From: Escherichia coli
GTDB taxonomy: Bacteria > Pseudomonadota > Gammaproteobacteria > Enterobacterales > Enterobacteriaceae
NCBI RefSeq assembly: GCF_024223415.1
Contig: NZ_CP100500.1
Reading direction: 5' to 3' (one strand)
Length of the DNA stretch: 64,000 nucleotides
Part shown: positions 1 through 64,000 of the stretch, one piece after another
Layout of the letters: the number at the start of each line of letters is the position of its first letter
Position numbering within the stretch: position 1 is the first letter of the stretch
Program-made: the position numbers and the translations under genes
The notes under the pieces: generated by a model
The model's database searches: none
Seen by the model: only the letters and a program-made list of their open reading frames with translations
What the model was told of the DNA's origin: nothing

Positions 1-737
1 TGCTGAACACACTTTCGCAGCAGGCGTTTGGTGAACGCTGGCTATCGACGCAGGAAAGTAACGCGTTGTTCCTGGCTGCCCGTACGATTCAGGATTTACC
101 AGGTAAATGGCAGGCGCAAACCTCTTTCTCAACTGAGCCGCTGACAGGCGAGAAAGCGCAAAACAGCAATCTGAATAGCGATCAACTTGCCACCTTGCAG
201 GTGACCAACAGTGGCGAGCAGCCGTTATGGCTGCGTGTGGATGCCAGCGGTTATCCGCAATCCGCACCTTTACCGGCGAACAATGTGCTGCAAATTGAGC
301 GTCATATTCTTGGTACTGATGGTAAGAGCAAATCGCTGGACTCGTTACGTAGCGGCGATCTGGTGCTGGTCTGGTTGCAGGTAAAAGCCAGTAACAGCGT
401 GCCGGATGCGTTAGTCGTGGATCTGCTGCCTGCGGGTCTGGAACTGGAAAACCAGAATCTGGCGAACGGTAGCGCCAGCCTGGAGCAAAGTGGTGGCGAA
501 GTGCAGAACTTACTGAACCAGATGCAGCAGGCGAGTATTAAGCACATTGAGTTCCGTGACGATCGCTTTGTGGCGGCGGTTGCCGTTGATGAATACCAAC
601 CGGTAACGCTGGTGTATCTGGCGCGGGCGGTGACGCCGGGAACGTATCAGGTACCGCAACCGATGGTGGAATCAATGTATGTTCCCCAATGGCGGGCGAC
701 CGGCGCGGCTGAAGATTTGCTGATTGTCAGACCGTAA
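1..737 (+). CDS. yfhM: C-terminal portion of alpha-2-macroglobulin family lipoprotein YfhM; 5' end lies outside the window
   Basis: Open frame runs from the window edge to the stop at 735-737; the C-terminal sequence is recognised as YfhM and pbpC follows immediately, as in the yfhM-pbpC operon. Confidence 0.8.
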   Translation, partial: LNTLSQQAFGERWLSTQESNALFLAARTIQDLPGKWQAQTSFSTEPLTGEKAQNSNLNSDQLATLQVTNSGEQPLWLRVDASGYPQSAPLPANNVLQIERHILGTDGKSKSLDSLRSGDLVLVWLQVKASNSVPDALVVDLLPAGLELENQNLANGSASLEQSGGEVQNLLNQMQQASIKHIEFRDDRFVAAVAVDEYQPVTLVYLARAVTPGTYQVPQPMVESMYVPQWRATGAAEDLLIVRP

Positions 738-3050
738 ATGCCTCGCTTGTTAACCAAACGCGGCTGCTGGATAACGCTGGCAGCTGCGCCCTTTCTCCTT
801 TTTCTTGCAGCGTGGGGAGCAGATAAACTCTGGCCTCTACCGCTGCATGAAGTCAATCCCGCACGAGTGGTCGTGGCGCAGGATGGTACGCCGCTCTGGC
901 GCTTCGCCGATGCTGACGGCATCTGGCGTTATCCTGTAACAATCGAAGATGTTTCTCCACGTTACCTTGAAGCGCTGATCAATTATGAAGATCGCTGGTT
1001 CTGGAAGCATCCGGGGGTGAATCCATTCTCGGTGGCGCGCGCAGCATGGCAAGATCTCACTTCGGGACGGGTTATTTCCGGTGGCAGCACGCTCACTATG
1101 CAGGTTGCTCGTCTGCTTGATCCTCACCCCAAAACATTTGGCGGCAAAATTCGCCAGCTCTGGCGCGCGTTGCAACTGGAGTGGCATTTGTCTAAGCGTG
1201 AAATTCTGACCTTGTATCTTAACCGCGCTCCGTTTGGCGGTACGTTGCAGGGGATCGGTGCGGCAAGTTGGGCTTATCTCGGAAAGTCGCCTGCGAATTT
1301 AAGCTATTCCGAGGCGGCAATGCTGGCGGTTTTGCCGCAAGCGCCCAGCCGTCTTCGCCCGGATCGTTGGCCGGAGCGTGCCGAAGCCGCGCGTAATAAA
1401 GTGCTCGAACGGATGGCCGTGCAAGGTGTGTGGTCCCGTGAGCAGGTAAAAGAGTCAAGGGAAGAACCCATCTGGCTGGCACCCCGACAAATGCCGCAAC
1501 TTGCACCGCTGTTTTCGCGCATGATGCTCGGTAAAAGCAAAAGCGACAAAATCGTTACTACGCTGGATGCCGGTCTTCAACGACGTCTGGAAGAACTGGC
1601 GCAAAACTGGAAAGGACGTTTACCACCGCGCAGCTCACTGGCGATGATCGTGGTTGATCATACCGATATGCGTGTTCGCGGCTGGGTGGGATCGGTAGAT
1701 CTCAACGATGATTCACGCTTTGGTCATGTTGATATGGTCAATGCGATCCGATCGCCAGGGTCGGTGCTCAAACCGTTTGTTTACGGTCTGGCGCTGGATG
1801 AAGGCTTGATCCACCCGGCATCACTGCTGCAAGACGTCCCCCGGCGCACCGGTGATTATCGACCAGGTAACTTTGATAGCGGTTTTCATGGCCCGATCAG
1901 CATGAGCGAGGCGCTGGTGCGCTCGCTGAATTTACCTGCTGTGCAGGTACTGGAAGCCTATGGACCGAAACGGTTTGCGGCAAAGTTACGCAATGTTGGA
2001 TTGCCGTTATATTTGCCCAACGGTGCTGCGCCGAATCTTTCGCTCATTCTCGGCGGCGCTGGTGCAAAACTGGAAGATATGGCGGCAGCGTATACCGCGT
2101 TTGCTCGCCACGGCAAGGCAGGCAAATTGCGCTTACAGCCTGACGATCCGCTGCTTGAACGGCCTTTAATATCGTCGGGGGCTGCGTGGATCATTCGCCG
2201 GATTATGGCTGATGAAGCGCAACCCTTGCCGGATGGTGCCTTGCCGCGTGTCGCTCCACTGGCATGGAAAACGGGCACCAGCTATGGCTATCGTGACGCC
2301 TGGGCGATTGGGGTTAACGCTCGCTATGTCATTGGGATCTGGACTGGCAGACCGGACGGCACGCCCGTTGTTGGTCAGTTTGGTTTTGCCAGCGCCGTAC
2401 CATTGTTGAATCAGGTCAATAATATCTTACTGTCGCGCAGTGCTAATCTGCCGGAAGACCCGCGCCCGAACTCAGTCACTCGTGGCGTTATCTGCTGGCC
2501 GGGCGGACAGTCTTTGCCGGAAGGTGACGGTAACTGTCGCCGCCGCCTGGCAACCTGGCTGCTGGACGGGAGTCAGCCGCCAACTCTATTACTGCCGGAG
2601 CAGGAAGGCATTAATGGCATTCGTTTCCCCATCTGGCTGGATGAAAATGGCAAACGTGTTGCCGCTGATTGCCCGCAAGCGCGACAAGAAATGATAAATG
2701 TCTGGCCGCTACCGCTGGAACCCTGGTTGCCCGCATCAGAACGTCGCGCTGTGCGCTTACCACCGGCCTCGACAATTTGCCCGCCATACGGTCACGATGC
2801 CCAGCTCCCGCTGCAGCTGACAGGCGTTCGCGATGGCGAGATTATTAAACGTTTACCGGGCGCAGCGGAAGCGACTTTGCCGTTGCAATCAAGTGGAGGG
2901 GCAGGTGAACGCTGGTGGTTTCTGAATGGCGAACCGTTAACTGAACGCGGGCGCAACGTGACCCTGCATTTGACGGATAAAGGTGATTATCAATTGCTGG
3001 TGATGGATGACGTAGGGCAAATCGCGTCAGTACATTTTTCATTTCAGTGA
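738..3050 (+). CDS. pbpC: Penicillin-binding protein 1C (peptidoglycan glycosyltransferase)
   Basis: 770-aa ORF with ATG at 738 directly after the yfhM stop; length and sequence match PbpC. Confidence 0.9.
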   Translation: MPRLLTKRGCWITLAAAPFLLFLAAWGADKLWPLPLHEVNPARVVVAQDGTPLWRFADADGIWRYPVTIEDVSPRYLEALINYEDRWFWKHPGVNPFSVARAAWQDLTSGRVISGGSTLTMQVARLLDPHPKTFGGKIRQLWRALQLEWHLSKREILTLYLNRAPFGGTLQGIGAASWAYLGKSPANLSYSEAAMLAVLPQAPSRLRPDRWPERAEAARNKVLERMAVQGVWSREQVKESREEPIWLAPRQMPQLAPLFSRMMLGKSKSDKIVTTLDAGLQRRLEELAQNWKGRLPPRSSLAMIVVDHTDMRVRGWVGSVDLNDDSRFGHVDMVNAIRSPGSVLKPFVYGLALDEGLIHPASLLQDVPRRTGDYRPGNFDSGFHGPISMSEALVRSLNLPAVQVLEAYGPKRFAAKLRNVGLPLYLPNGAAPNLSLILGGAGAKLEDMAAAYTAFARHGKAGKLRLQPDDPLLERPLISSGAAWIIRRIMADEAQPLPDGALPRVAPLAWKTGTSYGYRDAWAIGVNARYVIGIWTGRPDGTPVVGQFGFASAVPLLNQVNNILLSRSANLPEDPRPNSVTRGVICWPGGQSLPEGDGNCRRRLATWLLDGSQPPTLLLPEQEGINGIRFPIWLDENGKRVAADCPQARQEMINVWPLPLEPWLPASERRAVRLPPASTICPPYGHDAQLPLQLTGVRDGEIIKRLPGAAEATLPLQSSGGAGERWWFLNGEPLTERGRNVTLHLTDKGDYQLLVMDDVGQIASVHFSFQ

Positions 3051-3144
3051 AATATACAAAATATTTATTAATCTAATTATGGTATTTATATTTGGAATGC
3101 ATTAATAATTTAATAATCTCACGTTTTTTTAAACGACTAATTAT

Positions 3145-3158
3145 TTGATTGTTATCAG
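3145..3158 (+). promoter_or_regulatory. Putative FNR binding site TTGAT-tgtt-ATCAg upstream of the DmsA-like operon
   Basis: 9 of 10 matches to the FNR consensus TTGATnnnnATCAA, centred about 62 nt upstream of the ATG at 3214 in an AT-rich intergenic region. Confidence 0.5.
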
Positions 3159-3213
3159 CATTGTTCTCGAATAAATACGTGAATATTTATTTTTTCATTT
3201 TCGGGAACGCAAG

Positions 3214-5595
3214 ATGGATACGCCAGACGAAAAGGAACGCATTACATTTCCGCAAGTATCACGACGTAGTTTTTTACAAGCGACTTCCGCGCTTATCACT
3301 TTGCCTTTTATTTCTTCTACCGCAAAGGCGCAATCCCCAGATGCGTCGCCAGAAGTTACAGCTCCAGTAGCTGATAAAGTCGTGCCCACCTGTAGCACAT
3401 TTGACTGCGGTGGTAAGTGCGATATTCGGGCGCATATGCGCGACGGCGTGGTGACGCAAATTACCACACTTCCCGATAACGAACTCGATTCACAAATGCC
3501 GATTATGCGCGCCTGTGTTCGTGGTCGCGGCTATCGTAAATTTGTTTATCATCCTGACCGTTTGAAATATCCGATGAAGCGGGTAGGTAAACGAGGGGAG
3601 GGAAGATTTGAGCGTATCTCATGGGATGAGGCGACGACCTTAATTGCCGATAAACTGAAAAGGATCACGCAACAATATGGCCCGGCTTCACGTTATGTCC
3701 ATGTCGGGACGGCTGTTTCTGGTGGAACATTTTCTGGCGATGCGATGGCGCGTCGGCTGTTAAATTTAACCGGTGGTTATCTTGAATATTATCACTCAGT
3801 TAGTCTGGGTAATACTGCGGCCGCCACGCCTTACACGTATGGCGTGGCGGCCAGCGGTAACTCGATGGATACTCTTCTGGATACCAAACTGGTGATCCTC
3901 TGGGGGCATAACCCAACGGAAACCATATTCGGTCACACCAATTACTATTTTCAAAAAATGAAGCAAAACGGTACACGTTTTATCGTGGTGGATCCGCGCT
4001 ATTCCGACACCGTATCTTCACTTGCCGATCAGTGGATCCCGCTGTTGCCGACCACGGACAATGCGTTGATGGACGCGATGATGTACGTCATTATCAGCGA
4101 GAATCTCCACGATAAGACATTTATCGACACATATATTCTCGGTTTTGATGAAAACTCTATGCCAGAAGGCGTACCAGCCAACGAATCGTTGGTTGCCTAC
4201 CTTTTTGGCGCAAAAGATGGGATACACAAAACGCCGGAATGGGCAGAAAAAATTACCCACGTTCCAGCACAATCCATTCGTCAACTGGCACGCGATTACG
4301 CCACTACAAAACCCGCAGCGTTGATTCAGGGATGGGGGCCACAGCGACATATTTGCGGCGAACGCACCGCCCGAGGTTCAACTTTACTGGCCTCGATTAC
4401 CGGTAACGTCGGCATCAAAGGTGGCTGGGCGGCAGGTTACGGCGGTAGTTCTAATCGTAAATTCTGCGTTGGACCAGATATGCCAGAAAATCCGGTACAA
4501 GCGAAAATCTCGATTATGAACTGGATGCAGGCGGCGGATGATGCTTCTAAAGTTACGCCGCAAGATGGGCTTAAAGGTGTCGATAAACTCGACAGTAATA
4601 TCCGCCTGCTGTTCTCACTGGCAGGTAATTATCTGGCGAACCAGAACCCGGACGTCCACCAGGCCGCGAAGCTCCTTGAAGACGAATCTAAAATAGAATT
4701 CATCGTACTCAGCGATCTGTTCATGACTCCGAGCGCGAAATATGCCGATGTGTTGCTGCCGGAAACCAGCTTTATGGAACGCTGGAATATCGGCGAAACA
4801 TGGGGAACTGCGAGCTATCTTATTCTGTCAGAAAAACTGATTGAGCCGGATTTTGAACGTCGCACCGATTATGACTGGTTGCGTGACGTGGCGAAAAAAC
4901 TGGGTGTCGAAGCCGAGTTCAGTCAAGGACGTGATGAGAAGCAATGGATCGAGCATATCTGGGAGCAAACTCGTCTGGCGATGCCGGATGAAAATTTGCC
5001 GGACTTCGCGACCCTGCAAAAAACACGTCGACATCTTTTCAAAAGCGCGCCGCACATCGCTTTCGAAGCAAATATTCGCGATCCGCAGAATAATCCTTTC
5101 CCGACGCCTTCCGGCAAAATTGAGATCTTCTCTAAGCGTCTTTTTGATATGCAAGATCCAGAAATTCCCGCGCTTTCGCACTATGTCCCTGCCTTTGAAG
5201 GGCCAGAAGATAAACTGACGGCGAAATACCCGCTGCAGCTCATCACCTGGAAAGGGAAAAACCGTGCTAATTCCACCCAGTATGCTAACCCGTGGCTGCA
5301 AGAAGTTCAGACGCAAAAACTCTGGCTGAATCCGCAAGATGCAAAACAGCGCGGGATTAGCGAAGGAGATAGCGTAAAAATTTATAACGATCGTGGTGTG
5401 AGCATTATCCCGGTGGAAATAACCCCCCGTATCATCCCTGGCGTAGTTGCTATGCAGGCGGGGGCATGGTGGCAACCGGATGCACAAGGTATCGATCGCG
5501 GAGGCTGTGCCAATGTACTGAGTTCGACCCGCATTACGGCGCTGGCGAAAGGGAATTCGCATCAAACAATGCTGGTGGAGGTTGAGAAAGCATGA
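3214..5595 (+). CDS. Tat-exported molybdopterin oxidoreductase catalytic subunit, DMSO reductase family (DmsA/YnfE-like), substrate unknown
   Basis: 793-aa ORF with twin-arginine motif SRRSFLQ near the N-terminus, then a CxxxxCxxxC...C cysteine cluster typical of DmsA-type FeS sites; stop overlaps the next start (ATGA at 5592-5595). Confidence 0.85.
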   Translation: MDTPDEKERITFPQVSRRSFLQATSALITLPFISSTAKAQSPDASPEVTAPVADKVVPTCSTFDCGGKCDIRAHMRDGVVTQITTLPDNELDSQMPIMRACVRGRGYRKFVYHPDRLKYPMKRVGKRGEGRFERISWDEATTLIADKLKRITQQYGPASRYVHVGTAVSGGTFSGDAMARRLLNLTGGYLEYYHSVSLGNTAAATPYTYGVAASGNSMDTLLDTKLVILWGHNPTETIFGHTNYYFQKMKQNGTRFIVVDPRYSDTVSSLADQWIPLLPTTDNALMDAMMYVIISENLHDKTFIDTYILGFDENSMPEGVPANESLVAYLFGAKDGIHKTPEWAEKITHVPAQSIRQLARDYATTKPAALIQGWGPQRHICGERTARGSTLLASITGNVGIKGGWAAGYGGSSNRKFCVGPDMPENPVQAKISIMNWMQAADDASKVTPQDGLKGVDKLDSNIRLLFSLAGNYLANQNPDVHQAAKLLEDESKIEFIVLSDLFMTPSAKYADVLLPETSFMERWNIGETWGTASYLILSEKLIEPDFERRTDYDWLRDVAKKLGVEAEFSQGRDEKQWIEHIWEQTRLAMPDENLPDFATLQKTRRHLFKSAPHIAFEANIRDPQNNPFPTPSGKIEIFSKRLFDMQDPEIPALSHYVPAFEGPEDKLTAKYPLQLITWKGKNRANSTQYANPWLQEVQTQKLWLNPQDAKQRGISEGDSVKIYNDRGVSIIPVEITPRIIPGVVAMQAGAWWQPDAQGIDRGGCANVLSSTRITALAKGNSHQTMLVEVEKA

Positions 5596-6221
5596 GCCAA
5601 TTTAAAGAATTTGCATCTGTCAGCGACAAACAATTAGGGTTCTTTATTGACTCTTCGCGTTGTTCGGGCTGTAAAGCGTGTCAGGTGGCCTGTAAAGACA
5701 AAAACAACCTTGAGGTTGGGCGACGTTTTCGCCGCGTGTATGAAGTGAACGGCGGTGGCTTCATCGCCACTGGAGAGGGCGGTGTGAGTCATAATGTCTT
5801 TGCTTATACCCTTTCTGTTTCCTGTAACCATTGCGCGGATCCGATCTGTACCAAAAATTGCCCGACGATAGCGATGCATAAGCGTCCCGGAGACGGCATT
5901 GTGCGCGTGAATACTGATAAGTGCGTCGGTTGCGGTTACTGCGCCTGGTCCTGTCCTTACGGCGCACCACAAATGAATGAGCAGACCGGGCAGATGTCGA
6001 AATGCGATTTCTGTATTGATCTGCAAGCTAAAGGAGAACAACCCATTTGCGTGGCAACGTGCCCGTTGGGGGCGATTAAGTTCGGCCCTATTGATGAGTT
6101 GCGTGAAAAGTATGGCGATGTCAGTGATGTGAAAGGTTTACCTGATTCGTCGATTACGCAGCCAAATCTGGTGATTAAACCGCATCAGGGCGCGGAAAAG
6201 GAGGCGTCACATCATGCATGA
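5592..6221 (+). CDS. Four-cluster 4Fe-4S ferredoxin electron-transfer subunit (DmsB-like)
   Basis: 209-aa ORF with several CxxCxxCxxxCP motifs; translationally coupled to both neighbours. Confidence 0.85.
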   Translation: MSQFKEFASVSDKQLGFFIDSSRCSGCKACQVACKDKNNLEVGRRFRRVYEVNGGGFIATGEGGVSHNVFAYTLSVSCNHCADPICTKNCPTIAMHKRPGDGIVRVNTDKCVGCGYCAWSCPYGAPQMNEQTGQMSKCDFCIDLQAKGEQPICVATCPLGAIKFGPIDELREKYGDVSDVKGLPDSSITQPNLVIKPHQGAEKEASHHA

Positions 6222-7035
6222 ATTACCGTTAATGGCTTTTACGCTGTTGTTACAGGCATCGGTCGGTATGACGTTGTGGCTGGCGTTTCTTCATCGTCAT
6301 ATTTTAATCACCTCCAGCGCCCGCCCGGTTATGCGGCCGCCATTACTGTTGGCTTTTTTGGCAGGTGCCGTAGGGTTACTAATTTCTACCTTACATCTGG
6401 GTTATCCACTTAATGCGATGCATGCGCTAAGCCACTTTTCCAGTTCATGGCTGAGTCGGGAAATTATCTTTGGTGCGCTGTATCTGGCGCTATTGGGTTT
6501 ATCCACATTACTGGTCATGTTACGCAAAGGCGGCTGGCAACTCCTGCTTATGCTAGCGGCAGTGGTCGGGATTGTTGATGTTTTCTGCATGGCGCAAGTT
6601 TACATCCATACGTCGATTATCACCTGGCAGCATTACAACACACTGATTATGTTCTTAGGTACAGTGGGAATTCTCGGTTCAGCGCTGGTAGCAGTGTTTC
6701 GTATTAGCGGAATTTTGCCGCAGATTGATGCCCTGCGTAATGGATGCGTGTTGGTGATCGCTCTCCTGGTTCTGTTGCGTTTGTTGGTTCAGCCGTTGTG
6801 GATAGGGGATTTAACGGCAAATGCGATGCAGATAGCCACATTGCCACATGCGCCATTAGCGATGCTGGGACAGTTAAAACCCATACTGACACTAAGCTGG
6901 GGAATTTCCGTCATTGGGATGATGTTCTTTGCTGTCGGTGGTTGTAAAAAGAATATCCCGGCGGCGTTATTCGGTAGCGTAATGCTAGTGGGGAGTGAAG
7001 TTATGCTGCGTTTTGTCTTTTTTAGTATCGGCTAA
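6214..7035 (+). CDS. Polytopic membrane anchor subunit (DmsC-like)
   Basis: 273-aa highly hydrophobic ORF, overlaps the upstream gene by 8 nt and the downstream gene by 1 nt (TAATG); position matches the DmsC role. Confidence 0.7.
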   Translation: MHELPLMAFTLLLQASVGMTLWLAFLHRHILITSSARPVMRPPLLLAFLAGAVGLLISTLHLGYPLNAMHALSHFSSSWLSREIIFGALYLALLGLSTLLVMLRKGGWQLLLMLAAVVGIVDVFCMAQVYIHTSIITWQHYNTLIMFLGTVGILGSALVAVFRISGILPQIDALRNGCVLVIALLVLLRLLVQPLWIGDLTANAMQIATLPHAPLAMLGQLKPILTLSWGISVIGMMFFAVGGCKKNIPAALFGSVMLVGSEVMLRFVFFSIG

Positions 7036-7889
7036 TGTTAAGTCATAACATAACGATTGGCGCGGAATGCGCGCGCCAACGCTTTCGTTTTGCAACATGT
7101 CATGCCTGTGTCGAGGCTTGCCCGGCACAGGCGCTAACGCTGACAGAAGAGGGCATAGCGGTCGACGCGGAACAATGTATTGAGTGTGCGGTTTGCCAGT
7201 TTATTTGTCCGCAAGAGGCTATTCGTGGCGTTAATTCCCCTTTACGTTATTTTCGCAATCACACCCTGGTCGCACCTTTCACCACTATTGCGCCGACGCT
7301 GGAAGAACTTTTGCTATGGCATAAAGAGCAGGGGATCACAGCGATCGCGATTGATCTGAGTCAGGCGAAGGCATGGGAGCGCGCATTATTGCTGTTAAAC
7401 GAACGCTTACGGCAATATGGCGAGGAAGGCTGGTCTGTGGTATCTCCACATACCAGTGAGGTGAATGTTTCCCGGCGTCGTTTGTTCCATGTGCAGCGTG
7501 CGGATGTTCAGATGATACAAATACAACCAGGATTACGTCGGTTACATTATTTTTGGCCCCAGATTAGTGATGCTCGCCCGATGATGGATCCTCAAAAGTG
7601 TCAGCTTTGCGGTGCATGCTGGCGGGCCTGCGAGCAACAGGTCTTTTCGCTTAACGAAGGCCATTTACAAATCAATGATGCCTTGTGTAACGGATGCCAA
7701 AATTGTATTGCTGTTTGTTTTCATCAGGCAATGACCGTTGAATTGACAATTCTACCTGCAAAAATTGTGAATCTTCATGCTAATCGCAAAGTCTGTAAAA
7801 CCTGTCAAAAATCCTTTCTTACTTTTCAGCAAAATGCGCAAAATTGTCTTTATTGCCAACGTCATCGCTATGGGATGAGAGCACCATAA
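7035..7889 (+). CDS. Cytoplasmic ferredoxin-like protein with four Cys clusters and a C-terminal CxxC...CxxC pair
   Basis: 284-aa ORF without signal peptide; motifs CHACVEACP, CIECAVCQFICP, CQLCGACWRAC, CNGCQNCIAVC and a terminal CKTC...CLYC; coupled to the anchor gene. Confidence 0.7.
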   Translation: MLSHNITIGAECARQRFRFATCHACVEACPAQALTLTEEGIAVDAEQCIECAVCQFICPQEAIRGVNSPLRYFRNHTLVAPFTTIAPTLEELLLWHKEQGITAIAIDLSQAKAWERALLLLNERLRQYGEEGWSVVSPHTSEVNVSRRRLFHVQRADVQMIQIQPGLRRLHYFWPQISDARPMMDPQKCQLCGACWRACEQQVFSLNEGHLQINDALCNGCQNCIAVCFHQAMTVELTILPAKIVNLHANRKVCKTCQKSFLTFQQNAQNCLYCQRHRYGMRAP

Positions 7890-8029
7890 AAGTCGAGTTG
7901 TTGCTAAAACTCATTTTATTTTAAAAAAATGTTACCTTCATCAATAGTCAACGGCCCTGTTGCTCATTATAATCCGCGCCATCTCGTACGCTGGTACAGA
8001 CAACAACAGAACAATTTACAGAGGTAAAA

Positions 8030-8461
8030 ATGGCTATTGAACGTACTTTTTCCATCATCAAACCGAACGCGGTAGCAAAAAACGTCATTGGTAATATCTT
8101 TGCGCGCTTTGAAGCTGCAGGGTTCAAAATTGTCGGCACCAAAATGCTGCACCTGACCGTTGAACAGGCACGTGGCTTTTATGCTGAACACGATGGAAAA
8201 CCGTTCTTTGATGGTCTGGTTGAATTCATGACCTCTGGCCCGATCGTGGTTTCCGTGCTGGAAGGTGAAAACGCCGTTCAGCGTCACCGCGATCTGCTGG
8301 GCGCGACCAATCCGGCAAACGCACTGGCCGGTACTCTGCGCGCTGATTACGCTGACAGCCTGACCGAAAACGGTACCCACGGTTCTGACTCCGTCGAATC
8401 TGCCGCTCGCGAAATCGCTTATTTCTTCGGCGAAGGCGAAGTGTGCCCGCGCACCCGTTAA
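8030..8461 (+). CDS. ndk: Nucleoside diphosphate kinase
   Basis: 143-aa ORF beginning [15 protein letters not shown], recognised as Ndk. Confidence 0.95.
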
Positions 8462-8522
8462 TAATTTCGTAAATGCCGCGTGCAAACGTGGCATCCGTGC
8501 GCCAGAATTTGTACAATGCAGC

Positions 8523-8563
8523 GCCCCCGGACGAGCAGCCGCTCACCGGGGCGTTTCTTTTTT
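8523..8563 (+). terminator. Putative rho-independent terminator downstream of ndk
   Basis: Inverted repeat CCCCCGG...CCGGGG followed by TTTCTTTTTT. Confidence 0.5.
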
Positions 8564-8610
8564 CAACCCTCCAGGGGCCATAACGTGTAATAACGAGGCC
8601 GGAATAGCAT

Positions 8611-9765
8611 ATGTCTGAACAATTAGTCACACCTGAAAACGTCACCACCAAAGATGGAAAAATCAACCTGCTGGATCTCAATCGTCAGCAGATGCGGGAG
8701 TTTTTTAAAGATTTAGGTGAAAAACCCTTCCGCGCCGATCAGGTGATGAAGTGGATGTATCACTATTGCTGCGACAATTTTGATGAGATGACTGACATCA
8801 ACAAAGTGTTGCGCGGCAAGCTGAAAGAGGTGGCGGAAATCCGCGCACCGGAAGTGGTTGAAGAACAGCGTTCATCTGACGGCACCATTAAATGGGCGAT
8901 TGCCGTGGGTGACCAGCGTGTCGAAACGGTGTACATCCCGGAAGACGACCGCGCTACGCTCTGCGTCTCTTCGCAGGTGGGGTGTGCGCTGGAGTGTAAA
9001 TTCTGTTCCACCGCCCAGCAGGGCTTTAACCGCAACCTGCGGGTGTCGGAAATTATCGGCCAGGTGTGGCGTGCGGCGAAAATCGTCGGCGCAGCAAAAG
9101 TCACCGGTCAGCGCCCAATCACTAACGTAGTGATGATGGGCATGGGCGAGCCGCTGCTCAACCTGAACAACGTCGTTCCGGCGATGGAAATCATGCTTGA
9201 TGATTTCGGTTTTGGCCTGTCTAAACGTCGCGTGACGCTTTCCACTTCCGGTGTAGTTCCAGCGCTGGATAAACTGGGCGATATGATCGATGTTGCGCTG
9301 GCAATTTCCCTGCACGCGCCGAACGACGAAATTCGTGACGAAATTGTGCCGATCAACAAAAAGTACAATATCGAAACGTTCCTTGCTGCGGTGCGCCGTT
9401 ATCTGGAGAAATCCAACGCCAATCAGGGCCGAGTCACTATTGAATACGTGATGCTTGACCACGTTAACGACGGCACTGAACACGCTCACCAACTGGCGGA
9501 ACTGCTGAAAGATACGCCGTGTAAGATCAACCTGATCCCGTGGAACCCGTTCCCGGGCGCACCGTATGGACGCAGCTCGAACAGCCGTATCGACCGTTTC
9601 TCAAAAGTGCTGATGAGCTACGGTTTCACCACTATTGTGCGTAAAACGCGTGGTGATGATATCGATGCTGCCTGTGGTCAGTTGGCGGGCGATGTTATCG
9701 ACCGTACGAAACGTACCCTGCGTAAACGGATGCAGGGTGAAGCCATCGACATTAAAGCGGTCTGA
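8611..9765 (+). CDS. rlmN: 23S rRNA m2A2503 / tRNA m2A37 radical SAM methyltransferase
   Basis: 384-aa ORF recognised as RlmN (YfgB), with the CxxxCxxC radical SAM motif. Confidence 0.95.
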
Positions 9766-9769
9766 TAGC

Positions 9770-9811
9770 CATTACGCCACGGTTACTTTATGTACCGTGG
9801 CGTAATGTTTT
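9770..9811 (+). terminator. Rho-independent terminator after rlmN
   Basis: Perfect 14-bp inverted repeat (cattacgccacggt / accgtggcgtaatg) followed by TTTT. Confidence 0.7.
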
Positions 9812-10049
9812 ATGAATGAAGTATTAAGTTGCAATTGTCTGGTCAATATTAACGGTGCGTTTTTGCTGACTTTAAGGCAGTATGTAACGATGCAACAGTA
9901 AGTTAGCCTTAGTGAATGTGGGCTTTGTCACGAGCACACAGACGGTCTTATACTGTATGATAACGGTTAACTTAACGGATGTTTCGCGGTGTGGGTGAGC
10001 ATGATGGTTCACCGGCATCTCAATTCTCATTTAAACGTACCTGCAGCGA

Positions 10050-11063
10050 ATGAATACTGAAGCCACGCACGACCAAAATGAAGCACTTACTACCGGCGCT
10101 CGCCTGCGTAATGCTCGCGAACAACTAGGACTTAGTCAGCAGGCCGTTGCCGAGCGACTTTGCCTGAAGGTTTCCACGGTACGCGACATTGAAGAAGATA
10201 AGGCACCCGCCGATCTTGCTTCAACATTCCTGCGCGGATATATCCGCTCTTATGCGCGTCTGGTACATATTCCAGAAGAAGAACTGCTGCCAGGGCTGGA
10301 AAAGCAGGCTCCACTACGGGCTGCAAAAGTTGCGCCGATGCAGAGTTTTTCCCTCGGTAAACGCCGCAAAAAACGCGACGGCTGGCTGATGACCTTCACC
10401 TGGCTGGTGTTGTTTGTGGTTATCGGCCTGAGCGGTGCCTGGTGGTGGCAAGACCACAAAGCTCAGCAGGAAGAGATCACCACTATGGCCGATCAATCTT
10501 CGGCGGAACTGAGCAGTAATAGCGAGCAGGGGCAGAGTGTTCCGTTAAATACGTCGACAACTACAGACCCGGCTACAACGTCCACGCCGCCAGCGTCTGT
10601 GGATACTACCGCAACCAACACGCAAACACCTGCCGTAACTGCGCCAGCACCAGCTGTTGATCCGCAACAGAATGCGGTTGTTTCGCCTTCGCAGGCAAAT
10701 GTTGATACCGCCGCGACCCCGGCACCAACGGCAACAACAACGCCAGATGGTGCTGCGCCGTTGCCAACCGATCAGGCTGGCGTGACCACGCCGGCGGCTG
10801 ATCCGAATGCGCTGGTGATGAACTTTACTGCCGATTGCTGGCTGGAGGTCACTGATGCTACCGGTAAAAAATTGTTTAGCGGTATGCAGCGTAAAGACGG
10901 TAATTTGAACTTAACCGGCCAGGCACCGTACAAACTGAAAATTGGTGCGCCAGCCGCAGTACAGATCCAGTATCAAGGGAAACCTGTCGATCTGAGTCGT
11001 TTTATCAGAACTAACCAGGTTGCGCGTCTGACCCTCAATGCCGAACAATCACCGGCGCAGTAA
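10050..11063 (+). CDS. rodZ: Cytoskeleton protein RodZ (HTH, single TM, Pro/Thr/Ala-rich periplasmic linker)
   Basis: 337-aa ORF with N-terminal XRE-type HTH, a hydrophobic segment and a low-complexity linker; lies between rlmN and ispG. Confidence 0.9.
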
Positions 11064-11089
11064 CAGACGGGTAACGCGGGAGATTTTTC

Positions 11090-12208
11090 ATGCATAACCA
11101 GGCTCCAATTCAACGTAGAAAATCAACACGTATTTACGTTGGGAATGTGCCGATTGGCGATGGTGCTCCCATCGCCGTACAGTCCATGACCAATACGCGT
11201 ACGACAGATGTCGAAGCAACGGTCAATCAAATCAAGGCGCTGGAACGCGTTGGCGCTGATATCGTCCGTGTCTCCGTACCGACGATGGACGCGGCAGAAG
11301 CGTTCAAACTCATCAAACAGCAGGTTAACGTGCCGCTGGTGGCTGACATCCACTTCGACTATCGCATTGCGCTGAAAGTAGCGGAATACGGCGTCGATTG
11401 TCTGCGTATTAACCCTGGCAATATCGGTAATGAAGAGCGTATTCGCATGGTGGTTGACTGTGCGCGCGATAAAAACATTCCGATCCGTATTGGCGTTAAC
11501 GCCGGATCGCTGGAAAAAGATCTGCAAGAAAAGTATGGCGAACCGACGCCGCAGGCGTTGCTGGAATCCGCCATGCGCCATGTTGATCATCTCGATCGCC
11601 TGAACTTCGATCAGTTCAAAGTCAGCGTGAAAGCGTCTGACGTCTTCCTCGCTGTTGAGTCTTATCGTTTGCTGGCAAAACAAATCGATCAGCCGCTGCA
11701 TCTGGGGATCACCGAAGCGGGTGGCGCGCGCAGCGGGGCAGTAAAATCCGCCATTGGTTTAGGTCTGCTGCTGTCTGAAGGCATCGGCGACACGCTGCGC
11801 GTATCACTGGCGGCCGATCCGGTCGAAGAGATCAAAGTCGGTTTCGATATTTTGAAATCGCTGCGTATCCGTTCGCGAGGGATCAACTTCATCGCCTGCC
11901 CGACCTGTTCGCGTCAGGAATTTGATGTTATCGGTACGGTTAACGCGCTGGAGCAACGCCTGGAAGATATCATCACTCCGATGGACGTTTCGATTATCGG
12001 CTGCGTGGTGAATGGCCCAGGTGAGGCGCTGGTTTCTACACTCGGCGTCACCGGCGGCAACAAGAAAAGCGGCCTCTATGAAGATGGCGTGCGCAAAGAC
12101 CGTCTGGACAACAACGATATGATCGACCAGCTGGAAGCACGCATTCGTGCGAAAGCCAGTCAGCTGGACGAAGCGCGTCGAATTGACGTTCAGCAGGTTG
12201 AAAAATAA
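11090..12208 (+). CDS. ispG: 4-hydroxy-3-methylbut-2-enyl diphosphate synthase
   Basis: 372-aa ORF recognised as IspG (GcpE). Confidence 0.95.
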
Positions 12209-12318
12209 TAACGTGATGGGAAGCGCCTCGCTTCCCGTGTATGATTGAACCCGCATAGCTCCCGAAACATTGAGGGAAGCGTTGAGGGTTCATTTTTATA
12301 TTCAGAAAGAGAATAAAC

Positions 12319-13593
12319 GTGGCAAAAAACATTCAAGCCATTCGCGGCATGAACGATTACCTGCCTGGCGAAACGGCCATCTGGCAGCGCATTGAAGGCA
12401 CACTGAAAAACGTGCTCGGCAGCTACGGTTACAGTGAAATCCGCTTGCCGATTGTAGAGCAGACCCCGCTATTCAAACGTGCGATTGGTGAAGTCACCGA
12501 CGTGGTTGAAAAAGAGATGTACACCTTTGAGGATCGCAATGGCGACAGCCTGACTCTGCGCCCTGAAGGGACGGCGGGCTGTGTACGCGCCGGCATCGAG
12601 CATGGTCTTCTGTACAATCAGGAACAGCGTCTGTGGTATATCGGGCCGATGTTCCGTCACGAGCGTCCGCAGAAAGGGCGTTATCGTCAGTTCCATCAGT
12701 TGGGCTGCGAAGTTTTCGGTCTGCAAGGTCCGGATATCGACGCTGAACTGATTATGCTCACCGCCCGCTGGTGGCGCGCGCTGGGTATTTCCGAGCACGT
12801 AACTCTTGAGCTGAATTCTATCGGTTCGCTGGAAGCACGCGCCAATTACCGCGATGCGCTGGTGGCATTCCTTGAGCAGCATAAAGAAAAGCTGGACGAA
12901 GACTGCAAACGCCGCATGTACACTAACCCGCTGCGCGTGCTGGATTCAAAAAATCCGGAAGTGCAGGCGCTTCTCAACGACGCTCCGGCATTAGGTGATT
13001 ATCTGGACGAGGAATCTCGTGAGCATTTTGCCGGTCTGTGCAAACTGCTTGAGAGCGCGGGGATCGCTTACACCGTAAACCAGCGTCTGGTGCGTGGTCT
13101 GGATTACTATAACCGTACCGTTTTCGAGTGGGTGACTAACAGTCTCGGCTCCCAGGGCACCGTGTGTGCAGGCGGTCGTTATGACGGTCTTGTGGAACAA
13201 CTGGGCGGCCGTGCAACACCGGCTGTCGGTTTTGCGATGGGCCTCGAACGTCTTGTATTGTTAGTACAGGCCGTTAATCCGGAATTTAAAGCCGATCCTG
13301 TTGTCGATATATACCTGGTGGCTTCAGGTGCTGATACACAATCTGCGGCTATGGCATTAGCTGAGCGTCTGCGTGATGAATTACCGGGCGTGAAATTGAT
13401 GACCAACCACGGCGGCGGCAACTTTAAGAAACAGTTTGCCCGTGCTGATAAATGGGGTGCCCGCGTTGCTGTGGTGCTGGGTGAGTCTGAAGTGGCTAAC
13501 GGCACAGCAGTAGTGAAGGATTTGCGCTCTGGTGAGCAAACGGCAGTTGCGCAGGATAGCGTAGCCGCGCATTTGCGCACGTTACTGGGTTAA
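12319..13593 (+). CDS. hisS: Histidine--tRNA ligase
   Basis: 424-aa ORF starting at GTG 12319 ([10 protein letters not shown]), recognised as HisS. Confidence 0.95.
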
Positions 13594-13610
13594 GGAAGGA
13601 GAAGGACAGC

Positions 13611-14231
13611 GTGGAAATTTACGAGAACGAAAACGACCAGGTAGAAGCGGTTAAACGCTTTTTTGCTGAAAATGGCAAAGCACTGGCTGTTGGGGTGATT
13701 TTGGGCGTTGGCGCACTGATTGGCTGGCGCTACTGGAACAGCCATCAGGTTGATTCTGCACGCTCCGCTTCTCTTGCCTATCAAAATGCGGTTACCGCAG
13801 TGAGCGAAGGCAAACCGGATAGCATCCCGGCGGCGGAAAAATTTGCTGCTGAAAATAAAAATACTTATGGTGCGCTGGCTTCTTTGGAACTTGCGCAGCA
13901 ATTTGTTGACAAAAATGAACTAGAGAAAGCTGCCGCCCAGTTACAACAGGGGCTGGCAGACACGAGCGATGAAAATCTCAAAGCCGTGATAAATCTGCGT
14001 CTTGCTCGCGTTCAGGTACAGCTCAAGCAGGCTGATGCCGCGCTGAAAACCCTTGATACCATCAAAGGTGAAGGGTGGGCTGCCATTGTTGCCGACCTGC
14101 GTGGTGAAGCATTGCTGAGCAAAGGTGATAAGCAAGGTGCGCGTAGTGCATGGGAAGCAGGCGTGAAAAGCGATGTTACTCCGGCACTGAGCGAAATGAT
14201 GCAGATGAAAATTAATAATTTGTCCATCTGA
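13611..14231 (+). CDS. yfgM: Inner-membrane anchored TPR-like protein YfgM
   Basis: 206-aa ORF starting at GTG; sequence and position between hisS and bamB. Confidence 0.9.
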   Translation: MEIYENENDQVEAVKRFFAENGKALAVGVILGVGALIGWRYWNSHQVDSARSASLAYQNAVTAVSEGKPDSIPAAEKFAAENKNTYGALASLELAQQFVDKNELEKAAAQLQQGLADTSDENLKAVINLRLARVQVQLKQADAALKTLDTIKGEGWAAIVADLRGEALLSKGDKQGARSAWEAGVKSDVTPALSEMMQMKINNLSI

Positions 14232-14241
14232 GAGGGACCCG

Positions 14242-15420
14242 ATGCAATTGCGTAAATTACTGCTGCCAGGACTGCTTTCCGTTACCCTTTTAAGCGGCTG
14301 TTCGCTGTTTAACAGCGAAGAAGATGTGGTAAAGATGTCCCCATTGCCAACCGTTGAAAACCAGTTTACGCCGACCACGGCGTGGAGCACTTCCGTTGGT
14401 AGCGGCATTGGCAACTTCTATTCCAATCTTCATCCGGCACTGGCGGACAACGTTGTCTATGCAGCGGACCGCGCTGGTTTAGTAAAAGCGCTGAATGCGG
14501 ATGATGGCAAAGAAATCTGGTCTGTCAGCCTGGCCGAGAAAGATGGCTGGTTCTCTAAAGAGCCTGCATTACTTTCTGGCGGTGTGACCGTGTCTGGTGG
14601 ACATGTCTACATTGGCAGCGAAAAGGCGCAGGTTTACGCGCTGAATACCAGCGATGGTACTGTGGCATGGCAAACTAAAGTCGCGGGTGAAGCACTTTCG
14701 CGCCCGGTGGTCAGCGACGGTCTGGTGTTAATCCACACCAGTAACGGTCAGTTACAAGCGCTGAACGAAGCTGACGGCGCTGTCAAATGGACAGTTAACC
14801 TCGATATGCCTTCGCTCTCTTTGCGTGGTGAGTCTGCGCCGGCAACGGCTTTTGGTGCGGCCGTCGTGGGGGGCGATAATGGTCGCGTCAGCGCAGTGCT
14901 GATGGAACAGGGCCAGATGATTTGGCAGCAGCGTATTTCCCAGGCGACCGGTTCTACCGAAATTGACCGTCTGAGCGATGTTGACACGACTCCCGTCGTT
15001 GTTAACGGCGTTGTTTTCGCGCTGGCCTATAATGGTAACCTGACGGCGCTTGATCTGCGCAGTGGTCAGATTATGTGGAAACGCGAACTGGGTTCGGTGA
15101 ATGATTTCATCGTCGACGGCAATCGCATCTATCTGGTCGATCAAAATGACCGGGTGATGGCGTTGACCATTGATGGCGGCGTTACGCTGTGGACACAAAG
15201 CGATCTGCTGCATCGCCTGCTGACTTCTCCGGTGCTGTATAATGGCAACCTGGTGGTCGGTGACAGTGAAGGTTATTTGCACTGGATTAACGTCGAAGAT
15301 GGTCGTTTCGTTGCCCAGCAAAAAGTTGATAGTTCCGGTTTCCAGACTGAACCGGTTGCCGCTGACGGCAAACTGCTGATCCAGGCAAAAGACGGAACCG
15401 TGTACTCTATTACACGTTAA
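14242..15420 (+). CDS. bamB: Outer membrane protein assembly factor BamB (lipoprotein)
   Basis: 392-aa ORF with lipoprotein signal (LLSGC) and repeated beta-propeller-like segments. Confidence 0.95.
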   Translation: MQLRKLLLPGLLSVTLLSGCSLFNSEEDVVKMSPLPTVENQFTPTTAWSTSVGSGIGNFYSNLHPALADNVVYAADRAGLVKALNADDGKEIWSVSLAEKDGWFSKEPALLSGGVTVSGGHVYIGSEKAQVYALNTSDGTVAWQTKVAGEALSRPVVSDGLVLIHTSNGQLQALNEADGAVKWTVNLDMPSLSLRGESAPATAFGAAVVGGDNGRVSAVLMEQGQMIWQQRISQATGSTEIDRLSDVDTTPVVVNGVVFALAYNGNLTALDLRSGQIMWKRELGSVNDFIVDGNRIYLVDQNDRVMALTIDGGVTLWTQSDLLHRLLTSPVLYNGNLVVGDSEGYLHWINVEDGRFVAQQKVDSSGFQTEPVAADGKLLIQAKDGTVYSITR

Positions 15421-15442
15421 TCGTCTCTGTCGTTCACTTTGA

Positions 15443-15478
15443 AAACGGCTCCTGGACAGGGGCCGTTTTCCTGTTTTT
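15443..15478 (+). terminator. Putative rho-independent terminator after bamB
   Basis: Hairpin cggctcctg / caggggccg followed by TTTTCCTGTTTTT. Confidence 0.55.
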
Positions 15479-15537
15479 AACAACGACGCGAATATAGCGT
15501 GCGTTGTCTGATGATTTATAAAAATGAGGCTTTAAAC

Positions 15538-17010
15538 ATGGTACCTGTGGTCGCGCTTGTCGGGCGCCCTAACGTAGGAAAATCCACGTTATTTAACCGT
15601 CTAACTCGCACCCGAGATGCGCTGGTTGCGGATTTCCCGGGTCTGACTCGTGACCGTAAGTACGGTCGTGCGGAAATTGAAGGCCGTGAGTTTATCTGTA
15701 TTGATACCGGCGGGATTGATGGCACAGAAGACGGTGTAGAAACCCGCATGGCGGAACAGTCGCTGCTGGCGATTGAAGAAGCGGACGTCGTACTGTTTAT
15801 GGTGGATGCGCGCGCGGGCCTGATGCCGGCAGATGAAGCGATTGCCAAACATCTGCGCTCCCGTGAAAAACCTACCTTCCTGGTGGCAAACAAAACTGAC
15901 GGTCTGGATCCCGATCAGGCAGTGGTTGATTTCTACTCGCTTGGTTTAGGTGAAATCTACCCGATCGCCGCGTCTCACGGTCGTGGCGTATTAAGTCTGC
16001 TGGAGCATGTGCTACTGCCGTGGATGGAAGATCTCGCACCGCAAGAGGAAGTCGACGAAGACGCTGAATACTGGGCGCAATTTGAAGCGGAAGAGAACGG
16101 CGAAGAAGAAGAGGAAGACGACTTCGACCCGCAAAGTCTGCCGATCAAACTGGCGATTGTGGGTCGTCCGAACGTAGGTAAGTCTACACTCACTAACCGT
16201 ATTCTTGGTGAAGAGCGCGTTGTTGTTTATGACATGCCTGGTACGACGCGTGACAGTATCTACATTCCAATGGAACGCGATGGACGTGAGTATGTGCTCA
16301 TTGACACCGCTGGCGTACGTAAACGCGGCAAAATCACCGATGCTGTAGAGAAATTCTCCGTAATCAAAACGTTGCAGGCCATTGAAGACGCCAACGTGGT
16401 GATGTTAGTGATTGATGCGCGCGAAGGTATTTCCGATCAGGATCTCTCGCTGCTAGGCTTTATTCTCAATAGTGGGCGCTCACTTGTCATTGTGGTGAAT
16501 AAGTGGGATGGCCTGAGCCAGGAAGTGAAAGAGCAGGTGAAAGAAACGCTGGACTTCCGTCTGGGCTTTATCGATTTTGCTCGTGTGCACTTTATCTCTG
16601 CCTTGCACGGCAGTGGTGTTGGTAACTTGTTTGAATCAGTACGTGAAGCGTATGACAGCTCCACCCGTCGTGTGGGGACCTCTATGCTGACGCGCATCAT
16701 GACGATGGCTGTTGAAGATCACCAACCGCCGCTTGTACGCGGTCGTCGTGTGAAGCTGAAATATGCCCACGCCGGTGGTTATAATCCGCCGATTGTGGTG
16801 ATTCACGGTAATCAGGTGAAAGACCTGCCTGATTCCTACAAGCGTTACTTGATGAACTACTTCCGCAAATCGCTGGACGTAATGGGATCGCCGATTCGTA
16901 TTCAGTTCAAAGAAGGGGAAAACCCGTATGCGAACAAGCGTAACACCCTGACGCCAACCCAGATGCGTAAACGTAAGCGTCTGATGAAGCACATCAAGAA
17001 AAATAAATAA
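15538..17010 (+). CDS. der: Ribosome-associated double-GTPase Der (EngA)
   Basis: Two GTPase domains with P-loops GRPNVGKST; start placed at the ATG at 15538 (490 aa) rather than the upstream in-frame ATG of the ORF track. Confidence 0.9.
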
Positions 17011-17078
17011 TTATCCGTAAGTATTTTATCTGCCATTCCCTCTATGAATGTAGAGGGGTGGCTACCGGAGGAATTCAT

Positions 17079-18691
<1,613 letters not shown>

Positions 18692-18773
18692 TTATTCAGT
18701 CGATAGTAACCCGCCCTCCGGGGATAGCAAGCATTTTTTGCAAAAAGGGGTAGATGCAATCGGTTACGCTCTG

Positions 18774-18779
18774 TATAAT
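18774..18779 (+). promoter_or_regulatory. Candidate -10 hexamer (TATAAT) of the guaBA promoter
   Basis: Perfect TATAAT about 45 nt upstream of the guaB ATG; the -35 element is not convincingly placed. Confidence 0.4.
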
Positions 18780-18822
18780 GCCGCGGCAATATTTATTAAC
18801 CACTCTGGTCGAGATATTGCCC

Positions 18823-20289
18823 ATGCTACGTATCGCTAAAGAAGCTCTGACGTTTGACGACGTTCTCCTCGTTCCTGCTCATTCTACCGTTCTGCCGAAT
18901 ACTGCTGACCTCAGCACCCAGCTGACGAAAACTATTCGTCTGAATATCCCTATGCTTTCCGCAGCAATGGATACCGTAACGGAAGCGCGCCTGGCTATTG
19001 CTCTGGCTCAGGAAGGCGGTATCGGCTTTATCCACAAAAACATGTCCATTGAACGCCAGGCAGAAGAAGTTCGCCGTGTGAAAAAACACGAATCTGGTGT
19101 GGTGACTGATCCGCAGACTGTTCTGCCAACCACGACGCTGCGCGAAGTGAAAGAACTGACCGAGCGTAACGGTTTTGCGGGCTATCCGGTCGTTACCGAA
19201 GAAAACGAACTGGTGGGTATTATCACCGGTCGTGACGTGCGTTTTGTTACCGACCTGAACCAGCCGGTTAGCGTTTACATGACGCCGAAAGAGCGTCTGG
19301 TCACCGTGCGTGAAGGTGAAGCCCGTGAAGTGGTGCTGGCAAAAATGCACGAAAAACGCGTTGAAAAAGCGCTGGTGGTTGATGACGAATTCCACCTGAT
19401 CGGCATGATCACCGTGAAAGATTTCCAGAAAGCGGAACGTAAACCGAACGCCTGTAAAGACGAGCAAGGCCGTCTGCGTGTTGGTGCTGCAGTTGGCGCA
19501 GGTGCGGGTAACGAAGAGCGTGTTGACGCGCTGGTTGCCGCTGGCGTTGACGTTCTGCTGATCGACTCCTCCCACGGTCACTCAGAAGGCGTTTTGCAGC
19601 GTATCCGTGAAACCCGTGCTAAATATCCGGATCTGCAAATCATCGGCGGCAACGTGGCAACAGCTGCAGGTGCACGCGCTCTGGCAGAAGCTGGTTGCAG
19701 CGCGGTTAAAGTCGGTATCGGCCCTGGTTCTATCTGTACGACTCGTATCGTTACTGGCGTAGGTGTTCCGCAGATCACTGCCGTTGCTGACGCAGTTGAA
19801 GCCCTGGAAGGCACCGGTATTCCGGTTATCGCAGATGGTGGTATTCGCTTCTCCGGCGACATCGCCAAAGCTATCGCCGCTGGCGCAAGCGCGGTGATGG
19901 TAGGTTCCATGCTGGCGGGTACTGAAGAATCTCCGGGTGAAATCGAACTCTACCAGGGCCGTTCTTACAAATCTTACCGTGGTATGGGTTCCCTGGGCGC
20001 GATGTCCAAAGGTTCCTCTGACCGTTATTTCCAGAGCGATAACGCTGCCGACAAACTGGTGCCGGAAGGTATCGAAGGTCGCGTAGCTTATAAAGGTCGC
20101 CTGAAAGAGATCATTCACCAGCAGATGGGCGGCCTGCGCTCCTGTATGGGTCTGACCGGCTGTGGTACTATCGACGAACTGCGTACTAAAGCGGAGTTTG
20201 TACGTATCAGCGGTGCGGGCATTCAGGAAAGCCACGTTCACGACGTGACCATTACTAAAGAGTCCCCGAACTACCGTCTGGGCTCCTGA
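18823..20289 (+). CDS. guaB: IMP dehydrogenase
   Basis: 488-aa product starting [21 protein letters not shown]; the ORF-track start at 18754 is an upstream in-frame extension. Confidence 0.95.
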
Positions 20290-20357
20290 TTCTCTTCGCC
20301 CGACTTCATGTCGGGCGATTTATATTATCTGTTTCACTTGCCTCGGAATAAGCGTCA

Positions 20358-21935
20358 ATGACGGAAAACATTCATAAGCATCGCATCCTCATTCTGGACT
20401 TCGGTTCTCAGTACACTCAACTGGTTGCGCGCCGCGTGCGTGAGCTGGGTGTTTACTGCGAACTGTGGGCGTGGGATGTGACAGAAGCACAAATTCGTGA
20501 CTTCAATCCAAGCGGCATTATTCTTTCCGGCGGCCCGGAAAGTACTACTGAAGAAAACAGTCCGCGTGCGCCGCAGTATGTCTTTGAAGCAGGCGTACCG
20601 GTATTCGGCGTTTGCTATGGCATGCAGACCATGGCAATGCAGTTGGGCGGTCACGTTGAAGCCTCTAACGAACGTGAATTTGGCTACGCGCAGGTTGAAG
20701 TCGTAAACGACAGCGCACTGGTTCGCGGTATCGAAGATGCGCTGACCGCAGACGGTAAACCGCTGCTCGATGTCTGGATGAGCCACGGCGATAAAGTTAC
20801 CGCTATCCCGTCCGACTTCATCACCGTAGCCAGCACCGAAAGCTGCCCGTTTGCCATTATGGCTAACGAAGAAAAACGCTTCTATGGCGTACAGTTCCAC
20901 CCGGAAGTGACTCACACCCGCCAGGGTATGCGCATGCTGGAGCGTTTTGTGCGTGATATCTGCCAGTGTGAAGCCCTGTGGACGCCAGCGAAAATTATCG
21001 ACGATGCTGTAGCTCGCATCCGCGAGCAGGTAGGCGACGATAAAGTCATCCTCGGCCTCTCTGGTGGTGTGGATTCCTCCGTAACCGCAATGCTGCTGCA
21101 CCGCGCTATCGGTAAAAACCTGACTTGCGTATTCGTCGACAACGGCCTGCTGCGTCTCAACGAAGCAGAGCAGGTTCTGGATATGTTTGGCGATCACTTT
21201 GGTCTGAACATTGTTCACGTACCGGCAGAAGATCGCTTCCTGTCAGCGCTGGCTGGCGAAAACGATCCGGAAGCAAAACGTAAAATCATCGGTCGCGTTT
21301 TCGTTGAAGTATTCGATGAAGAAGCGCTGAAACTGGAAGACGTGAAGTGGCTGGCGCAGGGCACCATCTACCCTGACGTTATCGAATCTGCGGCGTCTGC
21401 AACCGGTAAAGCACACGTCATCAAATCTCACCACAACGTGGGCGGCCTGCCGAAAGAGATGAAGATGGGCCTGGTTGAACCGCTGAAAGAGCTGTTCAAA
21501 GACGAAGTGCGTAAGATTGGTCTGGAGCTGGGCCTGCCGTACGACATGCTGTACCGTCATCCGTTCCCGGGACCAGGCCTTGGCGTTCGTGTTCTGGGTG
21601 AAGTGAAGAAAGAGTACTGTGACCTGCTGCGCCGTGCTGACGCCATCTTCATTGAAGAACTGCGTAAAGCGGACCTGTACGATAAAGTCAGCCAGGCGTT
21701 CACCGTCTTCCTGCCAGTACGTTCCGTTGGCGTAATGGGCGATGGTCGTAAGTATGACTGGGTTGTCTCTCTGCGTGCTGTCGAAACCATCGACTTTATG
21801 ACCGCACACTGGGCGCATCTGCCGTACGATTTCCTCGGTCGCGTTTCCAACCGCATTATCAATGAAGTGAACGGTATTTCCCGCGTGGTGTATGACATCA
21901 GCGGCAAGCCGCCAGCTACCATTGAGTGGGAATGA
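20358..21935 (+). CDS. guaA: GMP synthase (glutamine-hydrolysing)
   Basis: 525-aa ORF recognised as GuaA. Confidence 0.95.
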
Positions 21936-21957
21936 TTTGACCCTGCACTATGAATGA

Positions 21958-21990
21958 ACAAAACCCTCTGTTACTACAGAGGGTTTTTTA
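21958..21990. terminator. Bidirectional rho-independent terminator between guaA and yfgI
   Basis: Perfect hairpin aaaccctctg / cagagggttt flanked by an A-run upstream and T-run downstream. Confidence 0.7.
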
Positions 21991-22027
21991 TCTTCAAGAA
22001 TTATAGGCTTGAAGTTACTAACATCGA

Positions 22028-22567
22028 TTAATTAAACCAGCTGTCCGATTTGTTCTCTTCTGCTTTGCCCACGCTTTTCATCAGATCGCGACCGCCTTCA
22101 GTCATATTTCTGTTGGCGTCAGCTTCAGATTGCACCACATCGGTTTGCGCAGCTTTGTGCTTCAGTTCCTGATCGATAAATTCGTTTTCTCGCTTAACGC
22201 GGGCTTCTTCTTTTGCCAGCGCCAGTTTTTGTTTCTGAATCTCTAAGCTGCGTAGCTCATCTTCATAACTTTGATCGCGTTTTTTGTCCGCAGTGGCTTC
22301 GGCGTCCAGTTTATCCTGACGAGCTTTCTTATTTGCCGCTGCCGTTGCCGCTCTTTTGTTAGCGGCAGCCTGGGCATTTGCGCGACGTTGCTTCTCTTGC
22401 TGGATTTCCCTGTTGCGCTCCGCGACCCATTCGTCATGCTGCCTTTGCTCTTCATTTTTACCTTGCTGTTCCGCTTCTGCGACAGCAGAGAGTTGATCCT
22501 GCAATGATGAGGCGATAGCCGGATAGCTTAAGGAGGCCAAGATGGCGCAAAGAAAAACTTTCTTCAT
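22028..22567 (-). CDS. yfgI: Periplasmic coiled-coil protein YfgI
   Basis: 179-aa ORF with signal peptide and charged Ala/Gln/Lys/Glu-rich body; position next to guaA. Confidence 0.85.
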   Translation of the reverse strand: MKKVFLCAILASLSYPAIASSLQDQLSAVAEAEQQGKNEEQRQHDEWVAERNREIQQEKQRRANAQAAANKRAATAAANKKARQDKLDAEATADKKRDQSYEDELRSLEIQKQKLALAKEEARVKRENEFIDQELKHKAAQTDVVQSEADANRNMTEGGRDLMKSVGKAEENKSDSWFN

Positions 22568-22582
22568 GACTCCTCCTGATTA

Positions 22583-23101
22583 TTAGCTCTTTTCAGGACA
22601 TTTGGTATTTGGCTGAATACGCGTTTCGTTATACGTCGTGGTAATAACAACGGCTAAACCTGTCGTAAACTGGCACTCTTTACCCACCTGAGTAGAGGTA
22701 TACACTTTGGTGCCTTCCTTATACGTTAAAGAAACACCTTCCACTAAGGTTTTATCATTCACCATAGAACCCGCTGCCGCGCCTACAGCTCCGCCGCCAA
22801 CTGCACCTGCCGTCGTTCCGGAATTGCTGCCAGACCCGACGTTGTGGCCGATAACACCGCCAGCGACTGCGCCAATAAGCGCGCCGAAGGCTTGTGCGTT
22901 CCGTTTATTTTGGGAGTTGTCTACGGCAACTTTTGCGGGAAGAATGGAAATAATATTAACGGTTTTAGTTTCTTGTTTGGTATTCAGTTGATCGGTTTGA
23001 TAAACATCGGCAGCATGATCGTCAGCATTTGACTGGCATCCTGCCAGAGTGAATGACGCTAACATTGCCACAGGTAGAAGACATTTTTTAAATTTCATCA
23101 C
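22583..23101 (-). CDS. yfgH: Outer membrane lipoprotein YfgH (glycine-zipper)
   Basis: 172-aa ORF with lipoprotein signal (LAGC) and Gly-rich GxxxG tract. Confidence 0.85.
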   Translation of the reverse strand: MMKFKKCLLPVAMLASFTLAGCQSNADDHAADVYQTDQLNTKQETKTVNIISILPAKVAVDNSQNKRNAQAFGALIGAVAGGVIGHNVGSGSNSGTTAGAVGGGAVGAAAGSMVNDKTLVEGVSLTYKEGTKVYTSTQVGKECQFTTGLAVVITTTYNETRIQPNTKCPEKS

Positions 23102-23411
23102 TATTCCTTGTTATACACATTACGAAAAATAAGACATTTAAGATCATCAAAAGAGGAAAGTAAATGTATTGCGTATAAAGGGATAGATTAAATTTATTAA
23201 AATTCACGCAGGGAATAATTTATAAAAATATATCATTACAACATATATATTAATTTTATATTTATTTCGCAGCCAAACAGGATAAACATCAGTCAGGACA
23301 AAGACGTAAAATTTAAGATGAAAGAATATCTGCCGCTTTGATAATCCCAAAGAGCAAAAGCATCCGACAGCGAAGTGCCGTTATGTTCTGTGAAAGTGGA
23401 GAAGGTAACCG

Positions 23412-23603
23412 CTAACGTTGTACCGGTGATTCGACGGAGAGTGTGGATTGCTGAGCTTCTTTTTTGCTCTGATGGTGCTGCCAGGCACCGACGGACGAGT
23501 AGATAAAACGGCCAAAGAAGAAGATAAAGCTGATGAGCAGTACGATACGGGTCATGCGACTGTTAAATCGGTGTCGTTTTCGCATACTGGTTGCCTGACT
23601 CAC
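23412..23603 (-). CDS. yfgG: Small membrane protein YfgG
   Basis: 63-aa ORF with one hydrophobic segment, at the conserved position between yfgH and pdeF. Confidence 0.7.
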   Translation of the reverse strand: MSQATSMRKRHRFNSRMTRIVLLISFIFFFGRFIYSSVGAWQHHQSKKEAQQSTLSVESPVQR

Positions 23604-23813
23604 AAAAGGTTCCTTGAAGTATGTCCCACGCTGTGGACGGTACTTACATTAAGGCACAACAGGACAAAATGGTCAATTCTTCGTTATGTAAAAAAGCGTC
23701 AGTGGATACATATTTTAATGTTATGGAAGTTAATTTAATTATTTACAATGATGATGTAATAATGATGAATTAACATGATAAACGTAATAATTCATTAATC
23801 AGGGTTATTTTGT

Positions 23814-23827
23814 TTGATATATATCAA
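23814..23827 (+). promoter_or_regulatory. FNR consensus site TTGAT-atat-ATCAA upstream of pdeF
   Basis: 10 of 10 match to TTGATnnnnATCAA, about 135 nt upstream of the pdeF ATG. Confidence 0.55.
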
Positions 23828-23954
23828 TTGGAACTTTCATATGACACTTAGAATCAATGCTCTCTATAGTGATGAATAATCATCATTCGAAGTCAGGTGG
23901 GATGCCTGTCTGAATACACCTCCTTCAGGATGTGGGGGATTCTGCTGAGCATCT

Positions 23955-26198
23955 ATGAAACTGAATGCAAATTATATAAAAATACGTGATAAATGGTGGG
24001 GGCTTCCGCTGTTCCTGCCTTCTTTAATCTTGCCCGTTTTCGCCCACATTAATACTTTCGCGCATATTTCTTCCGGTGAGGTTTTTCTCTTTTATCTGCC
24101 TTTGGCACTGATGATCAGCATGATGATGTTTTTCAGCTGGGCGGCATTGCCAGGGATCGCCTTAGGGATTTTTGTCCGCAAATATGCAGAGCTTGGTTTT
24201 TACGAAACGCTCTCATTAACGGCTAATTTTATTATCATTATCATTCTCTGTTGGGGCGGTTACAGGGTCTTTACTCCCCGGCGTAACAACGTTTCACATG
24301 GTAATACCCGTTTAATTTCCCAGCGTATATTCTGGCAGATTGTGTTTCCTGCAACGCTGTTTCTGATACTTTTCCAGTTTGCTGCGTTTGTAGGATTACT
24401 GGCGAGCAGAGAAAATCTGGTCGGCGTCATGCCTTTTAACCTCGGGACCTTAATCAATTATCAGGCCTTACTGGTGGGCAATCTGATTGGTGTCCCGCTG
24501 TGCTACTTCATCATTCGGGTAGTTCGAAATCCGTTTTATTTACGTAGTTATTATTCGCAATTAAAACAGCAGGTTGATGTCAAAGTCACCAAAAAAGAGT
24601 TCGCGCTCTGGCTACTGGCATTAGGTGCTTTACTATTGCTGTTATGCATGCCGTTAAATGAAAAAAGCACAATTTTTAGTACCAATTATACCTTGTCATT
24701 ATTGCTGCCCCTGATGATGTGGGGAGCGATGCGCTATGGTTATAAGCTGATTTCACTGCTCTGGGCGGTCGTGTTGATGATCAGCATCCACAGCTATCAA
24801 AATTACATTCCCATTTATCCTGGCTATACCACGCAGCTGACCATAACCTCCTCAAGTTATCTGGTATTCTCTTTTATTGTCAATTATATGGCTGTACTGG
24901 CAACCCGTCAGAGAGCGGTAGTCAGACGTATTCAACGGCTTGCGTATGTGGACCCGGTGGTTCATCTGCCAAATGTTCGCGCCCTGAATCGCGCGTTGCG
25001 TGATGCCCCCTGGTCTGCGCTTTGTTATTTACGCATCCCTGGCATGGAAATGCTGGTTAAAAACTATGGCATCATGCTGCGGATTCAATACAAGCAAAAA
25101 CTTTCTCACTGGCTGTCACCATTGCTGGAACCGGGTGAAGATGTTTATCAGCTTTCGGGTAACGATCTCGCGCTGCGACTGAATACAGAATCGCACCAGG
25201 AGCGCATTACCGCACTGGATAGCCATCTCAAGCAATTTCGTTTCTTTTGGGATGGCATGCCGATGCAACCGCAGATTGGCGTCAGTTACTGCTATGTGCG
25301 CTCGCCAGTGAATCATATCTACCTGCTGCTGGGAGAGCTAAATACGGTCGCCGAACTTTCCATCGTGACCAACGCCCCGGAAAATATGCAGCGTCGCGGG
25401 GCAATGTATTTGCAACGCGAATTGAAAGATAAAGTCGCGATGATGAATCGACTACAGCAGGCGCTGGAACACAACCATTTTTTCCTGATGGCCCAGCCGA
25501 TTACCGGTATGCGTGGTGATGTTTACCATGAAATTCTTCTGCGCATGAAAGGTGAGAATGATGAACTGATCGGCCCCGATAGCTTCTTGCCGGTCGCGCA
25601 CGAATTTGGTTTATCGTCGAGTATCGACATGTGGGTCATTGAGCATACGCTGCAATTTATGGCTGAAAACAGAGCGAAGATGCCCGCTCACCGTTTTGCT
25701 ATTAATCTGTCTCCAACCTCGGTATGCCAGGCTCGTTTTCCTGTTGAAGTCAGTCAGCTGCTGGCTAAATATCAGATTGAAGCGTGGCAACTTATTTTTG
25801 AAGTCACCGAAAGTAATGCTCTGACCAATGTTAAGCAGGCGCAAATCACCTTGCAGCATCTTCAGGAATTAGGCTGCCAGATTGCGATTGATGATTTCGG
25901 CACCGGCTACGCCAGCTATGCGCGGCTTAAAAATGTGAATGCCGATCTGCTTAAAATTGACGGCAGTTTTATCCGCAATATTGTGTCAAATAGTCTGGAT
26001 TATCAGATAGTGGCATCGATTTGCCACCTGGCGCGAATGAAGAAAATGCGGGTAGTGGCAGAGTACGTTGAAAACGAAGAGATCCGCGAGGCGGTGCTCT
26101 CTTTGGGGATCGATTATATGCAGGGTTATCTTATTGGTAAGCCGCAGCCGTTAATTGATACGTTGAATGAAATCGAACCCATTCGCGAAAGTGCCTGA
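23955..26198 (+). CDS. pdeF: Cyclic di-GMP phosphodiesterase PdeF (YfgF), MASE1-GGDEF(degenerate)-EAL
   Basis: 747-aa ORF with multi-TM N-terminal half and C-terminal EAL-type region. Confidence 0.9.
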   Translation: MKLNANYIKIRDKWWGLPLFLPSLILPVFAHINTFAHISSGEVFLFYLPLALMISMMMFFSWAALPGIALGIFVRKYAELGFYETLSLTANFIIIIILCWGGYRVFTPRRNNVSHGNTRLISQRIFWQIVFPATLFLILFQFAAFVGLLASRENLVGVMPFNLGTLINYQALLVGNLIGVPLCYFIIRVVRNPFYLRSYYSQLKQQVDVKVTKKEFALWLLALGALLLLLCMPLNEKSTIFSTNYTLSLLLPLMMWGAMRYGYKLISLLWAVVLMISIHSYQNYIPIYPGYTTQLTITSSSYLVFSFIVNYMAVLATRQRAVVRRIQRLAYVDPVVHLPNVRALNRALRDAPWSALCYLRIPGMEMLVKNYGIMLRIQYKQKLSHWLSPLLEPGEDVYQLSGNDLALRLNTESHQERITALDSHLKQFRFFWDGMPMQPQIGVSYCYVRSPVNHIYLLLGELNTVAELSIVTNAPENMQRRGAMYLQRELKDKVAMMNRLQQALEHNHFFLMAQPITGMRGDVYHEILLRMKGENDELIGPDSFLPVAHEFGLSSSIDMWVIEHTLQFMAENRAKMPAHRFAINLSPTSVCQARFPVEVSQLLAKYQIEAWQLIFEVTESNALTNVKQAQITLQHLQELGCQIAIDDFGTGYASYARLKNVNADLLKIDGSFIRNIVSNSLDYQIVASICHLARMKKMRVVAEYVENEEIREAVLSLGIDYMQGYLIGKPQPLIDTLNEIEPIRESA

Positions 26199-26203
26199 AT
26201 AAT

Positions 26204-26230
26204 GCGGGCCGACATTTCTCGTCGGCCCGC
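26204..26230. terminator. GC-rich hairpin between convergent pdeF and ppx (possible bidirectional terminator)
   Basis: Perfect 10-bp stem gcgggccgac / gtcggcccgc with 7-nt loop; flanking U-tracts are weak. Confidence 0.4.
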
Positions 26231-26236
26231 AAAGCA

Positions 26237-29849
<3,613 letters not shown>

Positions 29850-29975
29850 TACCACTTTTACTCCGTTTTATTCACGGGACACTGCCTGGATATTATGGCG
29901 AGCAATATTGGCAGATGTCCAACTATGCCAGAAAAGGGGGAAAAAAACTGCTGGAGCTTGCGATTTACAGGTGAA

Positions 29976-30004
29976 TTGAAAAACGCCAGCGGCAGAGCTG
30001 GCGC
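29976..30004 (-). terminator. Rho-independent terminator after purN (minus strand)
   Basis: Hairpin cgccagc / gctggcg followed on the minus strand by a U-run (forward A-run). Confidence 0.5.
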
Positions 30005-30020
30005 TTTAACTACGGGGGCA

Positions 30021-30658
30021 TTACTCGTCGGCAGCGTAGCCCTGCGGCGGCAGACGTTGACCATCCAGCCACGCGGCGTTTTCGTGCATTTTCAGACGAC
30101 CATCGGCAAACCAGCTAATCACCAGTGGATAAATGGCGTGTTCCTGGGTTTGCACGCGGGCGGTGACGTCATCTTCCGTATCACCAGCAAATACCGGGAC
30201 TTTCGCCTGTAAAATAACCGGGCCACCGTCCAGTTCATCGGTGACGAAATGCACCGATGTACCGTGCTCTTCATCGCCATTTTCCAGCGCTTGACGATGG
30301 GTGTGTAATCCGGGATATTTCGGCAGCAGAGAAGGGTGAATGTTCAGCAAACGCCCGGCATAGTGGGAGACAAACGCCGGGCTGAGAATGCGCATAAAAC
30401 CAGCCAGCACGACCACATCGGGTGCGTACATGTCGATTTCATGAATCAACTCCCGGTCATAGGCTTCACGACTGTCAAACGCGCTGGCGATGAGCGTATG
30501 CGTTGCAATACCCGCCTGGCGGGCGCGTTCAAGGCCGAACGCGTCGGCCTTATTGCTGAAAACTGCCCGTACGGTGCCTTTAATTTTGTTGGTTTTACAG
30601 GCGTCAATAATTGCCTGTAAATTACTTCCGTTGCGGGAAATAAGCACCACAATATTCA

Positions 30659-30659
<1 letters not shown>
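30021..30659 (-). CDS. purN: Phosphoribosylglycinamide formyltransferase 1
   Basis: 212-aa ORF recognised as PurN; start overlaps the purM stop. Confidence 0.95.
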
Positions 30660-31714
<1,055 letters not shown>

Positions 31715-31761
31715 TTACTTGCGGTAGAAAAATAAAATTCGGCGCAATTCTAACAGGGAAA

Positions 31762-31774
31762 GCAAACGTTTGCG
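31762..31774 (-). promoter_or_regulatory. PurR operator of purMN (GCAAACGTTTGCG)
   Basis: Perfect palindromic core of the PurR box consensus, about 65 nt upstream of the purM start. Confidence 0.6.
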
Positions 31775-32020
31775 AGACTGCTTTACACAACCTTTTTGCA
31801 CGTCTTTTCCCCAGGCGCGCGGCGAAAGAAGACTTGTGCCAGGGCAAAGGTTAGTTTTCGGATGGAATAATCTTCTTTCATAACCATTTGAATATAAAAT
31901 AACTTTATCTCAAACCGTTATCATTTTGACTAAAGTCAACGAAAATAATATTGCCGCCTTGAAGAAAGGAGGTATAATCCGTCGATTTTTTTTGTGGCTG
32001 CCCCTCAAAGGAGAAAGAGT

Positions 32021-32647
32021 ATGAAGATCGTGGAAGTCAAACACCCACTCGTCAAACACAAGCTGGGACTGATGCGTGAGCAAGATATCAGCACCAAGCG
32101 CTTTCGCGAACTCGCTTCCGAAGTGGGTAGCCTGCTGACTTACGAAGCGACCGCCGACCTCGAAACGGAAAAAGTAACTATCGAAGGCTGGAACGGCCCG
32201 GTAGAAATCGACCAGATCAAAGGTAAGAAAATTACCGTTGTGCCAATTCTGCGTGCGGGTCTGGGGATGATGGACGGTGTGCTGGAAAACGTTCCGAGCG
32301 CGCGCATCAGCGTTGTCGGTATGTACCGTAATGAAGAAACGCTGGAGCCGGTACCGTACTTCCAGAAACTGGTTTCTAACATCGATGAGCGTATGGCGCT
32401 GATCGTTGACCCAATGCTGGCAACCGGTGGTTCCGTTATTGCGACCATCGACCTGCTGAAAAAAGCGGGCTGCAGCAGCATCAAAGTTCTGGTGCTGGTA
32501 GCTGCGCCAGAAGGTATCGCTGCGCTGGAAAAAGCGCACCCGGACGTCGAACTGTATACCGCATCGATTGATCAGGGACTGAACGAGCACGGATACATTA
32601 TTCCGGGCCTCGGCGATGCCGGTGACAAAATCTTTGGTACGAAATAA
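32021..32647 (+). CDS. upp: Uracil phosphoribosyltransferase
   Basis: 208-aa product from [16 protein letters not shown]; the ORF-track start is 9 codons upstream. Confidence 0.95.
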
Positions 32648-32732
32648 AGAATAAAAATAATTAAAGCCGACTTTAAGAGTCGGCTTTTTTTTGAGTAAAG
32701 CGCCTATAACACATAATACAGAGGATAATACT

Positions 32733-34022
32733 ATGACGCGCCGTGCTATCGGGGTGAGTGAAAGACCGCCACTTTTACAGACAATCCCGCTTAGTTTGCA
32801 ACATTTGTTCGCCATGTTTGGTGCAACCGTCCTGGTGCCCGTCTTATTTCATATTAACCCGGCGACTGTACTGTTATTTAACGGTATTGGAACGCTGCTG
32901 TATCTCTTCATCTGTAAAGGGAAAATTCCGGCTTATCTTGGTTCCAGCTTTGCCTTTATTTCACCGGTATTGTTACTGTTGCCGTTAGGGTATGAAGTCG
33001 CGCTGGGCGGCTTTATTATGTGCGGCGTGCTGTTCTGCCTGGTTTCTTTTATCGTGAAGAAAGCGGGGACCGGCTGGCTGGACGTGCTGTTTCCACCTGC
33101 GGCAATGGGCGCAATCATTGCCGTCATCGGTCTGGAGCTGGCGGGCGTAGCTGCCGGTATGGCGGGTTTACTCCCGGCTGAAGGGCAAACGCCAGACTCC
33201 AAAACCATCATCATCTCTATTACCACCCTGGCGGTCACGGTTTTAGGTTCCGTGCTGTTTCGTGGTTTCCTGGCAATTATCCCGATTTTAATTGGCGTGC
33301 TGGTGGGGTACGCGCTCTCTTTCGCAATGGGAATTGTCGATACCACGCCGATTATTAATGCTCACTGGTTTGCGCTGCCAACCCTCTATACGCCGCGCTT
33401 CGAGTGGTTTGCCATTCTGACTATTCTGCCAGCGGCGTTAGTGGTTATTGCCGAACACGTAGGGCACCTGGTAGTAACGGCTAATATCGTCAAAAAAGAT
33501 CTGCTGCGCGATCCAGGTCTGCACCGTTCGATGTTTGCTAACGGCCTGTCGACCGTGATCTCCGGCTTCTTTGGCTCCACGCCAAACACCACCTACGGGG
33601 AAAACATTGGCGTGATGGCGATCACCCGTGTTTACAGTACCTGGGTTATCGGCGGGGCGGCGATTTTCGCTATCCTGCTTTCCTGCGTCGGTAAACTGGC
33701 TGCTGCTATCCAGATGATCCCATTGCCGGTGATGGGTGGTGTTTCGCTGCTGCTTTACGGTGTCATCGGTGCTTCTGGTATTCGTGTGTTGATCGAATCG
33801 AAAGTGGATTACAACAAAGCACAGAACCTGATCCTGACTTCCGTGATTTTGATCATCGGCGTCAGTGGCGCGAAGGTAAACATCGGCGCGGCGGAGTTGA
33901 AAGGTATGGCGCTGGCGACCATCGTCGGTATCGGCTTAAGTTTGATTTTCAAACTGATCAGTGTGCTGCGCCCTGAAGAAGTGGTGCTGGACGCAGAAGA
34001 CGCGGATATAACAGACAAATAA
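32733..34022 (+). CDS. uraA: Uracil:proton symporter
   Basis: 429-aa polytopic membrane protein from [16 protein letters not shown]; upp-uraA operon. Confidence 0.9.
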
Positions 34023-34116
34023 TGTACCGACCGGGCAGTGTTGCTGCCCGGTTCAAACATCATGGCATTCTGTGGTAAACTTCTCGCGATTTTGTGAAAT
34101 CCTGGTTGAGGTATCT

Positions 34117-34818
34117 CTGAACACACCGGCACAGCTCTCTTTGCCACTTTATCTTCCTGACGACGAAACCTTTGCAAGTTTCTGGCCGGGGGATAACTCC
34201 TCTTTACTGGCCGCGCTGCAAAACGTGCTGCGTCAGGAACATAGCGGTTACATCTATCTCTGGGCACGCGAAGGCGCGGGGCGCAGCCATCTGCTGCACG
34301 CGGCTTGCGCGGAATTGTCGCAGCGTGGCGATGCGGTGGGCTATGTCCCACTGGATAAACGCACCTGGTTTGTTCCGGAAGTGCTCGACGGTATGGAGCA
34401 TTTGTCGCTGGTCTGTATCGACAACATTGAGTGTATTGCAGGTGATGAGTTGTGGGAGATGGCGATTTTCGATCTCTACAATCGAATTCTGGAATCGGGC
34501 AAAACACGGTTGTTGATCACCGGTGATCGTCCACCGCGGCAGTTGAATCTGGGATTACCGGATCTCGCGTCGCGACTCGACTGGGGGCAGATCTACAAAT
34601 TGCAGCCACTTTCTGATGAAGATAAGTTGCAGGCGCTACAGTTACGCGCGCGTTTGCGTGGTTTTGAACTGCCGGAAGATGTGGGGCGTTTCTTGCTGAA
34701 GCGGCTCGACAGAGAAATGCGCACGCTATTTATGACGTTGGATCAGTTGGATCGTGCGTCGATTACCGCGCAACGTAAGCTGACCATTCCGTTTGTGAAA
34801 GAAATTCTGAAGTTGTAG
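34117..34818 (+). CDS. hda: DnaA-inactivating AAA+ protein Hda, initiating at CUG
   Basis: AAA+ ORF; a CTG codon at 34117 with GAGG Shine-Dalgarno about 8 nt upstream gives a 233-aa product beginning (M)[13 protein letters not shown]. Confidence 0.8.
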
Positions 34819-34830
34819 ATAAGGTGTTTA

Positions 34831-34911
34831 TTGTCGGATGCGGCGCGAACGCCTTATCCGAACTACGCGAAGTTAATCCATAGAATTCGTAGGCCGGATA
34901 AGACGTGGCAA
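34831..34911. repeat. REP/BIME palindromic units, the second interrupted by the IS element (remainder at 36344-36362)
   Basis: gtcggatgcggcgcgaacgccttatccgaactac and gtaggccggataagacgtggcaa match the enterobacterial REP consensus family. Confidence 0.6.
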
Positions 34912-35438
34912 TGAACTGCACCCCAAATGTTGGACATAATCTGACATCTGAAGGTGCAGTTTATGAAACATTCATTTGAAGTAAAACTTGCCGCTGTAAA
35001 TCATTACCTGGCCGGTCATGCAGGCATCATTTCTACGGCAAAACTCTTTCAACTTTCTCACACCAGCCTCTCACACTGGATTAATCTTTTTCTTCTTCAC
35101 GGTCCTCAGGCACTGGATTGCAGACACAAGCGTAGCTATTCTCCTGAAGATAAACTTTGCGTGGTTCTTTATGCTCTCGGGCATTCTGAGTCTCTACCCC
35201 GGGTAGCTGCCCGGTTTAACATTCCCAGCCACAACATGGTTAAAAACTGGATAAAAGGCTACCGCAAATCTGGTAATGAGGCCTTTATCAGGCGCAGGAA
35301 GGAGAAAAGCATGACCCGTTCTGATGATACCCATGAAAACGAGGCAAACATGACGCCGGAAGAGATGAAGAATGAGCTGCGTTATCTTCGCGCAGAAAAT
35401 GCATATCTGAAAGCCATGCAGGAGCATCTCCTGGAAAA

Positions 35439-36343
<905 letters not shown>

Positions 36344-36391
36344 GCAAGCGTCGCATCCGGCAATGTGCTTCAACTAGCGATGGCGCACATC

Positions 36392-36751
36392 TTAACCCAC
36401 GATTTCCAGTACCTGCTCCGGTGGACGACCAATTCGCGCTTTGCCATTCGCGACCACAATCGGGCGCTCCATCAGCTTCGGATTATCCACCATTGCCTGA
36501 ATCAGCGCCTCTTCGCTAAGCGAACTGTCAGCCAGGTTCAGTTCTTTATAAAGATCCTCTTTCTGGCGCATCAATTCACGGGCGCTATTCATCCCCAGCA
36601 TTTTCAGCAAATCGCGCAGCGTTGCCGCATCGGCGGGTGTCTCAAGGTAGAGCACCACTTCTGGCTCCACGCCGTTTTCTTTCAGCAGGTTCAGCGTTTC
36701 CCGGCTCTTTGAACAGCGTGGGTTATGGTAGATTTTTACCTGTTTGGTCAT
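36392..36751 (-). CDS. yfgD: ArsC/Spx-family thioredoxin-fold protein YfgD
   Basis: 119-aa ORF with N-terminal CSKS motif. Confidence 0.9.
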   Translation of the reverse strand: MTKQVKIYHNPRCSKSRETLNLLKENGVEPEVVLYLETPADAATLRDLLKMLGMNSARELMRQKEDLYKELNLADSSLSEEALIQAMVDNPKLMERPIVVANGKARIGRPPEQVLEIVG

Positions 36752-36771
36752 TGTTCTTCCTTTAATGCGAA

Positions 36772-38235
36772 TTACATCTTGGTATAAGGCTTAAAGCGTT
36801 CCTGCAGCTGGCGCAACTGGTCGATGCGCGCATCGTAACGCGCTTGTTGCAGGCTGCCTAATTTCACCTGCGAACTGGCGCTACTCAACAGCGAAATGGC
36901 CTGATCGAGTCGCCCGGCGAGCGCATAACCTTCTGCTCGCGCAGCCAGTTCCTGATCGCGGTTATTTAGCGCGGCTTCCGCCTGTGCCAGCAAATCCCAG
37001 CCGTTGCTGTCATCTTTATTATTAAAGGTGTAGCGATTCAGAATATTGGCCGCTTCTTGTGGTTGACCGCCTTGCAGATAAGCGTTCGCCAGGTTGAGCT
37101 GCAACACCGGATTGGTGCGTAAATCGCGGGCATTTTTCAGACGATTGATCGCCTCATTGGCTTTGTTTTGCCCAAGATCAATATCGGTAGCCAGATCGAG
37201 ATACCATGCGTTGCCAGGTTCTGCCGCCAGTAACGGTTGCAGCGTTTTTCGCGCCTCGTCGTATTTATTGGCTTCCATCGCCTGTAAAGCACGACCATAT
37301 TGCGCCGCTCGTTGCTGACGAACGTTTCCTTTCGCCCATTCATCCAGCAAATCACTGGTGAGCTGGTTACGTCCGGAATTATACATCCCCAGTGTGCGCG
37401 CTTTCGCCAGATAGAAATCTTCCGACGACTGCACCACCATCGGGCGCATCTGATTAGCACGGTTGCGGGCATCTGCCAGACGACTTTCCGGCAACGGGTG
37501 AGTCAGTAAAATTTCCGGCGGGCGCGAGGAGTAACGCGCCTGATCGAGTAATTTTTCGAGGAAGGTTGGCATCGCCTGCGGATCGAATCCCGAGCGTTGC
37601 AGCACCTGAATACCAATGCGGTCCGCTTCCTGTTCATTTTGCTGGGTGAAACTGATCATCCCCTGACGCGTTCCCGCCAGTGTACCGGTCAGCGCCGCCA
37701 TCCCCGCCTGCGGACTGGCCATCGCCAGTAAAATAGAACCTAACGCGCCGACCCAGGTCAGCGGCGCGCTGCGCTGCTGATCTTCCATCGCTCGCGCCAG
37801 GTGACGTTGGGTGACGTGGGAGATTTCGTGCGCCATAACTGAAGCCAGTTGACTTTCGTTATCGGAATAACGGAACAGGGCAGAGTGCAGCACCACGTTG
37901 CCGCCAAAGAAAGCAAAGGCGTTAATTTCGTCGTTGTTGATCAGAAAAAAATGAAACGGTGTCTTAACCGAATTGGCATGCGAAACCAGACGCATCCCCA
38001 GCGAATTAATATATTGCGTTAACAGCGGGTCATTAATTAACGGCGCGCTGCCGCGTAGCTGGCGGACATAATAGTCGCCCATCTGCATTTCCTGACCAAT
38101 GGAAAGCGTGCTTCCTGCGGAGGTTCCCATATCCGGCAAGGTGTCTGCGCTGTCGGCAAATGCCGGGGCTACCTGACCAATGGTCATAGCAGCAATGAGG
38201 GTTGCAACCAGGTTTTTTTTCAACTGCCTGAACAT
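36772..38235 (-). CDS. bepA: Periplasmic M48 metalloprotease/chaperone BepA with TPR domain
   Basis: 487-aa ORF with signal peptide, HEISH zinc motif and TPR-like C-terminal half. Confidence 0.9.
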
Positions 38236-38447
38236 AACCTCTATCCTGTATTTCTGAAGATAGTCATTTGACCGATACTGTGAAATATCGTTCCCACCGC
38301 GCCGCCTTTGAGTGTAACGGCGAAGATTAGCCCACTCAAATGACTTTTCAGTTTCCTGAATCCGTCATAAAAAGCGAAGTCTTTTTTGTGACATTTCGAT
38401 ACAATTGCGGATCGCAATCCCGCTCTTGAGGTTCAGGGAAGGTCTTT

Positions 38448-39509
38448 ATGCTCGAAATGTTGATGCAATGGTATCGCCGCCGTTTTAGCGACCCGGAAGC
38501 GATTGCCTTGCTGGTTATTTTAGTTGCCGGATTTGGCATTATCTTTTTCTTTAGTGGCCTGCTTGCTCCGTTGCTGGTGGCTATTGTGCTGGCCTATTTG
38601 CTGGAATGGCCAACCGTGCGCCTGCAATCTATTGGCTGCTCCCGCCGCTGGGCGACGTCGATTGTATTGGTGGTTTTTGTCGGTATATTGCTACTGATGG
38701 CGTTCGTGGTACTGCCTATCGCCTGGCAACAGGGCATCTACTTAATCCGCGATATGCCGGGGATGCTCAATAAGCTTTCTGACTTTGCCGCCACGTTGCC
38801 GCGCCGCTATCCGGCGTTAATGGATGCGGGCATTATTGATGCAATGGCCGAAAATATGCGCAGTCGGATGCTGACCATGGGCGATTCGGTGGTGAAAATT
38901 TCCCTCGCCTCGCTGGTCGGTTTGCTGACCATAGCCGTCTATCTGGTGCTGGTACCATTGATGGTCTTCTTCCTGCTGAAAGACAAAGAGCAGATGCTGA
39001 ACGCCGTTCGTCGGGTGCTGCCGCGTAACCGTGGGCTGGCAGGACAGGTGTGGAAGGAGATGAATCAACAAATCACCAACTATATCCGCGGCAAAGTGCT
39101 GGAGATGATCGTGGTGGGGATCGCCACCTGGCTGGGGTTCTTGCTCTTTGGGCTGAACTATTCGCTGCTGCTGGCGGTGCTGGTCGGCTTCTCGGTACTT
39201 ATTCCGTACATTGGCGCATTTGTGGTGACCATTCCTGTGGTTGGCGTGGCGCTATTCCAGTTTGGTGCAGGCACGGAATTCTGGAGCTGCTTCGCAGTGT
39301 ATCTGATTATTCAGGCGCTGGACGGTAATCTGTTAGTACCGGTGTTGTTCTCCGAAGCGGTTAACCTGCATCCGCTGGTGATTATTTTATCGGTGGTGAT
39401 CTTCGGTGGTTTGTGGGGATTCTGGGGCGTATTCTTCGCCATTCCATTGGCGACGCTGATCAAAGCCGTGATCCACGCCTGGCCCGATGGTCAAATAGCG
39501 CAAGAATAA
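38448..39509 (+). CDS. perM: AI-2E-family permease PerM (YfgO)
   Basis: 353-aa polytopic membrane protein, divergent from bepA. Confidence 0.9.
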   Translation: MLEMLMQWYRRRFSDPEAIALLVILVAGFGIIFFFSGLLAPLLVAIVLAYLLEWPTVRLQSIGCSRRWATSIVLVVFVGILLLMAFVVLPIAWQQGIYLIRDMPGMLNKLSDFAATLPRRYPALMDAGIIDAMAENMRSRMLTMGDSVVKISLASLVGLLTIAVYLVLVPLMVFFLLKDKEQMLNAVRRVLPRNRGLAGQVWKEMNQQITNYIRGKVLEMIVVGIATWLGFLLFGLNYSLLLAVLVGFSVLIPYIGAFVVTIPVVGVALFQFGAGTEFWSCFAVYLIIQALDGNLLVPVLFSEAVNLHPLVIILSVVIFGGLWGFWGVFFAIPLATLIKAVIHAWPDGQIAQE

Positions 39510-39515
39510 TCTTCA

Positions 39516-39547
39516 GCCCGACGAACTGTTTCGCCGGGCTGATTTTT
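39516..39547. terminator. Bidirectional terminator between perM and focB
   Basis: Hairpin gcccgacgaa / ttcgccgggc followed by TGATTTTT. Confidence 0.5.
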
Positions 39548-40395
39548 CAGGATTCCTGACGTAAATAAATAGCCCGATAACATATACTCACCAGCACTGC
39601 ACCGCCGATAATATTACCCAGCATCACCGGGAGCAGATTGGCGGTAATAAAATGGCTTACCGTCAGTGCCGGAAAATTGTCTGCGCTACTGTGCGCCAGT
39701 TGCCAGAAGGAGGTAGGGGCGAAATGGCGAATGGCAATGGCGAACGGAATCACAAACAAATTGGCGATACAGTGCTCAAAGCCACTGGCGACAAACAGGG
39801 TGATGGGCAAAATCATGGCGACGATTTTGTCGCATAACGAACGCCCGCAATAACTCATCCACAGCGCCAGGCAAACCATCAGATTGCACATAATGCCGAG
39901 GCTGACAGATTCAGTAAATGTATGATGCATTTTGCCCTCGGCGCAGTGTAAAACCGCGACTCCCCACATCGCGTTTTCACTCATCACCAGCCCGGAAAAC
40001 CAGATTAACAAACTGAAACAGGCAATACCTGCCAGATTACCGCAGGCCACCAGAAGTGCGTTAATCAGCCAAGTTCGCCAACTAATAAGGCCCCGACTTT
40101 TTGCCATCACCGTCATTACCGACGAGGTGAACAGGCTGGTGCCGCAAACCGCCAGCAAAATAAAGCCGAGTGTAAAGCAAAGGCCGCCCACCAGATGGGT
40201 TAATGCCTGTGAAGACGGGGCATCGGCGATAACGGAAAGGTAAAAAGTAAATCCGATCGCCATAAACACGCCAGCGGACATCGCCATTAAAAAGACCGAC
40301 ACTTTACTGCGGGCAATTTTATGGGCGGCAATCCGTTCAGCGATTGCCGCTTTTCTGGCGCTCAACTGCAAGTCGAAAGAGAGTTTGTTTCTCAT
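39547..40395 (-). CDS. focB: Formate channel FocB
   Basis: 282-aa FNT-family membrane protein, last gene of the hyf locus. Confidence 0.9.
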   Translation of the reverse strand: MRNKLSFDLQLSARKAAIAERIAAHKIARSKVSVFLMAMSAGVFMAIGFTFYLSVIADAPSSQALTHLVGGLCFTLGFILLAVCGTSLFTSSVMTVMAKSRGLISWRTWLINALLVACGNLAGIACFSLLIWFSGLVMSENAMWGVAVLHCAEGKMHHTFTESVSLGIMCNLMVCLALWMSYCGRSLCDKIVAMILPITLFVASGFEHCIANLFVIPFAIAIRHFAPTSFWQLAHSSADNFPALTVSHFITANLLPVMLGNIIGGAVLVSICYRAIYLRQES

Positions 40396-40416
40396 GCATA
40401 CTCCTGCAAAAACAGA

Positions 40417-42429
40417 TTACAACACCTCGCGAACCGAGATCCCCAGCCGCTGCATTCGTGACAGCAGCGTGGTGCGCTTCATCCCTAATCGCGTCGCTGC
40501 GCCACGGGGCCCGGCAACAATGCCATTGGTTTCTCGCAATACCTGAACAATGCGCTGACGTTCTTCTTCGTCATTCTCTGGCGTCGTCGGGTGCAGTAAC
40601 TGCGCCATTGAACTGCGAAGCGCTGAATCTTCATTTAGCGTCGGCAGTAAACGGCTTTGTCGGACATTAAGATGTAAATTCAGACTGTTACCGCGAGTCA
40701 GTAGTACCGCTCGCTCAATCACGTTTTCCAGCTCGCGCACGTTGCCCGGCCAGTCCCACGACATCAACTGGCGTAGCGCCTCGGTCGGGATGGCGTCAAT
40801 TGCGCGATTCATATGGCGCGCCATTTTTTGCGTGAAATGCTTTGCTAAAAGAGGGATATCTTCCGGACGGTCGCGCAGTGGCGGCAGTTCCAGTGGGAAG
40901 ACATTCAGGCGATAAAAGAGATCGCTGCGAAACTGGCGATCTTCAACCATTTGCCACAAATCACGGTTGGTGGCGGCAATGACTCTGACATTTACCGGGA
41001 TCGTTCTACTCCCGCCGAGACGCTCAATTTCCCGTTCCTGCAATACGCGCAGCAGTTTAGGCTGAAGTTCTAACGGCAGATCGCCAATTTCATCGAGAAA
41101 CAACGTGCCGCCATCGGCAATTTCAAAACGACCACGATGGGTATTAATCGCACCAGTAAATGCCCCTTTGTCATGACCGAATAACTCACTTTCCAGAAGA
41201 CTGGCGGGGATGGCAGCGCAGTTGATTTTGACCAGCGGCTTGTCGCGTCGTGGGCTAAGTTGATGGATCGCTCTGGCGATCACCTCTTTGCCGGTTCCGG
41301 TTTCACCACAAATCAACACCGTACTGTCGCTCTTCGCCACAATATCTACCTGCTGGAGCAAATCTTCCATTGCCTGGCTTTGATAGATAATGTCACCGAC
41401 GCCCAGATTCGAAAGGAGCTGCTCGCTAAGCTGGTGGTTTTCTTGCTGCAAGCTTTCCTGCAAATCGGTCATGCTGCGCCAGGCATCGGCATTGCCAACG
41501 GCAATAGCGATGCGATCGGCAATATGTTGTAGTAGCTGGCAGTTTTCCTCACTAAAGAGAGTGGAAGATGTATGCGCCAGCAACAATGCACCCGGTGTAT
41601 GGTTGCCAAAGGTGAGCGGTATAAGGAGCGCAGATTCGCAGCCGTTAGATGCAAGTAAGTGTAATAACGGGTCGCGTTGCCAGAGAAACAGATCGTCTGC
41701 ACGGTGCGTCAAGGTCGGTTGTCGGGTTTGTAGCGTTTGTGTCAGCAATACACTTTCGCCAGGCATACTGCGTGGCAGACATGCACAATCTGAGGCGGAA
41801 AAAACGCTGCACCACAGGCTGAACTTCTCGTTCTTTCGATGATCGCCCAGTACCATACAGACTGAAGCCAGACCGAAAAAATGATGGATCTCACGAGCGA
41901 CGTCAGCGATCAGATCGTCGAGATCAAGATGTGACAACACTGCATTAGTGATATCCACCAGTACCCGATGATGATCGCGATCTTTCTCCAGCAAACGCAG
42001 CGCCACCTGCTGTTCTTCATCATTGAGCCATGATTGCAGAACCGGGGTGATTATCCGCGCCAGCCAGTTAAACAGTGTGCAATCCTGGGGAGTAAAACGG
42101 CTGCCGTGAGTGCGAATAAAGCGTAGCTCCGCCATTCCACTACTGCCGAGAAGGACGGCGTGACGCGAATAATCGACCATCTCGCCCTGATACTCTGTTG
42201 TTGCCGTCACATCGCTGCCATCATCATGGTAGCGGTAATAGAAGTTGCTTTTGAGAACATGCAGTTCAATAAGTTGTACCGGGCTGAACGGCGGCGGCAG
42301 CGGGATGAAGGCGCGTAATAAAGACGCCTTGCCGTGTTTCTGCGCTAACCGCTCCGCGAGCATTCCGTTTACCGCTTCAATTGTTATTCCTTGTGGCGGG
42401 GCAAACATCGCCTCGTCTGACATAGCCAT
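40417..42429 (-). CDS. hyfR: Sigma-54-dependent transcriptional activator HyfR
   Basis: 670-aa product with GAF-like N-terminus, AAA+ sigma-54 interaction domain (GETGTGKE) and C-terminal HTH. Confidence 0.9.
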
Positions 42430-42458
42430 CAACAGTCCTTATTAATGAGAAATCCTTC

Positions 42459-42872
42459 TCACGCAATTTTTCTGGCCATCAGATAGATGGCCGGTTCCTG
42501 CACAATTTCATCCAACAGATGAATGAATTGAATGCTACGCGCCTGCCACGCCGACGTCGCGTCATCTGCCAGTGGCGCGAATGCCCGGGTCAACAGGGCG
42601 GTGTGGCTGGCGTCAATAACAATCTCACCAAAGGTCATCACCCCCAGCATCTTACGTCGGGCTTGCTTCTCTTCGACCTGTGCAAGCCAATCTTCGTATT
42701 CCGTCTGTGGGCAGCGGAAGGCGACATTCAGACAATCAATCACGCCAACGTGATGACCGATAGCCAACGAGTAATACATTACCTGGGAGCTGTGTTCCGG
42801 CATCTCGTCGCTACTGGCGATAAATTTTTTTCGCAGCGTCCAGAAAACAATTTCCCCGCACTCTTCAGTCAT
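42459..42872 (-). CDS. hyfJ: Hydrogenase-4 maturation/assembly protein HyfJ (HycH-like)
   Basis: 137-aa product from [11 protein letters not shown]; overlaps the hyfI stop by 8 nt. Confidence 0.85.
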
Positions 42873-43623
42873 GTAACCCCCGGAGTACGCGAAAGAGTTG
42901 CTGAACGATACTATTGAGACGTGGATCATCGGCATCGCGCAACCAGGTGTTAACCCGATTTCCTGTAGGATCGTCGCTTAAATGGCGCAGGAGCCGATCG
43001 CAAATTTCTCGCCCCTGACGATAGCCCGCCAGCCGCCGCGCTTCTCGCTCAATGGCGATACGCTGTGATGGCGGGATCTGCGGCCACAACGGTTGCATAG
43101 TCACCCCGGTGGGATCGCGATAATCCACCGCGTGAATCTTCTGTTGCAGCAAACCGAGCGCCACGGCGAAACCGTGAATGGTGGCGGCCGGTGTTGGCGG
43201 GCAGCCGGGGATCCAAACATCAATGGGGACAATGGTGTCGCTGCCGCCCCAGACGCTGTAGAGATCGTGGAAAATACCGCCGCCGACACCGCACGCGCCG
43301 TAGGAAACACAGATTTTATGATCGGGGGCAGACTCATACGCCCGAAGTGCAGGCATACGCATCGCCCGGGTGACTGCGCCAGTAAATAACAAAATATCGG
43401 CGTGACGCGGTGATGAAACAACCTTAATGCCAAAACGTTCTGCGTCGAATACGGGTGTGATGGCGGCAAAAATTTCGATTTCACAGGCGTTGCAGCCGCC
43501 GCAATCGACGCGATAAACGTAGGCTGAGCGACGGATATCCTGTAGCAAATGCCGCTTCATCTTTTGCGTTTGCTCGTCCAGCGTGATGGGCTGGCTGACA
43601 TGTTGTGTAAGCACTGGACTCAT
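42865..43623 (-). CDS. hyfI: Hydrogenase-4 small subunit (NuoB-like)
   Basis: 252-aa ORF with NuoB-type Cys motifs. Confidence 0.9.
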
Positions 43624-44165
43624 AGCTGCTCCTTAGCCACCAGCGGTACATCTGTATCGTCGTTGATCAGCGTCGCGCGTTGTTTGCACTCCGGGCAGAC
43701 GCTCGCTTGCGCCCGCAACATTTCGCGGTTTTGTGGCGCATTTTGTTGCTGTGCCAACAATTCAGCAGCCAGTGCGACGGTTTTTTGCGGGGCAAACGGG
43801 CGTTCGCAACGGCTGCAACGTTGTAGATGGAACGTCGCGCGGGTATAGAGATCGGCTTTATTGGTGACGGTCAGTTCAAAGTTATTGGTAAGCTGAATGG
43901 CTCTGGTCGGGCACACTTCTTCACAACGTCCGCAGTAAATACAACGCCCCAGATAGAGCTGCCAGGTGCGCGAATTTTGCTGGTCGTCGGTCTGGATAGT
44001 CAGCGCATTTGCCGGACAAGCACAGGCGCAGGCACCACAGGCAATACATTGGCTGGGCATCAGGTCCGGTTTCCCGCGAAAGCCTGGGCTGACCTCCAGT
44101 GGCGCGAAGGGATATTTCACCGTCGCGGTTCCGGCGCGCATAATAGTTTTCAGTAACTTCAGCAT
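43620..44165 (-). CDS. hyfH: Hydrogenase-4 ferredoxin-type subunit
   Basis: 181-aa ORF with two CxxCxxCxxxCP motifs. Confidence 0.9.
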
Positions 44166-44174
44166 CTTCTGTCC

Positions 44175-45890
44175 TTACTTCAGCGGCGAACGGTTACGAT
44201 CAATGCCGTAGCGTTCGATCTCTTTATACGGCACGGTTTTTGACTGGCGCTTGCGCACATCAACCAGCGTCACACGGTCGGTACAGGAGTAGCAGGGATC
44301 AAGGCTACCGATAATCAGCGGTGCGTCAGAAACGGTATTGCCGCGTAGCATGTAACGCAGCACCGGCCAGTTGGCGTAGGTGGCGGCACGACAGCGCCAG
44401 CGGAACAATTTTTGATTATCACCGAGCATGCTCCAGTGCACGTCTTCACCGCGTGGCGCTTCAACAAAGCCGAGTGCGAATGCGTGAGGTTTATAGCTAA
44501 AGCCTTCGGTCAGCAGCGGGGTATCCGGCATGTTGTCGAGGGCAAATTCCAGCATTGCCAGCGAATCAAACGTCTCTTTGACACGGACCATCACGCGGGA
44601 GAAGACATCGCCGCCGGTAAAGGTAAACAGTGTTTTTGGAATATTGCCGTAGTCGGCGTAGGGGTGATCAAAGCGCAAATCACGGGCAAAACCACTGCCG
44701 CGGATCAGCGGTCCTACGGGGCTATAATCACGGGCGATTTGTCGGTCGAGAATGCCAATGCCCTGAGTGCGTTGTTCCATATTCGGCGTGGCAAGCAGCA
44801 TTTCTACCAGCTCCGACACGTCGGCGCGCATCTCGCGCACCAGTTTCAGCGTTTGCAGACGTTGCTCTTTGAGAATATCGCGGCGAACACCACCAATCAG
44901 ATTCAGACCGTAGGTTTTACGCGACCCGGTCAGCAATTCCGCCATTGTCATCGACTTTTCCCGCACGCGGAAAAATTGCATAAAGCCGGTATCAAATCCA
45001 ACAAAATGGCAGGAGAGGCCAAGGTTGAGCAAATGACTGTGTAGCCGTTCGACTTCCAGCAGAATCGAGCGAATGGTATGCGCTCGTTGCGGCACCTCAA
45101 TCCCCAGTGCATTTTCAACCGAGTTGGTATAGGCCACACTGTGGGCAAAACCGCAAATCCCACACACGCGGTCCGATAAGAAGGTCACTTCGTTGTAGCC
45201 CATCCGCGTTTCTGCCAGTTTCTCCATGCCGCGATGGACATAAAACAGGCGGTAATCAGCATCGACAATTTGCTCGCCATCCACAAACAAGCGGAAGTGA
45301 CCCGGTTCATCGGAGGTGATATGCAGCGGGCCGACAGGGATCACCCGCGCATCGCTGTTGCCCTCATTGATAAACGGATACGTTTCGGAATCAGTCGTCG
45401 GTTCAGGGCGCAGTCGATAATCCATCGCATCTTTGCGCAGCGGATGCATATCTTCCGGCCAGTCATCGGGCAACACCAGGCGACGCTGATCCGGCAGGCC
45501 AACCGGAATCAGCCCGTACATATCGCGAATTTCTCGCTCGCCCCAGACCGCGGCAGGGACGCGCGGTGTGACTGACGGAAACTCCCGACTGTCGGCATCG
45601 ACCAGTGCCTTCACCACGATCCAGCATTTTTCGGCCCCTTCCATAGAAAGGGCATAATAAACCGCGTAATGACCGTTAAGTGTCCGCTCGTCGTTGCCAA
45701 ACAGGACCGGAAGCCAGCCATCATGTTGATAATAAAGATACTGTACAACGTCAGGCAGCAGATTGATTTTCACCGTAATGGTGACCTGTTCAGGCGTTTG
45801 TCGCTCTTCATCCAGCACCGCGCCGGGGAACTGCGTTTTCAGGGCGGCGAGAATCGCTTCGCCACGATTTGACGATGAATTAACGTTCAC
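44175..45890 (-). CDS. hyfG: Hydrogenase-4 large (NiFe) subunit
   Basis: NuoC/NuoD-like fusion with C-terminal DPCxxC; start placed at the GTG at 45890 preceded by GGAGA; the ORF-track ATG at 45935 has no Shine-Dalgarno. Confidence 0.85.
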
Positions 45891-47460
45891 TGTGTTTCTC
45901 CGAAACAGATGCGGTGCCTGAAGGCAAAAAATCATGCCAGGTGCTACGTTGTGCAGGCAGGTCGTGCGTCCCTGAGAGGACTATAGTGGAAGCGCCCGCC
46001 AGGATCCTGATGACAGGTTGTGGAATATGCGTTCCCATCGCCAGCATCATGACCAGCAGAATCACCATTGGCGAGGTGGTCAACCAGCCGAGATCACCCC
46101 GGTTAACGGCCTGCGGCGGTTTCGCCATTAACACCCGCGCAGCCATCCGTACCAGGCCCGCCAGCACCAGCGTTAACAGCAATAACAGCATGACGATAAT
46201 CAGCAGGTGATTACGCGCCAGTCCGGCGGTAACGGTCATAAATTCGCTAAGAAAAATGTTGAAGGGCGGCATCCCGGCCAGCGCCAGCGCACCGCCGCCA
46301 AACAGCACGGCGGTAAATGGCATGATTTTGAGCATCCCGCAGACGACGTTGAGATCGCGCGTGCCGTACTTGAGCAGTACATTGCCGGAACCGCAGAACA
46401 GCAGCGTTTTTGCCAGACTGTGGTTTAAGGTGTGCAGCAGCGCGGCAAAAATTCCCAGCGGCCCGCCAATGCCTAGCGCCACCGCGACCAGTCCCATGTT
46501 CTCCACGCTGGAGTACGCCAGCAGACGCTTAATGTCCCGCTGTACCAGAATGAAAAATGCCGCCACGGCAACCGACAACATGCCGAAGATGAGCAACAAC
46601 CGGTTGGGGAAATCGCTGCCGATGGCCTGGCAAATAATGATGTAATAGCGAATCAGCACCAACAGCGCGCAGTTCAGCAATACGGCGGAGAGTAGGGCGC
46701 TGACCGGACTCGGCGCTTCACTGTGAGCATCCGGCAGCCAGGCGTGCATGGGAAATAGCCCGGTTTTGGTACCAAAGCCAATTAGCACAAACACAAAGGC
46801 CAACAGCATTAATGTTGGGTCAAGCAAGGACGATTGCTTAAGAACCTCGCTCCAGAATATCGCCATTTCTGCCTGCGGCATAACGCTGGCGGCGTTGGCG
46901 TATACCAGCACGGTACCGAACAGACCAAAAGCGACACCAACAGTACAAATAATGATGTACTTCCATGCTGCTTCCAGCGATGAACGCTGACCGTAAATGC
47001 CTACCAGAAACGCCGAGCTTAAGGTGGTGGCTTCGATCGCCGCCCACATCACAATCAGGTTATTGCTGGTAACAACCAGCAGCATGGTGAACAAAAACAG
47101 ATGGAAGAAACCGTAGTAATCGCACAGCGTAACGGGTGAAAGCTCGCCGTGAGCCACTTCATGACGCATGTAGCCAATCGAGTAAACACCGGTGAGAAAG
47201 CCAATCACACCAAGAATGGCGAGGAACAAACCGCCCAGACCATCAATATGAAGCCACAGTCCCGCAGCGAATATTTCTCCTGCATCAGCGGCAGTTTGGA
47301 CCACCCAGAGTGCCAGAATCAGCAGCAGTGTGATCCCTAAGCAATGTAATACGGTCACCGTGCGAGTCGCAGAGTGCCCCCGTTTCCGGCAGGCAAAACA
47401 GAGCAGCGAAAAAAGCAGCGGCGTGAGCAGGAGTAAAGCGAACATCACAGAATAACTCAT
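45880..47460 (-). CDS. hyfF: Hydrogenase-4 membrane subunit HyfF (NuoL/M/N antiporter-like)
   Basis: 526-aa polytopic ORF. Confidence 0.9.
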
Positions 47461-47464
47461 CTCA

Positions 47465-48115
47465 TTATCCCTTCAGCGCGGTCAAGTTGTTCACGTCCAG
47501 CGTGCCGTGGGTACGCCATATTTTTCTTGCCAGTAACACCATCACAATGACGGCGAAGATGGCGTCGGTAGCGATACCTATTTCCACCAGTTCCGGTGCT
47601 CGCCAGGCAAGAAGCGCCAGCACCAGATGGGAGCCGTTTTCCATCAGGCAGTAACCAAAAATTTGCCGCAGGATATTGCGCTGGCTGACAATGCACAGCA
47701 GGCCAAGCAGAAAATGACCTAACGCCACCGCCAGCGCCGGTTTCAGCCCGGTAGCCATCGGTAGCTTCACGGGCTGAACGACAAATGCGCAAAGCAGGAC
47801 AATTAACGCCGCGAGCAGTGCCATCATTGCCGGACCGAATAACGCTTTTTCCGGGATGTTCTGGGGAATATTTCGTGCAGCGTAAGTCATGATTAACGGT
47901 ACCAGCAGCACTTTGGTGATAAAGGCGCTGGCGGACCAGATCAGCAGTTGCTCTGCGGCGAACAGGCACGAGAGAGTGGCGAAAATAGACACCAGCACCA
48001 GCGACTGGCAGACGTAAAATCCGCATGACAGGCGATAGCTTTTGACGCTAATCACAAACAGCGATGTCAGCATCATCAGTCCCGCCAGATTATTTACGAT
48101 CGTAGAACCGGTCAT
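47465..48115 (-). CDS. hyfE: Hydrogenase-4 membrane subunit HyfE
   Basis: 216-aa hydrophobic ORF. Confidence 0.9.
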
Positions 48116-48126
48116 TCATCATCTCC

Positions 48127-49566
48127 TTACTGCAACCAGGTCGCGGCGATTACGCTGGAAATCAGCGACATCACAATCAGTACAATCAGCACCAGGCGCA
48201 TTGACCCTGGCAGCGGTGCGGCATCGGCGACGGCCTCGCTCGGTTTGCCCGGCACGACGCGACCAAACCAGCGAATAAACCAGGCGAAACTGGCGACCGA
48301 TTCAATCATCAGCAGAATCATGGCGGGCAGCAGGATCCAGTACTCCACTGACAACGCAAAACCGGCGGCAAACAGCGGGAATTTACTGAAGAAGCCGTTG
48401 AACGGCGGCACACCGGTAATCGCCAGCGCTGCCACGCAGAAACCCACGCCTGGCAACGGCAGGGTGTGCAATACGCCACGCAGACGCGGCAACAAGCGCG
48501 TGCCGCAGCTGTAACTCAGCGCACCTGCTACAAGGAAAAACAGGCTTTTAGCGAACGCGTGGTTGACGATGTAGGCGATGCTACCCTCCAGCGCCAGCCG
48601 CGAGCCGAAGATGGAGAGCGACAAGCCGAAGAACATCCAGCCAAGTTGAGTGATGGTCGACCAGGCCAGCAACCGCTTCATATCCTGCTGTGGCAAATAC
48701 ATCAGAAATCCATAAAGAATGGTGACCAGGGCCATGACCATGCCAACGCCGCCAATCACATGCGGGATATTGCCACCGTCGATAATGGCGCGGGCAAAAA
48801 TGTAAACGCCCACTTTCACCATCGATGCGGCGTGGAGATAGGCGCTGATCGGTGTTGGCGCTTCCATTGCGTCCGGTAGCCACGCTTGCATCGGTAGTTG
48901 GGCCGATTTCCCCCACGCGGCAAACAGGATGCCGCCATAAACCAGATAACGTGCGTCGCCGTGTAACTCGCTCATCGCGCTAAGCGCAAACGTTCCGGTC
49001 TGCAAAAACAGCGTGGCGGCGGCAAGATACAATCCCAGCGAACCGATATGGGTGATAAGTAACGCTTTTAGTGCTGAACGCTGCGCTTTATCGCTCTGGT
49101 AATAACTGATCAACGCCCAGGAGCAGCCGCCCGTAATTTCAAAAAACAACAACTGACCGAGCAGCGTCGAGGAGAGTACCAGTCCCGCCATCGCGCCGAT
49201 AAAAACCAGCAAAAATGCGTAATAACGATTCGTACCGTTATGCGGGTGTTCGCGATTTTTATCCGTCAGATAACCCGTGGAGTAGATCGTGACCAGCAAA
49301 CCGAGAAACACCACCACAAACAGAATCAGCGTACTCACGCGATCAATGAGCAGGCCAAACAACGCCACATCCCCCACGTTGACCAACGTCAACGTGACGG
49401 CAACTTTATCGGCCTGATAAAACGCGGAGATCAGTGACAACATGCACAGCGTGGTCAGCGCGGCGAACAAAACCCCCCATTCGGCGGCCCGACGTTGTGG
49501 CGAAAACGAAACGACCAGTGCGCCGATAAAAGGCATCATTAACGTCGTCAGAGCAAGATTTTCCAT
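48127..49566 (-). CDS. hyfD: Hydrogenase-4 membrane subunit HyfD (antiporter-like)
   Basis: 479-aa polytopic ORF. Confidence 0.9.
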   Translation of the reverse strand: MENLALTTLMMPFIGALVVSFSPQRRAAEWGVLFAALTTLCMLSLISAFYQADKVAVTLTLVNVGDVALFGLLIDRVSTLILFVVVFLGLLVTIYSTGYLTDKNREHPHNGTNRYYAFLLVFIGAMAGLVLSSTLLGQLLFFEITGGCSWALISYYQSDKAQRSALKALLITHIGSLGLYLAAATLFLQTGTFALSAMSELHGDARYLVYGGILFAAWGKSAQLPMQAWLPDAMEAPTPISAYLHAASMVKVGVYIFARAIIDGGNIPHVIGGVGMVMALVTILYGFLMYLPQQDMKRLLAWSTITQLGWMFFGLSLSIFGSRLALEGSIAYIVNHAFAKSLFFLVAGALSYSCGTRLLPRLRGVLHTLPLPGVGFCVAALAITGVPPFNGFFSKFPLFAAGFALSVEYWILLPAMILLMIESVASFAWFIRWFGRVVPGKPSEAVADAAPLPGSMRLVLIVLIVMSLISSVIAATWLQ

Positions 49567-49582
49567 ATTCCGTCAGTGCTCC

Positions 49583-50530
49583 TTACAGACCGGTTAACCA
49601 GAAGACCCATGCAAGCGCAGCAAGGCTGAAGCCAAGCCAGGTCACATGGTGAATGAGTAAAAAACGCCCGCGTGCCAGCGTGTTTTCTGCGATAGAGGCC
49701 AGAACAAAAATCAGCAAAACCTTGAGCAGCGTAACGACAAGTGAAGTCAGCAGGCAGGCGAGAGAAAGTTCTTGCGCGCGCCCAAAGGGCAGAAACAGGG
49801 CCACAAACAGTGCTGCCATCACGACCTGTTTCAGCCCCAGCCCCCATTTCGCTAGCGCCAGCCCGGCACCGGAATATTCTGTCAGCGGGCCTTCCTGTAA
49901 TTCCTGTTCTGCTTCAGCAACATCAAAGGGAATTTTTCCCATCTCAATGAAGCAGGCAAAACCACAGGCCAGTAACGCCAGTACGGTGGTTAGCGGCGAG
50001 TTCCAGCCCGTTGCCAGCGTATTGCTGATCATCTCGATATGCGTGGAACCTGCTATCAGCGCCAATACCAGCAGTGAGAGAATGAGCATGGGTTCGACCA
50101 GAATGCCGAGCGTCAACTCGCGACTGGCACCGACTCCCGCAAACGGGCTTCCGGTATCCAGCCCTGAAAGAGCAAAGAAAAAACGAAACAGGGCAAGAAG
50201 ATAGATAAGGGTGATCAGATCGCCGCCGCCCGCAAAAGGGGAAACGGTAATAAATAGTGGTAGGGCCATCGCCAGCACCAGCATGCTGCTGATTAATACC
50301 CACGGCATCAGGCGGAACATCAGACCTGAAGATGTCGGCGCAACTTCCTGCCGTTTAAACAGTTTGTGGATATCGCGATAATCCTGCCAGATCCCCGGTC
50401 CGCGGCGGGAGTGCATTCGCGCGCGTATCTGCCGGGAAATACCCGTAAAAAGTGGGGTTAGCATCAGCAGAATCACGGCCTGTGCTAACTCAAAAATGAC
50501 CAGATATCCGTCGCAAAGAGTTTGTCTCAT
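49583..50530 (-). CDS. hyfC: Hydrogenase-4 membrane subunit HyfC (NuoH-like)
   Basis: 315-aa product from MRQTLCDGYLV; the ORF track extends 7 codons upstream. Confidence 0.9.
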   Translation of the reverse strand: MRQTLCDGYLVIFELAQAVILLMLTPLFTGISRQIRARMHSRRGPGIWQDYRDIHKLFKRQEVAPTSSGLMFRLMPWVLISSMLVLAMALPLFITVSPFAGGGDLITLIYLLALFRFFFALSGLDTGSPFAGVGASRELTLGILVEPMLILSLLVLALIAGSTHIEMISNTLATGWNSPLTTVLALLACGFACFIEMGKIPFDVAEAEQELQEGPLTEYSGAGLALAKWGLGLKQVVMAALFVALFLPFGRAQELSLACLLTSLVVTLLKVLLIFVLASIAENTLARGRFLLIHHVTWLGFSLAALAWVFWLTGL

Positions 50531-50540
50531 GGTGATTTCC

Positions 50541-52559
50541 TTAGACGGCAATAGCGATTAGCAGCACAACCAGTGCGGCGACCACATACAGGCAATAGAG
50601 ACGAAAGTCGCCGCTTTGCAGATGCTGTATTTCTTTGGCCAGCCGTTGGGTGGCGCTCACGATGGGGCGGATCACCCGCTCATCCCAGAAGGGTTCTGTG
50701 CTCTGAGCCCTGGCGGTGACGTGCGCAAGACCTTTATTTAGCCTCAGCGTAGGGTCGAGCTGTTGTCGTAGACGAAATAGCGCAGAGAAGACCACACGCA
50801 GCGGCTGCATCACGCCATTGCCTGACGGGGCCATCGCATTTTCCCAGCCGTAGCCGCATGCCCAGGCATCTCCTGTGCGACGAAACGCTGCGCGGCGCGA
50901 ACGACACCACAGCCAGTAAAGGCCAGGCAGCAAAGGCATCGCCAGTAGTAACAGCAACAGTAATGAGGGGGTGACCTGTGTATGAAACGTGCCGGGTACA
51001 AGTGCTATTCCGCTGGCGACAGTGACGGGAGGGGTATTGGTAAACGCATGGGCAATATGCATTATCTTCGGTGCCAGCCAACTGGCACTAAGCGCAATTA
51101 ATACGCAGAGTGCCGCGAGCAGTAGCATGGCGACGATCATCGTATTTGGCACTTCCTGTGCCTCTTCAGCGTGTGTACTGCGCGGCGCACCACAGAAAGT
51201 AATACCGTACATTTTGACGAAGCACATTACTGCCAGCCCACCAGTGACTGCCAGCATCACCATAGCAATAGGACCCGCAAGTTGTAGCGCTACGGCTTCC
51301 ACACGACTTAGTGAGAACAGCGACTGCCAGGTGTACCATTCGCTGATAAAACCATTCAGCGGAGGAAGGGCTGATATCGCGAGGCAACCAATCAGGCATG
51401 CTGCGGCTGTCCACGGCATCCGTTTTGCCAGTGCCCCCATTTTTTCCATGTCGTGGGTATGCAAACGCGAAATAATCGCACCCGCGCCGAGAAATAGCAG
51501 CCCTTTGAACAGCGCATGGTTGAGCAGATGAAACAGTGCGCCGAGCAGTCCAACCACGGTGAGCAGCGGGTCGTGCAGTGACAGACCGACCATCGCCACA
51601 CCGACTGCCAGCAAAATAATGCCGACGTTTTCGACGGTACTCCAGGCCAGCAGCCGTTTGATATCCTGTTCCGCCAGCGCATATAGCACGCCCAGGAGCG
51701 CGGAGATTGCGCCGATCGCCATCACCAGAATGCCCCACCACAGAGGCAAACCCGTTTGCGCCAGCAGATCCATCGCTACTTTCAGGATGCCGAAAATACC
51801 GATTTTGACCATTACGCCAGACATCAACGCCGAAGCGTGCGATGGTGCGGCAGGGTGAGCGCGCGGCAACCAGCTGTGCAACGGCATCATCCCGGCTTTC
51901 GCGCCAAAACCGAAAAAGGCCAGCAGGAACACCGCCGACGCCAGCCCCGGAGAAAGTGAAAGCGTGCGGAAACTGGCAAAATCTAGGCTGCCGCTTTCGC
52001 GCCCCATCAGCAAGAAGGCGATCATAATCAGCACCGATCCGGCGTGGGCGATAAAAAAGTAGAGCATGCCAGCGTTGATCGACGTTTTATCCTGCCTGGC
52101 AATGACCAGAAACCAGGAAGACAGCGACATCATTTCAAACAGCACGATGAACCAAAAAGCGTTGTCCATCACCAGCAGGGCAACCATCGATGCGATGAAA
52201 ATATTCATAAAGAAGCCCATCGCCGCCGCGCCTTTGCCCTCGTATTCGCGCATATAAGTCAATGAATAGAGCGAACAAACCACCACCAGCAAGGAGATAA
52301 CCAGCACCATAAATGCCGAGAGGCTATCCATTCGCAGGGTTAAATCGGCAAAGTCAAAAGGGGTGGCAAAACGGGCGACTAAAGTTACGCCTGCATGTAA
52401 TTGCGTAATTCCGCTGATGATGCCAATCACGCCGCCCACCAGCGATGTGATGCCGGAAAGCTTAATAGCCAGTCTGTCCAGACCGAGTAAAAACAGCGAA
52501 GCCAGACTGGCAAACAGATAGAGGATCAGCGACCAGGTTAATAATTGCAGGGCATCCAT
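50541..52559 (-). CDS. hyfB: Hydrogenase-4 membrane subunit HyfB (antiporter-like)
   Basis: 672-aa polytopic ORF; start overlaps the hyfA stop. Confidence 0.9.
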   Translation of the reverse strand: MDALQLLTWSLILYLFASLASLFLLGLDRLAIKLSGITSLVGGVIGIISGITQLHAGVTLVARFATPFDFADLTLRMDSLSAFMVLVISLLVVVCSLYSLTYMREYEGKGAAAMGFFMNIFIASMVALLVMDNAFWFIVLFEMMSLSSWFLVIARQDKTSINAGMLYFFIAHAGSVLIMIAFLLMGRESGSLDFASFRTLSLSPGLASAVFLLAFFGFGAKAGMMPLHSWLPRAHPAAPSHASALMSGVMVKIGIFGILKVAMDLLAQTGLPLWWGILVMAIGAISALLGVLYALAEQDIKRLLAWSTVENVGIILLAVGVAMVGLSLHDPLLTVVGLLGALFHLLNHALFKGLLFLGAGAIISRLHTHDMEKMGALAKRMPWTAAACLIGCLAISALPPLNGFISEWYTWQSLFSLSRVEAVALQLAGPIAMVMLAVTGGLAVMCFVKMYGITFCGAPRSTHAEEAQEVPNTMIVAMLLLAALCVLIALSASWLAPKIMHIAHAFTNTPPVTVASGIALVPGTFHTQVTPSLLLLLLLAMPLLPGLYWLWCRSRRAAFRRTGDAWACGYGWENAMAPSGNGVMQPLRVVFSALFRLRQQLDPTLRLNKGLAHVTARAQSTEPFWDERVIRPIVSATQRLAKEIQHLQSGDFRLYCLYVVAALVVLLIAIAV

Positions 52560-53176
52560 TAGCGTTGCTCCTGAGTGAGGGAAAGGGGATCCTCCCCGCC
52601 ATTGGCAAACCAGCTTGCGGCAAGGCGCTGTTTTTCTTTCATCTGACGTTGCAGGCTATCGTCGGTGATCAGCCGTAACGCCTGATTCGGGCAAGCGCGA
52701 ACGCAGGCCGGACCTTCTGGCAAGAAATCACACAGGTCGCATTTCACCGCGACGGTCTGGACACCCGGTTCCCAGCGCAGCAAAGCATGTTGTGTTGGCG
52801 CGTTTTCTTCGCCGTCTTTGAGTGAGCCTTCAGCCTGAAAAACATATTGCGCAGGGGCATTCACCGGACGGCTTCCTGAAGCGCTGATTGCGCCAAATGG
52901 GCAGACCACGGCGCAAAGCTTGCAGCCAATACAGAGGCTTTCGTTGAGTTGGATCGCATCATCCCTCTGGGAGATGGCATTGACCGGGCAGACCTGCAGG
53001 CAAGGGGCTTCCTCACAGTGATGACACACGACAGGGGCAGTGAGTGTTGACGTCTTCGCCAGGGCCAGGCGCGGGTGTTGCTGTAAACCTTGCGTTTTAT
53101 GCACGTCCGAACAGGCAGCGAGACAGGTATTACATCCTGTACACCACAGTGGTTCGGCCACCACAAAGCGGTTCAT
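52559..53176 (-). CDS. hyfA: Hydrogenase-4 ferredoxin-type subunit HyfA
   Basis: 205-aa product from MNRFVVAEPLWCTGC with multiple 4Fe-4S motifs; the ORF track extends 13 codons upstream. Confidence 0.9.
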   Translation of the reverse strand: MNRFVVAEPLWCTGCNTCLAACSDVHKTQGLQQHPRLALAKTSTLTAPVVCHHCEEAPCLQVCPVNAISQRDDAIQLNESLCIGCKLCAVVCPFGAISASGSRPVNAPAQYVFQAEGSLKDGEENAPTQHALLRWEPGVQTVAVKCDLCDFLPEGPACVRACPNQALRLITDDSLQRQMKEKQRLAASWFANGGEDPLSLTQEQR

Positions 53177-53428
53177 GTCGGCTCCTTGAAAATGATATGA
53201 AACATTGCATTTCATATTGCATAAAGGATGCTAGTCTGATTAATTTAATATATTCAATAAGTTATGAGTTAACTGGATTCTGAGCGGTACAAAAATGATG
53301 GTCATTAACGTTCAGCAAAAAATGGATTCGACACCCGTGTCGCAGGGGAAAGTGAGAATGTGATCTTGGTCACGAGAAGTGAGGTGTGCTGACCACAAGC
53401 GCAGCCAGCACGGAATGGAGCAAAGTAA

Positions 53429-53899
53429 TCAGGCGTGTTCTTTCAGCCAGTTCAGCACAACGTCGTGGTGATTGCTGGTTTTGAAATCGTCAAAGACATG
53501 TTCGATTTTGCCATCAGCGTCAATCAGGAAGCTGATGCGATGAATACCATCGTAGGTTTTGCCCATGAAGGACTTTTCCCCCCAGACGCCGAATTGTTCG
53601 CACACCTGGTGGTCCTCATCAGACAGGAGCGTAAAGTTAAGCAGCTCTTTTTCCGCAAAACGGGAGAGTTTTTCGGGTTTATCGGTGCTGATACCCAGCA
53701 CATCAACGCCCGCTTTTTTCAACTCATCCATGTTATCGCGTAAGCCGCAGGCCTGTACGGTACAGCCGGGGGTCATGGCTTTCGGGTAGAAATAAACCAG
53801 AACACGCTGTCCCTGGAAGTCGGTCAAATTAACTTGTTCTCCGTCTTGATCCGGCAAGCTAAATTTCGGTGCGGTATCACCGGCTTTCAGTGGATTCAT
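53429..53899 (-). CDS. bcp: Thiol peroxidase Bcp (peroxiredoxin)
   Basis: 156-aa ORF with the peroxiredoxin active-site region (AMTPGCT). Confidence 0.95.
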   Translation of the reverse strand: MNPLKAGDTAPKFSLPDQDGEQVNLTDFQGQRVLVYFYPKAMTPGCTVQACGLRDNMDELKKAGVDVLGISTDKPEKLSRFAEKELLNFTLLSDEDHQVCEQFGVWGEKSFMGKTYDGIHRISFLIDADGKIEHVFDDFKTSNHHDVVLNWLKEHA

Positions 53900-54471
53900 T
53901 ACTTAACTCCATCCTGTTCATCATGTTGGGAATAATTGACGACGTTAATACTGCCTTGTGCATTGAGTTCTGTACATAGGGCTTTGAACGCTTGCTCAAT
54001 ATTTGCTGCGTCCGCAGATGCGGGGCTGTGGGCGGTGATCTGAATATGCAACTGCGCAGCCCGTTCATTTTCAGCAGGTTGCGTGCGCGACACCAGCTCC
54101 GCAATGTTCATATGATGCGCGTCGAAAAGTGCTGTGAAGCGTTCAATTAAATGCGGGGAGTCTGCCACATCGACCTGAACCCAGACAGATGCTGGCATTG
54201 GCGGACGCGGACGCGCCGTCGTGCGCTTCATCACGATTAAAAGATCCAGTTCTGCACCTTTCAACGGTAACGTTGATTCAATCAGAGTGATGGCATTCCA
54301 TGAACCGGAAAGCAGCATGATAAACGTGAACTCTTCTCCCAGCATCGCCAGGCGACTGTCTTCAATATTACAGCCGCAACTACTGACATGACGGGTGATG
54401 GTGTTCACAATTCCAGGGCGATCGGCACCCAACGCAGTGATCACCAGATAATGTTGCGATGACAGTGTCAA
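53899..54471 (-). CDS. gcvR: Glycine cleavage system transcriptional repressor GcvR, TTG start
   Basis: 190-aa product reading (M)TLSSQHYLVITALGADRPGIV from a TTG at 54469-54471 with AAGGA about 9 nt upstream; stop overlaps the bcp start. Confidence 0.85.
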   Translation of the reverse strand: MTLSSQHYLVITALGADRPGIVNTITRHVSSCGCNIEDSRLAMLGEEFTFIMLLSGSWNAITLIESTLPLKGAELDLLIVMKRTTARPRPPMPASVWVQVDVADSPHLIERFTALFDAHHMNIAELVSRTQPAENERAAQLHIQITAHSPASADAANIEQAFKALCTELNAQGSINVVNYSQHDEQDGVK

Positions 54472-54616
54472 ACTGGTTATTCCTTTAAGGGGTGAGTTGT
54501 TCTTAAGGAAAGCATAAAAAAAACATGCATACAACAATCAGAACGGTTCTGTCTGCTTGCTTTTAATGCCATACCAAACGTACCATTGAGACACTTGTTT
54601 GCACAGAGGATGGCCC

Positions 54617-55495
54617 ATGTTCACGGGAAGTATTGTCGCGATTGTTACTCCGATGGATGAAAAAGGTAATGTCTGTCGGGCTAGCTTGAAAAAACTGATT
54701 GATTATCATGTCGCCAGCGGTACTTCGGCGATCGTTTCTGTTGGCACCACTGGCGAGTCCGCTACCTTAAATCATGACGAACATGCTGATGTGGTGATGA
54801 TGACGCTGGAGCTGGCTGACGGGCGCATTCCGGTGATTGCCGGGACCGGTGCTAACGCTACTGCGGAAGCCATTAGCCTGACGCAGCGCTTCAATGACAG
54901 TGGTATCGTCGGCTGCCTGACGGTAACCCCTTACTACAATCGTCCGTCGCAAGAAGGTTTGTATCAGCATTTCAAAGCCATCGCTGAGCATACTGACCTG
55001 CCGCAAATTCTGTATAATGTGCCGTCCCGTACTGGCTGCGATCTGCTCCCGGAAACGGTGGGCCGTCTGGCGAAAGTAAAAAATATTATCGGAATCAAAG
55101 AGGCAACAGGGAACTTAACGCGTGTAAACCAGATCAAAGAGCTGGTTTCAGATGATTTTGTTCTGCTGAGCGGCGATGATGCGAGCGCGCTGGACTTCAT
55201 GCAATTAGGCGGTCATGGGGTTATTTCCGTTACGGCTAACGTCGCAGCGCGTGATATGGCCCAGATGTGCAAACTGGCAGCAGAAGGGCATTTTGCCGAG
55301 GCACGCGTTATTAATCAGCGTCTGATGCCATTACACAACAAACTATTTGTCGAACCCAATCCAATCCCGGTGAAATGGGCATGTAAGGAACTGGGTCTTG
55401 TGGCGACCGATACGCTGCGCCTGCCAATGACACCAATCACCGACAGTGGTCGTGAGACGGTCAGAGCGGCGCTTAAGCATGCCGGTTTGCTGTAA
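54617..55495 (+). CDS. dapA: 4-hydroxy-tetrahydrodipicolinate synthase
   Basis: 292-aa product from [17 protein letters not shown] with GAGGA Shine-Dalgarno. Confidence 0.95.
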
Positions 55496-55511
55496 AGTTT
55501 AGGGAGATTTG

Positions 55512-56546
55512 ATGGCTTACTCTGTTCAAAAGTCGCGCCTGGCAAAGGTTGCGGGTGTTTCGCTTGTTTTATTACTCGCTGCCTGTAGTTCTGACTCACG
55601 CTATAAGCGTCAGGTCAGTGGTGATGAAGCCTACCTGGAAGCGGCACCGCTTGCGGAGCTTCATGCCCCGGCTGGAATGATTTTGCCGGTGACCTCCGGT
55701 GATTATGCAATCCCGGTGACCAACGGTAGTGGTGCTGTCGGTAAGGCGCTGGACATTCGTCCACCAGCCCAGCCGCTGGCACTAGTTTCTGGCGCGCGTA
55801 CCCAGTTCACGGGCGATACCGCTTCATTGCTGGTGGAAAATGGTCGTGGCAATACTCTGTGGCCGCAGGTGGTTAGCGTGCTGCAGGCGAAAAACTACAC
55901 CATCACCCAACGTGATGATGCTGGTCAGACACTGACCACCGATTGGGTACAATGGAACCGTCTGGACGAAGACGAGCAGTATCGTGGTCGTTATCAAATC
56001 TCTGTTAAGCCGCAGGGTTATCAGCAGGCGGTTACGGTTAAACTGCTGAACCTGGAACAGGCGGGCAAACCGGTTGCAGACGCGGCTTCCATGCAGCGTT
56101 ACAGCACGGAGATGATGAACGTTATTTCCGCTGGTCTGGATAAATCTGCCACTGACGCCGCGAACGCTGCGCAAAATCGTGCCTCCACCACTATGGACGT
56201 ACAAAGTGCAGCTGATGACACCGGTTTACCAATGCTGGTCGTACGCGGGCCGTTCAATGTGGTTTGGCAACGTCTGCCAGCGGCGCTGGAAAAAGTGGGC
56301 ATGAAAGTGACCGACAGCACCCGTTCGCAGGGCAACATGGCCGTAACTTATAAGCCGCTGTCTGACAGCGACTGGCAGGAACTGGGCGCGAGCGATCCAG
56401 GCCTGGCATCCGGTGACTATAAACTGCAGGTTGGCGATTTAGATAACCGCAGCAGCCTACAGTTCATCGATCCGAAAGGTCATACTCTGACTCAGAGTCA
56501 GAACGACGCGCTGGTAGCTGTCTTCCAGGCTGCGTTTAGCAAGTAA
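55512..56546 (+). CDS. bamC: Outer membrane protein assembly factor BamC (lipoprotein)
   Basis: 344-aa product from [27 protein letters not shown] (lipobox). Confidence 0.9.
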
Positions 56547-56552
56547 AAATAC

Positions 56553-56580
56553 AGGGCTGGAATCATCCGGCCCTTTTTTC
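56553..56580 (+). terminator. Rho-independent terminator after bamC
   Basis: Hairpin agggctgg / ccggccct followed by TTTTTT. Confidence 0.6.
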
Positions 56581-56589
56581 TGATATGAT

Positions 56590-56605
56590 ACGCAAACGTG
56601 TGCGT
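56590..56605 (+). promoter_or_regulatory. PurR operator (ACGCAAACGTGTGCGT) upstream of purC
   Basis: 16-bp near-palindrome matching the PurR box consensus, about 155 nt upstream of the purC ATG. Confidence 0.55.
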
Positions 56606-56651
56606 CGGCAGGAAAACGCGATTTTAGCGGTAATTCGCACGAAATTTGTTT

Positions 56652-56706
<55 letters not shown>

Positions 56707-56758
56707 ACCAGACAGCAAAAGATTTTAAAACGTTAATTCACACCCAGGAGTGATAAAG

Positions 56759-57472
56759 ATGCAAAAGCAAGCTGAGTTGTATCGTGGTAAAGCGAAAACC
56801 GTATACAGCACGGAAAACCCGGACCTGTTGGTGCTCGAATTCCGCAATGATACGTCAGCAGGGGATGGCGCGCGCATTGAGCAGTTTGATCGCAAAGGTA
56901 TGGTGAACAACAAGTTCAACTACTTCATTATGAGCAAACTGGCTGAAGCGGGTATCCCGACTCAAATGGAGCGTCTGCTCTCCGATACCGAATGTCTGGT
57001 GAAAAAGCTGGATATGGTACCGGTTGAGTGTGTCGTGCGTAACCGTGCTGCTGGCTCTCTGGTGAAACGTCTTGGAATCGAAGAAGGTATTGAGCTGAAC
57101 CCGCCGCTGTTCGATCTGTTCCTGAAAAACGACGCCATGCACGATCCGATGGTCAACGAATCTTACTGCGAAACCTTTGGCTGGGTAAGCAAAGAGAACC
57201 TGGCACGCATGAAAGAGCTGACCTACAAAGCGAACGACGTGCTGAAAAAACTGTTCGATGATGCTGGTCTGATTCTGGTCGACTTCAAGCTGGAGTTTGG
57301 TCTGTACAAAGGCGAAGTGGTACTGGGTGATGAGTTCTCCCCGGACGGTAGCCGCCTGTGGGACAAAGAAACGCTGGAGAAAATGGACAAAGACCGTTTC
57401 CGCCAGAGCCTCGGTGGCCTGATCGAGGCCTATGAAGCCGTCGCCCGCCGCCTGGGTGTACAGCTGGACTGA
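56759..57472 (+). CDS. purC: SAICAR synthetase
   Basis: 237-aa product from [16 protein letters not shown]. Confidence 0.95.
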
Positions 57473-57494
57473 TTTTTCTGGTTGCTTGTTTATT

Positions 57495-57516
57495 TAGCCG
57501 GAGGGTACTCCGGCTA
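57495..57516 (+). terminator. Hairpin downstream of purC (weak terminator candidate)
   Basis: Perfect 9-bp stem tagccggag / ctccggcta with a 4-nt loop; no clear U-tract follows. Confidence 0.35.
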
Positions 57517-57587
57517 AATGTCTTCGATACCCCCGCTACAATACTTCGCATTATCTCCCTTTGACAGGAAAGTAATAACAGGCCAAT

Positions 57588-57599
57588 ATGTATATACAT
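57588..57599 (+). promoter_or_regulatory. Perfect 12-bp palindrome ATGTATATACAT in the vapBC promoter region (putative VapB operator)
   Basis: Palindrome lies between a TTGACA hexamer (57561-57566) and the vapB Shine-Dalgarno/ATG. Confidence 0.4.
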
Positions 57600-57626
57600 G
57601 ACGTATATCCCAAAAAAGGGGGGGCT

Positions 57627-57854
57627 ATGGAAACTACTGTATTTTTAAGTAATCGCAGTCAGGCCGTCAGATTACCGAAAGCGGTCGCTCTGCCAGAGGA
57701 TGTTAAGAAAGTAGAAATTATTGCGATTGGTCGTACAAGAATCATCACTCCCGCCGGTGAGTCCTGGGACAGTTGGTTTGATGGCGAAAATGTGAGTGCG
57801 GATTTTATGGATATCCGTGATCAACCCGCAATGCAGGAAAGGGAATCATTCTGA
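57627..57854 (+). CDS. vapB: VapB antitoxin (AbrB/SpoVT-type DNA-binding fold)
   Basis: 75-aa product from METTVFLSNRSQAVRLPKAV with a strong GGGGG Shine-Dalgarno; stop overlaps the vapC start (TGATG). Confidence 0.8.
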   Translation: METTVFLSNRSQAVRLPKAVALPEDVKKVEIIAIGRTRIITPAGESWDSWFDGENVSADFMDIRDQPAMQERESF

Positions 57855-58252
57855 TGCTGAAATTCATGCTGGATACCAATATCTGTATTTTCACTATTAA
57901 GAATAAACCAGTACATGTCAGAGAGCGGTTTAACCTGAATTCTGGCCGGATGTGTATAAGTTCTGTAACATTGATGGAGCTTATCTATGGGGCAGAAAAA
58001 AGTCAGATGCCAGAACGCAATTTGGCGGTGATTGAAGGTTTCGTATCTCGTTTGGAAGTGCTTGATTATGATAGTGCTGCTGCGACGCATACTGGGCAAA
58101 TCAGGGCCGAGCTTGCCCGGCAGGGAAGGCCTGTTGGACCTTTTGACCAGATGATAGCGGGACATGCTCGCAGTCGCGGTTTGATTGTGGTTACCAACAA
58201 TACCCGAGAGTTTGAGCGAGTGGCGGGAATCAGACTAGAAGATTGGAGCTAA
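57854..58252 (+). CDS. vapC: VapC PIN-domain ribonuclease toxin
   Basis: 132-aa ORF starting MLKFMLDTNICIF with conserved acidic PIN residues; closely resembles the enteric VapC/MvpT family as I recall it. Confidence 0.85.
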   Translation: MLKFMLDTNICIFTIKNKPVHVRERFNLNSGRMCISSVTLMELIYGAEKSQMPERNLAVIEGFVSRLEVLDYDSAAATHTGQIRAELARQGRPVGPFDQMIAGHARSRGLIVVTNNTREFERVAGIRLEDWS

Positions 58253-58398
58253 CATTCTCTTTTACTTCTAACATTCGTAAATTATATAACGTGGCATGAA
58301 GCCTTAATTCCTCCGCCATTTCATCCCGTTTTCCTGTGGTAATCTTCCTCTGAACCACCTACGATCATTTCTATAATGAATATATTGTTGAGGTATCT

Positions 58399-59262
58399 AT
58401 GCGTTGGCAAGGGCGACGTGAAAGTGACAATGTTGAAGACAGGCGCAATAGCTCCGGCGGTCCGTCAATGGGCGGTCCCGGTTTCCGTCTGCCGAGCGGT
58501 AAAGGCGGGCTGATTTTACTGATAGTCGTGCTGGTTGCAGGCTACTATGGCGTTGATTTAACCGGGTTGATGACCGGGCAGCCGGTTTCTCAACAGCAAT
58601 CAACGCGGTCAATTAGCCCAAATGAAGACGAAGCCGCAAAATTCACCTCGGTGATTCTGGCAACCACGGAAGACACCTGGGGACAACAGTTCGAGAAGAT
58701 GGGTAAGACCTATCAGCAACCGAAGCTGGTCATGTACCGTGGAATGACGCGTACCGGATGCGGGGCGGGCCAGTCCATAATGGGGCCGTTCTATTGCCCG
58801 GCGGATGGCACGGTTTATATCGATCTCTCCTTCTATGATGACATGAAAGACAAACTTGGCGCGGATGGCGATTTTGCCCAAGGGTACGTTATCGCCCATG
58901 AAGTCGGTCATCATGTGCAGAAACTGTTAGGCATCGAGCCGAAAGTTCGTCAACTGCAACAAAACGCGACGCAGGCGGAAGTGAACCGCTTATCTGTGCG
59001 TATGGAACTCCAGGCCGACTGTTTTGCCGGTGTCTGGGGGCATAGTATGCAGCAGCAAGGCGTTCTGGAAACCGGCGATCTGGAAGAGGCGCTGAACGCT
59101 GCGCAGGCCATCGGCGATGACCGTTTACAACAGCAAAGTCAGGGGCGAGTAGTACCAGACAGTTTCACTCATGGCACTTCTCAGCAACGCTACAGCTGGT
59201 TTAAACGTGGTTTCGACAGCGGCGATCCGGCACAATGCAATACTTTTGGTAAAAGCATTTAA
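58399..59262 (+). CDS. ypfJ: Predicted zinc metalloprotease-family membrane protein YpfJ
   Basis: 287-aa ORF with HEVGHH motif and an N-terminal hydrophobic segment. Confidence 0.9.
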
Positions 59263-59276
59263 CTTCCGGGGCAGGG

Positions 59277-61292
59277 ATGGCTGAACTGACTGCGCTTCAC
59301 ACATTAACAGCGCAAATGAAACGTGAAGGGATCCGCCGCTTGCTGGTGTTGAGCGGGGAAGAGGGTTGGTGTTTTGATCATGCGCTTAAGTTACGTGATG
59401 CCTTATCTGGCGACTGGCTGTGGATTTCGCCGCAGCCAGATGCTGAAAACCACTGTTCTCCCTCGGCACTACAAACTTTACTTGGGCGCGAGTTCCGGCA
59501 TGCGGTATTCGACGCCCGCCACGGCTTTGATGCCGCTGCCTTTGCCGCACTTAGCGGAACGTTGAAAGCGGGAAGCTGGCTGGTTTTGTTACTCCCTGTA
59601 TGGGAAGAGTGGGAAAACCAACCTGATGCCGACTCGCTGCGCTGGAGTGATTGCCCTGACCCTATTGCGACGCCGCATTTTGTCCAGCATTTCAAACGCG
59701 TACTTACGGCGGATAACGACGCTATCCTCTGGCGGCAAAACCAGCCGTTCTCGTTGGCGCATTTTACTCCCCGTACTGACTGGCACCCCGCGACCGGCGC
59801 ACCACAACCAGAACAACAGCAACTCTTACAGCAGCTACTGACCATGCCGTCGGGCGTGGCAGCGGTAACTGCTGCGCGTGGGCGCGGTAAATCGGCGCTG
59901 GCAGGGCAACTCATTTCTCGTATTGCGGGTAGTGCGATTGTCACTGCGCCCGCAAAAGCGGCAACGGATGTACTGGCACAATTTGCGGGCGAGAAGTTTC
60001 GCTTTATTGCGCCGGATGCCTTGTTAGCCAGCGATGAGCAAGCCGACTGGCTGGTGGTCGATGAAGCCGCAGCCATACCTGCGCCGTTGTTGCATCAACT
60101 GGTATCGCGTTTTCCTCGAACGTTGTTAACCACTACGGTGCAGGGCTACGAAGGCACCGGACGTGGTTTTTTGCTGAAATTTTGCGCTCGCTTTCCGCAT
60201 TTACACCGTTTTGAACTGCAACAGCCGATCCGCTGGGCACAGGGATGCCCGCTGGAAAAAATGGTTAGTAATGCACTGGTTTTTGACGATGAAAACTTCA
60301 CCCATACACCACAAGGCAATATTGTCATTTCCGCATTTGAACAGACGTTATGGCGAATCGAGCCAGAAACGCCGTTAAAGGTTTATCAGTTATTGTCTGG
60401 TGCGCACTACCGGACTTCGCCGCTGGATTTACGCCGCATGATGGATGCACCAGGGCAACATTTTTTACAGGCGGCTGGCGAAAACGAGATTGCCGGAGCG
60501 CTGTGGCTGGTGGATGAGGGTGGATTATCTCAAGAACTCAGTCAGGCGGTATGGGCAGGTTTTCGTCGCCCGCGGGGTAATCTGGTGGCCCAGTCGCTGG
60601 CGGCGCACGGCAGCAATCCACTGGCGGCGACATTGCGTGGACGGCGGGTCAGCCGGATAGCAGTTCATCCGGCTCGTCAGCGGGAAGGCACAGGGCGGCA
60701 ACTTATTGCTGGTGCTTTGCAATATACGCAAGACCTCGACTATCTTTCGGTAAGTTTTGGTTACACCGGGGAGTTATGGCGTTTCTGGCAACGCTGCGGT
60801 TTTGTGCTGGTGCGAATGGGTAATCATCGTGAAGCCAGCAGCGGTTGCTATACGGCGATGGCGCTGTTACCGATGAGTGATGCGGGTAAACAGCTGGCTG
60901 AACGTGAGCATTACCGTTTACGTCGCGATGCGCAAGCTCTCGCGCAGTGGAATGGCGAAACACTCCCTGTTGATCCACTAAACAATGCCGTCCTTTCTGA
61001 CGACGACTGGCTTGAACTGGCCGGTTTTGCTTTCGCTCATCGTCCGCTATTAACGTCGTTAGGTTGCTTATTGCGTCTGCTACAAACCAGTGAACTGGCA
61101 TTACCGGCGCTGCGTGGGCGTTTACAGAAAAACGTCAGCGACGCGCAGTTATGTACCACACTTAAACTTTCAGGCCGCAAGATGTTACTGGTCCGTCAGC
61201 GGGAAGAGGCCGCGCATGCGCTGTTCGCACTTAATGATGTTCGCACTGAGCGTCTGCGCGATCGCATAACGCAATGGCAATTTTTTCACTGA
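59277..61292 (+). CDS. tmcA: tRNA(Met) cytidine acetyltransferase
   Basis: 671-aa ORF with helicase-like P-loop region (GRGKSA) and C-terminal GNAT-type domain. Confidence 0.9.
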   Translation: MAELTALHTLTAQMKREGIRRLLVLSGEEGWCFDHALKLRDALSGDWLWISPQPDAENHCSPSALQTLLGREFRHAVFDARHGFDAAAFAALSGTLKAGSWLVLLLPVWEEWENQPDADSLRWSDCPDPIATPHFVQHFKRVLTADNDAILWRQNQPFSLAHFTPRTDWHPATGAPQPEQQQLLQQLLTMPSGVAAVTAARGRGKSALAGQLISRIAGSAIVTAPAKAATDVLAQFAGEKFRFIAPDALLASDEQADWLVVDEAAAIPAPLLHQLVSRFPRTLLTTTVQGYEGTGRGFLLKFCARFPHLHRFELQQPIRWAQGCPLEKMVSNALVFDDENFTHTPQGNIVISAFEQTLWRIEPETPLKVYQLLSGAHYRTSPLDLRRMMDAPGQHFLQAAGENEIAGALWLVDEGGLSQELSQAVWAGFRRPRGNLVAQSLAAHGSNPLAATLRGRRVSRIAVHPARQREGTGRQLIAGALQYTQDLDYLSVSFGYTGELWRFWQRCGFVLVRMGNHREASSGCYTAMALLPMSDAGKQLAEREHYRLRRDAQALAQWNGETLPVDPLNNAVLSDDDWLELAGFAFAHRPLLTSLGCLLRLLQTSELALPALRGRLQKNVSDAQLCTTLKLSGRKMLLVRQREEAAHALFALNDVRTERLRDRITQWQFFH

Positions 61293-61365
61293 CTCCTTCA
61301 ATTTTCTCCCATGGTCATTGTGAGTCAGCGGCGTAAAATTAATGACATCAGTTAAGGAGTTCGCC

Positions 61366-62064
61366 ATGAAACATGACCATTTTGTTGTTCAAAGCCCGGA
61401 TAAACCTGCGCAACAGTTGTTACTGCTTTTCCACGGTGTCGGGGATAACCCGGTGGCAATGGGGGAAATAGGCAGCTGGTTTGCACCGCTGTTTCCTGAT
61501 GCGCTGGTGGTGAGTGTCGGTGGCGCGGAGCCGAGCGGTAATCCGGCGGGGCGTCAGTGGTTTTCAGTGCAGGGTATTACGGAAGATAATCGCCAGGCGC
61601 GTGTGGATGCGATCATGCCGACGTTTATTGAAACGGTGCGCTACTGGCAGAAACAGAGCGGAGTAGGGGCTAACGCCACGGCGCTAATCGGTTTCTCTCA
61701 AGGCGCGATTATGGCGCTGGAGAGCATTAAAGCCGAACCGGGCCTTGCTTCGCGCGTCATTGCCTTTAACGGACGCTATGCGAGCCTGCCGGAAACCGCG
61801 TCTACAGCAACGACAATTCACCTGATTCATGGCGGTGAAGATCCGGTTATCGATCTGGCGCATGCGGTTGCGGCGCAGGAAGCGTTAATTAGTGCCGGTG
61901 GTGACGTGACGCTGGATATCGTGGAGGATTTAGGCCATGCGATCGACAATCGCAGTATGCAATTTGCCCTGGATCACTTGCGTTATACCATTCCGAAACA
62001 TTATTTCGACGAAGCGCTAAGCGGCGGTAAGCCTGGCGATGATGATGTGATTGAAATGATGTAA
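61366..62064 (+). CDS. ypfH: Esterase YpfH (alpha/beta hydrolase)
   Basis: 232-aa product from MKHDHFVVQSP with GFSQG nucleophile elbow. Confidence 0.9.
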   Translation: MKHDHFVVQSPDKPAQQLLLLFHGVGDNPVAMGEIGSWFAPLFPDALVVSVGGAEPSGNPAGRQWFSVQGITEDNRQARVDAIMPTFIETVRYWQKQSGVGANATALIGFSQGAIMALESIKAEPGLASRVIAFNGRYASLPETASTATTIHLIHGGEDPVIDLAHAVAAQEALISAGGDVTLDIVEDLGHAIDNRSMQFALDHLRYTIPKHYFDEALSGGKPGDDDVIEMM

Positions 62065-62070
62065 TAATAG

Positions 62071-62140
62071 CCGGGTAGGCCTGATAAGACCGTATCAGGC
62101 ATCATGGCCGGATGCGGCGTGAACGCCTTATCCGGCCACT
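62071..62140. repeat. BIME with two REP palindromic units between ypfH and ypfN
   Basis: gtaggcctgataagaccgtatcaggc and ggccggatgcggcgtgaacgccttatccggcc. Confidence 0.6.
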
Positions 62141-62144
62141 CAGC

Positions 62145-62345
62145 TTACTTCTTCGGTTGATCCTTTTTCGGCCAGTCGTCGTCATCGTCCCACTTATCGT
62201 TGAAATCACGATGCGGGGGAAGCTCCGGCTTGTTGGCGAGAAATTTCTTATGGTAGACGCGCTTGAGATCTTTAATCACGTTCAGCAGGACGCCTACCAA
62301 AAAGACAATCACCAGAATCCACCAATATTTAGCCAGCCAGTCCAT
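62145..62345 (-). CDS. ypfN: Small inner-membrane protein YpfN
   Basis: 66-aa product from [21 protein letters not shown]. Confidence 0.8.
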
Positions 62346-62372
62346 GCTTATTTCCTCTTGCAGAACCACTCA

Positions 62373-63500
62373 TCACGCGACGAGCTGTTCCATGATACGT
62401 TGATACATACGGGCAAGTAGCTGCAGGTCGGCAGCGTTCACACATTCATTAATTTTATGAATAGTGGCATTGACCGGCCCGAGTTCCACCACCTGCGCCC
62501 CCATGCGGGCAATAAAGCGCCCGTCGGACGTTCCGCCTGTGGTCAGTAGCTGCGGTTTAATTTCATTATAGTGCTCAACCGCGTTAACGACTGCATCCAC
62601 CAGTTTACCGCGCGCGGTCAAAAATGGCTGCCCGGAAAGCCACCAGTCCACCGTATAACGCAGTTGATGTTTTTCAAGCAGGGCAAGCACCTGTGCTTTG
62701 ATCATCTCATCAGTCAGTTCGGTACTGAAGCGGAAGTTAAACTGCACAAACAGTTCACCCGGAATAACGTTGTTACTGCCCGTTCCCGCCTGAATATTGG
62801 CAATCTGCATACTGGTCGCCGGGAAGAATTCATTGCCCTGATCCCACTCAATAGCCACTAATTCATTAAGGAAAGGTGCTGCGCGATGTACCGGATTGTC
62901 AGCCAGATGTGGGTAGGCCACATGCCCCTGAACGCCATGAATGGTTAGGTTGCAGGTTAACGATCCGCGACGACCATTTTTCACCACATCACCAACCACT
63001 TCGATACTCGACGGTTCGCCGACCAGGCAGTAATCGAGACGCTCATTACGCGCCATTAACGCTTCGACGACTTTTACCGTACCGTTGTGGGCACTAGCTT
63101 CTTCATCAGAGGTGATCAGAAATGCCAGTCGCCCCGTATGGTTGGGATGTTGTGCGACAAAACGTTCTGCTGCTACCACCATTGCCGCCAGCGAGCCTTT
63201 CATATCTGCCGCACCGCGCCCGAATAACATGCCGTCACGAATGGTCGGTTCAAACGGCGGATTGATCCAACGGTCGGCGTCGCCAGGCGGCACCACGTCG
63301 GTATGCCCGGCAAAGGCCAACGTTTCACCTTGCCCACGCCATGCCCAAAAATTCTGCGTATCGGCAAAATCCATGCGTTCAACGGTAAAACCGATCGCCT
63401 GCAAACGTTCAATCAACAAAGCCTGGCATCCTGCGTCATCAGGACTCAGGGAAGGGCGGCGAATAAGCTGTTGTGTCAGCTCAATAACCGGGCACGACAT
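62373..63500 (-). CDS. dapE: Succinyl-diaminopimelate desuccinylase
   Basis: 375-aa M20-family ORF recognised as DapE. Confidence 0.95.
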
Positions 63501-63503
63501 AGA

Positions 63504-63878
<375 letters not shown>

Positions 63879-64000
63879 TTATGAGAATAAATACTCATTT
63901 AAGAGTGAAAACATTTTGCCTGCAAATGATTATCAGGAAATATAACATTATCGAAGTATTCAAATTAACAACTATTAAATAATATTAAACATTTTTAACG

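Follow-up and report, generated by a model that had tools for sequence, protein, structure and literature searches.

Where translation of hda begins is the question raised by this locus. Together with the DNA-loaded β clamp, Hda converts ATP-DnaA to ADP-DnaA and so inactivates this initiator of replication (PMC5397184), and its gene lies in the 64,000-nucleotide stretch of Escherichia coli DNA analysed here, referred to below as the window. The first-pass annotation, made from the letters of the window, had proposed that hda is initiated at a CUG codon. We consider it very probable that the 233-residue protein is made from the CUG at 34117, served by a GAGGU Shine-Dalgarno (SD) sequence, and that ribosomes do not initiate at the GTG at 34072. 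The CUG start is already known, having been published and annotated since 2008, and the additions made here are modest: the invariance of both CTG and GAGGT across Enterobacterales, the placement of this codon at the homologous start position of the family, and the reading of the former GTG start as probably part of a promoter. The practical point is one of annotation: with the start set correctly, the clamp-binding motif falls at residues 6–11.

The protein encoded at this position is, by profile and sequence matches, unambiguously Hda. It scored 474.8 bits against the NCBIfam model NF005982 for the DnaA regulatory inactivator (equivalog cut-off 268) and 281.7 bits against TIGR03420 (curated cut-off 194.8), and Pfam domains were assigned as Bac_DnaA (PF00308) at residues 16–159 followed by Hda_lid (PF22688) at residues 167–231. 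The sequence is 100% identical to residues 21–253 of chain E of PDB 5x06, a construct in which a 20-residue tag is followed by MNTPAQ. Counted from the CTG, QLSLPL occupies residues 6–11 and corresponds to the expected N-terminal Hda motif QL[SP]LPL. In a 26-sequence alignment, Q6, L7, P10 and L11 are invariant, as are S152, R153 and L154; R153 is the box VII arginine finger, Arg153, whose role is stated in the Hda–β-clamp structure paper (PMC5397184). The reading frame from the CTG comprises 233 codons (34117–34815) and is closed by a TAG at 34816–34818. Gene order around it is upp, uraA and hda on the forward strand, then an insertion sequence (IS) element, and arsC (yfgD) on the reverse strand, and the region was recovered at 95% identity or higher in 5,425 of 5,426 complete E. 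coli genomes. The features discussed below are collected in Table 1.

Table 1 Features of the hda start region in the window
Feature	Position	Strand	Basis
hda coding sequence	34117..34818	+	Open reading frame and translation; RefSeq CDS coordinates map exactly here
CTG (CUG) initiation codon	34117..34119	+	RefSeq annotation, publication, conservation
Shine-Dalgarno GAGGT	34108..34112	+	4-nt spacer to CTG; anti-SD duplex −6.9 kcal/mol
Codons of the β-clamp-binding motif QLSLPL (residues 6–11)	34132..34149	+	Translation; numbering of PMC5397184
GTG, former hda start (248-aa form), still called by gene finders	34072..34074	+	No SD, −1.5 kcal/mol
TGnTAAACT box, putative extended −10 element of the hda promoter	34073..34081	+	Conservation (inferred)

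Given the position of the QLSLPL codons, any real start of hda must lie upstream of them. In the hda frame, the nearest upstream stop is the TAA at 34009, and between it and the conserved N-terminus the GTG at 34072, in frame with the CTG and 45 nt away from it, is the sole ATG, GTG or TTG. The first-pass annotation had described this GTG as the only in-frame ATG or GTG upstream and as lacking a convincing SD, and both statements are exact: the predicted pairing with the 3′ end of 16S rRNA is −1.5 kcal/mol at this GTG and −6.9 kcal/mol at the CTG, with other candidates ranging from +0.3 to −1.7 kcal/mol. Further in-frame near-cognate codons, an ATC at 34099 and a CTG at 34102, are likewise without an SD. 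The annotation had also noticed a GAGG at suitable spacing ahead of the CTG and a 233-aa product, which agrees precisely with our analysis; the GAGG (34108–34111) in fact extends to GAGGT. A GAGG located 4–9 nt ahead of an in-frame CTG is not a rare chance occurrence in one sequence, and the weight of this pairing derives from its conservation, described below.

Previous annotation and literature point to the same codon. The RefSeq hda coding sequence of strain SCU-316 (WP_001307333.1, 'DnaA inactivator Hda') maps to 34117–34818 of the window, and hda of K-12 MG1655 (b2496, NP_416991.2) is 702 nt long and begins CTGAACACACCG, its CTG being at coordinate 2618776 on the minus strand. The K-12 gene shares the start codon and the SD, and its 233-aa protein is identical to that of the window; the two copies differ at three synonymous positions in the coding sequence and at one position in the 60 nt upstream, and the window strain additionally carries an IS3-family element downstream, outside the gene. 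The CTG start, adopted by both EcoGene and RefSeq, is credited to Su'etsugu et al. 2008 (J Biol Chem 283:36118) in the second-hand account of EcoGene 3.0 (PMC3531124), according to which the experimental demonstration of initiation at the CUG was reported there, and the crystal structure paper on the Hda–clamp complex (Kim 2017, PMC5397184) numbers Hda 1–233 with the motif as 6-QLSLPL-11. No ribosome-profiling data for hda were found in the literature searched. The statement in the first-pass annotation that Hda uses a non-canonical CUG start is thus backed by curated annotation, by the literature and by structural numbering, as well as by the comparative tests that follow.

For these tests, hda with its flanks was collected from 80 species-level Enterobacterales genomes, whose Hda proteins are 84–99% identical to that of E. 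coli; counts out of 81 include the window. The first-pass annotation had suggested an alignment of enterobacterial Hda N-termini as a check, and in this alignment the codon at 34117 is CTG in 81 of 81 sequences (80 of 80 species). It is preceded by GAGGT in all 81, seven copies being shifted by 1 nt, and the SD energy associated with the CTG lies between −6.3 and −7.2 kcal/mol in 80 of 80 species. Plesiomonas, Proteus and Xenorhabdus also retain the arrangement GAGGTG-N3-CTG. On the 3′ side of 34117 the conservation profile is codon-like (two conserved positions followed by a variable one), and on the 5′ side it consists of separate blocks. In 25 species, among them Klebsiella pneumoniae, K. 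oxytoca, Enterobacter cloacae and five Serratia, the frame is closed by a stop 12–45 nt before the CTG and the interval contains no ATG, GTG or TTG, so that a canonical codon cannot yield a protein with the clamp motif there. More broadly, 48 of the 80 other genomes contain an in-frame stop within 75 nt 5′ of the CTG, and at least 39 of these 48 lack a GTG upstream of position −6.

The nucleotides of the first codon are themselves conserved. Among 29 leucine positions conserved across 80 usable sequences, position 1 alone is codon-invariant (CTG in 80/80), whereas each of the remaining 28 uses two to seven codons, TTG occurring at 27 of them. The nucleotides of codon 1 are therefore selected beyond the coding of leucine. 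TTG, GTG and ATG are each one change away from CTG; no such replacement was detected in the 80 genomes, in 38 metagenomic sequences or in three further Enterobacterales loci. The nucleotide immediately preceding the CTG is T in 33 of 34 aligned sequences.

Upstream of the SD, the conservation profile peaks at TGNTANANT, which is situated 34–39 nt 5′ of the CTG in 78 of 81 sequences. The copy in the window reads TGGTAAACT, the general form is TGnTAnAnT, and it overlaps the former GTG start. This box is probably an element of the hda promoter, its form resembling an extended −10 element, and the conservation of the GTG at 34072 is accounted for by this overlap. From the position of the box, the hda transcript is predicted to begin at about 34088, 7 nt 3′ of the TAAACT hexamer, which would be downstream of the GTG. 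A T-rich GTTTTTnTG is located 3′ of the box, near the predicted transcript start. A consensus promoter and terminator scan of 33900–34300 called nothing, the two-hexamer σ70 search passing over the box; as the scan is silent, the promoter proposal is drawn from conservation. The literature searched yielded no hda promoter or transcript-start data. Just past the uraA stop (34020–34022) lies an inverted repeat at 34030–34052, ACCGGGCAG-TGTTG-CTGCCCGGT, the 3′ arm of which, GCCCGGTT, many species share. The repeat has no T-run, which explains why the terminator scan makes no call, and it may terminate uraA transcription weakly or in part, letting some transcripts continue into hda. Such read-through could place the GTG at 34072 on some mRNAs. 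A mini-ORF running from an ATG at 34063 to a TGA at 34098 was considered and dropped, as conservation of this ATG does not extend even to E. albertii.

Automatic gene finders disallow CTG, and for this reason Hda forms of 248, 235 or 225 aa are still emitted; each corresponds to an alternative start that has to be weighed against the CTG. The original annotation placed the start at the GTG at 34072, giving a 248-aa protein with a 15-residue N-terminal extension. In the window strain this is the sole canonical in-frame start 5′ of the conserved N-terminus, and automatic calls include a 248-aa Hda cluster with 3510 members. We nevertheless regard this start as very improbable. Beyond the absence of an SD, the 15 codons following the GTG show neither protein-level nor three-base conservation, and the distance from the GTG-containing box to the CTG varies among species over the 34–39 nt noted above, so that the frame is not kept. 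In-frame stops separate the old GTG from the CTG in most species, the GTG falls within the conserved −10-like box, and both curated annotation and literature reject it. In E. coli SCPM-O-B-8794 (L002), a 1-nt insertion, aaatccCtggtt, about 20 nt 5′ of the CTG relative to the window, takes the old GTG out of the hda frame and introduces a stop in that frame at −42, which means that conservation of the 248-aa frame fails already within genomes labelled E. coli. A start at the TTG at 34141 (Leu9), giving a 225-aa protein beginning MPLYLPDD as in some entries, is scarcely credible. Although TTG is a canonical bacterial start and a small number of database proteins have this codon as their first (P0064, P0105, P0108), it lacks an SD (−1.7 kcal/mol), 50 of 80 species have CTG in its place, initiation at it would remove part of the clamp-binding motif, and codon-type conservation starts already at 34117, 5′ of it.

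A further alternative arises from species in which the SD reads GAGGTG, namely 20 of the 80 (L050–L053, L055, L060–L063, L065, L067–L069, L071, L073–L077 and L080), among them Erwinia, Yersinia, Pantoea, Hafnia, Rahnella and Pectobacterium. There, the GTG two codons 5′ of the CTG could be the true start of a 235-aa protein (MLLNTP...), with the use of CTG in E. coli being derived after a GTG-to-GTA change. Gene finders give 235-aa forms, as do many RefSeq entries, and the NF005982 model itself has 235 positions, E. coli Hda aligning from position 3. Against this, no separate SD serves the GTG at −6 (mean +0.33 kcal/mol in the 20 species), which lies inside the SD of the CTG (−6.9 kcal/mol), the CTG is also invariant in these species, and the residue between the two codons varies freely. 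In the window the codon at −6 is GTA, so this GTG is not available there. We consider the 235-aa start quite improbable, and in the GAGGTG species the SD analysis favours the CTG over the GTG. Public annotation of these species is split between the 235-aa (GTG) and 233-aa (CTG) forms, even within a single species, as with Hafnia paralvei P0032 and P0035.

Beyond Enterobacterales, the CTG can be placed in a family context. Metagenome contigs were scanned with the pattern QLxLxxxLPDDETF, which returned 120 loci, 90 of them distinct and usable, and the codon five positions before the motif Q was scored in each. Metagenomic hda sequences at 80% or higher identity to E. coli Hda carried CTG at this position in 38 of 38 cases. 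The 52 more distant sequences carried ATG (26), GTG (15), TTG (4) or a non-start codon (7), and in the last seven the start has visibly moved to −3, −12 or −21. Among genomes, the homologous position is GTG in Shewanella, Ferrimonas, Aeromonas-like and Gallaecimonas sequences and TTG in Vibrio stylophorae, Psychrobium and Celerinatantimonas. As judged from these alignments, the enterobacterial CTG is at the homologous start position of the family. A weak non-ATG start as a rule for the whole family was suggested by seven of seven non-enterobacterial genomes, which use GTG or TTG, and was rejected on account of the 26 ATG starts among the distant metagenomic sequences. The neighbourhood of hda also differs outside Enterobacterales: the upstream neighbour is a gene for a DUF2066 protein rather than uraA (L082–L084, L087–L089), an Aeromonas-like contig (L085) has upp there, and arsC or DUF2069 is often found 3′ of hda on the opposite strand. 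These neighbours suggest that the hda–arsC neighbourhood is older than the uraA–hda junction.

How initiation at the CUG would proceed can be outlined as follows. The strong, invariant GAGGU would recruit the 30S subunit and place the ribosome at the CUG, where the initiator tRNA would pair through a first-position mismatch; with the initiator tRNA reading this codon, Hda should carry (f)Met as its first residue, which matches the PDB construct. The poor start would then keep Hda output low even though the SD is strong. CUG initiation amounts to about 1–2% of AUG initiation in reporter assays (Hecht et al., bioRxiv 063800). Both a shortage and an excess of Hda have consequences: a shortage leads to over-initiation, as observed upon loss of Hda (PMC5835720), and an excess delays initiation and induces SOS, raised Hda being harmful in a dnaN159 background (PMC5397184). 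Because CUG is weak, excess Hda is harmful and the codon has never changed in the Enterobacterales sampled, we lean towards the view that CUG serves to hold Hda at a low level at which replication initiation is not disturbed. The ATG starts in half of the distant sequences (26/52) speak against this rationale, as a weak start is evidently no requirement of the family.

The CTG could also be the start and yet be fixed for a reason other than Hda scarcity, such as IF3-linked initiation that couples Hda to translation status, or a constraint at the nucleotide level. The absolute invariance of the CTG, together with the nearly invariant T at −1, is stronger than a merely weak start needs, and infC is an established case of a non-canonical start controlled through IF3. 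A conserved RNA structure at the CTG, by contrast, was rejected as the reason for its invariance: the consensus fold amounts to −3.8 kcal/mol with 0 covarying pairs, and the E. coli hda leader folds worse than shuffled sequences (z = +1.26). Overall, we consider fixation for such another reason unlikely. A more specific proposal, that the strong SD combined with an IF3-discriminated CUG forms an order-wide regulatory device through which Hda tracks the translation apparatus, is likewise unlikely. If it were true, the state of IF3 and initiator tRNA would link the control of replication initiation to growth physiology, and the absence of changes from CTG to TTG, GTG or ATG would reflect selection for translation coupling. 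Limitation of Hda synthesis by the CUG is the reading we favour.

Other genes with non-canonical or sub-optimal starts offer points of comparison. The infC gene, encoding IF3, has an AUU start with autoregulation that limits a dosage-sensitive protein. Like hda, it thus combines a non-canonical start with limitation or regulation of a dosage-sensitive product; its regulatory loop through IF3 has been demonstrated, whereas in hda the low efficiency of CUG is what we infer. A second confirmed E. coli gene with a CTG start is yfjD, which encodes an unrelated protein; conservation and the ribosome-binding site had pointed to its start, which start-codon mutagenesis then confirmed (EcoGene 3.0, PMC3531124). 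The partner of hda in the same control circuit, dnaA, likewise has a sub-optimal start, a GUG with a poor SD, and changing this GUG to AUG raises the DnaA level (Hansen and Atlung 2018, PMC5835720). The two differ in degree and in design: GUG is canonical and about 2–3 fold below AUG, whereas CUG is about 50–100 fold below, and the CUG of hda is paired with a strong SD, unlike the GUG of dnaA.

Downstream of hda, the window contains an insertion of approximately 1.43 kb (34912–36343) between hda and arsC compared with SCU-316 and K-12. Its two open reading frames encode an HTH_28/HTH_Tnp_1 protein (34954–35484) and an rve integrase-core protein (35589–36311), and its ends are TG...CA-type terminal inverted repeats, TGAACTGCACCCCAAA and TGAACTGAACCCCAAAA. 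The insertion interrupts a REP-like palindrome, GCCGGATAAGACGTGGCA|AGCGTCGCATCCGGC, in its loop. By its size and its REP target it may be the IS3-family element IS1397.

Follow-up and report, generated by a model that had tools for sequence, protein, structure and literature searches.

A probable intact and recent IS1397 copy with an A AAA AAG frameshift cassette in a REP loop between hda and arsC of Escherichia coli

IS1397, first described in the primary papers of Bachellier et al. (1997) and Clement et al. (1999) (as given in the reference list of PMC1525189), has as its hallmark the insertion into the loops of REP/palindromic units of E. coli (PMC1525189). The catalogue of Sharma et al. 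(2014; PMC4066793) assigns it to grpIS150 and to the cluster A_AAA_AAG_5, for which frameshifting is graded as 'safely inferred'; this grading was all that we found in the literature when looking for a direct frameshift measurement for IS1397. Table S8 of the same work lists for the 59 sequences of the IS1397 cluster an SD and a hairpin throughout (100% each), the latter being 38 nt long with a spacer of 3 nt and a first stem of 4 bp. Within the same group, IS150 (insJK of E. coli K-12) shares with IS1397 the A AAA AAG motif, a downstream hairpin and the OrfA/OrfB/OrfAB layout, and its frameshift was shown by Vogele et al. (1991; cited in PMC4066793). The catalogue entry of IS150 nevertheless differs from that of IS1397, with no SD, a 48-nt hairpin, a 6-nt spacer and a first stem of 10 bp, and IS150 is described as having no specific REP targeting (one of two copies in CFT073; PMC1525189). 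The dnaX gene and IS911 resemble IS1397 in combining an SD-like sequence located about 10–12 nt upstream, the A AAA AAG motif and a downstream stem-loop. The IS911 entry differs by a 57-nt hairpin and a 6-nt spacer, compared to 3 nt in IS1397, whereas dnaX differs in the outcome of the slip, which is a shorter product (gamma) in dnaX and a longer fusion in IS1397.

We analysed a 64-kb stretch of E. coli DNA (hereafter the window) that contains a single copy of IS1397 (Table 1). We estimate at roughly 90% the probability that this element is an intact IS1397 copy carrying an A AAA AAG −1 frameshift cassette and recently inserted into the loop of a REP. Its nucleotide sequence is 100% identical over positions 1–1432 to RefSeq copies of nine complete E. 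coli genomes and at least 99.5% identical to many further RefSeq IS1397 copies, this identity being judged against copies named by PGAP. The identical copies are labelled 'IS3-like element IS1397 family transposase' and annotated as a two-piece CDS join with the mention 'programmed frameshift'. The features that define the IS3 family are all present, i.e., imperfect terminal repeats of the form 5′-TG...CA-3′, a pair of consecutive ORFs (frames 0 and −1) whose overlap holds a slippery motif, and a DDE (DD35E) transposase domain, and the near-identical full-length nucleotide sequence that defines IS1397 isoforms was found by comparison with the PGAP-named copies. Both terminal repeats, reported as intact in the first-pass annotation of this DNA, were recovered by repeat search as imperfect 25-nt sequences that are 84% complementary (TGAACTG...CAGTTCA). 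A promoter and terminator scan gave nothing beyond shuffle expectation. The element thus has the same sequence as the annotated reference copies, the same length, the same type of target with a 3–4 bp duplication, and the same motif, SD and 38-nt hairpin; it differs from the usual IS1397 by its rare insertion site and by the minority residues M92, Q172 and K175, with otherwise no substantial difference.

Table 1. Features of the IS1397 copy and of its insertion site (positions in the window).
Feature	Position	Strand	Basis
Complete IS1397 element, IS3 family, catalogued in the IS150 group (1432 bp)	34912–36343	+	Identity to annotated copies
Left terminal inverted repeat (IRL), begins with TG	34912–34936	+	Repeat search, pairs with IRR
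Right terminal inverted repeat (IRR), CA at end	36319–36343	+	Repeat search, pairs with IRL
orfA, zero frame, HTH and leucine-zipper-like region	34963–35484	+	ORF reading; PGAP CDS start
orfB part of OrfAB after the −1 slip, stop TAA at 36309–36311	35442–36311	+	Frame reading, NF033516 match, DDE codons
Slippery heptamer A AAA AAG, −1 programmed ribosomal frameshift site	35436–35442	+	Sequence, frame, exact-match fusion, published cluster A_AAA_AAG_5
SD-like AGGAG, putative upstream stimulator	35420–35424	+	Sequence; 6–17 nt rule; Sharma et al. 2014 Table S8
Predicted downstream stimulatory hairpin, 38 nt, 3-nt spacer	35446–35483	+	Fold, published match
Target-site duplication GCAA, left copy	34908–34911	.	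Sequence; empty-site comparison
Target-site duplication GCAA, right copy	36344–36347	.	Sequence; empty-site comparison
Left arm of split REP/palindromic unit, GCCGGATAAGACG	34893–34905	.	Inverted-repeat pair with 36349–36361
Right arm of split REP/palindromic unit, CGTCGCATCCGGC	36349–36361	.	Inverted-repeat pair with 34893–34905

The orfA frame starts with an ATG that coincides with the CDS start chosen by PGAP (IS position 52), an in-frame GTG being also present upstream at 34954, and it ends with a TGA at 35482–35484; OrfA alone is 173 amino acids long. The −1 frame had been reported in the first-pass annotation as open from about 35439 through the DDE domain to 36311. Its openness and its end were correctly described, but the frame actually opens 63 nt earlier, at 35376, directly after a TGA at 35373–35375, and the overlap between orfA and orfB is 108 nt long. 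The conceptual OrfAB protein obtained by a slip at the heptamer contains 449 amino acids, with the junction ...LLEKK|APGAGEK..., and is an exact match to WP_225343597.1 (named 'IS3-like element IS1397 family transposase'); orfB therefore contains neither a stop codon nor a frameshift relative to this reference. The junction peptide expected from this slip is LLEKKAPGAGEK. OrfAB matches the NCBIfam model NF033516 (transpos_IS3) with 389 bits for a cut-off of 160, and the catalytic triad is intact, with D295 encoded at 35844–35846, D355 at 36024–36026 and E391 at 36132–36134, 35 residues separating D355 from E391. The precomputed Pfam domain rve (PF00665) was found on a database variant with two residue differences, one of which is a join artefact. 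The annotation due for this element is IS1397, with a programmed −1 frameshift and a 449-amino acid OrfAB encoded by join 34963..35442, 35442..36311.

The slippery site is formed by a run of seven A (35435–35441) framed by a G at 35434 and a G at 35442. The orfA codons read here gaa (35434–35436), aaa (35437–35439) and aag (35440–35442), corresponding to ...LLEKKRQ... in the protein, so that, in agreement with the first-pass annotation, the heptamer follows the zero-frame X XXY YYZ register. By itself, an AAAAAAG heptamer is not significant, since each strand of the window contains it 11 times for about 3.5 expected from base composition; its meaning comes from its surroundings. It is the sole in-frame X XXY YYZ motif within the overlap, and we estimate from base composition that an in-frame A AAA AAG would occur by chance in 36 codon positions with a probability of about 0.002. 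All 50 distinct relatives compared that have split ORFs and a heptamer contain an in-frame A AAA AAG or A AAA AAA where orfA and orfB overlap. The frequency of P at residue 161 in database proteins (see below) first suggested an A AAA AAC at this place in most IS1397 copies; this idea was rejected, since two other copies, L082 (99.5% identical) and L083 (98.5% identical), read GAAAAAAAG like the window.

The overlap also contains a second A run, G AAA AAA C (35457–35464), whose zero-frame codons are aaa aaa (35458–35463), and a productive slip could take place wholly or partly there, producing an equally open OrfAB with a different linker of seven residues (...EKKRQELEKK-TKVIQ...). An AGGAG at 35447–35451 even precedes the second base of this run by 6 nt, the smallest distance that the published SD rule admits. 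This location is nevertheless highly improbable, because the first base is a G, which makes the heptamer incomplete, because the run falls in the loop of the 38-nt hairpin and consequently has no downstream structure of its own, and because A AAA AAG is the site assigned to the event by PGAP as well as by the published catalogue.

The heptamer at 35436–35442 is accompanied by the two kinds of stimulators listed for IS1397. According to the published rules for bacterial frameshift signals, an SD-like GGAG or AGGA should be located 6–17 nt ahead of the motif's second base, and a hairpin of 17–140 nt should start 4–10 nt past the motif with a G-C or C-G pair, then three or more further pairs, and a stability of at least 7.6 kcal/mol. 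In the window, the GGAG at 35421–35424 ends 12 nt before the second motif base (35437), and the hairpin starts at +4 with the pairs C-G, A-U, G-C and G-C and a stability of 13.1 kcal/mol, in agreement with these rules; the SD and hairpin values published for IS1397 are both matched as well. The hairpin is made of a CAGG/CCUG stem, a 2 × 2 internal loop and a CUGGA/UCCAG stem, and the stop codon of orfA falls inside it. Its folding energy of −13.1 kcal/mol corresponds to a z-score of −3.6, none of 200 shuffled sequences folding equally well, and a downstream structure is thus present at the place where the reference element has one. Its 3-nt spacer is shorter than the 5–9 nt usual for −1 frameshift stimulators.

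The IS1397 copies that were read are about 98.5% identical or more, a level at which covariation support for the hairpin is not obtainable. Intermediate relatives with 60–95% identity (e.g., ISKpn1) were searched for this purpose, with none among plasmids and a protein search swamped by variants with 98–100% identity. The case for the hairpin therefore combines thermodynamics, the catalogue entry and one variant that preserves the structure, A35476G, which is common in other copies and replaces a U-A pair by U-G, keeping the pairing of the 38-nt structure. An Rfam scan gave no match to a frameshift-element family. The first fold included an outer stem GCGC/GUGC (35442–35445 with 35486–35489), which was dropped from the structure as it is broken by G35488A in the L083 copy.

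A perfect 6-bp hairpin, CAGGAG-cau-CUCCUG, was also detected just upstream (35419–35433; −8.3 kcal/mol, z = −2.2). It begins 3 nt after the ancestral heptamer position discussed below, ends 2 nt before the heptamer and contains the SD-like AGGAG; in the L083 copy, C35430T keeps its pairing by changing a G-C into a G-U pair. The possibility that the AGGAG is sequestered in this hairpin counts against the frameshift model, and the structure might be what is left of an older stimulator, or might modulate how accessible the SD is.

By analogy with IS150, IS911, IS3 and dnaX, and in line with the 'safely inferred' status of IS1397, the site would work as follows. Ribosomes translating orfA would arrive at A AAA AAG with two Lys-tRNAs on AAA and AAG, while the GGAG located 12 nt upstream would pair with 16S rRNA and the 38-nt hairpin, starting 4 nt downstream, would stand at the mRNA entrance. 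Together, SD pairing and hairpin would pause or strain the ribosome, and some ribosomes would go back by one base, the tRNAs re-pairing from AAA-AAG to AAA-AAA, and then read the −1 frame. These slipped ribosomes would produce the 449-amino acid OrfAB, in which the DNA-binding part of OrfA is joined to the DDE catalytic domain and which would be the transposase, whereas those that do not slip would produce only the 173-amino acid OrfA. The slip itself, its efficiency and the respective roles of SD and hairpin are all transferred here from these systems and are to be taken as probable.

The homopolymeric nature of the A7 run also suggests another possible origin of the fusion, i.e., that RNA polymerase drops one A of 35435–35441, part of the mRNAs then encoding OrfAB directly. 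Such transcriptional slippage is very unlikely here, first because seven A are few for efficient polymerase slippage, which generally requires runs of about nine or more A or T. Moreover, the motif is in the exact X XXY YYZ register, the SD and hairpin flanking it at distances typical for frameshifting would be irrelevant to a polymerase, and the terminal G of A AAA AAG is kept in 45 of the 50 relatives, which fits slippage of tRNA-Lys. Transcriptional realignment is nonetheless documented in some IS3-family elements, those of the IS1447 group (PMC6211511).

The location of the cassette within the overlap distinguishes IS1397 from its relatives. The comparison was based on 50 distinct elements of the IS150 group with split ORFs and a heptamer, originating from Bacillota, Pseudomonadota, Bacteroidota and other lineages and sharing about 40–57% protein identity with IS1397, IS150 itself being outside this sample. 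In all 50, the heptamer is located at ENAYL-KK, five codons after the Glu, whereas in IS1397 it comes 14 codons after this residue. The motif typical of the OrfA C-terminus in the group (LRxENAYLKK) reads LRAENAYLKA in IS1397, where the heptamer is lost (ctG AAA GCC), and within window 35401–35442 both heptamer and GGAG are found 27 nt (nine codons) downstream of the position used by the relatives. The GGAG is located at −15 relative to the heptamer in IS1397 and in 36 of the 50 relatives. The distance between a protein anchor upstream (frame 0) and one downstream (frame −1) is 74 nt in IS1397 as well as in 36 of 44 relatives, indicating that the site was shifted by 27 nt without an indel. It is about an even question whether IS1397 has a relocated recoding cassette, i.e., whether the old heptamer was lost and a new site appeared 27 nt downstream with the GGAG offset kept and a new hairpin. 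If unreported, this would be a small, clean case in which frameshift site, SD and structure have moved jointly inside an overlap, although it would remain a minor evolutionary curiosity.

Several relatives showed other arrangements. In three Pseudomonas elements (L034, L067 and L070), the ORFs are split without any X XXY YYZ heptamer and the consensus position reads ctA AAG GAG, possibly an A_AAG tetramer motif placed directly before GGAG. One of the three, L067, combines A_AAG at the old position with G AAA AAA at the new one and is a possible intermediate of relocation. Some relatives (L002–L004, L014 and L038; Pseudomonas asuensis, P. oryzihabitans) match residues 2–449 of OrfAB in a single frame, L002 corresponding to a naturally fused transposase without frameshift (...ENAYLKQARSLGS...). 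A single match was also obtained for L031, yet a stop follows the A AAA AAA of its orfA frame.

The RefSeq/PGAP proteins of IS1397 (P0016–P0135) vary at residue 161, which is A, P, R or T, whereas the heptamer is the same in all DNA read. This residue is a P in 110 of 129 full-length database proteins, compared to an A in the fusion deduced from the window, and DNA that is 100% identical to the window copy carries the accession WP_100245061.1 instead of the WP_225343597.1 of the heptamer-slip fusion. This variation probably reflects an annotation convention set by the placement of the join: re-reading c35443 (aag c|cg) would give P161 and re-reading c35445 would give R161. It exaggerates the apparent protein diversity of IS1397.

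The element is inserted between the convergent genes hda (34072–34818) and arsC (36392–36751, minus strand). The junctions read GCCGGATAAGACGTG[GCAA]|IS|[GCAA]GCGTCGCATCCGGC, i.e., a REP/palindromic unit broken in its loop with a 4-bp duplication, and the palindrome is uninterrupted in the genomes with an empty site. This corresponds to the target known for IS1397, the central loop of a REP with a 3–4 bp duplication. Joined with a single GCAA, the two flanks form a sequence that runs uninterrupted in 5420 of 5426 complete genomes of E. coli, with 100% identity over 1000 bp in six of them, and IS1397 is present at the hda-arsC junction in only two of the 5426. Five of the six genomes whose empty flanks are 100% identical hold 100% identical copies of IS1397 elsewhere. 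Identical copies were found at yjjV-yjjW, yjcO-gltP, speB-loiP and gatY-fbaB, every one in a REP loop and three of these four loci with clear 3–4 bp duplications.

With its site empty in 5420 of the 5426 genomes and identical copies at four or more further loci, this copy is of recent origin, and its ability to transpose is very probable. This distribution also bears on the possibility that the copy is inert despite its intact appearance, the heptamer being then a relic, for instance owing to rare residues: among the 129 full-length database variants, M92 occurs in 10, Q172 in 3 and K175 in 8. We give this possibility as little credence as a slip at the second A run, because at least five chromosomal sites, spread over different strains whose genomes have 2–11 IS1397 matches, are occupied by the identical 1432-bp sequence, and because the hda-arsC site is empty in close genomes with 100% identical flanks, a pattern that requires recent transposition of this very variant. 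The initial proposal that the copy looks transposition-competent rather than decayed is thus supported indirectly, by this distribution and by the inverted repeats, the target duplication and the DDE triad, all of which are intact; the copy is not of the kind of the widespread decayed one described below (L084). As judged from these sequence comparisons, the data indicate that IS1397 has probably been active in this lineage. The element and its frameshift signal are already catalogued and ordinary, and their importance beyond annotation is small; as a nearly strain-specific recent insertion, the copy can be used as a lineage marker, and the split of the REP between hda and arsC could putatively change the 3′-end mRNA stability of either gene.

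Other copies illustrate the behaviour of IS1397 at comparable sites. An allele with 21 nucleotide differences is inserted in the hda-arsC palindromic unit of E. coli SK0832 (L083; NZ_AP046542.1, 2151–3582), with the same left junction as in the window but a 3-bp duplication, CAA; this insertion is an independent event on the same palindrome. The 100% identical copy in the gatY-fbaB REP of E. coli ECNB21-M121 (L087; IS at 1501–2932) lacks a clean duplication (left ...gcttcc, right gccagc...), which may result from recombination between copies or from a mutated flank. Between araJ and mak of E. coli AR_0067 (L084; 2083–3052), a decayed IS1397 has lost IS positions 306–765, including the frameshift region, and is annotated as an HTH protein and a partial transposase; a left-junction search retrieved similar annotations in many other genomes. 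IS1397 matches were detected in 3496 genomes, of which only 1707 have a near full-length copy, and remnants of this type may explain the gap.

A second REP/palindromic unit (34826–34867) lies just upstream of the insertion and forms inverted repeats with 34888–34906 and 36348–36364; the insertion target therefore belongs to a multi-REP BIME. The same segment gave a sub-threshold match to the Rfam family naRNA4, a REP-derived RNA (28.5 bits for a gathering score of 59.5).

Follow-up and report, generated by a model that had tools for sequence, protein, structure and literature searches.

The GTG start codon of hyfG at the end of hyfF and a 48-bp length polymorphism of hyfG in Escherichia coli

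In the stretch of E. coli DNA analysed here (64,000 nucleotides, referred to below as the window), hyfG, the gene for the catalytic subunit of hydrogenase 4, is very probably translated from the GTG at 45890–45888, with the ribosome recruited by a Shine-Dalgarno (SD) sequence and in a layout that would couple the gene to hyfF; the product would comprise 571 residues. This start is already given by the databases and the literature, and as a finding it is ordinary. The one point of potential interest is a length polymorphism: the K-12 allele of hyfG starts at the same codon and encodes a protein 16 residues shorter.

Layout of the hyfF-hyfG junction

The two genes, the candidate start codons, the SD sequence and the repeats discussed below are all found on the minus strand of the 64-kb window, and their coordinates are compiled in Table 1. 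The longest open reading frame for hyfG in the ORF list opens at the ATG at 45935–45933 and would encode 586 residues, and the GTG lies in the same frame 15 codons further in. The 3' end of hyfF was read directly as ...CAC AGT GAA CGT TAA, and the GTG begins 8 nt upstream of the hyfF stop codon. Six nucleotides (45896–45891) intervene between the GGAGA and the GTG. The sequence-only reading that preceded this analysis had given this distance as 7 nt, which is correct if the count starts at the last A and stops at the first G, and its estimate of about 11 nt for the overlap of the GTG frame with hyfF proved exact (45890 to 45880).

Table 1. Coordinates of the features of hyfF and hyfG in the window
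Feature	Position	Strand	Description	Basis
hyfF CDS	45880..47460	minus	526 aa, antiporter-like membrane subunit of hydrogenase 4	ORF list and translation; RefSeq annotation of the identical SCU-316 sequence
hyfF stop codon TAA	45880..45882	minus		Direct sequence reading
hyfG initiation codon GTG	45888..45890	minus		RefSeq start in 15/15 sampled genomes; kept in 7 other-genus species; GUG start in PMC7384014
SD sequence GGAGA of hyfG	45897..45901	minus	6 nt 5' of the GTG	Within hyfF codons Ser-Glu-Lys
hyfF/hyfG overlap	45880..45890	minus	11 nt, GTGAACGTTAA	Sequence and annotation (coordinates 2111-2121 in L001)
In-frame upstream ATG, non-start	45933..45935	minus	Made up from the hyfF His codon CAT and the G that follows it	
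hyfG CDS	44175..45890	minus	571 aa, full-length ancestral-type allele	Translation; RefSeq WP_001102327.1; Pfam; HycE match, E = 6e-293
48-bp segment, HyfG codons 386-401	44688..44735	minus	Present here, absent in K-12	Alignment to MG1655 at the protein and DNA levels
Direct repeat GCCCGTGATT, copy 1	44726..44735	minus	Left edge of the 48-bp segment	K-12 retains a single copy
Direct repeat GCCCGTGATT, copy 2	44678..44687	minus	Just past the 48-bp segment	Alignment with MG1655

The remainder of the operon is packed as well, with overlaps in the RefSeq annotation of 1 nt between hyfA and hyfB, 4 nt between hyfH and hyfI and 8 nt between hyfI and hyfJ. In the RefSeq annotation, the identical region runs from hyfA to focB (operon hyfABCDEFGHIJR-focB), and hyfG occupies its place in the hyf operon, downstream of the genes for the antiporter-like HyfD and HyfF and upstream of hyfH and hyfI, to which the window ORFs at 43620–44165 and 42865–43623 correspond, respectively.

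The product has the features of a group 4a [NiFe]-hydrogenase large subunit of the HycE kind. It is a fusion of a NuoC-like (30 kDa) and a NuoD-like (49 kDa) portion, matching PF00329 with 86 bits and PF00346 with 171 bits as well as PF00374. Both CxxC motifs that provide the Ni-Fe ligands are present in the translation, the C-terminal one reading DPCYSCTDR, and a C-terminal assembly peptide follows the Arg of this motif (CTDR/VTLVDV, with the slash at the cleavage position), R/VTLV being the HyfG-type cleavage site (PMC7384014).

Selection of the initiation codon

In order to compare the two candidate codons, the 17 nt upstream of each were paired with the 3' end of 16S rRNA, and the predicted energy was -6.6 kcal/mol in the case of the GTG, compared with +0.5 kcal/mol for the ATG; the sequence-only reading that the ATG has no SD sequence is thereby borne out. 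Pairing as strong as that of the GTG is predicted for 5.7% of all NTG triplets in the window, and the arrangement of GGAGA, 5–8 nt and GTG occurs in the window no more often than by chance (5 found, 4.76 expected). The motif is significant because it stands at the head of the hyfG open reading frame and is conserved across genera.

A 1.2-kb junction query matched 4294 of 5426 complete E. coli genomes. The PGAP annotation starts hyfG at the GTG, with the 11-nt overlap, in the 100%-identical SCU-316 sequence and in 14 further E. coli genomes sampled across the identity range, and the ATG is used in none of these 15 genomes of the current RefSeq annotation. The exact 571-residue product is found on at least 1000 contigs, whereas the 586-residue product of the ATG is found on one, as a GenBank/RefSeq record (EGI20837.1 / WP_001313144.1). 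K-12 (b2487, HYFG_ECOLI) does not differ from the window over the 101 nt that span the junction, and it has the same GTG, SD sequence, 11-nt overlap and operon.

Initiation at the ATG would extend the protein by 15 residues and lengthen the overlap with hyfF to 56 nt. Apart from the single database record, this alternative has in its favor that no start codon precedes the ATG in the open frame, which makes it the default of an ORF finder, that ATG is a stronger initiator than GTG, and that it is invariant in all five aligned E. coli junctions, so that low-level use within E. coli would be possible as far as the sequence itself is concerned. The comparison with other genera speaks against it. 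The junctions of seven species from four genera (Klebsiella indica, four Citrobacter species, Phytobacter ursingii and Brenneria) all have hyfG headed by GGAGA, 5–6 nt and GTG, with predicted anti-SD pairing of -6.6 to -8.5 kcal/mol; the SD core is kept in every one of them as CGGAGA, GGGAGA or AGGAGA, and the overlap of the hyfG start with the end of hyfF amounts to 4, 11 or 23 nt. The position of the E. coli ATG is occupied in these other genera by AAG, GTG or ACG, and between this position and the GTG the hyfG frame is interrupted by a stop codon in four of the seven. In C. amalonaticus the hyfF His codon is CAC, and consequently there is no ATG at that position.

Protein comparisons agree with the shorter form. 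The sequence-only reading had proposed an alignment with HycE as a check on the N-terminus, and in this alignment the homology starts at the GTG form: with the solved HycE chain 7z0s_E, it opens at HyfG residue 7 and HycE residue 4. HycE, the large subunit of hydrogenase 3 (PDB 7Z0S/7Z0T), has the same NuoC-NuoD architecture and can be aligned with HyfG from end to end (E = 6e-293), and given the GTG start the two N-termini agree within 3 residues; it is a paralogue that belongs to a different operon and to a complex with a smaller membrane arm. The match to the NuoCD family model opens at residue 17 of the 586-residue form, corresponding to residue 2 of the GTG form. A model specific to HyfG is lacking in NCBIfam, where the only matches were to NuoD, NuoCD and FpoD, all below the cut-offs; they served solely to locate the beginning of the homology. 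In an alignment of 134 largely HyfG-type proteins, most have 20–28 residues ahead of the conserved FPG motif, compared with 20 in the GTG form and 35 in the ATG form. Nothing comparable to the 15-residue extension is seen in HycE, NuoC or the HyfG homologues. For these reasons, and with its unfavorable predicted SD pairing, we consider a start of hyfG at the ATG to be extremely improbable.

A second alternative, that both codons are used to produce a major 571-residue and a minor 586-residue form, appears very improbable to us. The two codons share one open frame in E. coli, ribosomes translating hyfF would keep the region unfolded, and there is no sequence feature that forbids leaky initiation at the ATG. 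The objections to the ATG start nonetheless apply equally here, and there is no sign of selection maintaining the extension, because the presence of the ATG hangs on the synonymous choice between CAT and CAC in a hyfF His codon.

The GTG start also corresponds to published usage. Finney et al. (2019; PMC7384014) state that hyfG begins with GUG, and Finney et al. (2020; PMC7654741) number HyfG from the same GTG, with a tag site at Gly-85/Ala-86 and with hyfG nucleotides 1–1569 reaching the mature C-terminal Arg. In Pectobacterium atrosepticum, HyfG (ECA1241) likewise has a reported GUG start (PMC7384014), the same subunit role and the same R/VTLV processing site; the Pectobacteriaceae homologues are about 75–80% identical to HyfG, with an N-terminus that is 7–8 residues longer. 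Brenneria, which is related to the Pectobacterium locus, has the SD sequence and a GTG overlapping hyfF by 11 nt, but there the head of hyfG reads GTGATG and the ATG may serve as the start. Direct mapping of the HyfG N-terminus by Edman degradation, N-terminomics or start-site ribosome profiling was not found in the literature, and laboratory strains barely express hyf (PMC7384014). The preference for the GTG expressed in the sequence-only reading is thus backed by RefSeq, by conservation across genera, by homology to HycE and NuoC and by the GUG start stated in the literature.

Proposed coupling of hyfG to hyfF translation

The positions of the start codon, the SD sequence and the overlap, together with their conservation, are established by the sequences compared here, and from this geometry only we infer that translation of hyfF and hyfG is coupled. 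A downstream start that overlaps an upstream stop is the classic geometry of coupled translation. The two genes lie on the same strand and in the same operon, the start of hyfG overlaps the stop of hyfF, and the ribosome-binding site of hyfG is embedded in the hyfF coding sequence. The GGAGA inside the last hyfF codons would recruit the ribosome to the GTG, and ribosomes finishing hyfF would move across the start region of hyfG, unwinding it, and would come to a stop only a few nucleotides away, so that coupled and roughly proportional synthesis of HyfF and HyfG would be favored. GUG is a less efficient initiator and is expected to limit output, and this weak start codon probably holds HyfG production at a modest level. 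A limitation of HyfG output by the GUG has been suggested by Finney et al. (PMC7384014).

Alternatively, the GTG might be used independently of hyfF translation, with the overlap reflecting nothing other than compact packing, and although we find this rather unlikely, part of the evidence fits it well. The SD sequence is strong and well spaced, and the predicted fold of 100 nt of RNA at the junction is no more stable than that of shuffled sequence (z = 0.39); with no significant structure masking the site, or for an upstream ribosome to melt, independent initiation at the SD sequence is equally feasible. On the other hand, in every one of the seven other species the start still overlaps the end of hyfF, and in P. 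atrosepticum the removal of membrane-arm genes altered the levels of HyfG, for which the authors discuss effects on the translation of downstream genes (PMC7384014). A small GUUUC-GGA-GAAAC hairpin around the SD sequence was considered as a regulatory element and was rejected, being unconserved in the other genera.

The 48-bp deletion in K-12 and hydrogenase 4

According to the sequence-only reading, the annotated length of HyfG did not exactly fit either start codon. The mismatch is real, but the choice of start codon is not its cause. The hyfG gene of MG1655 begins at the same GTG and, with 1668 nt, encodes 555 residues (HYFG_ECOLI) compared with 571 in the window, because the K-12 allele has a 48-bp in-frame internal deletion that removes codons 386–401 of the window allele. 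In the protein alignment the two alleles differ by this single internal gap of 16 residues and by the substitution T321I in K-12. The 10-bp direct repeat GCCCGTGATT at the edges of the segment has only these two copies in the 64-kb window, where 0.19 would be expected, and the reduction from two copies to one in K-12 is the signature of a deletion by slippage or microhomology.

All seven outgroup hyfG genes contain the 16-residue segment with hardly any variation, and it is found in every homologue from outside E. coli and Shigella among the 134 aligned proteins; the deleted state of K-12 is therefore derived. Two entries, P0047 and P0058, that could have been taken for non-E. coli proteins without the segment were discarded, the former being an E. 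coli allele in which a further deletion has occurred and the latter a chimera from metagenome assembly. An insertion of the 48 bp in the lineage of the window was rejected, since the outgroups, HycE, MbhL and the complex I subunits all have the segment. The segment is conserved throughout the superfamily of complex I and group 4 hydrogenases and can be aligned with ARDFSNVGPMVRASGH of HycE, AIEMGAVGPTARGSGI of P. furiosus MbhL, AIDLGLTGGSLRASGV of T. thermophilus Nqo4 and AWDWGCSGPILRGSGI of the complex I ND7 chain 7arc_D. The HycE segment includes Arg395, a residue on the proposed proton pathway to the [NiFe] site, and this residue is equivalent to Arg397 of HyfG (residue 407 of the tagged HycE chain minus the 12-residue tag insert). 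Removal of the segment lowers the Pfam score for the 49-kDa family from 170.6 to 129.6 bits.

The deletion is carried by about half of the hyf-carrying E. coli genomes. The K-12 junction probe (80 nt, E <= 1e-24) matches 2115 complete genomes, compared with 2173 for a probe that includes the 48 bp; the two probes together cover 4288 of the 4294 hyfF-hyfG carriers. Deleted alleles are found, among others, in K-12 derivatives, O26:H11 and an APEC O78:H51, and full-length alleles in O157:H7, O145, O169:H41 and the strain of the window. Six sampled deleted alleles differ by 0–12 nt from each other and by 13–32 nt from the others, and such a tight group is consistent with a single origin. The deleted group also has P196L, beside the glutamate of the β1-β2 loop. 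The summed pairwise pN/pS is 0.26 in the deleted group and 0.05 among full-length alleles, which, because the sample is small and non-independent, is only suggestive of relaxed constraint on the deleted alleles.

Finney et al. (2020) observed no hydrogen production by hydrogenase 4 (Hyd-4) in K-12 despite the use of the Phyc or PT5 promoters, and likewise none with a HycE C-terminal swap and an extra protease, whereas the formate hydrogenlyase-2 (FHL-2) of P. atrosepticum is experimentally active (PMC7654741). The 48-bp deletion may help to explain why hydrogenase 4 activity has not been demonstrated in K-12. We put forward tentatively, and with less than even confidence, that the 555-residue HyfG of K-12 is a derived deletion allele which, if the deletion is crippling, would be a main reason that Hyd-4/FHL-2 activity has gone undetected. 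Against a crippling effect, deletion of hyfG in K-12 BW25113 was reported to have hydrogen-flux phenotypes (PMC10758574), and if these are specific the 555-residue protein would retain some role. In the literature on hyfG, hyf and FHL-2/Hyd-4 we found no report of the deletion; coverage of this literature was incomplete and a prior description is possible.

Strains of the window type, with an intact 571-residue HyfG and an intact hyfI (O157:H7 and SCU-316 are examples), may encode a working FHL-2. To our knowledge, work on hydrogenase 4 of E. coli has been carried out almost entirely in K-12. The start codon matters for annotation and for the design of constructs, in which residue numbering, the placing of tags and the sparing of the hyfF/hyfG overlap all depend on it. 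The deletion, if its proposed effect is true, would be a simple and testable reason for the long-standing puzzle of a 'silent' or inactive Hyd-4 in E. coli, and strains with a natural full-length allele, or a K-12 allele in which the 48 bp have been repaired, would then be the right material for the study of E. coli FHL-2.

Loss of the 48-bp segment of hyfG

The features of the hyf locus are compiled in the table below. Deletion of the 48-bp in-frame segment of hyfG, which is bounded by 10-bp direct repeats, was found in K-12 and in 2115 of the 4294 hyf-carrying complete E. coli genomes. The segment encodes a 16-residue motif (GPxxRxSG) that is conserved across the superfamily, and the equivalent of Arg 395 of HycE, the large subunit of hydrogenase 3, which lies on the proposed proton pathway of that enzyme, falls within this motif.

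Features of the hyf locus (window coordinates)
Feature	Position	Strand	Remark
Whole hyf locus	about 37,000-51,000	minus	
hyfI, small subunit gene	42865-43623		intact in window
hyfG stop codon with the 9-nt spacer separating it from hyfH	44166-44177		
48-bp in-frame hyfG segment	44688-44735	minus	present in window, deleted in K-12
10-bp direct repeats bounding the segment	44726-44735 and 44678-44687	minus	
HyfG residue 196 codon	about 45303-45305		
Hairpin GUUUC-GGA-GAAAC	45891-45903	minus	minimum-energy fold

Four of the six sampled strains with the deletion allele (L014, L016, L017 and L018) also carry the substitution P196L in HyfG, accompanied in each by R182Q. Residue 196 adjoins the glutamate equivalent to Glu 193 of HycE, and P196L alters the β1-β2 loop motif SDEPGHF, which is otherwise invariant.

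Junctions with hyfF and hyfH

At the hyfF/hyfG overlap, 12 nt that follow directly after GTG AAC in Citrobacter and Klebsiella indica are absent in E. coli (window 45882-45887), so that the former read GTG AAC TAT TTG GAC AGC GTT AAT whereas E. coli reads GTG AAC GTT AAT. This absence leaves both overlapping frames, hyfF and hyfG, four codons shorter simultaneously and cuts the overlap from 23 to 11 nt. In the minimum-energy fold, the Shine-Dalgarno sequence of hyfG sits in the loop and 3' arm of a small hairpin that is without statistical support and is not kept in other genera.

Two database proteins of 740 aa each, P0018 (on five contigs) and P0019 (on three), are HyfG-HyfH read-through fusions. 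The hyfG stop is lost in both, and hyfH stays in frame through the 9-nt spacer.

Lesions across the hyf locus

In sampled loci such as L023, L024 and L025, hyfI is frameshifted after codon 116 by a 1-nt deletion (T348), and exact matches to this allele turned up among the complete E. coli genomes in at least 683 cases. The frameshift occurs together with the deleted hyfG allele in O26:H11, E2865, 98E11 and APEC O78:H51, and together with full-length hyfG in O8:H8 16F5M1D1; because it is found with both hyfG alleles, the two lesions are not strictly nested. Other sampled strains carry frameshifts or internal stops in hyfF, a frameshift in hyfH or an internal stop in hyfR, and a search of 5426 complete E. 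coli genomes for the hyfF-hyfG junction found no match at all in 1132 of them. The hyf operon looks to be decaying across the species along several independent routes.

Follow-up and report, generated by a model that had tools for sequence, protein, structure and literature searches.

In the window, by which we mean the whole 64,000-nt stretch of Escherichia coli DNA that was analysed, the operon for hydrogenase-4 (hyf) is preceded by an orthologue of the promoter P_hyf that carries a G-to-A change, very probably a promoter-down lesion, in front of an otherwise complete operon, one of many lesions that affect hyf. The window allele is a mutated copy of a known promoter, that is, a natural variant which is neither a canonical sigma-54 promoter nor new in kind. 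As read directly from the sequence, and as an earlier note on this DNA had given it, the minus strand at 53233..53218 is TAGCAT-N5-ATGCA, with the -24 hexamer TAGCAT at 53233..53228, followed by CCTTT and by the -12 element ATGCA at 53222..53218, 31 nt 5' of the hyfA ATG. Extended by one base, the -24/-12 element assigned here to sigma-54 from the K-12 alignment and from matrix scores comprises 17 nt (CTAGCATCCTTTATGCA, 53218..53234, minus strand) and is the orthologue of ATGGCATCCTTTATGCA, the P_hyf element of K-12. The variant base, identified by alignment and by population counts of 55-mers, is the A at 53232 (minus strand), which takes the place of the first of the two G's at -24 and turns TGGCAT into TAGCAT. 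The -12 element is intact (GC at 53220..53219) and invariant in all five aligned strains, and 10 nt separate the -24 dinucleotide (53232..53231) from the -12 GC, the spacing found in 135 of 135 ChIP-derived motifs. Thus, of the features that define sigma-54 promoters, the window allele has the -12 GC and the spacing but shows AG in the place of the -24 GG.

The hyfA coding sequence (52559..53176, minus strand, 205 aa) is present in the list of open reading frames and was recovered by tblastn with K-12 HyfA at full length and 98.5% identity; its ATG occupies 53176..53174 and is preceded by an AAGGAG Shine-Dalgarno sequence at 53187..53182. The gene upstream, bcp (thiol peroxidase; 53429..53899, minus strand, from the open reading frame list and the RefSeq annotation of orthologous loci), has a stop codon that ends at 53429, so that the bcp-hyfA spacer extends over 252 nt, from 53177 to 53428. 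By the rule of Bonocora et al., which counts 19 nt downstream from the centre of the motif (53226), transcription is predicted to begin at 53207 on the minus strand, 31 nt before the hyfA ATG; the 5' untranslated region of about 30 nt proposed earlier agrees with this computed leader, which in turn has the length of 31 nt tabulated for K-12.

The identity of the element follows from comparison with other strains. The spacer of the window was aligned with those of K-12 MG1655, E. coli B, O157:H7 FRIK2533 and SCU-316, the last being the best database match, and in the resulting 286-nt alignment, with 97% mean column identity, the element stands in register in five of five strains. K-12, B, O157 and SCU-316 all have TGGCAT-CCTTT-ATGCA, and TAGCAT occurs in the window only of the five. 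Over 401 nt, the G/A at 53232 is the one and only difference between the window and SCU-316, and the AG remarked upon in the earlier note is therefore exactly what sets the window apart from its best match. In all matches, bcp and hyfA are annotated as the flanking genes, and the synteny of the P_hyf orthologue is accordingly kept.

In K-12, P_hyf is reported to depend on rpoN and HyfR, a result attributed to Skibinski in 2002, and its start was reportedly located by primer extension, some 30 bp upstream of the hyfA gene. The 17-mer ATGGCATCCTTTATGCA coincides in K-12 with OS23, a ChIP-seq peak for sigma-54, which has an occupancy score (FAT) of 16, a start predicted 31 nt from hyfA, and also the flag 'C', denoting experimental confirmation in EcoCyc (Bonocora et al. 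2015, PMC4591121). In genomic SELEX, the bcp/hyfA spacer gives the highest peak of the RpoN holoenzyme with NtrC present and reaches 92% of the top peak with the RpoN holoenzyme alone (Shimada et al. 2021, PMC8743547); the ChIP-seq and gSELEX binding data both describe the G allele of K-12 only. Compared with P_hyf of the K-12 operon (hyfABCDEFGHIJR-focB; Skibinski et al. 2002, PMID 12426353), the window has the same locus, the same 31-nt distance, the same -12 box and the same upstream spacer architecture, with 15 of the 16 element bases equal and the first -24 G represented by A. The base 5' of the initial T is C in the window and A in K-12; this difference between haplotypes is common and slightly increases the matrix score (16.6 versus 15.4 bits, with the G restored). 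Judged by this orthologous position, the window element is the known sigma-54 promoter P_hyf of the hyf operon, and we accept it as real because of its base-for-base orthology with the K-12 promoter, rather than on the score alone.

The earlier note had left two options, namely that the element is not the promoter or that it is a weakened allele of it. If the first were right, hyfA would have its true sigma-54 promoter at another place in the spacer, which is barely conceivable. A search of 53177..53428 for GG-N10-GC on both strands returned nothing, and in a matrix scan of the spacer the second-best match scored 6.7 bits and lay on the opposite strand of the same DNA, overlapping the P_hyf element, so that no canonical alternative, which in the terms of the earlier note would have spoken against the element, was found between hyfA and bcp. 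Moreover, the K-12 ChIP-seq peak falls precisely on the orthologous 17-mer.

The matrix used for these comparisons is a log-odds PSSM derived from the 135 ChIP-bound sigma-54 17-mers of Tables 1 and 2 in PMC4591121, with which both strands were scanned. The window 17-mer obtains 11.39 bits, the top score in the spacer, and exceeds 12 of the 135 bound sites (9th percentile); among the 127,968 positions of the 64-kb window, 13 reach 11.39 bits or more, a rate at which about 0.03 sense-oriented matches would be expected in the 252-nt spacer. With the G restored, the same 17-mer reaches 16.62 bits, more than 116 of the 135 bound sites (86th percentile), and would be the best site of the entire 64-kb window; the change from G to A thus costs 5.2 bits. 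This cost reflects the composition of PSSM position 3, the first G, where 130 of the 135 bound sites have G, three have A and two have T; the second G is present in 134 of them. Occupancy in ChIP is correlated with the score (Spearman 0.54, p = 2e-11), and the six bound sites that lack a full GG have FAT values of 2-7, whereas K-12 hyfA has 16 and the intergenic sense sites have a median of 12.

Reduced binding of the holoenzyme would be expected in the window, since structural work shows the -24 DNA in contact with sigma-54's RpoN domain (PMC5505868), and since the G is almost invariant at this position. When the -24 GG (GA in one case) of three Myxococcus sigma-54 promoters was replaced with TT, activity fell approximately 3- to 11-fold, a mutagenesis that altered both bases to T and in another organism, while the window carries a single G-to-A change; characterised promoters with a single base changed in the GG or the GC do exist (PMC7910581). 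We propose the following sequence of events. The derived G-to-A substitution, which affects the leading G of the -24 dinucleotide in P_hyf, creates an AG that would bind the sigma-54 holoenzyme less well, and the weaker closed complex would then limit the output that HyfR or FhlA, acting from an upstream enhancer, could drive. With the rest intact, from the GC at -12 with its spacing and the palindrome farther upstream to hyfR and the 12 structural and accessory genes, the outcome would be a cis-acting promoter-down allele of a complete operon. Such an allele would be one of many hyf lesions in natural E. coli, in keeping with an operon that is apparently under weak selection. We infer the size of the loss in sigma-54 binding and transcription from the sequence: a clear weakening may be expected, and not necessarily a complete loss, as the window score is still within the range of the bound sites.

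Alternatively, AG might be tolerated, with sigma-54 binding adequate, HyfR/FhlA-dependent transcription near normal and the SNP neutral. We regard this as unlikely, although bound sites in K-12 with A (3/135) or T (2/135) at the first-G position do exist, one such non-G site, CCAGCACGGTTTTTGCA, scores as high as 14.45 bits, the window allele with its 11.39 bits ranks above 12 bound sites, and there is an active Myxococcus promoter whose -24 dinucleotide is GA (PMC7910581). The bound sites without GG, however, are poorly occupied (FAT 2-7), and in most of them the -12 box is a perfect TTGCA, which hyf, with its weaker ATGCA, does not share; furthermore, the G in 130 of 135 sites, the loss of 5.2 bits and the relationship between score and occupancy all point away from neutrality. 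The closest counterparts of the window allele among the bound sites of K-12, dhaM (TCAGCAT), yqeC (TGAGCAC) and ybhA (CCAGCAC), likewise combine AG at -24 with an intact -12 GC. These three sites are intragenic, have low occupancy (FAT 3-7), the consensus TTGCA as -12 box and no known transcript, whereas in the window the promoter is intergenic and has ATGCA.

The FhlA-dependent promoters of the formate regulon (hycA, hypA, fdhF and hydN) similarly consist of -24/-12 elements with a short leader, but all of them retain the GG (CTGGCAC, TTGGCAC, GTGGCAT and CTGGCAT) where the window has AG. Unlike these promoters, hyf has an activator gene of its own, hyfR, and its regulation by both FhlA and HyfR is stated in the title of the primary paper.

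The distribution of the A allele was determined in 5,426 complete E. coli genomes by megablast with SNP-centred 55-nt queries that have the variant base at position 28, such that each 28-nt seed must span the variant. The G allele (TGGCAT) was found in 3,721 genomes and the A allele (TAGCAT) in 14, these counts leaving out some 560 O157-type genomes, for which additional SNPs at -5 and +16 of the variant prevent seeding with either allele. A change of the second G to A (TGACAT; orthologous to window position 53231) is present in 88 of the 5,426 genomes, in two haplotype contexts. Searches centred in the same way on the -12 element yielded no genome out of 5,426 with G to A and none with C to T, and a control transition in the spacer yielded 56 genomes, mainly of one lineage (IAI39, SMS-3-5, CE10). 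On the evidence of the alignment and these counts, the AG is a derived and rare G-to-A substitution in P_hyf. Of the two options in the earlier note, the weakened allele is consequently the one that the comparison favours, through the orthology with K-12, the ratio of 14 A to 3,721 G genomes and the loss of 5.2 bits.

The A allele did not spread from a single source. Five A-allele sequences compared over 6 kb have 30-73 mutual differences, and the window itself differs by only about 4 positions in 24.9 kb from the G-allele strains NCTC9112, KV7, SCU-316, GPEC1446 and NCTC10444. Two A-allele isolates of O145:H28 are identical over 6,054 nt, with at least 12 other O145 genomes one base off and outside the list of A-allele genomes. 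Similarly, the two A-allele genomes WP2-W18-CRE-03 and 258E show no difference over 6,055 nt, and there are at least 28 genomes with the G allele that deviate from them at exactly one base. These sequence relationships show that the A allele originated independently on at least three backgrounds, those of the window, of O145:H28 and of WP2-W18-CRE-03/258E; FDAARGOS_943 and an O111:H8 strain probably represent two further origins.

The recurrence bears on whether the A at 53232 is a sequencing or assembly error in a strain that truly has TGGCAT. Such an error would account for the fact that the nearest relatives over 24.9 kb (NCTC9112, KV7, SCU-316, GPEC1446 and NCTC10444) are all outside the A-allele set and that SCU-316 differs at 53232 alone in 401 nt. 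Nonetheless, we consider an error very unlikely, because 14 complete genomes, assembled independently, share the substitution, among them two separately sequenced isolates of a single O145:H28 clone, and because it is a substitution in non-repetitive sequence and no homopolymer indel. The recurrence of the A allele argues that the A in the window is a real type of mutation, the proof for the window strain itself being a matter of its reads.

A further possibility is that the G-to-A change is a gain of function, in that it produces the sigma-70 -10 hexamer TAGCAT, which together with TTGAAT 18 nt upstream could lead to weak constitutive transcription of hyf by sigma-70. In TTGAAT-N18-TAGCAT, four of six positions match the consensus in each hexamer, the key A at position 2 is gained by the substitution, and selection for the gained function could explain the repeated independent origin. 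With 8 matches out of 12 and a non-optimal spacer of 18 nt, however, the putative promoter is under the threshold of the scan, which calls nothing in either allele and gives 0.7 hits by chance in shuffled sequences. In addition, the commoner second-G allele, TGACAT, makes no -10 box, and in one background the SNP stands before an already frameshifted hyfB, where expression could bring no benefit. We therefore hold a sigma-70 promoter to be highly improbable.

Altogether, alleles that destroy the GG are found in 102 genomes and have several origins. It could be argued from these numbers that the -24 GG of P_hyf is a recurrent mutational target in natural E. coli with the GC being spared, but we consider this generalization quite doubtful. 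If the excess at the GG were real, it might reflect selection to clear the sigma-54 holoenzyme from what is among its strongest genomic binding sites, or the shutting off of hyf by a minimal change; chance and mutational bias are alternatives, and the first-G change may instead create the sigma-70 -10 box discussed above. A Dcm (CCWGG) hotspot was also considered as the source of the recurrence and was rejected, the context on the other strand being, by eye, CCAGT or CCATT.

Downstream of the altered promoter, the operon is complete. tblastn with the 12 K-12 proteins located hyfABCDEFGHIJ-hyfR-focB at 39547..53176 on the minus strand with all 12 genes at full length, each of the 12 proteins being covered end to end at 96-100% identity to K-12, and with a lone indel, of +48 nt, in hyfG. 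The activator gene hyfR (40417..42429) is likewise full length and 98.8% identical to its K-12 counterpart.

The earlier note had suggested that a weakened promoter would fit the operon being largely silent. Poor expression and silence of hyf in K-12 are mentioned, with attribution to Skibinski 2002 and Self 2004, in two papers (PMC7384014, PMC7654741), and replacement of the K-12 hyf promoter with the hyc or T5 promoter still did not result in hydrogen production by Hyd-4 (Finney et al. 2020, PMC7654741). Since the silent K-12 operon has the canonical TGGCAT and strong sigma-54 binding, the SNP cannot explain the silence of hyf in general, and the suggested link is not supported; at most, the SNP adds one more lesion in the window strain.

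Other lesions of hyf are common. In approximately 1,127 of the 5,424 E. coli genomes, the match to the 401-nt query is confined to its bcp third, the hyfA side, leftwards from about 53300..53380 in window coordinates, being absent there, and presumably the whole hyf operon is missing at the bcp junction in about a fifth of the complete genomes. Among four A-allele genomes that were inspected, two, WP2-W18-CRE-03 and FDAARGOS_943, have a frameshifted hyfB, with different length changes. In the former (locus L007), the frameshift is in hyfB at 3701..5718 and hyfC (5729..6055) contains an internal stop; in the latter (locus L005), hyfB at 3701..5723 is annotated as frameshifted. The frameshift of the WP2 type is lineage-wide and not an artefact of assembly, as at least 28 genomes are identical save for the promoter SNP, and it predates the promoter SNP on this background, as the near-identical G-allele genomes share it. 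Taken together, the GG-destroying alleles, the hyfB frameshifts and the loss of the operon fit a decay of hyf in several E. coli lineages, as far as it can be read from genome sequences, and the population counts for these three kinds of lesion document it. The window allele is alone of little weight, being a natural promoter-down allele of a well-characterised promoter in front of an operon that is mostly regarded as cryptic. It does constitute a natural experiment, in which an intact operon, with a hyfG product of 571 aa and a single -24 lesion, can be set against the near-isogenic G-allele strains SCU-316 and NCTC9112, and such a comparison of A and G would measure what one -24 G is worth at the native promoter.

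Two further elements can be recognized in the upstream part of the spacer. The palindrome CGACAC-GG-GTGTCG (CGACACGGGTGTCG, 53329..53342, minus strand) has its centre about 128 nt upstream of where transcription is predicted to start and is invariant in five of five strains; it was found by eye and also by a terminator scan, its 14 nt having been missed by a generic repeat finder. The words TGTCG and CGACA of which it is made also fill the FhlA-controlled hycA-hypA spacer of K-12, and on this likeness the palindrome (53342..53329) is likely a candidate enhancer (UAS) for HyfR/FhlA. An FhlA binding consensus was sought in the Proteus paper PMC7658346, and none was found there. As the palindrome is followed by AATCCATTTTTT, with a T-run to about 53319, it was scored as a weak hairpin resembling an intrinsic terminator, situated 87 nt after the bcp stop, and it may accordingly be the bcp terminator, an enhancer for HyfR/FhlA, or both. 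Farther upstream, the sequence cGTGA-ccaaga-TCACA (53359..53374, minus strand), noticed by reading the sequence, has its midpoint some 159 nt upstream of that start and is conserved in the five-strain alignment except for one spacer base. From its agreement with the consensus TGTGA-N6-TCACA, we take 53374..53359 to be a putative CRP site.

The only length difference in the operon concerns hyfG (44178..45890, minus strand), where 48 nt at 44735..44688 are present in the window and in O157 and absent in K-12 MG1655 and B, the products having 571 aa with the segment (window, O157) and 555 aa without it (K-12 MG1655, B). The short form looks like a deletion, because a 10-nt direct repeat, GCCCGTGATT, flanks the segment, and the 16 residues missing from the short HyfG are conserved in the active paralogue HycE. 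A junction-spanning search, evaluated on evenly spaced rows, suggests that each form occurs in roughly half of the hyf-carrying complete genomes. The 48-nt difference is not mentioned in Finney et al. 2020 (PMC7654741), and a limited keyword search returned no other report of it. The deletion could explain why Hyd-4 of K-12 is inactive even under strong promoters.

The scan of the window also revealed sigma-54-like sites outside the bcp-hyfA spacer. One of them, ATGGCGCAGTTACTGCA (40592..40608, minus strand), is located in the 3' end of hyfR, 186 nt before focB, is identical in K-12 and scores 15.0 bits, above the median of the bound sites. It was considered as an internal promoter of focB and rejected, as a search by gene name did not find it in the tables of ChIP-seq sites given by Bonocora et al. 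or in their supplements, and it is probably not bound by sigma-54. The highest-scoring site in the window, with 16.1 bits, is TCGGCGCAACTTTTGCA (10322..10338, minus strand), which lies in antisense orientation within the open reading frame at 10050..11063.

Follow-up and report, generated by a model that had tools for sequence, protein, structure and literature searches.

Non-ATG start codons of gcvR, purM, hisS and yfgM in an Escherichia coli chromosomal segment agree with the curated K-12 annotation

Gene content and start-codon usage

The window, i.e., the whole stretch of 64,000 nucleotides that was analysed, is a 64-kb part of the E. coli chromosome and covers the gene run from yfhM/pbpC to yffB. 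It could be aligned to strain SCU-316 over about 50 kb at 99.98% identity and to K-12 MG1655 at 98.4-99.0%, in the latter case around 2.59-2.65 Mb and in reverse orientation. A 2.2-kb query around gcvR matched 5,425 of 5,426 complete E. coli genomes, several of them at 100%. Compared with K-12, the strain of the window carries an IS1397 insertion, a DMSO-reductase-like cluster of four genes and a 48-nt indel in hyfG, and none of these differences has a bearing on the start sites. The four-gene cluster (3214-7889, plus strand) is located between pbpC and ndk; it encodes A and B subunits of the DMSO/selenate reductase family, an anchor subunit and a 4Fe-4S dicluster protein, and it is present in SCU-316 and missing from MG1655. 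In addition, a vapB-vapC toxin-antitoxin pair (57627-58252, plus strand) lies between purC and ypfJ, according to the SCU-316 annotation, and may be a further difference from K-12.

Four genes with non-ATG start codons had been singled out from the sequence:

12319-13593, plus strand: hisS, 424 amino acids plus stop, GTG start, without an upstream in-frame start; as in MG1655 and PGAP
13611-14231, plus strand: yfgM, 206 amino acids plus stop, GTG start, strong Shine-Dalgarno sequence GGAAGGAGAAGGA, without an upstream in-frame start; as in MG1655 and PGAP
30659-31696, minus strand: purM, 345 amino acids plus stop, GTG start at 31696-31694; as in MG1655 (b2499) and PGAP
53899-54471, minus strand: gcvR, 190 amino acids plus stop, glycine cleavage system transcriptional repressor with two ACT domains; as in MG1655 (b2479) and PGAP

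The respective entries in the RefSeq annotation of MG1655 are:

gcvR (b2479): 573 nt, TTG start
purM (b2499): 1038 nt, GTG start
hisS (b2514): 1275 nt, GTG start
yfgM (b2513): 621 nt, GTG start

The initial annotation had placed the starts at TTG 54471-54469 (gcvR), GTG 31696-31694 (purM), GTG 12319 (hisS) and GTG 13611 (yfgM), and had named the curated K-12 annotation as a check. All four positions agreed with the MG1655 coordinates, and the lengths and start codons of b2479, b2499, b2514 and b2513 were the same as those of the window genes. The PGAP starts in SCU-316, mapped to the window, were 54471, 31696, 12319 and 13611 for gcvR, purM, hisS and yfgM, respectively. As MG1655 and PGAP give identical starts, the earlier assignments reproduce the known annotation exactly.

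Start codons were counted for the 57 coding sequences that are annotated in SCU-316 (99.98% identical). A script mapped 56 of them onto the window, and the ATG of purN, the one left unmapped, was taken from the SCU-316 sequence. There were 49 ATG starts, six GTG starts (hisS, yfgM, yfgH, yfgG, purM and hyfG), one TTG start (gcvR) and one CTG start (hda). With eight of the 57 genes (14%), an enrichment of non-ATG starts in the window was ruled out. Throughout the genome of E. coli K-12 about 83% of the starts are ATG, 14% GTG and 3% TTG, i.e., about 17% are non-ATG. In an N-terminomics study, 9% of the 688 annotated sites that were detected had a near-cognate start (PMC13245402).

Four of the non-ATG starts had been absent from the initial annotation:

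23099-23101, minus strand: GTG start of yfgH, no upstream alternative
23601-23603, minus strand: GTG start of yfgG, no upstream alternative
34117-34119, plus strand: CTG start of hda, 233 amino acids in MG1655 and PGAP; the longest ORF begins 15 codons upstream, at GTG 34072
45888-45890, minus strand: GTG start of hyfG; the longest ORF begins 15 codons upstream, at ATG 45935

The CTG start of hda is documented (Su'etsugu et al. 2008, as cited in EcoGene 3.0, PMC3531124), and it cannot be proposed by an ORF lister that accepts ATG, GTG and TTG. Both hda and gcvR have a near-cognate start downstream of the start of the longest ORF; the codon used by hda is CTG. The wrong form of Hda with 248 amino acids, which corresponds to the longest ORF, was found on at least 1000 contigs and is far commoner in the databases than wrong GcvR (18 contigs), which makes hda the best example of the over-extension problem in the window. 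Between yfgD and hda there is a 1432-bp insertion (34912-36343), which is missing at the same site in MG1655 and SCU-316. It contains two IS3-type transposase ORFs and matches at 100% elements elsewhere in many E. coli genomes that are annotated as "IS3-like element IS1397 family transposase". The alignments on its two sides share 4 bp, which points to a short duplication of the target.

For hyfG, the predicted anti-Shine-Dalgarno pairing was -6.6 kcal/mol at the GTG vs. -1.5 kcal/mol at the upstream ATG, and the 586-amino-acid form encoded by the longest ORF was found on one contig. The length difference within hyfG is 48 nt, in frame, at about 44688-44726 (minus strand), and HyfG has 571 amino acids here vs. 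555 in MG1655. Either length class is frequent in E. coli.

An upstream in-frame start was present in 22 of the 56 mapped genes, most of them initiated with ATG, e.g., guaB, upp, uraA, dapA and der. The 5' ends of many genes in a longest-ORF track are thus unreliable. The initial annotation had stated that the track over-extends all four genes. This was confirmed for gcvR (22 additional codons) and purM (five additional codons), and it was incorrect for hisS and yfgM, the extension of which is zero because the GTG is the first ATG, GTG or TTG after the upstream in-frame stop. The further expectation that automated callers mis-annotate these N-termini was likewise borne out in part: longer forms of GcvR and PurM have been deposited, but a longer ORF does not exist for hisS and yfgM, and the current NCBI pipeline (PGAP) is right on all four genes in the nearly identical sequence of SCU-316. 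Exact-sequence look-ups, on which all counts of database forms are based, revealed that wrong N-termini persist in both directions, i.e., as extended forms (GcvR with 212, PurM with 350 and Hda with 248 amino acids) and as truncated forms (HisS with 414 and YfgM with 178 amino acids).

The GTG starts of purM, hisS and yfgM

The longest ORF of purM begins at GTG 31711, and GTG 31696-31694 is its sixth codon. The competing start is:

31709-31711, minus strand: upstream in-frame GTG of purM, yields a form of 350 amino acids and overlaps the GGGGA Shine-Dalgarno-like sequence of the real start

At the annotated GTG the predicted anti-Shine-Dalgarno pairing was -5.5 kcal/mol with a spacer of 8 nt, vs. 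-0.2 kcal/mol at the upstream GTG. The latter falls into the ribosome-binding region that belongs to the real start. The 350-amino-acid form was found on 395 contigs vs. at least 1000 contigs for the form with 345 amino acids.

For hisS, the predicted pairing was weak, with -2.9 kcal/mol and a spacer of 6 nt; this is near the background median, vs. -1.7 kcal/mol at the ATG that forms codon 11. A truncated form of HisS that begins at this ATG (414 amino acids) was found on 44 contigs. The intergenic region between ispG and hisS contains the small RNA sroE (Rfam RF00371, 114.6 bits) at 12208-12299 on the plus strand, which stops 19 nt short of the hisS GTG and is the only Rfam family that was detected in the window. 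For yfgM, the pairing was predicted to be -8.8 kcal/mol with a spacer of 8 nt, vs. -2.0 kcal/mol at the GTG of codon 29, from which a truncated form of 178 amino acids is annotated on 360 contigs. The Pfam domains begin at residue 10 of HisS and at residue 15 of YfgM. Including gcvR, the predicted pairing was stronger at each annotated start than at its competing start.

N-terminal proteomics had been proposed as a second check, and it supported three of the four starts. TRAINSPOTTER Table S1 lists peptides with retained and with removed initiator methionine, which begin with the first or second residue of the annotated products of purM, hisS and yfgM (PMC13245402). The N-terminal peptides of PurM include TDKTSLSYK... 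at the annotated GTG (NC_000913:2621197), with Ribo-RET support. HisS is represented by MAKNIQAIR and AKNIQAIR (NC_000913 2640575) and YfgM by MEIYENENDQVEAVKR (NC_000913 2639283), in both cases at the annotated GTG and with Ribo-RET and INRI support (PMC13245402). GcvR is the gene product that was not detected in the table.

The TTG start of gcvR

The longest ORF of gcvR extends from 53899 to 54537 (minus strand) and encodes 212 amino acids from TTG 54537. A second upstream TTG at 54534 would yield 211 amino acids, and codon 23 of the 212-codon frame is TTG 54471-54469. The elements of the annotated start are:

54469-54471, minus strand: gcvR start codon TTG, also TTG in MG1655 and invariant among orthologues
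54481-54485, minus strand: gcvR Shine-Dalgarno sequence AAGGA, read from the sequence, spacer of about 8-9 nt to the TTG

The AAGGA that had been noted upstream of the TTG was indeed found, at 54485-54481. The predicted anti-Shine-Dalgarno pairing was -5.6 kcal/mol at TTG 54471 vs. 0.0 and +0.2 kcal/mol at the two upstream TTGs.

For a comparative analysis, the gcvR locus was aligned from 80 Enterobacteriaceae species with protein identities of 85-99%. The TTG was unchanged in all 80 species (81 of 81 sequences), and the AGGAA core at Shine-Dalgarno distance in front of it was invariant across the 80 aligned sequences. Conservation with a three-base period begins directly after the TTG. When the TTG is read as leucine, the alignment contains 16 columns with invariant leucine; the start column is fixed, and each of the other 15 columns contains three to six synonymous codons. 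Among the 104 columns with an invariant residue, six are restricted to a single codon, and the start TTG is one of these. In 29 of the 80 species an in-frame stop codon is present 8-12 codons upstream of the TTG, and no ATG, GTG or TTG intervenes. In these species the TTG is, therefore, the sole start that keeps the conserved N-terminus of GcvR.

The protein itself has the features of the GcvR family, i.e., an N-terminal ACT_6 domain (PF13740, E = 2.7e-26), a C-terminal ACT domain (PF01842, E = 1e-7), a length of about 190 amino acids and, as in K-12, a location between dapA and bcp. In the 212-amino-acid ORF, ACT_6 begins with residue 29, and the boundaries of domain and homology lie 6-7 residues past the TTG. 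The putative GcvR of V. cholerae (PDB 1U8S, 192 amino acids), a tandem ACT-domain protein and distant orthologue of E. coli GcvR, aligns to residues 6-183 of the 190 residues with E = 5e-39. Its residue 4 aligns to residue 28 of the 212-amino-acid ORF, and the N-terminus of 1U8S is no more than 2-3 residues away from the TTG start.

In TRAINSPOTTER Table S1 (PMC13245402) there is no row for GcvR: b2478 (dapA) is directly followed by b2480 (bcp), and from this gap between consecutive rows it follows that GcvR was simply not detected. The INRI-seq supplements contained no gcvR entry, and a search of the full-text literature for the gcvR start site yielded nothing. The N-terminal sequence implied by TTG 54471 is (M)TLSSQHYLVITALGADR..., and the matching N-terminal peptide would be TLSSQHYLVITALGADRPGIVNTITR, with or without the initiator methionine. 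From the sequence comparisons we infer that the GcvR protein begins at TTG 54471. The exact sequence of 190 amino acids, named GcvR, was found on at least 1000 contigs.

None of the 80 Enterobacteriaceae species has ATG or GTG in place of the TTG. Tentatively, this could mean that a weak start codon is actively selected for and is not a neutral, tolerated variant, a reading that we regard as possible and do not favor. If it were true, the weak TTG may keep GcvR low relative to its partner GcvA, or it may make GcvR synthesis sensitive to discrimination by initiation factors.

Longer reading frames and the sequence upstream of gcvR

Two features were defined in the region upstream of the gcvR start:

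54472-54537, minus strand: spurious 22-codon 5' extension of gcvR; no Shine-Dalgarno sequence, frame-breaking indels and stops in relatives, outside the ACT domain and the homology to 1U8S
54506-54535, minus strand: non-coding block GTTGTATGC..GTTTTTTTTATGCTTTCCT with a fixed T8 tract; conserved with little or no variation in the 80 Enterobacteriaceae sequences

In all four genes an in-frame GTG or TTG marks the 5' limit of the conserved protein. The 30S subunit would be placed at the start codon by a Shine-Dalgarno sequence 6-9 nt before it, and the GTG or TTG would be decoded by fMet-tRNA as initiator methionine. The four are almost certainly ordinary near-cognate starts of well-characterised genes, at positions that the curated K-12 annotation already contains. 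The start sites are real, ordinary and already known, and they do not represent a discovery. Their significance is slight beyond annotation hygiene, as the reference annotation and the current NCBI pipeline are already correct at all four.

The opposite assumption is that the real genes correspond to the longest ORFs, with GcvR starting at TTG 54537 (212 amino acids) or 54534 (211 amino acids) and PurM starting at GTG 31711. Both frames are indeed open in the window, that of gcvR also in Salmonella and many Citrobacter, and the long forms have been deposited: in addition to the PurM contigs mentioned above, the 212-amino-acid GcvR is present on 18 contigs, with EDL933 (AAG57589) and Shigella records among them, the 211-amino-acid form on one, and Salmonella and Citrobacter records also hold 212-amino-acid forms. 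However, as described above, the upstream starts of both genes lack a Shine-Dalgarno sequence by predicted pairing. Experimental N-termini that fit the longer ORFs had been named as the observation that would speak against the annotated starts, but the N-terminal peptides of PurM begin at the downstream GTG, and Table S1 of PMC13245402 contains neither an upstream PurM peptide nor an upstream purM site. The long form of PurM is thus largely refuted. In 29 species stop codons interrupt the extension of gcvR, and upstream of the TTG indels of 1, 5 and 12 nt put it out of frame, even in E. albertii and in some E. coli. Its conservation is contiguous and not three-periodic, and neither the ACT domain nor the solved homologue 1U8S reaches into it. 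Real genes that correspond to the longest ORFs are, therefore, extremely unlikely.

A weaker variant would be dual initiation at gcvR, with TTG 54471 as the main start and a minor, longer transcript from which an N-terminally extended proteoform is made in small amounts. Ghrist and Stauffer reportedly described, in 1998, a transcription start of gcvR about 27 bp upstream of the UUG start codon and a minor upstream transcription start, which could provide such a transcript. Alternative N-terminal proteoforms have been reported for E. coli, with 118 of 806 sites, 17 of them upstream (PMC13245402), but the same table holds no peptide of an extended GcvR. Furthermore, the missing Shine-Dalgarno sequences of the upstream TTGs argue also against this variant, and the extension has not been kept as a reading frame, even within Escherichia. 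Dual initiation is, thus, very unlikely as well, and initiation at TTG 54471 remains the preferred reading for gcvR.

With the protein beginning at TTG 54471, the 22 upstream codons would represent a non-coding 5' UTR and promoter region in the spacer between the divergent genes dapA and gcvR, which happens to be free of stop codons in this strain. Within the conserved block, GTTTTTTTTATGCTTTCCT (54524-54506) is contiguously invariant, without a three-base periodicity, in the 80 aligned sequences, and a -10-like TATGCT is located inside the invariant block at 54516-54511 (minus strand). The block at 54506-54535 is probably the core promoter of gcvR, albeit with an unclear -35 element. A sigma-70 scan of 54350-54750 revealed no promoter on the gcvR strand, and for this reason the promoter call is based on conservation only. 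An Rfam scan detected no RNA family at the gcvR locus, and the Cappable-seq supplements contained no rows near the gcvR coordinates. A genomic SELEX study predicted a gcvR promoter from the sequence, TTAAAA-18-TCTGAT (PMC3946193); its -10 element TCTGAT was not conserved in other species in the 80-sequence alignment. A mutation in the promoter gcvRp is mentioned in an adaptive-evolution paper, the main text of which gives it without coordinates.

Conserved sequence was also observed at the 3' end of gcvR (53946-53976, minus strand). The 9 nt TGTACAGAA at 53976-53968 (minus strand) do not vary at any codon position in the 81 sequences, and roughly 12 nt beyond them a near-invariant GGCAGTATTA follows. 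The two elements resemble a -35 (TGTACA) and a -10 (CAGTAT) sequence that are 17 nt apart. They precede the bcp ATG by about 50-70 nt and may constitute an internal promoter of bcp.

Follow-up and report, generated by a model that had tools for sequence, protein, structure and literature searches.

The stretch of DNA analysed here (the window) comprises 64,000 nucleotides of the Escherichia coli contig NZ_CP100500.1. In the spacer between its purC and ypfJ genes (57473-58398), the listing of open reading frames has two same-strand frames, the first for an antitoxin, VapB, and the second for a toxin, VapC (see the table). The stop codon TGA of vapB and the start codon ATG of vapC have one base in common, forming TGATG at 57852-57856, exactly as the first-pass annotation, made from the letters alone, had read them. 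We take vapB to start at the Met at 57627, which is the start in both PGAP and crystallised VapB proteins. Gene callers in some public assemblies use an alternative frame of 88 amino acids (57588-57854) that begins at ATG 57588; as this codon lies within the inferred -10 and operator, the longer reading is probably an over-extension. Elsewhere in the window, the sroE small RNA (12208-12299, plus strand, 114.6 bits) is the sole match at the Rfam gathering threshold.

Features of the purC–ypfJ interval and its flanking genes, with positions counted from the first letter of the window
Feature	Position	Strand	Evidence
purC (SAICAR synthase), 5' flank	56759..57472	+	TIGR00081, 290 bits; annotated purC in a 100% identical genome
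Segment without K-12 counterpart, 826 nt, carrying vapBC	57481..58306	+	Pairwise alignments; composition profile
Hairpin with perfect 12-bp stem, directly 3' of the purC stop	57492..57519	+	Inverted-repeat search; RNA fold
Putative vapBC promoter	57561..57589	+	-35 TTGACA (57561-57566), 17-nt spacer, -10 CAATAT (57584-57589); inferred by position
Inverted repeat ATATAC-N5-GTATAT, candidate VapB operator (vapO1 equivalent)	57592..57608	+	Inverted-repeat search
vapB, antitoxin, 75 aa	57627..57854	+	NF040493; PF04014; identity to S. sonnei VapB; RefSeq WP_000450524.1
vapC, toxin, 132 aa, PIN-domain endonuclease, tRNA(fMet)-specific enteric subfamily	57854..58252	+	NF010285; PIN; RefSeq WP_000911329.1
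ypfJ (zinc metallopeptidase), 3' flank	58399..59262	+	NF050010, 380 bits

Profile searches assign both proteins well above the family cut-offs. VapC matches the NCBIfam model NF010285, 'tRNA(fMet)-specific endonuclease VapC', along its entire length (residues 1-132 of 132) with 291.3 bits (E=7e-88; cut-off 143 bits), and VapB scores 113.8 bits against NF040493 (E=3e-33; cut-off 60 bits). Pfam places a PIN domain (PF01850) at residues 5-125 of VapC (1.9e-21) and a MazE_antitoxin domain (PF04014), which is of the SpoVT/AbrB class, at residues 6-48 of VapB (5.5e-05). Thus, the first-pass description of the two proteins as an AbrB-type antitoxin and a PIN-domain toxin, of 75 and 132 amino acids, holds. 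VapB combines the SpoVT/AbrB-type N-terminal DNA-binding domain with a C-terminal toxin-binding tail and is encoded directly 5' of vapC. Neither protein matched any family of the anti-phage defence models in PADLOC-DB v2 at E<=0.01.

The first-pass annotation had also proposed a high similarity of this VapC to the Shigella and Salmonella toxins. We find that VapC is 92.5% identical (computed) to the VapC of the S. sonnei pINV plasmid and ~91.7% identical (counted by hand on the alignment) to that of S. flexneri (3TND). In the PDB, the S. sonnei (6SD6) and S. flexneri (3TND) structures each match at 268 bits with no gaps, and the Salmonella LT2 structure 6IFC, which ranks seventh in both PDB searches, matches residues 1-131 at 245 bits (E 1e-72); for Salmonella LT2 we express likeness as bit scores. 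VapB aligns without gaps over its full length to S. sonnei VapB, with 85.5% identity that includes the C-terminal MQERESF, and matches the Salmonella LT2 antitoxin at 110 bits. The four acidic residues of the active site have been defined in Shigella VapC (PMC8923223), and an ungapped alignment to 3TND and 6SD6 shows all four (D7, E42, D98 and E119) in identical positions in the window's VapC. Low identity and loss of the conserved PIN acids had been named as findings that would count against the assignment; identity is instead ~92%, with the acids present. At residue 32 of VapC (R) and residue 58 of VapB (A), the window's proteins agree with those of S. sonnei (PMC8923223).

The closest named systems share this organization and differ mainly in where they reside. 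VapBC of Shigella pINV, also known as MvpAT (pMYSH6000, 3TND; S. sonnei 53G, 6SD6), has the same gene order, the same protein lengths of 75 and 132 amino acids, overlapping genes, the same D7/E42/D98/E119 active site, and the -35 hexamer and ATATAC motif in common with the window copy. However, it lies on a plasmid next to traD, whereas the window copy occupies the purC–ypfJ site of the chromosome; the two are only ~74-75% identical in DNA, GC3 is lower in the window copy, the half-sites on the -35 side differ, and the plasmid-stabilisation role of the pINV system is inapplicable to a chromosomal copy. The vapBC genes of IncF and other conjugative plasmids of E. coli, E. albertii and E. marmotae (for example CP057768.1) likewise have the operon structure and PGAP name of the window copy, with VapC 90% and VapB 85.5% identical, but they sit within tra regions and their DNA is 76-78% identical. 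VapBC of Salmonella enterica LT2 (STM3033/STM3034; 6IFC/6IFM) is, like the window copy, a chromosomal enteric vapBC. It occupies a different chromosomal site, purC adjoining ypfJ in the Salmonella genome that we examined, and its proteins are more distant than those of Shigella (245 versus 268 bits for VapC).

The putative vapBC promoter was assigned by aligning the region upstream of vapB with the upstream regions of plasmid vapBC. This alignment shows the -35 hexamer TTGACA (57561-57566) unchanged upstream of vapBC in S. sonnei pINV and E. coli IncF plasmids, and the ATATAC and (G/C)ATATC motifs are kept in the plasmid promoters. The candidate operator at 57592-57608 adjoins the -10, and on this side it is conserved with the plasmid homologues. 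A consensus scan for promoters and terminators did not call a vapBC promoter, because the -10, CAATAT, matches at three of six positions; its sole call was a poor stem at the end of purC. Salmonella VapB binds to a pair of inverted repeats, vapO1 over the -10 and vapO2 over the -35 (PMC3378870). VapC strengthens this binding and disrupts it when in excess, with one operator being sufficient (PMC3378870). The -35-side operator half-sites of plasmid vapBC (CATATCC) are not conserved in the aligned chromosomal upstream region, which suggests that regulation may differ in detail from that of plasmid vapBC.

As the first-pass annotation had stated, purC and ypfJ are neighbours in K-12, where the spacer is 167 nt; the module, whose presence there would have counted against the first-pass reading, is absent. 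Aligned to K-12, the window loses homology at 57480 and regains it at 58307, so that 826 nt stand in place of ~66 unrelated nt with a different hairpin; the 92 nt 5' of ypfJ (58307-58398) are common to both. The composition profile gives a GC content of ~44-48% for the cassette, versus 52-55% for the flanks. In the Salmonella and Enterobacter genomes examined, purC also adjoins ypfJ, the spacer being 130 and 120 nt long, respectively. Because the site is empty in both of these relatives, the empty gene order is ancestral, and from these comparisons we infer that the module is an Escherichia-specific acquisition at purC–ypfJ, gained within the genus.

The first-pass annotation had called the module 'inserted'. 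The direction of change agrees with this wording, as the site is empty in Salmonella and Enterobacter, but a clean insertion does not: 826 nt replace ~66 nt, and neither junction, both of which were examined, shows a target-site duplication, terminal inverted repeat, IS, integrase or tRNA. tRNA genes were found nowhere in the 64-kb window. The spacer hairpins also point away from a simple insertion. The left arm of the hairpin at 57492-57519, CCGGAGGG, is common to the hairpin of the Salmonella spacer, which reads CCGGAGGG-CAACCGCT-CTCCGG; the loop and right arm of the Salmonella hairpin (CAACCGCTCTCGG) are common to the K-12 spacer. As each E. coli allele matches a different half of the Salmonella hairpin, both probably derive from one ancestral spacer, by an event other than a clean cut-and-paste.

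The folded RNA of 57470-57535 has a free energy of -24.9 kcal/mol (z = -4.5), and the hairpin at 57492-57519, in which a U-tract is lacking, is either a 3' hairpin of purC or a weak terminator. A stable hairpin follows purC in all three spacers (window, K-12 and Salmonella), its position being kept while its sequence differs, and a clear U-tract is missing from all three. At the other end of the module, the 9-nt sequence CTAACATTC occurs twice as a direct repeat, 19 nt apart (58249-58276), from the vapC stop codon onward; it is the sole local repeat and is probably due to chance.

We then considered how the chromosomal genes relate to their plasmid counterparts. Against true plasmid vapBC (Shigella pINV, IncF and other conjugative plasmids), DNA identity is 74-78%, and homology is limited to 57584-58252 of the window (from 57552 for Pantoea plasmids), that is, to the promoter and the two genes. 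Synonymous sites are saturated (pS 0.75-0.89), while the proteins are 85-92% identical. GC3 is 0.41-0.45 in the chromosomal genes versus 0.53-0.59 on plasmids. On these figures, codon usage appears to have diverged directionally from plasmid vapBC, with the protein remaining 85-92% identical. The low DNA identity and saturated synonymous sites argue that the chromosomal module forms a lineage of its own that separated long ago, and against recent integration from a plasmid. Against pINV specifically, pS is 0.86-0.89, above the random expectation of 0.75.

The module occupies the same purC–ypfJ site in L003 and L004, two divergent Escherichia genomes that bear the label E. coli. Between the window and these genomes, dN/dS of vapB and vapC is 0-0.07, and by this measure chromosomal vapBC is evidently under strong purifying selection. 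Over the same comparison, dS is 0.37-0.52 for bamC and ypfJ versus 0.08-0.17 for purC, vapB and vapC. The low dS of purC-vapBC relative to its flanks suggests that this tract crossed lineage boundaries later than the surrounding genome. Thus, the tract 56759-58252 looks introgressed, homologous recombination in the conserved flanks being the simplest route. The contig profile scan omits Salmonella LT2, which we would expect to have a close VapC, and the absence of other Escherichia species from that scan thus carries no weight.

Comparison of the purC–ypfJ interval across E. coli, one of the checks proposed at first pass, shows a polymorphic site. It is occupied in 1614-1616 of the 5426 complete E. 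coli genomes (~30%), chromosomal every time, and falls into two haplotype bands, one of at least 99% identity (469 records) and one of ~98.3% (1148 records). Carriers include O111, O121:H19 and O78:H4 strains and the record CP003297.1, which we take to be O104:H4; K-12, C600, B, O157:H7 and UTI89 are non-carriers, and in K-12, B, O157:H7 and UTI89 purC directly adjoins ypfJ. In the three E. coli records that we inspected, the VapB accession is WP_000450524.1 throughout, and that of VapC is WP_000911329.1 in two, with O111 RM9322 having a near-identical variant (WP_000911330.1). In the assembly collection, 26,658 indexed blocks contain this exact VapC protein, and every such block inspected has the context dapA-bamC-purC-vapB-vapC-ypfJ-tmcA. 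PGAP already names the chromosomal pair vapB/vapC. The module is therefore already known, being catalogued by RefSeq in well over a thousand E. coli genomes, and our literature search found no paper on the chromosomal E. coli copy. As a presence/absence polymorphism at a fixed site of the core genome, it is useful as a lineage marker; its VapBC family is among the best characterised, and the module has little significance beyond bookkeeping.

Collectively, these observations make it very likely that the locus is a type II toxin-antitoxin operon of the enteric MvpAT/VapBC family, located on the chromosome and transcribed autonomously. The activities of this family are known from its plasmid and Salmonella members: the structure of S. 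sonnei pINV VapBC and its cleavage of tRNA(fMet) have been published (PMC8923223), and the tRNA(fMet) tRNase activity, the Lon-labile AbrB-type VapB and conditional cooperativity at vapO1/vapO2 were established on Salmonella LT2 VapBC, where VapB is degraded by Lon (PMC3378870). Cleavage of tRNA(fMet) by the window's VapC is predicted from its ~92% identity to the characterised proteins (PMC3378870, PMC8923223), and neutralisation by VapB, autoregulation and Lon sensitivity would, by analogy with the homologues, most likely extend to the chromosomal copy.

In the model that we propose, VapC would be a PIN endonuclease requiring Mg2+ that cleaves the anticodon stem-loop of initiator tRNA(fMet), such that translation initiation stops. 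The C-terminal tail of VapB would bind VapC and block its active site, and the AbrB-type N-terminal domain would dimerise and bind an inverted-repeat operator that overlaps the promoter, the VapBC complex repressing its own operon with conditional cooperativity. VapB being Lon-labile, a block in its synthesis would release VapC. The module would have been acquired anciently between purC and ypfJ in Escherichia, is kept by purifying selection, and would move among lineages via homologous recombination of its flanks.

As related vapBC genes are found on plasmids, the chromosomal copy could instead act on those plasmids. Chromosomal VapB might neutralise the VapC of an incoming IncF or pINV plasmid, or the operator and proteins of the two copies might cross-regulate, in either case blunting post-segregational killing. 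Identity to the plasmid proteins is 85.5% for VapB, with the MQERESF tail in common, and 90-92% for VapC, an operator motif is common to chromosomal and plasmid vapBC, and the two kinds of copy are often found in the same genome. In the passage of PMC7232551 that cites Saavedra De Bast 2008, this anti-addiction concept is established for ccd only. A sensitive search returned 2048 genomes with either vapBC type, with 1616 chromosomal-type and 777 plasmid-type records (the latter being the 60-80% DNA identity class), and with up to four vapBC places per genome. These marginal totals imply roughly 200-345 genomes with both types, versus the ~190-230 expected if the two were independent; allowing for several plasmid copies per genome and for phylogeny, co-occurrence is neither depleted nor clearly enriched. 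Moreover, synonymous sites are saturated, and a few interface changes can insulate cognate pairs. We therefore consider an anti-addiction or cross-talk module unlikely, and equally doubt that vapBC is kept in ~30% of E. coli because VapB or VapBC cross-reacts with the 85-92% identical VapBC of IncF/pINV plasmids. If it were so, carrier lineages would escape post-segregational killing on losing or exchanging virulence and resistance plasmids of the IncF/pINV type, or the regulation of plasmid vapBC would be altered in them. Given the frequent co-residence with plasmid vapBC encoding near-identical proteins, cross-talk could affect plasmid-stability experiments in such hosts.

A second reading is that the operon is a decayed or inactive relic, with a non-toxic VapC or a VapB that persists as an orphan antitoxin-like regulator. 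Chromosomal toxin-antitoxin modules often decay, the -10 of the promoter is weak, and a related VapC from the pAA plasmid, which has an active-site change, is non-toxic despite high similarity (PMC11950199). The pAA case shows that similarity alone is no guarantee of toxicity, but the active site of the window's VapC is intact. With both reading frames at full length, all four catalytic acids in place, dN/dS at 0.03-0.07, and VapB identical and VapC identical or near-identical in the three records inspected, we regard decay as very unlikely. Strong constraint despite the ancient divergence from plasmid copies argues that activity has probably been kept, and hence the chromosomal operon is, as judged from its sequence, probably functional.

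That the locus is instead a plasmid remnant, a piece of a pINV/IncF plasmid with vapBC that entered the chromosome recently, is hardly credible: vapBC relatives abound on the conjugative plasmids of Escherichia, Shigella and Salmonella (1283 PLSDB records) and the GC content of the cassette is below that of its flanks, but the DNA identity of 74-78%, saturated pS and different GC3, the end of plasmid homology at the promoter and two genes, and the absence of plasmid, IS or tra sequence adjoining vapBC all speak against it.

Three near-identical matches filed as plasmids in PLSDB were rejected as genuine plasmid copies on account of chromosomal lengths or a chromosomal gene block. NZ_OL790696.1 (4.8 Mb) and CP061244.1 (1.4 Mb) have chromosomal lengths, and NZ_CP019906.1 (29 kb) has the block dapA-bamC-purC-vapBC-ypfJ-tmcA beside an ISVsa5 transposase. 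All three records are probably mislabelled or misassembled.

Follow-up and report, generated by a model that had tools for sequence, protein, structure and literature searches.

A candidate OS1-type operator and a length-variable ribosome-binding site in the leader of a chromosomal vapBC operon of Escherichia coli

The leader that precedes vapB in some Escherichia coli chromosomes combines, within a few dozen bases, a perfect 12-bp palindrome and an uninterrupted run of six A and seven G residues. It raises the question whether these two features are working parts of the operon, the one as a site for self-repression by its own gene products and the other as a slippage-prone tract that varies expression between isolates, or whether either of them is incidental. 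We addressed this in a stretch of 64,000 nucleotides from the E. coli contig NZ_CP100500.1 (the window), in which the genes concerned and the segment that carries them are as follows.

57481..58306, plus strand: vapBC cassette of 826 bp, flanked by purC and ypfJ, delimited by comparison with BL21
57627..57854, plus strand: vapB, antitoxin of 75 aa with an AbrB/SpoVT-type N-terminal domain; identical loci carry this gene in their RefSeq annotation
57854..58252, plus strand: vapC, PIN-domain toxin of 132 aa, whose ATG shares one base with the vapB stop; likewise annotated by RefSeq in those loci

With a PIN toxin and an AbrB-type antitoxin encoded first, the gene pair is classified by sequence as an enteric VapBC (MvpAT) type II toxin-antitoxin system. 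The order is vapB before vapC, with the TGA stop of the former overlapping the ATG start of the latter at 57854. VapB is 85% identical to Shigella sonnei VapB (PDB 6SD6, chain A) over all 75 residues; residues 1-24 are identical and residues 1-45 hold four conservative differences, while the Pfam family MazE_antitoxin scores 23.8 bits on it, slightly below the cut-off of 24.7. VapC has a Pfam PIN match (E 1.8e-21), and its best PDB matches are the tRNA(fMet)-specific endonucleases VapC of Shigella and Salmonella (6SD6 and 3TND, E 1e-79); its translation holds all four acidic active-site residues (D7, E42, D98 and E119). Given about 90% similarity to the characterised proteins, VapC would be expected to cleave initiator tRNA and VapB to neutralise VapC.

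The cassette is carried by 1615 of 5426 complete E. coli genomes (about 30%), and at the same site E. coli BL21 has 67 unrelated bases, including a GC-rich hairpin. Two divergent Escherichia lineages (L013 and L014) also carry this cassette at the purC-ypfJ site, with ypfJ at 92.6% and the cassette at 96-97% identity. At the left end of the cassette, directly after purC, lies a perfect hairpin with an 11-bp stem (57493-57518; TTTAGCCGGAG-GGTA-CTCCGGCTAAA) that has no T-run downstream. On IncF-type, F-like conjugative plasmids (L005, L006) traI and traD flank a vapBC homologue that is encoded on the strand opposite to theirs. One PLSDB record of 4.8 Mb (NZ_OL790696.1, H101) contains the chromosomal E. 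coli vapBC at 99.8% identity and looks like a chromosome labelled as a plasmid. Literature searches on vapBC at purC/ypfJ, and on vapB with a homopolymer or Shine-Dalgarno sequence, returned nothing specific.

The promoter elements of the leader could be placed by reference to plasmid and distant chromosomal homologues.

57561..57566, plus strand: vapBC promoter -35 hexamer, TTGACA; plasmid homologues and distant chromosomal ones have this hexamer, or one with a single change, at the corresponding position
57584..57589, plus strand: probable -10 hexamer CAATAT after a 17-nt spacer, placed from homologue positions

The first-pass annotation had noted the TTGACA upstream of the palindrome, and both its coordinates and its letters are exact. 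The last two bases of CAATAT are the first two of the palindrome, and at this position homologues have CACAAT, CATAAT or TATTAT. A scan for consensus promoters listed none at the vapBC leader, because CAATAT matches only three of the six consensus positions.

Immediately downstream, the palindrome falls within a region that can be compared directly with biochemically defined VapBC operators. The VapBC complex of S. sonnei binds the site called "OS1", both as a 33-bp duplex (primer SH176) in EMSA and as a fragment in SPR; the study reports that OS1 and a second site, OS2, lie over the -10 and the -35, and the VapBC octamer, with two DNA-binding domains, requires two half-sites (mBio 2024; PMC11796401). 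For Salmonella enterica LT2, the corresponding DNase-footprinted operators are vapO1, over the -10 and of higher affinity, and vapO2, over the -35, and a single operator alone suffices for regulation (PMC3378870). The reverse complement of SH176 matches the Shigella flexneri pINV locus exactly (L004, 355-387), and carrying the alignment without gaps from TTGACA into the window gives the following features.

57588..57599, unstranded: 12-bp perfect palindrome ATGTATATACAT, identical to its own reverse complement
57590..57598: left (promoter-proximal) OS1 half-site GTATATAC(A), inside the palindrome; rank 6 of 127,984 by the half-site matrix
57603..57611, plus strand: right OS1 half-site GTATATCCC; rank 1 of 127,984, identical to the family consensus
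57582..57614, unstranded: counterpart of the 33-bp OS1 probe to which S. sonnei VapBC binds, in ungapped register from TTGACA

In this register the left half-site aligns to ATAGATATAC and the right one to ACATATCCA of the pINV OS1 probe. A matrix derived from 174 half-sites at non-Escherichia loci and scored on 127,984 positions of the window ranks GTATATCCC at 57603-11 first and GTATATACA at 57590-98 sixth; the core positions of this matrix are partly circular, because its sites were chosen with a pattern. The two half-sites repeat with a period of 13 bp and form the sole pair so spaced in the window. The first-pass annotation had described a 12-bp perfect palindrome at 57588-57599 between TTGACA and the vapB start, which is exact in position and in self-complementarity, and had proposed it as the autoregulatory operator. 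This proposal stands in so far as the palindrome lies inside the OS1-aligned stretch, but the palindrome is the left half-site only, and GTATATCCC had been overlooked.

The arrangement recurs well beyond Escherichia. We examined 80 loci with VapC relatives from other species and genera, among them Pseudomonas, Vreelandella, Sphingobium, Rhizobium and Dadabacteria. In 36 of the 80, two boxes of the pattern ATATNY-N7-ATAYHC lie directly 5' of the ribosome-binding site, at a constant distance from the start codon, and in 50 of the 80 the same pattern lies across the -35, compared with 0.04 loci per 80 in shuffled upstream regions. The homologues yield an OS1 consensus of TG-G-(G/T)-ATATAC-N5-G(T/C)ATATCCC, and the boxes at 57590 and 57603 agree with the half-site consensus G-N-ATAT-(C/A)-C as a pair 13 bp apart over the -10. 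Plasmid-borne vapBC copies (Shigella pINV, E. coli IncF, and Serratia and Citrobacter plasmids), which are about 75% identical in the coding region, have in common with the window the TTGACA, the distance of 21 nt to ATG(G/T)ATATAC and a nearby ATATCC box. Taken together, this supports the palindrome as the left half-site of a candidate VapBC self-repression operator of the OS1/vapO1 kind, a design that is already known.

The second operator of the plasmid systems can be traced in the window as a remnant.

57551..57572, plus strand: OS2/vapO2 remnant around the -35, with a degenerate first box (TTATCTCCC) and no second box

The two OS2-equivalent positions have matrix scores of 0.2 and -24.0, and TTGACA is followed by GGAAAG where relatives have TATCCC, which argues that the second operator has been lost from the chromosomal copy. 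The OS2-like arrangement GTATATCCC-(A/T)TTGACATATCCC is seen at 50 of the 80 homologous loci, and OS2 is degenerate or absent in all the Escherichia chromosomal copies and alleles examined. A homologue in Winslowiella arboricola (L020) looks similar to the Escherichia copies in the state of its OS2.

We therefore consider it probable that this leader provides a chromosomal vapBC operon of the enteric type with its promoter, operator and ribosome-binding site, and suggest the following mechanism. Transcription would initiate at TTGACA-N17-CAATAT, from a start site expected near 57596-57598. One operator of the OS1/vapO1 type would cover the -10 and the expected start, with GTATATAC and GTATATCCC as half-sites at the 13-bp period. 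By analogy with the Salmonella and Shigella complexes, the AbrB-type domain of one VapB dimer would occupy each half-site, and a VapC dimer would bridge both VapB dimers into a VapB4C4 octamer that blocks RNA polymerase; an excess of VapC, or degradation of VapB by Lon, would lift the block. In this lineage the second operator, which lies over the -35 in plasmid and many chromosomal relatives, would have decayed, so that repression would rest on a single site.

Translation of vapB would then depend on the purine run between the operator and the start codon, which consists of the following parts.

57612..57617, plus strand: A6 run in the 5' untranslated leader, 5 to 8 long among E. coli
57618..57624, plus strand: G7 run, 6 to 9 long among E. 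coli
57616..57622, plus strand: Shine-Dalgarno sequence AAGGGGG (the last two A and the first five G), with predicted pairing to the 16S 3' end

The G7 is followed by CT and then by the vapB ATG at 57627, and no other run of G or C in the 64 kb reaches seven. Reading the whole A6G7 (57612-57624) as the Shine-Dalgarno, as had been done, agrees with the predicted pairing, which places AAGGGGG at the A/G border opposite the anti-Shine-Dalgarno. The duplex of AAGGGGG with the 16S rRNA 3' end is predicted at -11.2 kcal/mol in every length variant, compared with -12.2 for the canonical pINV site, and spacing to the AUG equals the length of the G-run minus 3. A small CCC/GGG hairpin is predicted with the A-run as its loop, and the probability that the ribosome-binding site is unpaired is 0.21-0.32 across all variants. 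A length-dependent hairpin switch that hides the ribosome-binding site was considered and rejected, predicted folding being nearly equal among the variants. No Rfam family matched 57400-58450 at an E-value of 1 or below.

Relatives have AAGGAGG or GGAGG at the position of the run. In the two divergent Escherichia lineages and the window it reads AAAGAAGGAGGGG (L014), AAAGAAGGGGGGG (L013) and AAAAAAGGGGGGG (window), each of 13 nt. These three forms are joined by two point substitutions, and the homopolymers are thus read as derived from an ordinary purine-rich site. On this reading, the A6G7 would have arisen by the two substitutions from a site like AAAGAAGGAGGGG in a divergent Escherichia lineage and then become a hotspot of one-base indels, with the length of the A-run (5 to 8) setting leader length and that of the G-run (6 to 9) setting an AUG spacing of 3 to 6 nt. 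In an unrelated homologue, that of Desulfobacter latus (L091), AAAAAACAGGGGGGGG precedes the start of the vapB homologue, and there too an A-run passes into a G-run at the ribosome-binding site, apparently through an independent origin.

The suggestion that such a run could vary between isolates had come with a proposed comparison of its length among strains, which we carried out by exact-match searches with queries of 84-88 nt on 1616 E. coli carrier records.

A5G7: 1034 records
A6G7 (the form of the window): 370 records
A8G7: 66 records
A7G7: 60 records
A5G8: 34 records
A5G6: 23 records
other variants (A8G9 among those seen): 29 records

The exact-match counts cover six of the seven run-length variants encountered. 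As lengths of A5-A8 and G6-G9 occur among isolates, the invariant length that would have spoken against the idea is not what is found; G7 nonetheless accounts for 94.7% of records. A5 goes with one vapBC haplotype and A6-A8 with the other: the split is tied to four leader SNPs, none of them in a box or hexamer, and to the VapC alleles WP_000911330 and WP_000911329. The local haplotypes were resolved by aligning 8 kb around the run from 18 strains (loci L093-L109 around the tract), which yielded 252 SNPs and, apart from the A/G run, a single internal indel site, 6 bp long. This second site lies in the bcp-gcvR region of the O111:H8 strain 8B (alignment columns 600-605). G8 is found on four or more local haplotypes, twice only 2-3 SNPs from a G7 neighbour, and G6 on three, while the sampled A7 pair and A8 pair are each clonal. 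With just one other internal indel site in the alignment, and with G8 and G6 on several haplotypes, the run counts as a local hotspot of insertions and deletions.

What these changes do is a separate matter. According to the predicted duplex, the common A-run changes leave the ribosome-binding site and the AUG spacing unaffected and alter leader length alone, and their effect on expression is predicted to be small. Modelled changes of the G-run shift the AUG spacing from 3 to 6 nt and could alter translation. Since folding is nearly equal across the variants, a functional effect of length is without computational support, and we regard the run as a slippage-prone ribosome-binding site whose polymorphism is mostly neutral, not as a contingency switch.

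Of the other explanations, the one that survives best is that the A/G run is a true contingency, or tuning, switch, in which slippage changes the spacing between ribosome-binding site and AUG and thereby the output of VapB and VapC, so that lineages differ in their thresholds of toxin activation. The polymorphism of both the A-run and the G-run, the recurrence of the G-run changes on separate haplotypes close to G7 neighbours, the direct setting of a 3 to 6 nt spacing by G-run length and the status of the G7 as the sole long G/C run in the window all favour it. Against this, the run lies in the untranslated leader, outside the reading frame and the -35/-10 interval, which leaves no on/off logic; the great majority of records keep G7; transcriptional autorepression would damp any translational change; all variants have near-equal energies of folding and duplex formation; and part of the variants may be sequencing errors. 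A G7 is moreover a short tract for high-frequency switching in a species proficient in mismatch repair. We judge such a switch unlikely. A stronger form, in which the run is a selected tuning knob and recurrent slippage of the G-run resets VapB/VapC production in a promoter that lacks the second operator, strikes us as very unlikely; if true, E. coli lineages would differ heritably and reversibly in VapC release, with effects on persistence or stress arrest.

It is equally hard to credit that the palindrome is no more than a fortuitous AT-rich symmetry where the promoter melts and that VapB recognises only the downstream GTATATCCC or another sequence. Perfect palindromes of 12 bp are indeed at chance frequency in the 64-kb window (17, compared with 20.0 +/- 4.8 expected from first-order Markov simulations), and any significance must therefore rest on position and conservation. 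Nor is the perfect symmetry kept: plasmid copies have ATGGATATACAC or ATAGATATACAC, and it is specific to this lineage, most relatives having GG for the GT of the window and hence four or five of the six symmetric pairs. The core G(G/T)ATATAC, in contrast, stands at the exact position in the same 36 of 80 distant homologues and within the bound pINV OS1 probe, and the left box core is invariant in 14 of 14 E. coli and Escherichia copies while neighbouring spacers vary. Single-base differences among E. coli alleles likewise fall in spacers and spare the boxes and hexamers, and an octamer with two DNA-binding domains calls for two half-sites (PMC11796401). The left half-site has T in the window where 74% of the homologues with an OS1-like site have G, and its affinity may therefore differ. 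The weight of position and conservation leads us to retain the palindrome as part of a paired operator.

Least probable of all is that the run-length variants are mostly sequencing or assembly artefacts, as the G6/G8 lists, rich in strain series that are probably long-read-only assemblies from few centres, might suggest, but which sits poorly with the tie between A-run length, leader SNPs and VapC alleles, with the presence of A7 and A8 in at least 60 records each from many laboratories, and with the G8 common to five O103 strains (four typed O103:H2) across four accession series. Homopolymer indels are the typical error of long-read-only data, and many entries of the G6/G8 lists belong to the CDC 2013C-2015C and USDA RM series, which we take to be assemblies of that kind; some of the rare G6/G8 variants may accordingly be assembly or homopolymer errors.

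Several further readings of the leader were discarded. An ATG within the palindrome as an alternative vapB start (MYIHDVYPKKGGA-METT...) would be in frame only with a run of 13 nt in total, and so not in A5G7, the majority allele, and it precedes the position where transcription is expected to begin. The minus strand has a mirrored open reading frame (57599-57285), which spans the cassette junction and runs antisense to purC, and AAAAAAG as a dnaX-like -1 frameshift heptamer lies outside any translated frame. A LexA (SOS) box has the consensus CTGT-N8-ACAG; the palindrome is TGT-N4-ACA, with the wrong spacing and with the flanking C and G missing.

The first-pass observation is thus correct but largely ordinary, and leaves the understanding of VapBC unchanged. 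Its value is that the known autorepression design with paired half-sites can be assigned, by sequence comparison, to the chromosomal vapBC of about 30% of complete E. coli genomes, and that this chromosomal copy appears to have one operator in place of two. The natural series of ribosome-binding-site alleles (A5-A8, G6-G9) could serve for tests of how translation rate and single-operator feedback affect toxin-antitoxin levels.

Three known systems can be set beside the locus. The closest is vapBC (mvpAT) of the pINV plasmids of S. sonnei and S. flexneri, which has the same gene pair, with the VapB compared above and, in VapC, the near-identical best PDB match, and which also has TTGACA, 21 nt to the first box and two OS1 half-sites in register. 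The half-sites read GTATATAC/GTATATCCC in the window and AGATATAC/ACATATCCA in pINV; OS2 is present in pINV and lost in the window; the ribosome-binding site is A6G7 in the window and AAGGAGG followed by 6 nt in pINV; and the window copy is chromosomal, between purC and ypfJ, whereas that of pINV is on a plasmid. The vapBC of S. enterica LT2 is regulated by conditional cooperativity, with an AbrB-type VapB that is degraded by Lon (Winther and Gerdes, 2012; PMC3378870). Its vapO1 and vapO2 lie over the -10 and -35, whereas the window has an equivalent of vapO1 only, and this likeness is drawn from position and a shared family motif, the 80 loci of our conservation set including no Salmonella locus.

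The third comparison is with phase variation at homopolymeric tracts, as in the contingency loci of Neisseria, Haemophilus and Campylobacter, with which the window shares a G-run that varies among isolates through recurrent changes. Unlike those loci, the short run in the window occupies a stretch of 5' leader between operator and start codon, where neither a frame switch nor a promoter-spacing switch is possible, and it has a single dominant length, with G7 in about 95% of records.

Follow-up and report, generated by a model that had tools for sequence, protein, structure and literature searches.

VapBC modules whose toxin is a tRNA(fMet)-specific PIN-domain endonuclease are known from Shigella flexneri pMYSH6000/pWR100, where the system is also called MvpAT, and from Salmonella LT2. 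The Shigella and Salmonella VapC orthologues are described in PMC4105405, citing Winther & Gerdes 2011, as cleaving initiator tRNAfMet at A38/C39. TmcA is a tRNA-modifying enzyme that acetylates the wobble cytidine of elongator tRNAMet, yielding ac4C34, according to PMC7180214, citing Ikeuchi 2008. Chromosomal type II toxin-antitoxin (TA) presence/absence polymorphisms in E. coli provide a further frame of reference, as small two-gene cassettes that bring their own promoter into a core-gene spacer.

The window analysed here, a stretch of 64,000 nucleotides, is E. coli chromosomal DNA, 100% identical to that of NCTC9112 over 6 kb. The region of interest carries six genes in the order purC, vapB, vapC, ypfJ, tmcA and ypfH:

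56759-57472, + strand: purC (SAICAR synthase), the core gene upstream of the cassette, from the RefSeq annotation of the identical record.
57627-57854, + strand: vapB, antitoxin of 75 aa (NF040493 TA_anti_VapB; annotated as WP_000450524.1).
57854-58252, + strand: vapC, PIN-domain toxin of 132 aa, tRNA(fMet)-specific subfamily (NF010285 and PIN domain).
58399-59262, + strand: ypfJ, putative neutral zinc metallopeptidase, a core gene (NF050010, 380 bits; Pfam Zn_peptidase).
59277-61292, + strand: tmcA, tRNA(Met) cytidine(34) acetyltransferase (PDB 2ZPA and a four-domain Pfam architecture).
61366-62064, + strand: ypfH, esterase, which ends the co-oriented run ypfJ-tmcA-ypfH (NF008525, 429 bits; annotation).

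The juxtaposition of vapC and tmcA noticed in the preliminary description is real: both genes lie on the + strand, ypfJ is the sole gene between them, and tmcA is the second gene downstream, starting 1,024 nt past the vapC stop codon, with gaps of 146 nt between vapC and ypfJ and 14 nt between ypfJ and tmcA. Both genes belong to characterised families and are annotated by RefSeq at this locus.

VapC matches the NCBIfam model NF010285, 'tRNA(fMet)-specific endonuclease VapC' (PRK13725), over residues 1-132 of 132 with 291.3 bits against a curated cut-off of 143 bits, and its PIN domain is recognised by Pfam (77.4 bits). It shares 121 of 132 residues (91.7%) with Shigella VapC (PDB 3TND), retains all four catalytic acidic residues (D7, E42, D98 and E119), and is matched by seven PDB sequences named tRNA(fMet)-specific endonuclease VapC at E values from 7e-80 to 1e-72. 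At 92% identity, cleavage of tRNAfMet between A38 and C39 by this VapC is to be expected. VapB scores 113.8 bits against NF040493 (cut-off 60) and is borderline for Pfam MazE_antitoxin (23.8 versus a cut-off of 24.7). The vapB TGA and vapC ATG overlap (TGATG, 57852-57856), placing the antitoxin gene directly upstream and in translational coupling. The module thus resembles Shigella VapBC in its 132-aa toxin, its four catalytic acidic residues and its upstream vapB with overlapping stop and start codons. Unlike that plasmid-borne system, the copy in the window is chromosomal, occupies a fixed site between purC and ypfJ, and has a tRNAfMet-directed activity that is predicted from homology.

TmcA aligns end to end with E. 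coli YpfI/TmcA (PDB 2ZPA; residues 1-671 on 1-671, 1492.9 bits), and its TmcA_N, RecD-like helicase, GNAT and tRNA-binding domains (PF08351, PF05127, PF13718 and PF17176) all exceed their cut-offs. Its only NCBIfam match is a haloarchaeal equivalog (244.6 versus a cut-off of 700), which is uninformative for the bacterial enzyme. The protein shares with K-12 TmcA the full-length match, the four-domain architecture and the ypfJ-tmcA-ypfH context, and differs from it in that the tmcA of the window is an allelic variant; given the literature on its orthologue, it probably forms ac4C34. As a separate observation, the 5' half of tmcA has a dN/dS of about 0.19, compared with 0.002 in its neighbours, making it an unusually variable core gene. 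The earlier statement that two tRNA-Met-directed functions are encoded side by side therefore holds for the identities of the proteins, but the two act on different molecules, VapC on initiator tRNAfMet and TmcA on elongator tRNAMet.

The vapBC genes lie within an accessory segment, here designated type B, which stands in place of about 68 bp of the K-12-type (type A) spacer between purC and ypfJ:

57481-58306, + strand: accessory type B segment with vapBC, about 0.8 kb, with a fuzzy right boundary at about 58290-58306.

Its borders were obtained by aligning the window with six type A loci (L083-L088) and with TR01, an empty site from O157:H7. The vapBC-specific DNA is confined to the stretch from the purC stop to the ypfJ start and interrupts no gene, so the site is intergenic, as had been proposed. 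The term insertion fits less well, since a segment was replaced: about 0.8 kb took the place of about 68 bp, and one 3' hairpin that of another. The hairpin of type A spacers, in the corresponding position, folds at -26.5 kcal/mol. A repeat search of the segment found no terminal inverted repeats and no spanning target duplication as mobile-element signatures.

The two alleles divide the species. Among 5426 complete E. coli genomes, 1614 (about 30%) have vapBC at the purC-ypfJ locus and 3807 (about 70%) have the type A spacer. L003 and L004, two Escherichia lineages that have diverged from the window to 92-94% nucleotide identity, have type B as well; because these were found through their VapC, they carry an ascertainment bias with regard to the polarity of A versus B. 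The segment replacement is ancient, not recent. Clean loss of vapBC was seen in one of about 1618 type B alleles, as a TR01-type scar in a single genome. The empty TR01 site keeps only the left hairpin arm, and had suggested that all strains without vapBC are deletion derivatives, an idea ruled out by six further empty loci that carry the unrelated spacer of about 68 bp with its own hairpin (type A). Three short alleles (BS-04, HH45 and HH97) likewise looked at first like independent deletions; BS-04 and HH45 were read here, and the short alleles were not counted as real losses because the region in these two is garbled and homopolymer-rich, as is typical of assembly error. Like other intergenic TA cassettes of E. 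coli, the module is thus confined to a subset of strains (30%) and rarely lost, and, unlike cassettes that arose by simple insertion, it replaced about 68 bp including the 3' hairpin and shows no mobile-element signatures.

The non-coding parts of the locus contain the following features:

57492-57519, + strand: hairpin with perfectly paired arms of 12-13 bp (ATTTAGCCGGAG / CTCCGGCTAAAT) around a 4-nt loop, shortly downstream of purC, from the repeat search.
57561-57589, + strand: candidate vapBC promoter, with -35 TTGACA at 57561-57566, a 17-nt spacer and -10 CAATAT at 57584-57589, proposed from the sequence.
57588-57611, + strand: operator-like motifs, the palindrome ATGTATATACAT at 57588-57599 and ACGTATATCCC at 57601-57611.
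58249-58257 (over the vapC stop codon) and 58268-58276, + strand: two copies of the 9-bp direct repeat CTAACATTC, from the repeat search.
58307-58398, + strand: ypfJ-proximal spacer common to all alleles, with a perfect -10 TATAAT at 58372-58377 and a weak -35.

The hairpin after purC folds at -24.9 kcal/mol (z = -4.7), lacks a U-tract behind it (57492-57519), and is retained in L004 with a conserved stem and a changed loop. The putative vapBC promoter at 57561-57589 was missed by the consensus scan because its -10 element matches at only 3 of 6 positions; its CCCTTTGACA recurs in oligo DNA III, which represents the Shigella operator (PMC3384007). The same oligonucleotide shares ACGTATATCCC with the window, the layout of the motifs parallels that of oligo DNA II, and nucleotide similarity to pWR100, a Shigella plasmid, sets in at about 57584. 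In their resemblance to the Shigella operator oligos, TTGACA, ACGTATATCCC and the palindrome may form an autoregulatory operator. The direct repeat CTAACATTC is conserved in L003 and L004; it was considered as a target-site duplication and rejected, as its copies flank 10 bp only and not the cassette. The TATAAT at 58372-58377, which was read directly from the bases and was not listed by the consensus scan, is also conserved in L003 and L004 and may serve as a promoter element for ypfJ. The 92 bp closest to ypfJ, TATAAT included, are identical in aligned alleles with and without vapBC.

Within E. coli, vapB and vapC together show dN of 0-0.007 and dS of 0.01-0.07, with a dN of 0 for vapB; both genes are under purifying selection, and their divergence is comparable in depth to that of purC and ypfJ (purC dN/dS about 0.002 across 13 E. 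coli loci). Close protein relatives are abundant on plasmids, at least 1183 of which encode a VapC 90-95% identical to that of the window, a count that rests on protein matches to VapC. At the DNA level, the window differs from the plasmid VapBC copies, being just 74-75% identical, and the similarity stops at the gene borders, covering the coding region and about 40 nt upstream. Because the similarity is this low and this confined, the chromosomal vapBC is regarded as an old autonomous unit.

The distribution of the neighbouring genes bears directly on the vapC-tmcA adjacency. The survey covered the surroundings of VapC relatives at 80 species-representative loci (identity of 58-86% in the 78 outside Escherichia), with flanks of up to 10 kb a side (1.30 Mb for the 78 loci, 55 of which have 5 kb or more on each side). 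VapB accompanies VapC in all 80, and tmcA, ypfJ or purC lie nearby only in the two Escherichia loci. In the 78 non-Escherichia species, neither tmcA, ypfJ or purC (0/78) nor a tRNA-Met gene (0/78) was found within up to 10 kb a side, and conservation or recurrence of the adjacency in independent lineages was accordingly seen in none of them. The exact VapC protein occurs in the purC-vapBC-ypfJ-tmcA context at 10 of 10 places among the matches listed (85 contigs read). Nor do the two genes track each other across genomes, tmcA being core (5425 of 5426 complete E. coli genomes) and vapBC accessory (1614 of 5426). A literature search found no paper linking VapC with TmcA or ypfJ, the search by the names tmcA and ypfJ being dominated by tMCAO stroke papers, and none joining ypfJ with purC. 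The adjacency is no greater than chance, a single lineage-specific arrangement at one locus in Escherichia only, which indicates a historical accident of neighbourhood and not a functional pairing. The original judgement that it was most likely coincidental, given an intergenic site, agrees with every line of evidence: intergenic position, core versus accessory status, restriction to Escherichia, plasmid copies and literature. The stable inheritance of the arrangement is expected for an addictive module, and would also fit a selected one.

A transcriptional coupling of the two functions would require that VapB is degraded under stress, that the vapBC promoter is derepressed, and that read-through enters ypfJ-tmcA-ypfH, so that TmcA and YpfJ rise while VapC cuts initiator tRNA, as a lineage-specific regulatory wiring. 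The layout would permit this, as all genes are co-oriented across gaps of 146 nt and 14 nt, and, counted from the putative start site, the cassette exchanges the sequence ahead of ypfJ from about -79. A terminator scan of the + strand (57485-59985) gave no terminator-like site, and the fold of 58250-58398 contains no hairpin with a U-tract behind it. With no intrinsic terminator predicted by scan or fold on the + strand between vapC and tmcA, vapBC transcripts could run into ypfJ-tmcA. Some physical read-through from vapBC may well take place, and the doubt concerns any selected function. Because the 70% of E. coli without vapBC keep ypfJ-tmcA intact, vapBC is not required for tmcA expression; moreover, vapBC has a putative promoter of its own, the ypfJ-proximal TATAAT region is unchanged between alleles, the vapBC promoters of the tRNA(fMet)-specific family are autorepressed (PMC3384007), and the adjacency is not conserved elsewhere. 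Literature and homology point to an absence of regulatory coupling, whose presence we consider very unlikely.

A biochemical interplay can also be envisaged, in which ac4C34 serves as an anti-determinant protecting elongator tRNAMet from VapC, or tunes the elongator when the initiator is depleted, and selection would keep the toxin beside the modifier. Both enzymes recognise anticodon stem-loops of tRNAs with a CAU anticodon (PMC4105405 and PMC7180214), and the literature searched contained no test of a role of position 34 in discrimination by VapC. Against this, cleavage at 38/39 and acetylation at 34 concern different tRNA species, tmcA alleles show free variation whether or not vapBC is there, and close relatives of VapC work when plasmid-borne and in numerous species that have no tmcA linked to them. 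Several VapC-bearing genera, such as Pseudomonas and Rhizobium, are not known to possess TmcA. Because tmcA is core, linkage would also be unnecessary for any such interplay, which we regard as extremely improbable. A combined reading, in which read-through into ypfJ-tmcA, an ac4C34-defined VapC target, or both, create a strain-specific, stress-responsive toxin-modifier pair in about 30% of E. coli, appears very improbable; if true, the coupling would illustrate neatly how a TA cassette can rewire the expression of a tRNA-modification gene.

By far the most probable explanation is that an intact, self-contained vapBC resides in an accessory segment, that its proximity to tmcA reflects the site of fixation, and that the two functions are uncoupled. 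On this explanation, the segment of about 0.8 kb between core purC and ypfJ holds an intact chromosomal type II TA module in which VapB, through its AbrB/SpoVT-type N-terminal domain, would bind and neutralise VapC, and the VapBC complex would repress its own promoter, both by homology to the Shigella and Salmonella systems. Free VapC, as a Mg2+-dependent PIN endonuclease, would block translation initiation by cutting initiator tRNAfMet between A38 and C39. The downstream ypfJ-tmcA-ypfH genes are universal E. coli housekeeping genes, with TmcA presumably acetylating C34 of elongator tRNAMet, and the cassette probably became fixed two genes from tmcA in an Escherichia ancestor.

The juxtaposition of vapC and tmcA matters little in itself, as nothing detectable points to a functional link between them. 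What the comparison does describe is a purC-ypfJ spacer with two long-standing allelic forms in E. coli: 30% of genomes have vapBC there and 70% lack it, and a different hairpin follows purC in each form. The chromosomal vapBC is an ancient lineage that selection has maintained, separate from the mvpAT copies on plasmids.

The window is a piece of the E. coli chromosome, and the 6 kb surrounding vapC and tmcA are 100% identical to strain NCTC9112. Gene order on the + strand is dapA, bamC, purC, vapB, vapC, ypfJ, tmcA and ypfH; as the preliminary description had it, tmcA is the second gene 3′ of vapC, and the limits of the span it singled out coincide with the vapC start and the tmcA stop.

Features of the purC-ypfH region (window coordinates)
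56759-57472, + strand: purC
57481 to about 58306 (about 0.8 kb): type B segment, the window's allele of the purC-ypfJ spacer, carrying vapB and vapC
57492-57519: perfect hairpin right after purC in type B (-24.9 kcal/mol, z = -4.7)
57561: TTGACA of a candidate vapBC promoter, followed by a 17-nt spacer and CAATAT (direct sequence)
57627-57854, + strand: vapB antitoxin gene, its stop codon overlapping the vapC start (TGATG)
57854-58252, + strand: vapC toxin gene
58399-59262, + strand: ypfJ
59277-61292, + strand: tmcA
61366-62064, + strand: ypfH

The 64-kb window contains no tRNA gene, and the small RNA sroE (12208-12299, 114.6 bits) is its sole Rfam match at gathering threshold. A putative, near-consensus PurR operator (ACGCAAACGTGTGCGT, 56590-56605) was read directly from the sequence upstream of purC. 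REP-type palindromic elements (GCCGGATGCGGCGTGAACGCCTTATCCGGCC and relatives) occupy the bamC/purC gap (56655-56695) and the ypfH/ypfN gap (62070-62145), and they may be the cause of the several match places per genome in the 6-kb identity search; the ypfH-ypfN spacer also has a 29-bp indel between strains and a 48-nt gap relative to strain E69.

VapC matches the NCBIfam model NF010285, "tRNA(fMet)-specific endonuclease VapC", with 291 bits (cut-off 143) over all 132 residues, contains a PIN domain, matches seven solved VapC sequences (E = 7e-80 to 1e-72), is identical to Shigella VapC at 121 of 132 residues, and keeps all four catalytic acidic residues (D7, E42, D98 and E119), while VapB matches the VapB antitoxin family with 114 bits. 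TmcA matches the crystal structure of E. coli YpfI/TmcA (2ZPA) over its full length (1493 bits) and comprises TmcA_N, helicase, GNAT and tRNA-binding domains. According to a passage in PMC4105405 (citing Winther & Gerdes 2011), enteric VapC cuts initiator tRNAfMet between A38 and C39; a passage in PMC7180214 (citing Ikeuchi 2008) describes acetylation of the wobble cytidine by TmcA, preventing misreading. These family and structure matches, with the published activities, indicate that both functional labels in the phrase "two tRNA-Met-directed functions" are right, but the predicted substrates are two different tRNAs.

Across 5426 genomes, tmcA is present in 5425 and vapBC in 30%, with no co-occurrence. 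The exact VapC protein is seen only in the purC-vapBC-ypfJ-tmcA context (10 of the 10 places listed; 85 contigs read), which points to a single historical arrangement behind the adjacency. A survey of 100,044 species, each represented by one genome, yielded 80 loci with a VapC relative, and tmcA, ypfJ or purC lies near it only at the two Escherichia loci. At the 78 non-Escherichia loci (VapC 58-86% identity; flanks totalling 1.30 Mb, 55 loci having 5 kb or more on each side), none of the three genes is found nearby, nor does any tRNA-Met gene occur in the flanks; about 16 of these loci belong to Enterobacterales, which presumably have tmcA elsewhere in the genome. Nothing linking VapC to TmcA or ypfJ was found in the literature, where the two co-mentions are incidental, and a conceivable biochemical interplay in which ac4C34 would act as an anti-determinant against VapC finds no support. 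As a rough estimate, assuming about ten E. coli loci that act directly on Met-tRNA, a random intergenic landing would fall within two genes of one with a chance near 1%, and far more often when the category is chosen post hoc. The absence of co-occurrence, the single context, the 78 other loci and the literature thus all support the earlier view of the adjacency as coincidental.

The purC-ypfJ spacer has three states among the E. coli genomes compared: type B, type A and type C. Among 5426 complete genomes, 1614 carry type B, 3807 type A and 4 another allele (TR01 and three short alleles). In type A (K-12 and most strains), the same place holds a stretch of about 68 bp unrelated to type B, with its own hairpin (-26.5 kcal/mol; 2131-2157 in the type-A locus L083). 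The two hairpins differ, each being strong and 10-20 nt past the purC stop codon; both lack a U-tract downstream and may be mRNA 3′-end stabilizers rather than intrinsic terminators. Every allele shares the ypfJ-proximal 92 bp, among them a perfect TATAAT (58372-58377). In type B, the 9-bp sequence CTAACATTC is directly repeated (58249-58276): its two copies lie 19 bp apart, the first over the vapC stop codon, and are also kept in the diverged loci L003 and L004.

Since a consensus scan of the + strand from the purC hairpin region to 59985 finds no terminator-like site, and the folded vapC-ypfJ spacer has no hairpin with a U-tract, some transcripts started at the vapBC promoter may continue into ypfJ-tmcA. 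Three points speak against such read-through having a selected role: the cassette is absent from 70% of strains, the ypfJ-proximal region is the same in all alleles, and the vapBC promoter family is autorepressed. Downstream of the candidate promoter lie the palindrome ATGTATATACAT and a ACGTATATCCC motif, both of which appear to be shared with operator oligos published for Shigella VapBC.

At least 1183 plasmids carry an mvpAT-type VapC at 90-95% protein identity. Judged by sequence, chromosomal vapBC is not a recent plasmid insertion, because plasmid and chromosomal DNA are just 74-75% identical and the likeness ends at the gene borders. Within E. coli, vapB and vapC show synonymous differences of 0.01-0.07 (dN 0-0.007), a depth comparable with that of purC and ypfJ. 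L003 (NZ_JAATUR010000003.1) and L004 (CP089930.1, strain E69), picked up via their VapC and labelled E. coli, have vapBC at the same locus with identical junctions; their 92-94% nucleotide identity to the window over 6-9 kb suggests that they are probably other Escherichia lineages (cryptic clades), and their TmcA is about 90% identical in protein. A neighbor-joining tree built from the flanking DNA places the type-A flanks in a separate, long-branched clade, and type-B flanks group with TR01. The chromosomal purC-vapBC-ypfJ segment also turns up in two supposed plasmid records, NZ_CP019906.1 (29 kb, strain MDR_56) and NZ_OL790696.1 (4.8 Mb), both of which are probably chromosomal DNA that was mislabelled or misassembled.

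Type C, found only in TR01 (O157:H7; L002 2490-2510), is type B minus a clean 758 bp (window 57508-58265), a deletion that took the right arm of the purC hairpin along with vapBC, left half of the hairpin, and is joined at a TACT(T)C microhomology; this junction occurs in 1 of 5426 genomes. Because typical O157:H7 strains, unlike TR01, have the unrelated type-A spacer, the TR01 locus looks imported or atypical. Two of the three short alleles were sequenced (BS-04, L105 380-460; HH45, L106 380-520): garbled, homopolymer-rich sequence replaces vapBC in these complete genomes, which looks like long-read assembly error, so neither is counted as a real loss.

The 5′ half of tmcA (59277-60413) has a dN/dS of about 0.19 (against L002 and L083-L094), high for a core gene; bamC stands at 0.06, and purC and ypfJ at about 0.002. 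Almost all sampled strains have a TmcA protein accession of their own, PurC and YpfJ being nearly always identical, and tmcA variation bears no relation to vapBC presence. The vapBC of this locus is an ordinary, already annotated chromosomal TA cassette beside core genes.
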